A stretch of 5,483 bases of DNA from Prasinococcaceae sp. CCMP 1430 (Eukaryota > Plantae > Prasinodermophyta). The translations under genes and the position numbers were made by a program. This document shows positions 1 to 5,483 of this stretch, piece by piece. Every line of letters starts with the position of its first letter. Within the stretch, counting starts at the first letter, position 1. Under the pieces are notes generated by a model. It searched no databases. It had not been told where the DNA came from and was given only the letters and a program-made list of their open reading frames with translations. The stretch lies in contig RQSC01000451.1 of assembly GCA_013416795.1 (NCBI GenBank), positions 1 through 5,483 of the forward strand. The letters are read 5' to 3'.

Positions 1-62
1 CACACACGCACACGCACACGCACACGCACACGCACGCGCACGCACACACACACACACACGCA
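1..62. repeat. Compound (CA)n/(CACACG)n microsatellite, truncated by the window edge
   Basis: Positions 1-62 are a strict pyrimidine-purine alternation of CA and CG dinucleotides. Confidence 0.97.
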
Positions 63-85
63 AATGATGGCGAATCCGGATCCAT
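1..85 (-). CDS. Possible sixth acceptor-led unit (F), partial: MDPDSPSFA followed by (C-V/A)n from the microsatellite
   Basis: Minus strand reads ATTGTGCAG|ATG at 94-83, identical to the start context of A, B and C. The frame is open to the window edge. It lacks the MSES start and shows no finger, so coding status is uncertain. Confidence 0.3.
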   Translation of the reverse strand, partial: MDPDSPSFACVCVCACACVCVCVCVCVC

Positions 86-210
86 CTGCACAATGAACAT
101 TGCATGTCCAAAATCAAACAGTGGATGGCATGCATGAGATCAGGGCAACACAAATAGAAAGTAAAGAGGATGAGATATATAATAAAAAATAGCGGTCGCG
201 TCTTCATTAC
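86..210 (-). other. Putative spliceosomal intron (125 nt) ending at the ATG of unit F
   Basis: GCG|GTAATG at 210, pyrimidine tract CTCATCCTCTTTACTTTCTATTT, no AG for more than 110 nt before TTGTGCAG|ATG. Confidence 0.45.
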
Positions 211-283
211 CGCCGGTTTCCGCACGATAAAAAAAAAGAAACTCCGGCCGCCGCATTTCAAGGCTTTGCGCTTTTTCTATTCC

Positions 284-1048
284 TCACCCCCCACCACCAA
301 TAGGCGCCCGAACCTTGTCAAGCGAGACACCGACCTGTGGAGGCGTGGCCGCTTCAGGTACCTTCGTGGTCGACGCATGAGAGCCTTGTTTAGATTGGGA
401 CAGCGAAAGCGACTTTTGACAACTGTCCCCGCTGTTGCGCGAGCGCTCGATCCGTTGGCGCAACCGCCGCGGAAGATGGGGCAACGCAAGAATTCGGTTA
501 ATGGCTTCCTCGTCCCGCGCCGACGAACCCCCATCACGGGGCTTCCTGGCATCTACCTTAAAGTCAGGTGCCTTAAACATAAAATGGTTAACGAGCGAGT
601 AGAACCGCGCCACGTCCTCCCCTGACCACATCATCATCCATCCGACAATGACATCAGCAGCTTTCACAAAGACCTGGCTCTCATCCACGTCATCTGCCGA
701 CCCCACCCTGACCACCTCTGGGTCGTCGTGTCGCCTGATCCCAATGTTGACGTCGTTCGGCGAGTCATCGTTACACCTCGAAAGCCGTATGACCGCCTTT
801 TTCAGTTCATCACCCCCGTCCGCGAGAAAGACGTCCAACTGCACGCCGCCTTCCCATTCCACATGATCAACGAAATTGCGCAGCCTTGTGCAGAGGAGAT
901 CTCCGGCGTCAAGCACGATATGTTTCCCACAGAGGCCCCTCTCGGAAATTGCCAAATTCTTACATCCCCGAGTCCTGCACCTCCTCCTTGGCAAAATTTC
1001 AAAGGTCTTGAAGACGGGGTCACAATACAAGACGGCCGACTCGGACAT
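284..1048 (-). CDS. Paralog A, 254 aa, one C-x4-C-x10-C-x2-H putative zinc finger, basic and low-complexity C-terminus; function unknown
   Basis: Long ORF. Start reassigned to the MSES ATG shared by the paralogs. Motif CRTRGCKNLAISERGLCGKH at 979-920. Most divergent member. Confidence 0.8.
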   Translation of the reverse strand: MSESAVLYCDPVFKTFEILPRRRCRTRGCKNLAISERGLCGKHIVLDAGDLLCTRLRNFVDHVEWEGGVQLDVFLADGGDELKKAVIRLSRCNDDSPNDVNIGIRRHDDPEVVRVGSADDVDESQVFVKAADVIVGWMMMWSGEDVARFYSLVNHFMFKAPDFKVDARKPRDGGSSARDEEAINRILALPHLPRRLRQRIERSRNSGDSCQKSLSLSQSKQGSHASTTKVPEAATPPQVGVSLDKVRAPIGGGG

Positions 1049-1161
1049 CTGCACAATTTTTGCGATAAGGAAATGCATAGAAACGCGCCGCGATTGACTT
1101 CTTTATTAAATCAAACATATCAACATCACACATAACTCGTATCCCAAATTCTTAGACCTAC
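1049..1161 (-). other. Putative intron (113 nt) immediately before the ATG of A
   Basis: GCG|GTAGGTCTA donor-like site, CTTAT branch-like motif with A at -18, TTGTGCAG|ATG. Confidence 0.55.
1102..1107 (-). promoter_or_regulatory. AATAAA, candidate poly(A) signal for B
   Basis: TAATAAAG context, 53 nt before the ATG of A; position conserved in three spacers. Confidence 0.5.
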
Positions 1162-1183
1162 CGCAGCTGACATCTGATACTTG

Positions 1184-1209
1184 AGAGATGCGCCGGCGGC
1201 AGCATCTCT
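1184..1209 (-). repeat. Inverted repeat/hairpin type 2 (AGAGATGC-T-GCC-gcc-GGC-GCATCTCT)
   Basis: Perfect 8-bp outer arms plus a 3-bp inner stem after a one-base bulge. Confidence 0.8.
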
Positions 1210-1253
1210 GTCTCGGGATACGTGTTCTTACTAGGCCACTTTCTAGAATTACA

Positions 1254-1275
1254 AGATGCGGCCCAGGCCGCATCT
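1254..1275 (-). repeat. Inverted repeat/hairpin type 1 (AGATGCGGCC-nn-GGCCGCATCT)
   Basis: Perfect 10-bp arms with a 2-nt spacer; identical copy at 3474-3495. Confidence 0.9.
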
Positions 1276-1338
1276 CAAACTAATCAAGGCCCAACCATCA
1301 AATTTGAGCGATATCACTCCATCTTTTGGCGGAAATCA

Positions 1339-2229
1339 TCACCACAAAGATCGCATTTTCTCGTGCCAGTCCCTGCAGTTTTTGCAGCAATTCACGATCA
1401 GCATCCGCTGAACCTCCTTCTTCGCAACATCATCGATGTTCGCAAACATCTCCTCTTTTGCCCCCTCTAGTCTGGCCGCCTTGTTGTCAGGCTCGGATGC
1501 TGAGCCGGACGCGGAGCTCCTCGTCCGCCTGCGCGTGTCCGCCCTCATCAGAAACTCTTCACACAAAGTCTCCTTCTCTTCCTCGACAATCGCCTTCGCT
1601 CCATACACTACAGCCGCTACGATTTTGGCTGCGTCGTAGTTGCCCACACGATCGGACGCCAGCGGGATGTCAGAAAGTGCCGCGCAAAAGCGTTTATGGA
1701 AATCCACAACGTCGCTCTCACGGGCGTTTGCAAATGGCGTCGTCATCAAGAACTCCGTCAGCGCGGTCCTTACCCTGTCACGTTTACATAGCAGGTTTTC
1801 TGTACCTTCTGCTATGACGAGGCGAGTCGTGGCATCCACAACACACCATTGTTGAAGACTGGCGGAATGCCTCTTCACCACCTCAAGCCTGACCCCGACA
1901 ATCTCTGCACCGCTCAACTCCAAGATTACTTTCACATTCGGCATCTCACCGCCGCCCACGTCGGTGTAAATGTAGTTGAGGCCACGACTGACCACCACTT
2001 CAATGTGCCGATCAACCACCCCATGCTGCGGACAATACAAGTCAAATCCGGGAACGGTATGCTTGCAAGTCGACACCGCGCACTTCCGGGGGGCGCCAAT
2101 ACTGCGCGCCACACCCTCGACGTTGCGTTTCAACATCTTTTGGAGTGAAATGCGCTCTTTCTCCTGACACGATACCTTGGCACCAGATCCCTCGCCCGGC
2201 CCACCCTTGTTCCCACCCGACTCGGCCAT
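1339..2229 (-). CDS. Paralog B, 296 aa, C3H-type finger, charged helical C-terminus, basic NLS-like RRRTRS, CCxxC tail
   Basis: MAES start after TGCAG. CAVSTCKHTVPGFDLYCPQH at 2082-2023. Clearly alignable with C along its length (e.g. LCEEFLxRADTRRR, NKAARLEGAKEEMF). Confidence 0.88.
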   Translation of the reverse strand: MAESGGNKGGPGEGSGAKVSCQEKERISLQKMLKRNVEGVARSIGAPRKCAVSTCKHTVPGFDLYCPQHGVVDRHIEVVVSRGLNYIYTDVGGGEMPNVKVILELSGAEIVGVRLEVVKRHSASLQQWCVVDATTRLVIAEGTENLLCKRDRVRTALTEFLMTTPFANARESDVVDFHKRFCAALSDIPLASDRVGNYDAAKIVAAVVYGAKAIVEEEKETLCEEFLMRADTRRRTRSSASGSASEPDNKAARLEGAKEEMFANIDDVAKKEVQRMLIVNCCKNCRDWHEKMRSLW

Positions 2230-2344
2230 CTGCACAATTTTTGCGATGAGAGCAAATGCATAGAAAGGCGCCGCGATTGACTTCTTTATTATATCAAACA
2301 TATTAACAACACACATAACTCGCATTCCAAATTCTTAGACCTAC
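2230..2344 (-). other. Putative intron (115 nt) immediately before the ATG of B
   Basis: TCA|GTAGGTCTA, CTCAT with A at -18, TTGTGCAG|ATG. Confidence 0.55.
2285..2290 (-). promoter_or_regulatory. AATAAA, candidate poly(A) signal for C
   Basis: TAATAAAG context, 55 nt before the ATG of B. Confidence 0.5.
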
Positions 2345-2360
2345 TGACATCTGAAACTTG

Positions 2361-2386
2361 AGAGATACGCCGGCGGCAGCATCTCT
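2361..2386 (-). repeat. Hairpin type 2, second copy
   Basis: One substitution relative to 1184-1209, which gives a G-U pair in minus-strand RNA. Confidence 0.8.
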
Positions 2387-2476
2387 GCCTCACACCTCAA
2401 TATCACGACTTTCGTATTGGCTCGTCGTAACCGATGGCCACTTTACAGTTCCTAAAAGAAGCTCCCCAAGGCGCAT

Positions 2477-3355
2477 CTAGTCATCCGAATGGCCGTTTGT
2501 CTCGTTCCACTCCTTGCAGGCTTTGCAGCAACCAACCCGCTGCAGCCTGTTAACCTCGTTCTTCGCAGTTTCGTCAAGAATAGAAAACATCTCCTCTTTT
2601 GCCCCCTCTAGTCGGGCCGCCTTGTTGGCAGGCTCGGATGCGGAGCTCCTCTTCCTCCTGCGCGTGTCAGCCCTCAGCAGAAACTCTTCACACAGGATCG
2701 CCTTCTCTTCCTCCAAAAGCGCTTTCGCTCCAGACACCACAGCCGCAACGACTTTGCCCGCAGTCCATTCGCACACTTGCGGACGCATCAGTGGAATCTC
2801 CGAAAGTGCCGCATAAAGCATCTTATTGAAATCCATGACATCGCTGACTTCATTGTTTGCGACTGGCGTCGTCATTAAGAAGTCCGCTATCGCCCTCTCA
2901 CCATAGCCCTCGTCCCCTCGTCCCCCACCTTTCGCCATTGTCAGGCCAGTTCCGGCATCCACAACCACCCATTTGTCGTATCCGTACTTGCTTTCCTCTT
3001 GTTTCACTTCCTCAAAACGCACCCCAACCATCTTGCCAGCGCTCAACTCCAAGCAAAGCCGCAACAAGGTCGACTGTACGGTCAACCCCCCATCTTCGGC
3101 CGTGTACATCAACTGAAGGCCGCGCTCGGCCACCATTTCGATGTGCCGATCGATGACCCCGTGCTTCGGACAATACTTGTCAAGTCCGGGGGCGGGTAGA
3201 TTGCAAGTGGACACCGCACATTTCCGGGGCTTGCCAATACTGCGGGCCACACTCTCGATGTGGCTTTTCAAGCTGCTTTGGATCTTAAGGCGATCTTTCT
3301 CATCGCACGATAACTTTGCACCAGTTGCCTCTTCCGGCCCATCCGACTCGGACAT
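2477..3355 (-). CDS. Paralog C, 292 aa, C3H-type finger, NLS-like RRRKRS, CCxxC tail
   Basis: MSES start after TGCAG. CAVSTCNLPAPGLDKYCPKH at 3220-3161. Closest relative of B. Confidence 0.88.
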   Translation of the reverse strand: MSESDGPEEATGAKLSCDEKDRLKIQSSLKSHIESVARSIGKPRKCAVSTCNLPAPGLDKYCPKHGVIDRHIEMVAERGLQLMYTAEDGGLTVQSTLLRLCLELSAGKMVGVRFEEVKQEESKYGYDKWVVVDAGTGLTMAKGGGRGDEGYGERAIADFLMTTPVANNEVSDVMDFNKMLYAALSEIPLMRPQVCEWTAGKVVAAVVSGAKALLEEEKAILCEEFLLRADTRRRKRSSASEPANKAARLEGAKEEMFSILDETAKNEVNRLQRVGCCKACKEWNETNGHSDD

Positions 3356-3472
3356 CTGCACAATTGCCGCGATCAGAAAATACATTTATCAGAGTACTTT
3401 ATTAAAACAAATTACACATCTCTTCTCAAATTTCAAAGTATCGGGACATGTGTTCTTACTTGCTAGACTTAC
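3356..3472 (-). other. Putative intron (117 nt) immediately before the ATG of C
   Basis: CTT|GTAAGTCTA (consensus GTAAGT), CTGAT with A at -18, TTGTGCAG|ATG. A second donor-like GTAAGA lies at 3459. Confidence 0.6.
3398..3403 (-). promoter_or_regulatory. AATAAA, candidate poly(A) signal for D
   Basis: TAATAAAG context, 42 nt before the ATG of C, retained although the flanking sequence has diverged from the other two spacers. Confidence 0.5.
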
Positions 3473-3473
3473 A

Positions 3474-3495
3474 AGATGCGGCCCAGGCCGCATCT
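3474..3495 (-). repeat. Hairpin type 1, second copy
   Basis: Identical to 1254-1275. Ends 1 nt before the GTAAGT donor-like site. Confidence 0.9.
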
Positions 3496-3525
3496 CAGAC
3501 CCATCCAATTTGGGCGAGATCACTT

Positions 3526-4407
3526 CTAATAGTCGGACCCTTTTTTCAGGCGCTTGAACTTGGCTTCCAACCTATCCTCCTTCCAACCAATTCGCTTCAA
3601 AGAGAGCTCTGCGCTACTTTTGACCGACTCCCTCTCATCTTCCAAGCCCTCACGCACTCCCGCAATAATGAGCTCCTTCACGTCGACCGAGTCCGACTCC
3701 CCGATCGCTGACCTCGGGGGCAGTGGAACTGCGGGCCGAGACATCGCCTCACACATCGCCTTGTACAAGTCCTCCACCCCTCCACTCCCCTCTCCCTTGA
3801 GATAACCGGACAAAGCGGCGCCACATCTCCTTGCGGACGCTTCCAGGTCGTCCGACCCGAAGGACGCCTCTACCTTGGCATCGTTCACAATCACCCATTT
3901 GAAAGGCCCAACGCCCAGCTTGCCCCTCACGACAGCGAAGCGATGCATGTAAGGCGAGCAGGGGTCACCCGTCGGGTCGGTCGAGCATAAGATCGGCTCG
4001 AGGAACTCTACCAGACCGCCTGACACCCAAACCGAGCGATAGGTGTCTACATACGGCTTTGGGACCCCCCCTCCCGCTACATTGAAGACAAGAACCGGCA
4101 CGTCGTATTCTGGAAAACAGCCCTTCGCCTCCGGTTTGTCCAACTCCGGCAGGAAACCGAGGCCGCGCTCAAGCACCGCCTCAAGCTTCCCGCCCCACTC
4201 CTCGTGCTCGGTACAGCGGACACGGAAACCCGTTACATTGATATCACACCCAGGCACCCAACAACTCCCGTCCCGATTGATCACGTGGTTGATGCGATCC
4301 CCCAAATTTCGTTTCATCCTCTGGTGGTCCTTGCAAAACTGGCCAAGCCCCTCGATTTCCTTCACACAACCCGTGATCTTGCACTTTACATCTTCTGACT
4401 CCGACAT
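3526..4407 (-). CDS. Paralog D, 293 aa, two C3H-type fingers, basic C-terminus (KFKRLKK)
   Basis: MSES ATG at 4407; the track's TTG start lies within the acceptor. Fingers at 4383-4324 and 4263-4204. Shares GLGFLP, PVLVFNVAGGGVPK, DTYxSV and GPFKWVIVxDA with E. Confidence 0.88.
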   Translation of the reverse strand: MSESEDVKCKITGCVKEIEGLGQFCKDHQRMKRNLGDRINHVINRDGSCWVPGCDINVTGFRVRCTEHEEWGGKLEAVLERGLGFLPELDKPEAKGCFPEYDVPVLVFNVAGGGVPKPYVDTYRSVWVSGGLVEFLEPILCSTDPTGDPCSPYMHRFAVVRGKLGVGPFKWVIVNDAKVEASFGSDDLEASARRCGAALSGYLKGEGSGGVEDLYKAMCEAMSRPAVPLPPRSAIGESDSVDVKELIIAGVREGLEDERESVKSSAELSLKRIGWKEDRLEAKFKRLKKGSDY

Positions 4408-4432
4408 CTGCAAAATAAACAGTAAAAATCAC
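4408..4432 (-). promoter_or_regulatory. 3' splice acceptor with polypyrimidine tract before the ATG of D
   Basis: GTGATTTTTACTGTTTATTTTGCAG|ATG. The donor is unclear; the best candidate is GTAATT at 4485. Confidence 0.65.
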
Positions 4433-4611
4433 GCCCTCAATTGAGAATGGAGATTTTGACACCGTATGGCAATCTCGACAATTACTGGCTTATTAACTGC
4501 CAGGGTAAAAGCTTGTATTAACAATAAATATTTATGGCATGCCTTGATTTTCAGCACAATCCGAAATACTAAAAAAACCATTTATATTAAAAATATATTA
4601 TCAGCACTAAA

Positions 4612-4690
4612 TTGGCAAATCCGAAAGAAGCGGCCCAAGGCGCATCTCAGCTCGAGGTGCATTTGGCAAATCCGAAAGAAGCGGCCCAAG
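4612..4690. repeat. 28-bp exact direct repeat (4612-4639 and 4663-4690, period 51)
   Basis: TTGGCAAATCCGAAAGAAGCGGCCCAAG occurs twice; each copy runs into a degenerate hairpin element. Confidence 0.95.
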
Positions 4691-4694
4691 CCGC

Positions 4695-4729
4695 AACTTG
4701 GAGTGAAAGCCTTTAACTTGGTGTGAAAG
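4695..4729. repeat. 15-bp direct repeat, period 20
   Basis: AACTTGGAGTGAAAG (4695-4709) and AACTTGGTGTGAAAG (4715-4729). Confidence 0.85.
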
Positions 4730-4783
4730 GGTTTCTCAGCATCCCAAAATAAGGGTCACTAAGCATCCGTTGATTCGCTCCTT

Positions 4784-5476
4784 TTACATTTCATACCATT
4801 CTCGTCCCACCTGGTATTTGCCTTTCGGTGGAAGTGCGGTCAGGGGCATGGCCTGACATATCTCCTTGTACAACTCGTCTAAGCTATAATCTTCAGTGCG
4901 GTCACGAGTGAGTTCAATCTCGCAGTGGGATGCGGACCACCACAAATCCATCGGGTCATGAGCACTTGATCGCGCCACCAGCTCGGCATCCTTCACGATC
5001 ACCCATTTGAAAGGCCCTGGACCCAAGCCCTTCTGGATATTACATGCATAGTGGTTTACAGGCACAACCGGAAAATCTAACATTCCGAGGGACGTGTAGA
5101 CCGAGCCATACGTGTCCACCCTCACTTTTGGGACCCCCCCTCCCGCGACATTGAAAACTAGAACCGGCTTGTTTAGTTTGGGCCAATGCCTCGCTTCCTC
5201 CGGCCCGTCGAACTGCCGCAACTCGATATACGGCAGGAACCCGAGACCGGTCATAAGCACCTGGCAAAACTTGGTGTCTACCCAATGGTCGTGCTGCTCA
5301 CAAAAGATCGACGTACCCCCAACCCTCGCTACACAGAGGGTCATTGCACAAGTCACGTCCTTGTCTTTGTAGATCCGGTCCATCAGATTAGTCCAGTGGT
5401 CAAGGCAAAACCCTCCTTCCTCAATCTTCTTCACACAACCCGTGATCTTGCACTTTACATCTTCTGACTCCGACAT
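4784..5476 (-). CDS. Paralog E, 230 aa, two C3H-type fingers, lacks the charged C-terminal extension of D
   Basis: MSES ATG at 5476. Fingers at 5452-5396 (x9 spacing) and 5350-5291. Collinear with D up to the LPP motif. Confidence 0.86.
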   Translation of the reverse strand: MSESEDVKCKITGCVKKIEEGGFCLDHWTNLMDRIYKDKDVTCAMTLCVARVGGTSIFCEQHDHWVDTKFCQVLMTGLGFLPYIELRQFDGPEEARHWPKLNKPVLVFNVAGGGVPKVRVDTYGSVYTSLGMLDFPVVPVNHYACNIQKGLGPGPFKWVIVKDAELVARSSAHDPMDLWWSASHCEIELTRDRTEDYSLDELYKEICQAMPLTALPPKGKYQVGREWYEM

Positions 5477-5483
5477 CTGCAAA
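5477..5483 (-). promoter_or_regulatory. 3' splice acceptor before the ATG of E (truncated by the window edge)
   Basis: TTTGCAG|ATG, identical to D. Confidence 0.55.

Follow-up and report, generated by a model that had tools for sequence, protein, structure and literature searches.

The locus analyzed here raises the question of why six ATG codons in a series of tandem cassettes should all be preceded by one sequence, and whether this sequence acts in splicing, in transcription or in the rearrangement of the cassettes. As the first-pass annotation had noted, T(G/T)TGCAG stands in front of each of the six ATGs in the window, that is, the whole stretch of 5,483 nt under analysis. All genes of the array are located on the minus strand, and the values listed for the start codons, 85, 1048, 2229, 3355, 4407, and 5476, give the A of ATG in plus-strand numbering. 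Five ORFs without interruption, 170 to 376 nt apart, were also confirmed, with lengths ranging from 230 to 296 aa.

Gene arrangement and encoded proteins

The window is best explained as a head-to-tail array of paralogous genes without introns, which would specify small, soluble, and fast-evolving proteins resembling zinc-finger proteins (Table 1). The spacers between the ORFs measure 290, 247, 170, and 376 nt, and another 198 nt are found below ORF A, while for ORF E only seven bases upstream of ATG are covered by the window. GC content is 40-45% in the spacers versus 55-60% in the ORFs and 52% overall; codons of the intron-less genes preferentially end in G, and an excess of G over C on the sense strand (skew 0.13-0.2) is maintained across the spacers. 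A sixth start site, Z, opens a reading frame of nine codons, which then enters the (CACACG)n microsatellite; this site (ATG 85) looks like a decayed start. From its sequence, the relic start at ATG 1173 looks like a collapsed cassette.

Table 1. Features of the array, in plus-strand coordinates of the window
Feature	Position	Strand	Description
(CACACG)n / (CA)n microsatellite	1-62		Contig end
Z, apparently decayed cassette start	83-94	minus	CATTGTGCAG directly followed by ATG (85-83); no intact ORF after
Degenerate palindrome	238-259		Downstream of ORF A stop; then T9 run on sense strand
ORF A	284-1048	minus	254 aa, MSES..., one C-x4-C-x10-C-x2-H finger; most diverged member of the family
Acceptor-like block	1049-1057	minus	AATTGTGCAG, adjoining ATG of A
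AATAAA	1102-1107	minus	Within TAATAAAG; -59..-54 from ATG of A
Putative relic start	1171-1176	minus	TATCAG before ATGTCAG (ATG 1173); opens 15-codon mini-ORF
Palindrome h2	1185-1207		GAGATGCTGCCGCCGGCGCATCT on sense strand
Palindrome h1	1254-1275		AGATGCGGCCTGGGCCGCATCT on sense strand; 64 nt 3' of ORF B stop
ORF B	1339-2229	minus	296 aa, MAES..., 55% identity with C
Acceptor-like block	2230-2238	minus	AATTGTGCAG, 5' of ATG of B
AATAAA	2285-2290	minus	Within TATAATAAAG, upstream of B
Putative relic start	2348-2353	minus	TTTCAG before ATGTCAG (ATG 2350); 15-codon mini-ORF
Palindrome h2, second copy	2362-2384		94% identity with 1167-1214 over the repeat
Degenerate palindrome	2457-2478		Overlaps stop of C
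ORF C	2477-3355	minus	292 aa, MSES...
Acceptor-like block	3356-3364	minus	AATTGTGCAG, 5' of ATG of C
AATAAA	3398-3403	minus	-48..-43 from ATG of C
Palindrome	3474-3495		31 nt 3' of D stop; directly followed by GTAAGT on sense strand
ORF D	3526-4407	minus	293 aa, MSESEDV..., two C-x4-C-x10-C-x2-H fingers; 44% identity with E
Acceptor-like block	4408-4416	minus	TATTTTGCAG, 5' of ATG of D; strong pyrimidine tract
Two palindrome copies	4626-4698 (4626-4648, 4677-4698)		In 51-nt tandem duplication, 3' of E stop
ORF E	4784-5476	minus	230 aa; first 48 nt same as in D
TTTGCAG	5477-5483	minus	5' of ATG of E; cut by window end

Judged by their sequences, the five proteins are members of one diverged family, and a C-x4-C-x10-C-x2-H finger is common to all of them. 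Comparison of B/C with D/E by hhalign yielded E = 7e-5, and identity between proteins of different lineages drops to about 22-27%. Synonymous divergence within the pairs is dS 0.56-0.83, the upper value being that of D/E, and dN/dS is about 0.6. The spacers are 93% conserved versus 76-85% for coding DNA. Relatives of the family were found in none of the protein or DNA collections searched: IMG/VR, PHROGs, and INPHARED contained no match, nor did the plasmid and prokaryote collections, and no homology to adenoviral or other viral proteins was detected. In overall appearance, the array would derive from a eukaryote or a nuclear virus of eukaryotes, and it resembles neither bacterial nor vertebrate DNA. 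Viral hallmark genes are absent from the window, which carries only the family itself. The spacing of the finger resembles that of Pfam Zf_WRKY19 (PF24906), but this candidate was rejected, since even protein E, which scored highest (14.7 bits, E = 0.027), stayed below the gathering cut-off of 27 bits. FLYWCH, C2H2, or BTB signatures were not found in the proteins. The proteins show neither a signal peptide nor a membrane segment; with their zinc fingers and RRRxR tract they look nuclear, unlike surface antigens.

The sequence block at the start codons

In the cassettes, the start-context sequence ATTGTGCAG directly precedes ATG. Counting of TGCAGATG revealed six copies on the minus strand, each at a cassette start, and none on the plus strand, compared to an expectation of 0.20 copies under a first-order Markov model of the same (minus) strand and a maximum of three in 2000 simulations. 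The start motif initially described, TGCAG followed by ATG, is real but was given too short; the conserved block consists of ATT(G/T)TGCAG followed by ATG-(T/G)C(C/G)-GAG-TC. Because the six sites are paralogous, they represent an effective sample of three lineages: A/B/C, whose upstream regions are homologous and count as one, D/E, and Z, the latter probably dead. ATT(G/T)TGCAG retains nine to ten of ten positions across these lineages, while the DNA further upstream cannot be aligned. A/B/C and D/E agree at 18 of 21 nt around the junction, while their sequences upstream of -10 and downstream of codon 5 are unalignable or about 25% identical. Codons 2 to 4 (MSES) are kept as a peptide, showing the synonymous differences TCC/TCG and TCG/TCA, so that constraint at the nucleotide level applies to the upstream side of the junction. 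By these comparisons, the ATT(G/T)TGCAG block is real and under selection.

Shared ancestry had been proposed to explain some of the conservation. It does explain part, all cassettes being paralogues, but not a block of 9-10 nt retained between lineages that are unalignable upstream. It is improbable that the motif has no function at all, having been inherited from an ancestral cassette and kept alike through tandem duplication and gene conversion. The finger shared by all five paralogues and the conversion-like identical tract with which D and E begin would agree with such a history, but the junction has been kept despite its diverged flanks, and conversion requires flanking homology, which is absent between A/B/C and D/E. 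The AG-free zone described below would stay unexplained as well.

Acceptor-like and promoter-like features

All six sites end in CAG within T(G/T)TGCAG, corresponding to the YAG boundary of introns, and position -3 is C in every case. A purine at -3 is nearly universal in eukaryotic initiation, and C at this position constitutes a poor context. AG-free runs of 47, 49, 39, 26, and 114 nt precede the sites versus a median AG-to-AG gap of 7.5 nt across the same spacers (Mann-Whitney p = 0.0003, or 0.0014 if A and B are treated as one site), as in the AG-exclusion zone of a spliceosomal 3' splice site. Two further elements reported earlier were found again, namely a CTNAT motif (CTTAT, CTCAT, and CTGAT) that places its A at -18 in front of A, B, and C, and a T-rich tract before D with 76% pyrimidine at -20..-4. 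In D, TTTAC at -16 is a yUnAy candidate; a match to the branch-point motif should arise by chance about once in 64 nt, and the copies in A, B, and C are common by descent. Over -20..-4, A to C contain 47% pyrimidine and an AAAAA run at -13..-9, and the tract upstream of Z contains 53%. Upstream ATGs are present at -30 (out of frame in B) and, in Z, at -20 and -15. AATAAA is located 41-53 nt ahead of the acceptor AG in three of the five spacers, and A/T-rich variants are found in the other two. The AATAAA at 1102-1107 may serve B as a poly(A) signal or A as a TATA-like box. Genes on the same strand, spacers of this size, and a 3'-end signal before the acceptor correspond to the layout of SL operons.

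Local introns, one of the options put forward in the first-pass annotation, are disfavoured. GT donors above the score threshold are missing in four of the five spacers, and the single credible site, GTAAGT following the palindrome at 3474-3495, is situated in the C-D spacer. With no usable donor in four spacers, any leader would need an origin beyond the spacer. A search of the window for SL RNA and other Rfam families yielded no match.

From these features it appears possible, with a probability of roughly 0.4, that the block at ATG is an acceptor for the joining of a leader, either trans-spliced or shared. ATT(G/T)TGCAG adjoining each ATG would then most likely represent a functional 3' splice acceptor. 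Transcription would run through the whole array on the minus strand, the upstream cistron would terminate at AATAAA or A/T-rich signals 40-80 nt ahead of the acceptor, and the 5' end of each cistron would be formed by joining an external leader, a trans-spliced SL or a single shared upstream exon, exactly between CAG and ATG. Upstream ATGs 13-50 nt before the start would also be removed by this splicing, as documented for SL1 in C. elegans (PMC5580712). None of the sequence tests capable of contradicting a 3' splice site did so. The motif with its selective retention, the AG-free zone, and the lack of local donors in four spacers are observed, while the occurrence of splicing and the origin of the leader are inferred. 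The earlier claim of splicing at the 5' ends gains from the conserved motif, from C at -3, and from the AG-free zone, but the case for a 3' splice site is weakened by the poor pyrimidine tract of A to C, the low information content of yUnAy, and the fit of A and B to a TATA box with an initiator, which is compatible with a private promoter at least in these two genes.

Such a promoter for each gene, which we regard as rather unlikely, would reside in the A/T-rich spacer and produce an unspliced leader of about 25 nt, with the palindrome forming or terminating the 3' end of the gene before it. A/T boxes such as TAATAAAG would act in a TATA-like manner, and ATT(G/T)TGCAG in the short 5' UTR would serve as an initiator, as a downstream promoter element, or as a start context specific to the lineage, a layout ordinary for the compact genome of a protist or a large DNA virus. 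In A and B, TAATAAAG starts at -60 and the initiator-like GCA(-26)TTTCC follows 30-34 nt downstream, which fits TATA-to-initiator spacing and a 26-nt leader; the upstream ATG at -30 would sit just upstream of such a start site. The higher A/T content of the spacers compared to the ORFs is in agreement, TGCAGA fits the BBCABW initiator consensus, and giant viruses typically have orphan, tandemly duplicated, fast-evolving genes. However, the distance of the A/T box varies (about -60 in A and B, -49 in C, -79 in D, and -97 in Z), C at -3 is unfavorable for initiation, the AG-free zone is given no role, and relatives in IMG/VR are lacking. We know of no initiator or viral promoter with this sequence.

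Palindromes and comparison with known systems

A palindrome is present after every stop codon, 0-86 nt downstream, with some copies degenerate. The 'hairpin rule' of Mimiviridae within the Nucleocytoviricota, a palindrome shortly past each stop (PMC4402537), describes the same position and would favor private promoters. Compact, same-strand, orphan, and tandemly duplicated genes are a further likeness to giant viruses. Unlike Mimivirus hairpins, however, the palindromes are copies of one GC-rich sequence and conserved as such, and several fold poorly, some having lost pairing; the motif at ATG is not A/T-rich as known NCLDV promoters are. An integron gene-cassette array was considered and rejected. 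The attC sites of integrons are imperfect, 55-140 nt long, and placed between unrelated promoterless ORFs, whereas the palindromes of the array are nearly perfect, 22-23 nt long, without RYYYAAC/GTTRRRY cores, and separate paralogous ORFs. In the window, Shine-Dalgarno sequences were not found, and sigma-70 promoters or terminators are not in excess.

There is also a slight chance that the motif marks a cassette boundary at the DNA level, either a junction for recombination or a half-site bound by protein (AGATG(C/T/G)C, which occurs in the palindrome arms as well), and serves gene conversion or shuffling of a variable gene family. Pneumocystis MSG genes, with a conserved junction element at their start, offer a comparison. 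AGATG, in about 3-fold excess on the sense strand, is contained in the palindrome arms (GAGATGCGGCC) and the start motif (GCAGATGKCC). Collapsed cassettes with the start motif fused to the spacer (ATG 1173, 2350, and probably 85) are in line with a boundary element, as are the dN/dS value and the better conservation of spacers than of coding DNA, and the 48 nt with which D and E open are identical despite their synonymous divergence, which suggests local conversion. Against this, each cassette comes with an ATG and a stop as well as plausible 3' signals, none resembles a silent donor, the proteins do not look like surface antigens, and the window contains neither a recombinase nor an expression site.

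In Drosophila mod(mdg4), some variable exons carry individual promoters and short outrons (PMC13490949), an arrangement in which the TATA-like boxes and an acceptor would be compatible. Like mod(mdg4) and lola, the array is composed of tandem units with an acceptor-like site, a variable zinc-finger module, and their own 3' end. It is conceivable, but very improbable, that the cassettes are alternative 3'-terminal coding exons joined singly, in cis or trans, to an outside set of 5' exons, the 'ATG' being an internal methionine. The phase shared by all units, their own stops, and the A/T-rich 3' signals would fit. However, every unit opens with ATG, an invariance (6/6) not required of an internal codon and not seen in mod(mdg4)/lola, and the finger type differs from theirs and is below the Pfam threshold, the FLYWCH, C2H2, and BTB signatures being absent and no common exons encoding BTB being known. 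An exhaustive phmmer search with B and no length filter detected no longer protein containing B, and CpG and codon usage give no arthropod hint.

In the adenovirus major late unit, a shared leader is spliced to acceptors abutting the ORFs, for example TTGCAG directly before ATG at fiber. The acceptor sequence at ATG, successive ORFs on one strand, and AATAAA signals are common to both, but in the array the cassettes are paralogous, each is followed by a signal, and a microsatellite and palindrome repeats occur; its leader and donor would be outside the window. Plant 5'-UTR introns of the polyubiquitin/EF1a type end in TGCAG directly before ATG and depend on a nearby first exon, promoter, and donor. 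The array has the identical acceptor sequence exactly at the start codon, but four of its five spacers contain no donor-like site, and they are just 170-376 nt long.

Tandem arrays together with SL trans-splicing are best known from dinoflagellates. Their 5' UTRs of 51-369 nt and the absence of AAUAAA (PMC2488372) mean that a dinoflagellate model does not fit the array. Kinetoplastids are without AAUAAA as well, whereas AATAAA is present in three spacers of the array. SL polycistronic units in general differ from the array by its weak pyrimidine tract at three of five sites, and the known operon-bearing metazoans by its GC content, intron-less genes, and preference for G-ending codons. Resemblance to these units, nematode and tunicate operons and kinetoplastid clusters, is found in the dense genes on one strand and in an AAUAAA-type signal tens of nt ahead of a (U)nNCAG acceptor. 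In SL units, the acceptor is at or near ATG, the leader is the whole 5' UTR, and upstream AUGs are removed (PMC5580712), and the layout of the array would be alike.

An array of paralogous ORFs and their protein family

All six ATGs that the first-pass annotation had placed directly after an acceptor-like motif are present, and all lie on the minus strand; the positions reported for them (85, 1048, 2229, 3355, 4407 and 5476) give, in plus-strand numbering, where each minus-strand ATG begins. On the minus strand of the window the motif TGCAGATG is present in six copies, on the plus strand in none, compared with an expectation of 0.20 copies and a maximum of 3 in 2000 simulations (first-order Markov model, same strand). 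As had been proposed, uninterrupted ORFs open at five of the six copies, here termed A to E, with spacers of 170-376 nt (290, 247, 170 and 376 nt between A and E). The remaining copy, Z, has its ATG at 85, and its frame enters a (CACACG)n microsatellite after nine codons. The sequence 3' of this ATG is spacer-like, and Z was therefore regarded as the decayed start of a cassette, that is, of a unit of start motif plus ORF.

Features of the 5483-nt contig RQSC01000451.1
Feature	Position	Strand	Remark
ORF A	284-1048	minus	254 aa
ORF B	1339-2229	minus	296 aa
ORF C	2477-3355	minus	292 aa
ORF D	3526-4407	minus	293 aa
ORF E	4784-5476	minus	230 aa
Putative relic start (A/T)TCAG/ATGTCAG	1171-1176 (ATG 1173)	minus	15-codon mini-ORF
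Putative relic start (A/T)TCAG/ATGTCAG	2348-2353 (ATG 2350)	minus	15-codon mini-ORF
Palindrome h1	1254-1275		
Palindrome h2	1185-1207		
Palindrome h2	2362-2384		
Palindrome	3474-3495		
Palindrome	4626-4648		
Palindrome	4677-4698		
Degenerate palindrome	238-259		
Degenerate palindrome	2457-2478		

Judged from sequence, ORFs A to E are real coding sequence. The five frames run for 230-296 codons without interruption, and GC3 is 0.63-0.69 versus a GC2 of 0.39-0.45. Codon usage favours G in the last position (AGG 33 versus AGA 2), with GCG, TCG, ACG, CCG, GTG and GGG leading. The proteins of B and C are 55% identical, those of D and E 44%, and the B/C and D/E profiles could be aligned over 175 columns (hhalign, E = 7e-5). 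Common to all five proteins are an invariant C-x4-C-x10-C-x2-H, an RGL/GG core and an MSES N-terminus. From this shared pattern and the profile alignment it follows that they form one family, expanded by tandem duplication; the tandem period of the array is about 1.07-1.18 kb. A dN/dS of about 0.6, at dS values of 0.56 (B/C) and 0.83 (D/E), means weak constraint or partly diversifying evolution. Since neither a signal peptide nor a membrane segment was detected in any of the five and a basic RRRxR tract is present in B and C, the proteins may be soluble and possibly nuclear. Pfam searches with whole proteins and finger pieces yielded only sub-threshold hits to Zf_WRKY19, CxC6 and zf-C3Hc3H, and AlphaFold models were of low confidence (pLDDT 31 and 43).

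No relatives were found in protein homologue searches with D, A and a D/E profile, in an exhaustive phmmer search with protein B against 1.84 billion representative proteins, or in exact-protein look-ups allowing alternative start codons. The same holds for matches to PHROGs families, for the phage and plasmid records of INPHARED and PLSDB, and for GTDB genomes, which gave chance matches only. Searches of IMG/VR with a protein profile and three DNA patterns produced no relative, the 64 pattern matches being single chance matches. Fourteen matches in JGI metagenomes, located mostly within apparently one conserved gene, were unrelated to the window according to blast, and no relative was obtained there. 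Four loci of IMG/VR UViG 2636416072 (L004, L027, L057 and L061) contain an identical 60-nt stretch with TTTGCAGATGTCCGAGTCGG. This stretch is a repeat of an unrelated IMG genome and is itself unrelated to the window. The family is thus an orphan without detectable relatives, and this is the main novelty, in an arrangement of a known kind.

Conservation of the start motif

The conserved block, ATT(G/T)TGCAG/ATG (T/G)C(C/G) GAG TC (slash, junction), is longer than described in the first-pass annotation. The upstream regions of A, B and C are homologous, and three lineages were therefore distinguished: A/B/C, D/E and Z. From one lineage to another, no alignment is possible upstream of -10 and the proteins are only about 22-27% identical, but 18 of the 21 nt surrounding the junction match. 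Shared ancestry alone, which had been considered for part of this conservation, does not account for such a distribution. Because conservation is isolated to the junction, pure ancestry or gene conversion is an unlikely explanation of the motif. The differences 3' of the ATG are synonymous (TCC/TCG, TCG/TCA), which indicates that MSES is conserved as a peptide and that constraint at the nucleotide level falls on ATT(G/T)TGCAG. The start motif is a real, non-random pattern and is under selection.

Nine copies of CAGATG are present on the minus strand, comprising the six starts, one chance internal site and two apparent relic starts. The mini-ORFs of the latter are conserved (MSAAVGLRIWDTSYV / MSVGLRIWNASYVCC), and both lie just 3' of a copy of palindrome h2. 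Their appearance is that of collapsed cassettes, with a possible role as uORFs or extra acceptors.

Spacer repeats and palindromes

Every spacer contains, 0-86 nt after the stop, a GC-rich palindrome, GAGATGCGGCC-YGG-GCCGCATCTC, whose arms carry an AGATG(C/T/G)C core as in the ORF-start motif. It is a candidate for a 3'-end hairpin, a protein-binding site or a recombination signal. No RNA family was found in the window with Rfam. The spacers downstream of B and C (1068-1214 and 2251-2391) are 93-94% identical, more than the adjoining B/C coding DNA (76-85%, dS 0.56). D and E agree in all of their first 48 nt (4360-4407 and 5429-5476; 100% identity), at synonymous sites too; in view of the dS of 0.83 for this pair, this indicates that gene conversion has acted locally or that the 5' end contains a nucleotide-level element.

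These repeats bear on the idea that the start motif acts at the DNA level, as a junction or a binding site. AGATG, common to palindrome arms and start motif, is about 3-fold enriched, collapsed cassettes and the identical D/E tract point to recombination, and the spacers (93%) are more conserved than coding DNA. Every cassette, however, looks independently expressible and the proteins are unlike surface antigens, so that this interpretation is improbable.

Putative splice acceptors, possible promoters and the source of the sequence

The single best reading of the start motif, with a probability of roughly 0.4, is a 3' splice acceptor at each ATG to which a leader would be joined. CAG directly precedes the ATG at all six sites, and C at -3 is unfavourable for translation initiation. 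The predicted AG-free zone was borne out: runs of 47, 49, 39, 26 and 114 nt precede the sites and take ranks 3, 2, 5, 17 and 1 when the 69 AG-to-AG gaps of the spacers are ordered by length (Mann-Whitney p = 0.0003; 0.0014 with A and B counted once). Support from the proposed branch point is mixed, with yUnAy candidates at -18 and -16 but a motif low in information. Pyrimidine content before A, B and C is 47%, a weak tract that is neutral for an acceptor or speaks against it. ATGs are found upstream at -30, where that of B is out of frame, and, in Z, at -20 and -15; splicing at the acceptor would remove them, and SL1 trans-splicing is reported to shorten native 5' UTRs, leaving fewer upstream AUGs (PMC5580712).

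Of the spacers, only C-D contains a donor-like sequence, a GTAAGT immediately following the palindrome. Local 5'-UTR introns, one of the options named in the first-pass annotation, were rejected as a general solution, since donors are missing in four of five spacers; the leader would come from outside the spacer. AATAAA occurs 41-53 nt before three of the putative acceptors, and G>C skew on the sense strand amounts to 0.39 and 0.20 at codon positions 1 and 3, respectively; for the spacers taken together it is 0.13, with values of about 0.2 in three. With the G-ending codons and the CpG and TpA values, this makes an unusual composition that could be a clue to the source. Layout on one strand, skew through the spacers and AATAAA placement would fit processing of a longer precursor.

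The GTAAGT (3468-3473, minus) directly follows a palindrome, as does GTAATT at about 1248-1253 in spacer A-B, and an Sm-site-like AAUUUG(G/A) lies about 45-60 nt beyond them, a layout resembling an SL RNA. An SL RNA-like interpretation was nevertheless dropped, as the donor is not conserved in B-C and D-E. A dinoflagellate tandem-array model was also rejected because dinoflagellates have long 5' UTRs of 51-369 nt and no AAUAAA (PMC2488372).

A promoter for each gene with an unspliced leader of about 25 nt is possible and nearly as likely as leader joining. TAATAAAG at -60 and GCA(-26)TTTCC show TATA-to-initiator spacing in A and B, and the palindromes after each stop resemble the giant-virus hairpin rule (PMC4402537). 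Yet the A/T box is at varying distance, all palindromes repeat one sequence and some of them have lost pairing, and C at -3 and the AG-free zone are left unexplained. More doubtful still, indeed the least probable of these alternatives, are alternative 3' exons as in mod(mdg4)/lola, attractive because such units combine own promoters, short outrons and acceptors (PMC13490949); here the ATG is invariant and no longer homologue was found by phmmer.

If the acceptor reading is true, the source builds each mRNA 5' end by leader splicing at the start codon, in a trans-splicing or shared-leader system with exact junctions predicted, and expresses in this way a new, rapidly diversifying zinc-finger-like family. 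With promoters, the locus is a compact gene array of an ordinary kind whose start context is unusual. In both cases it encodes a true orphan family, for which about 1.8 billion representative proteins include no detectable relative, and its origin deserves tracing.

A microsatellite, (CACACG)n/(CA)n, occupies one contig end (1-62) and the D/E repeat the other; because of these repeats, the 5483-nt sequence is probably a short-read assembly fragment of a larger genome, broken at repeats. Bacterial readings (integron cassettes, REP-like palindromes, operon) were rejected on the grounds of no Shine-Dalgarno sequences, no prokaryotic relatives and the presence of the microsatellite. Sigma-70 promoters and intrinsic terminators are not in excess in the window; this, the microsatellite, AATAAA and the lack of Shine-Dalgarno sequences are sequence features that argue against bacteria and for a eukaryotic genome or that of a nuclear virus of eukaryotes. 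Nuclear protist viruses using host splicing are now known (PMC12768974), and a viral source is therefore possible. There is a small chance that expression of the array depends on a leader, in a lineage or virus for which no such case has been described. It would then be either a splicing-resolved protist or nuclear giant-virus 'operon', its common leader being spliced exactly onto each ATG, or, outside arthropods, a set of alternative zinc-finger 3' exons like that of mod(mdg4)/lola. In both cases the conserved palindrome would belong to the processing or selection signal. Vertebrate or human DNA was rejected, as nothing matched and CpG observed/expected is 1.00; the corresponding value for TpA is 0.56 over the whole window.
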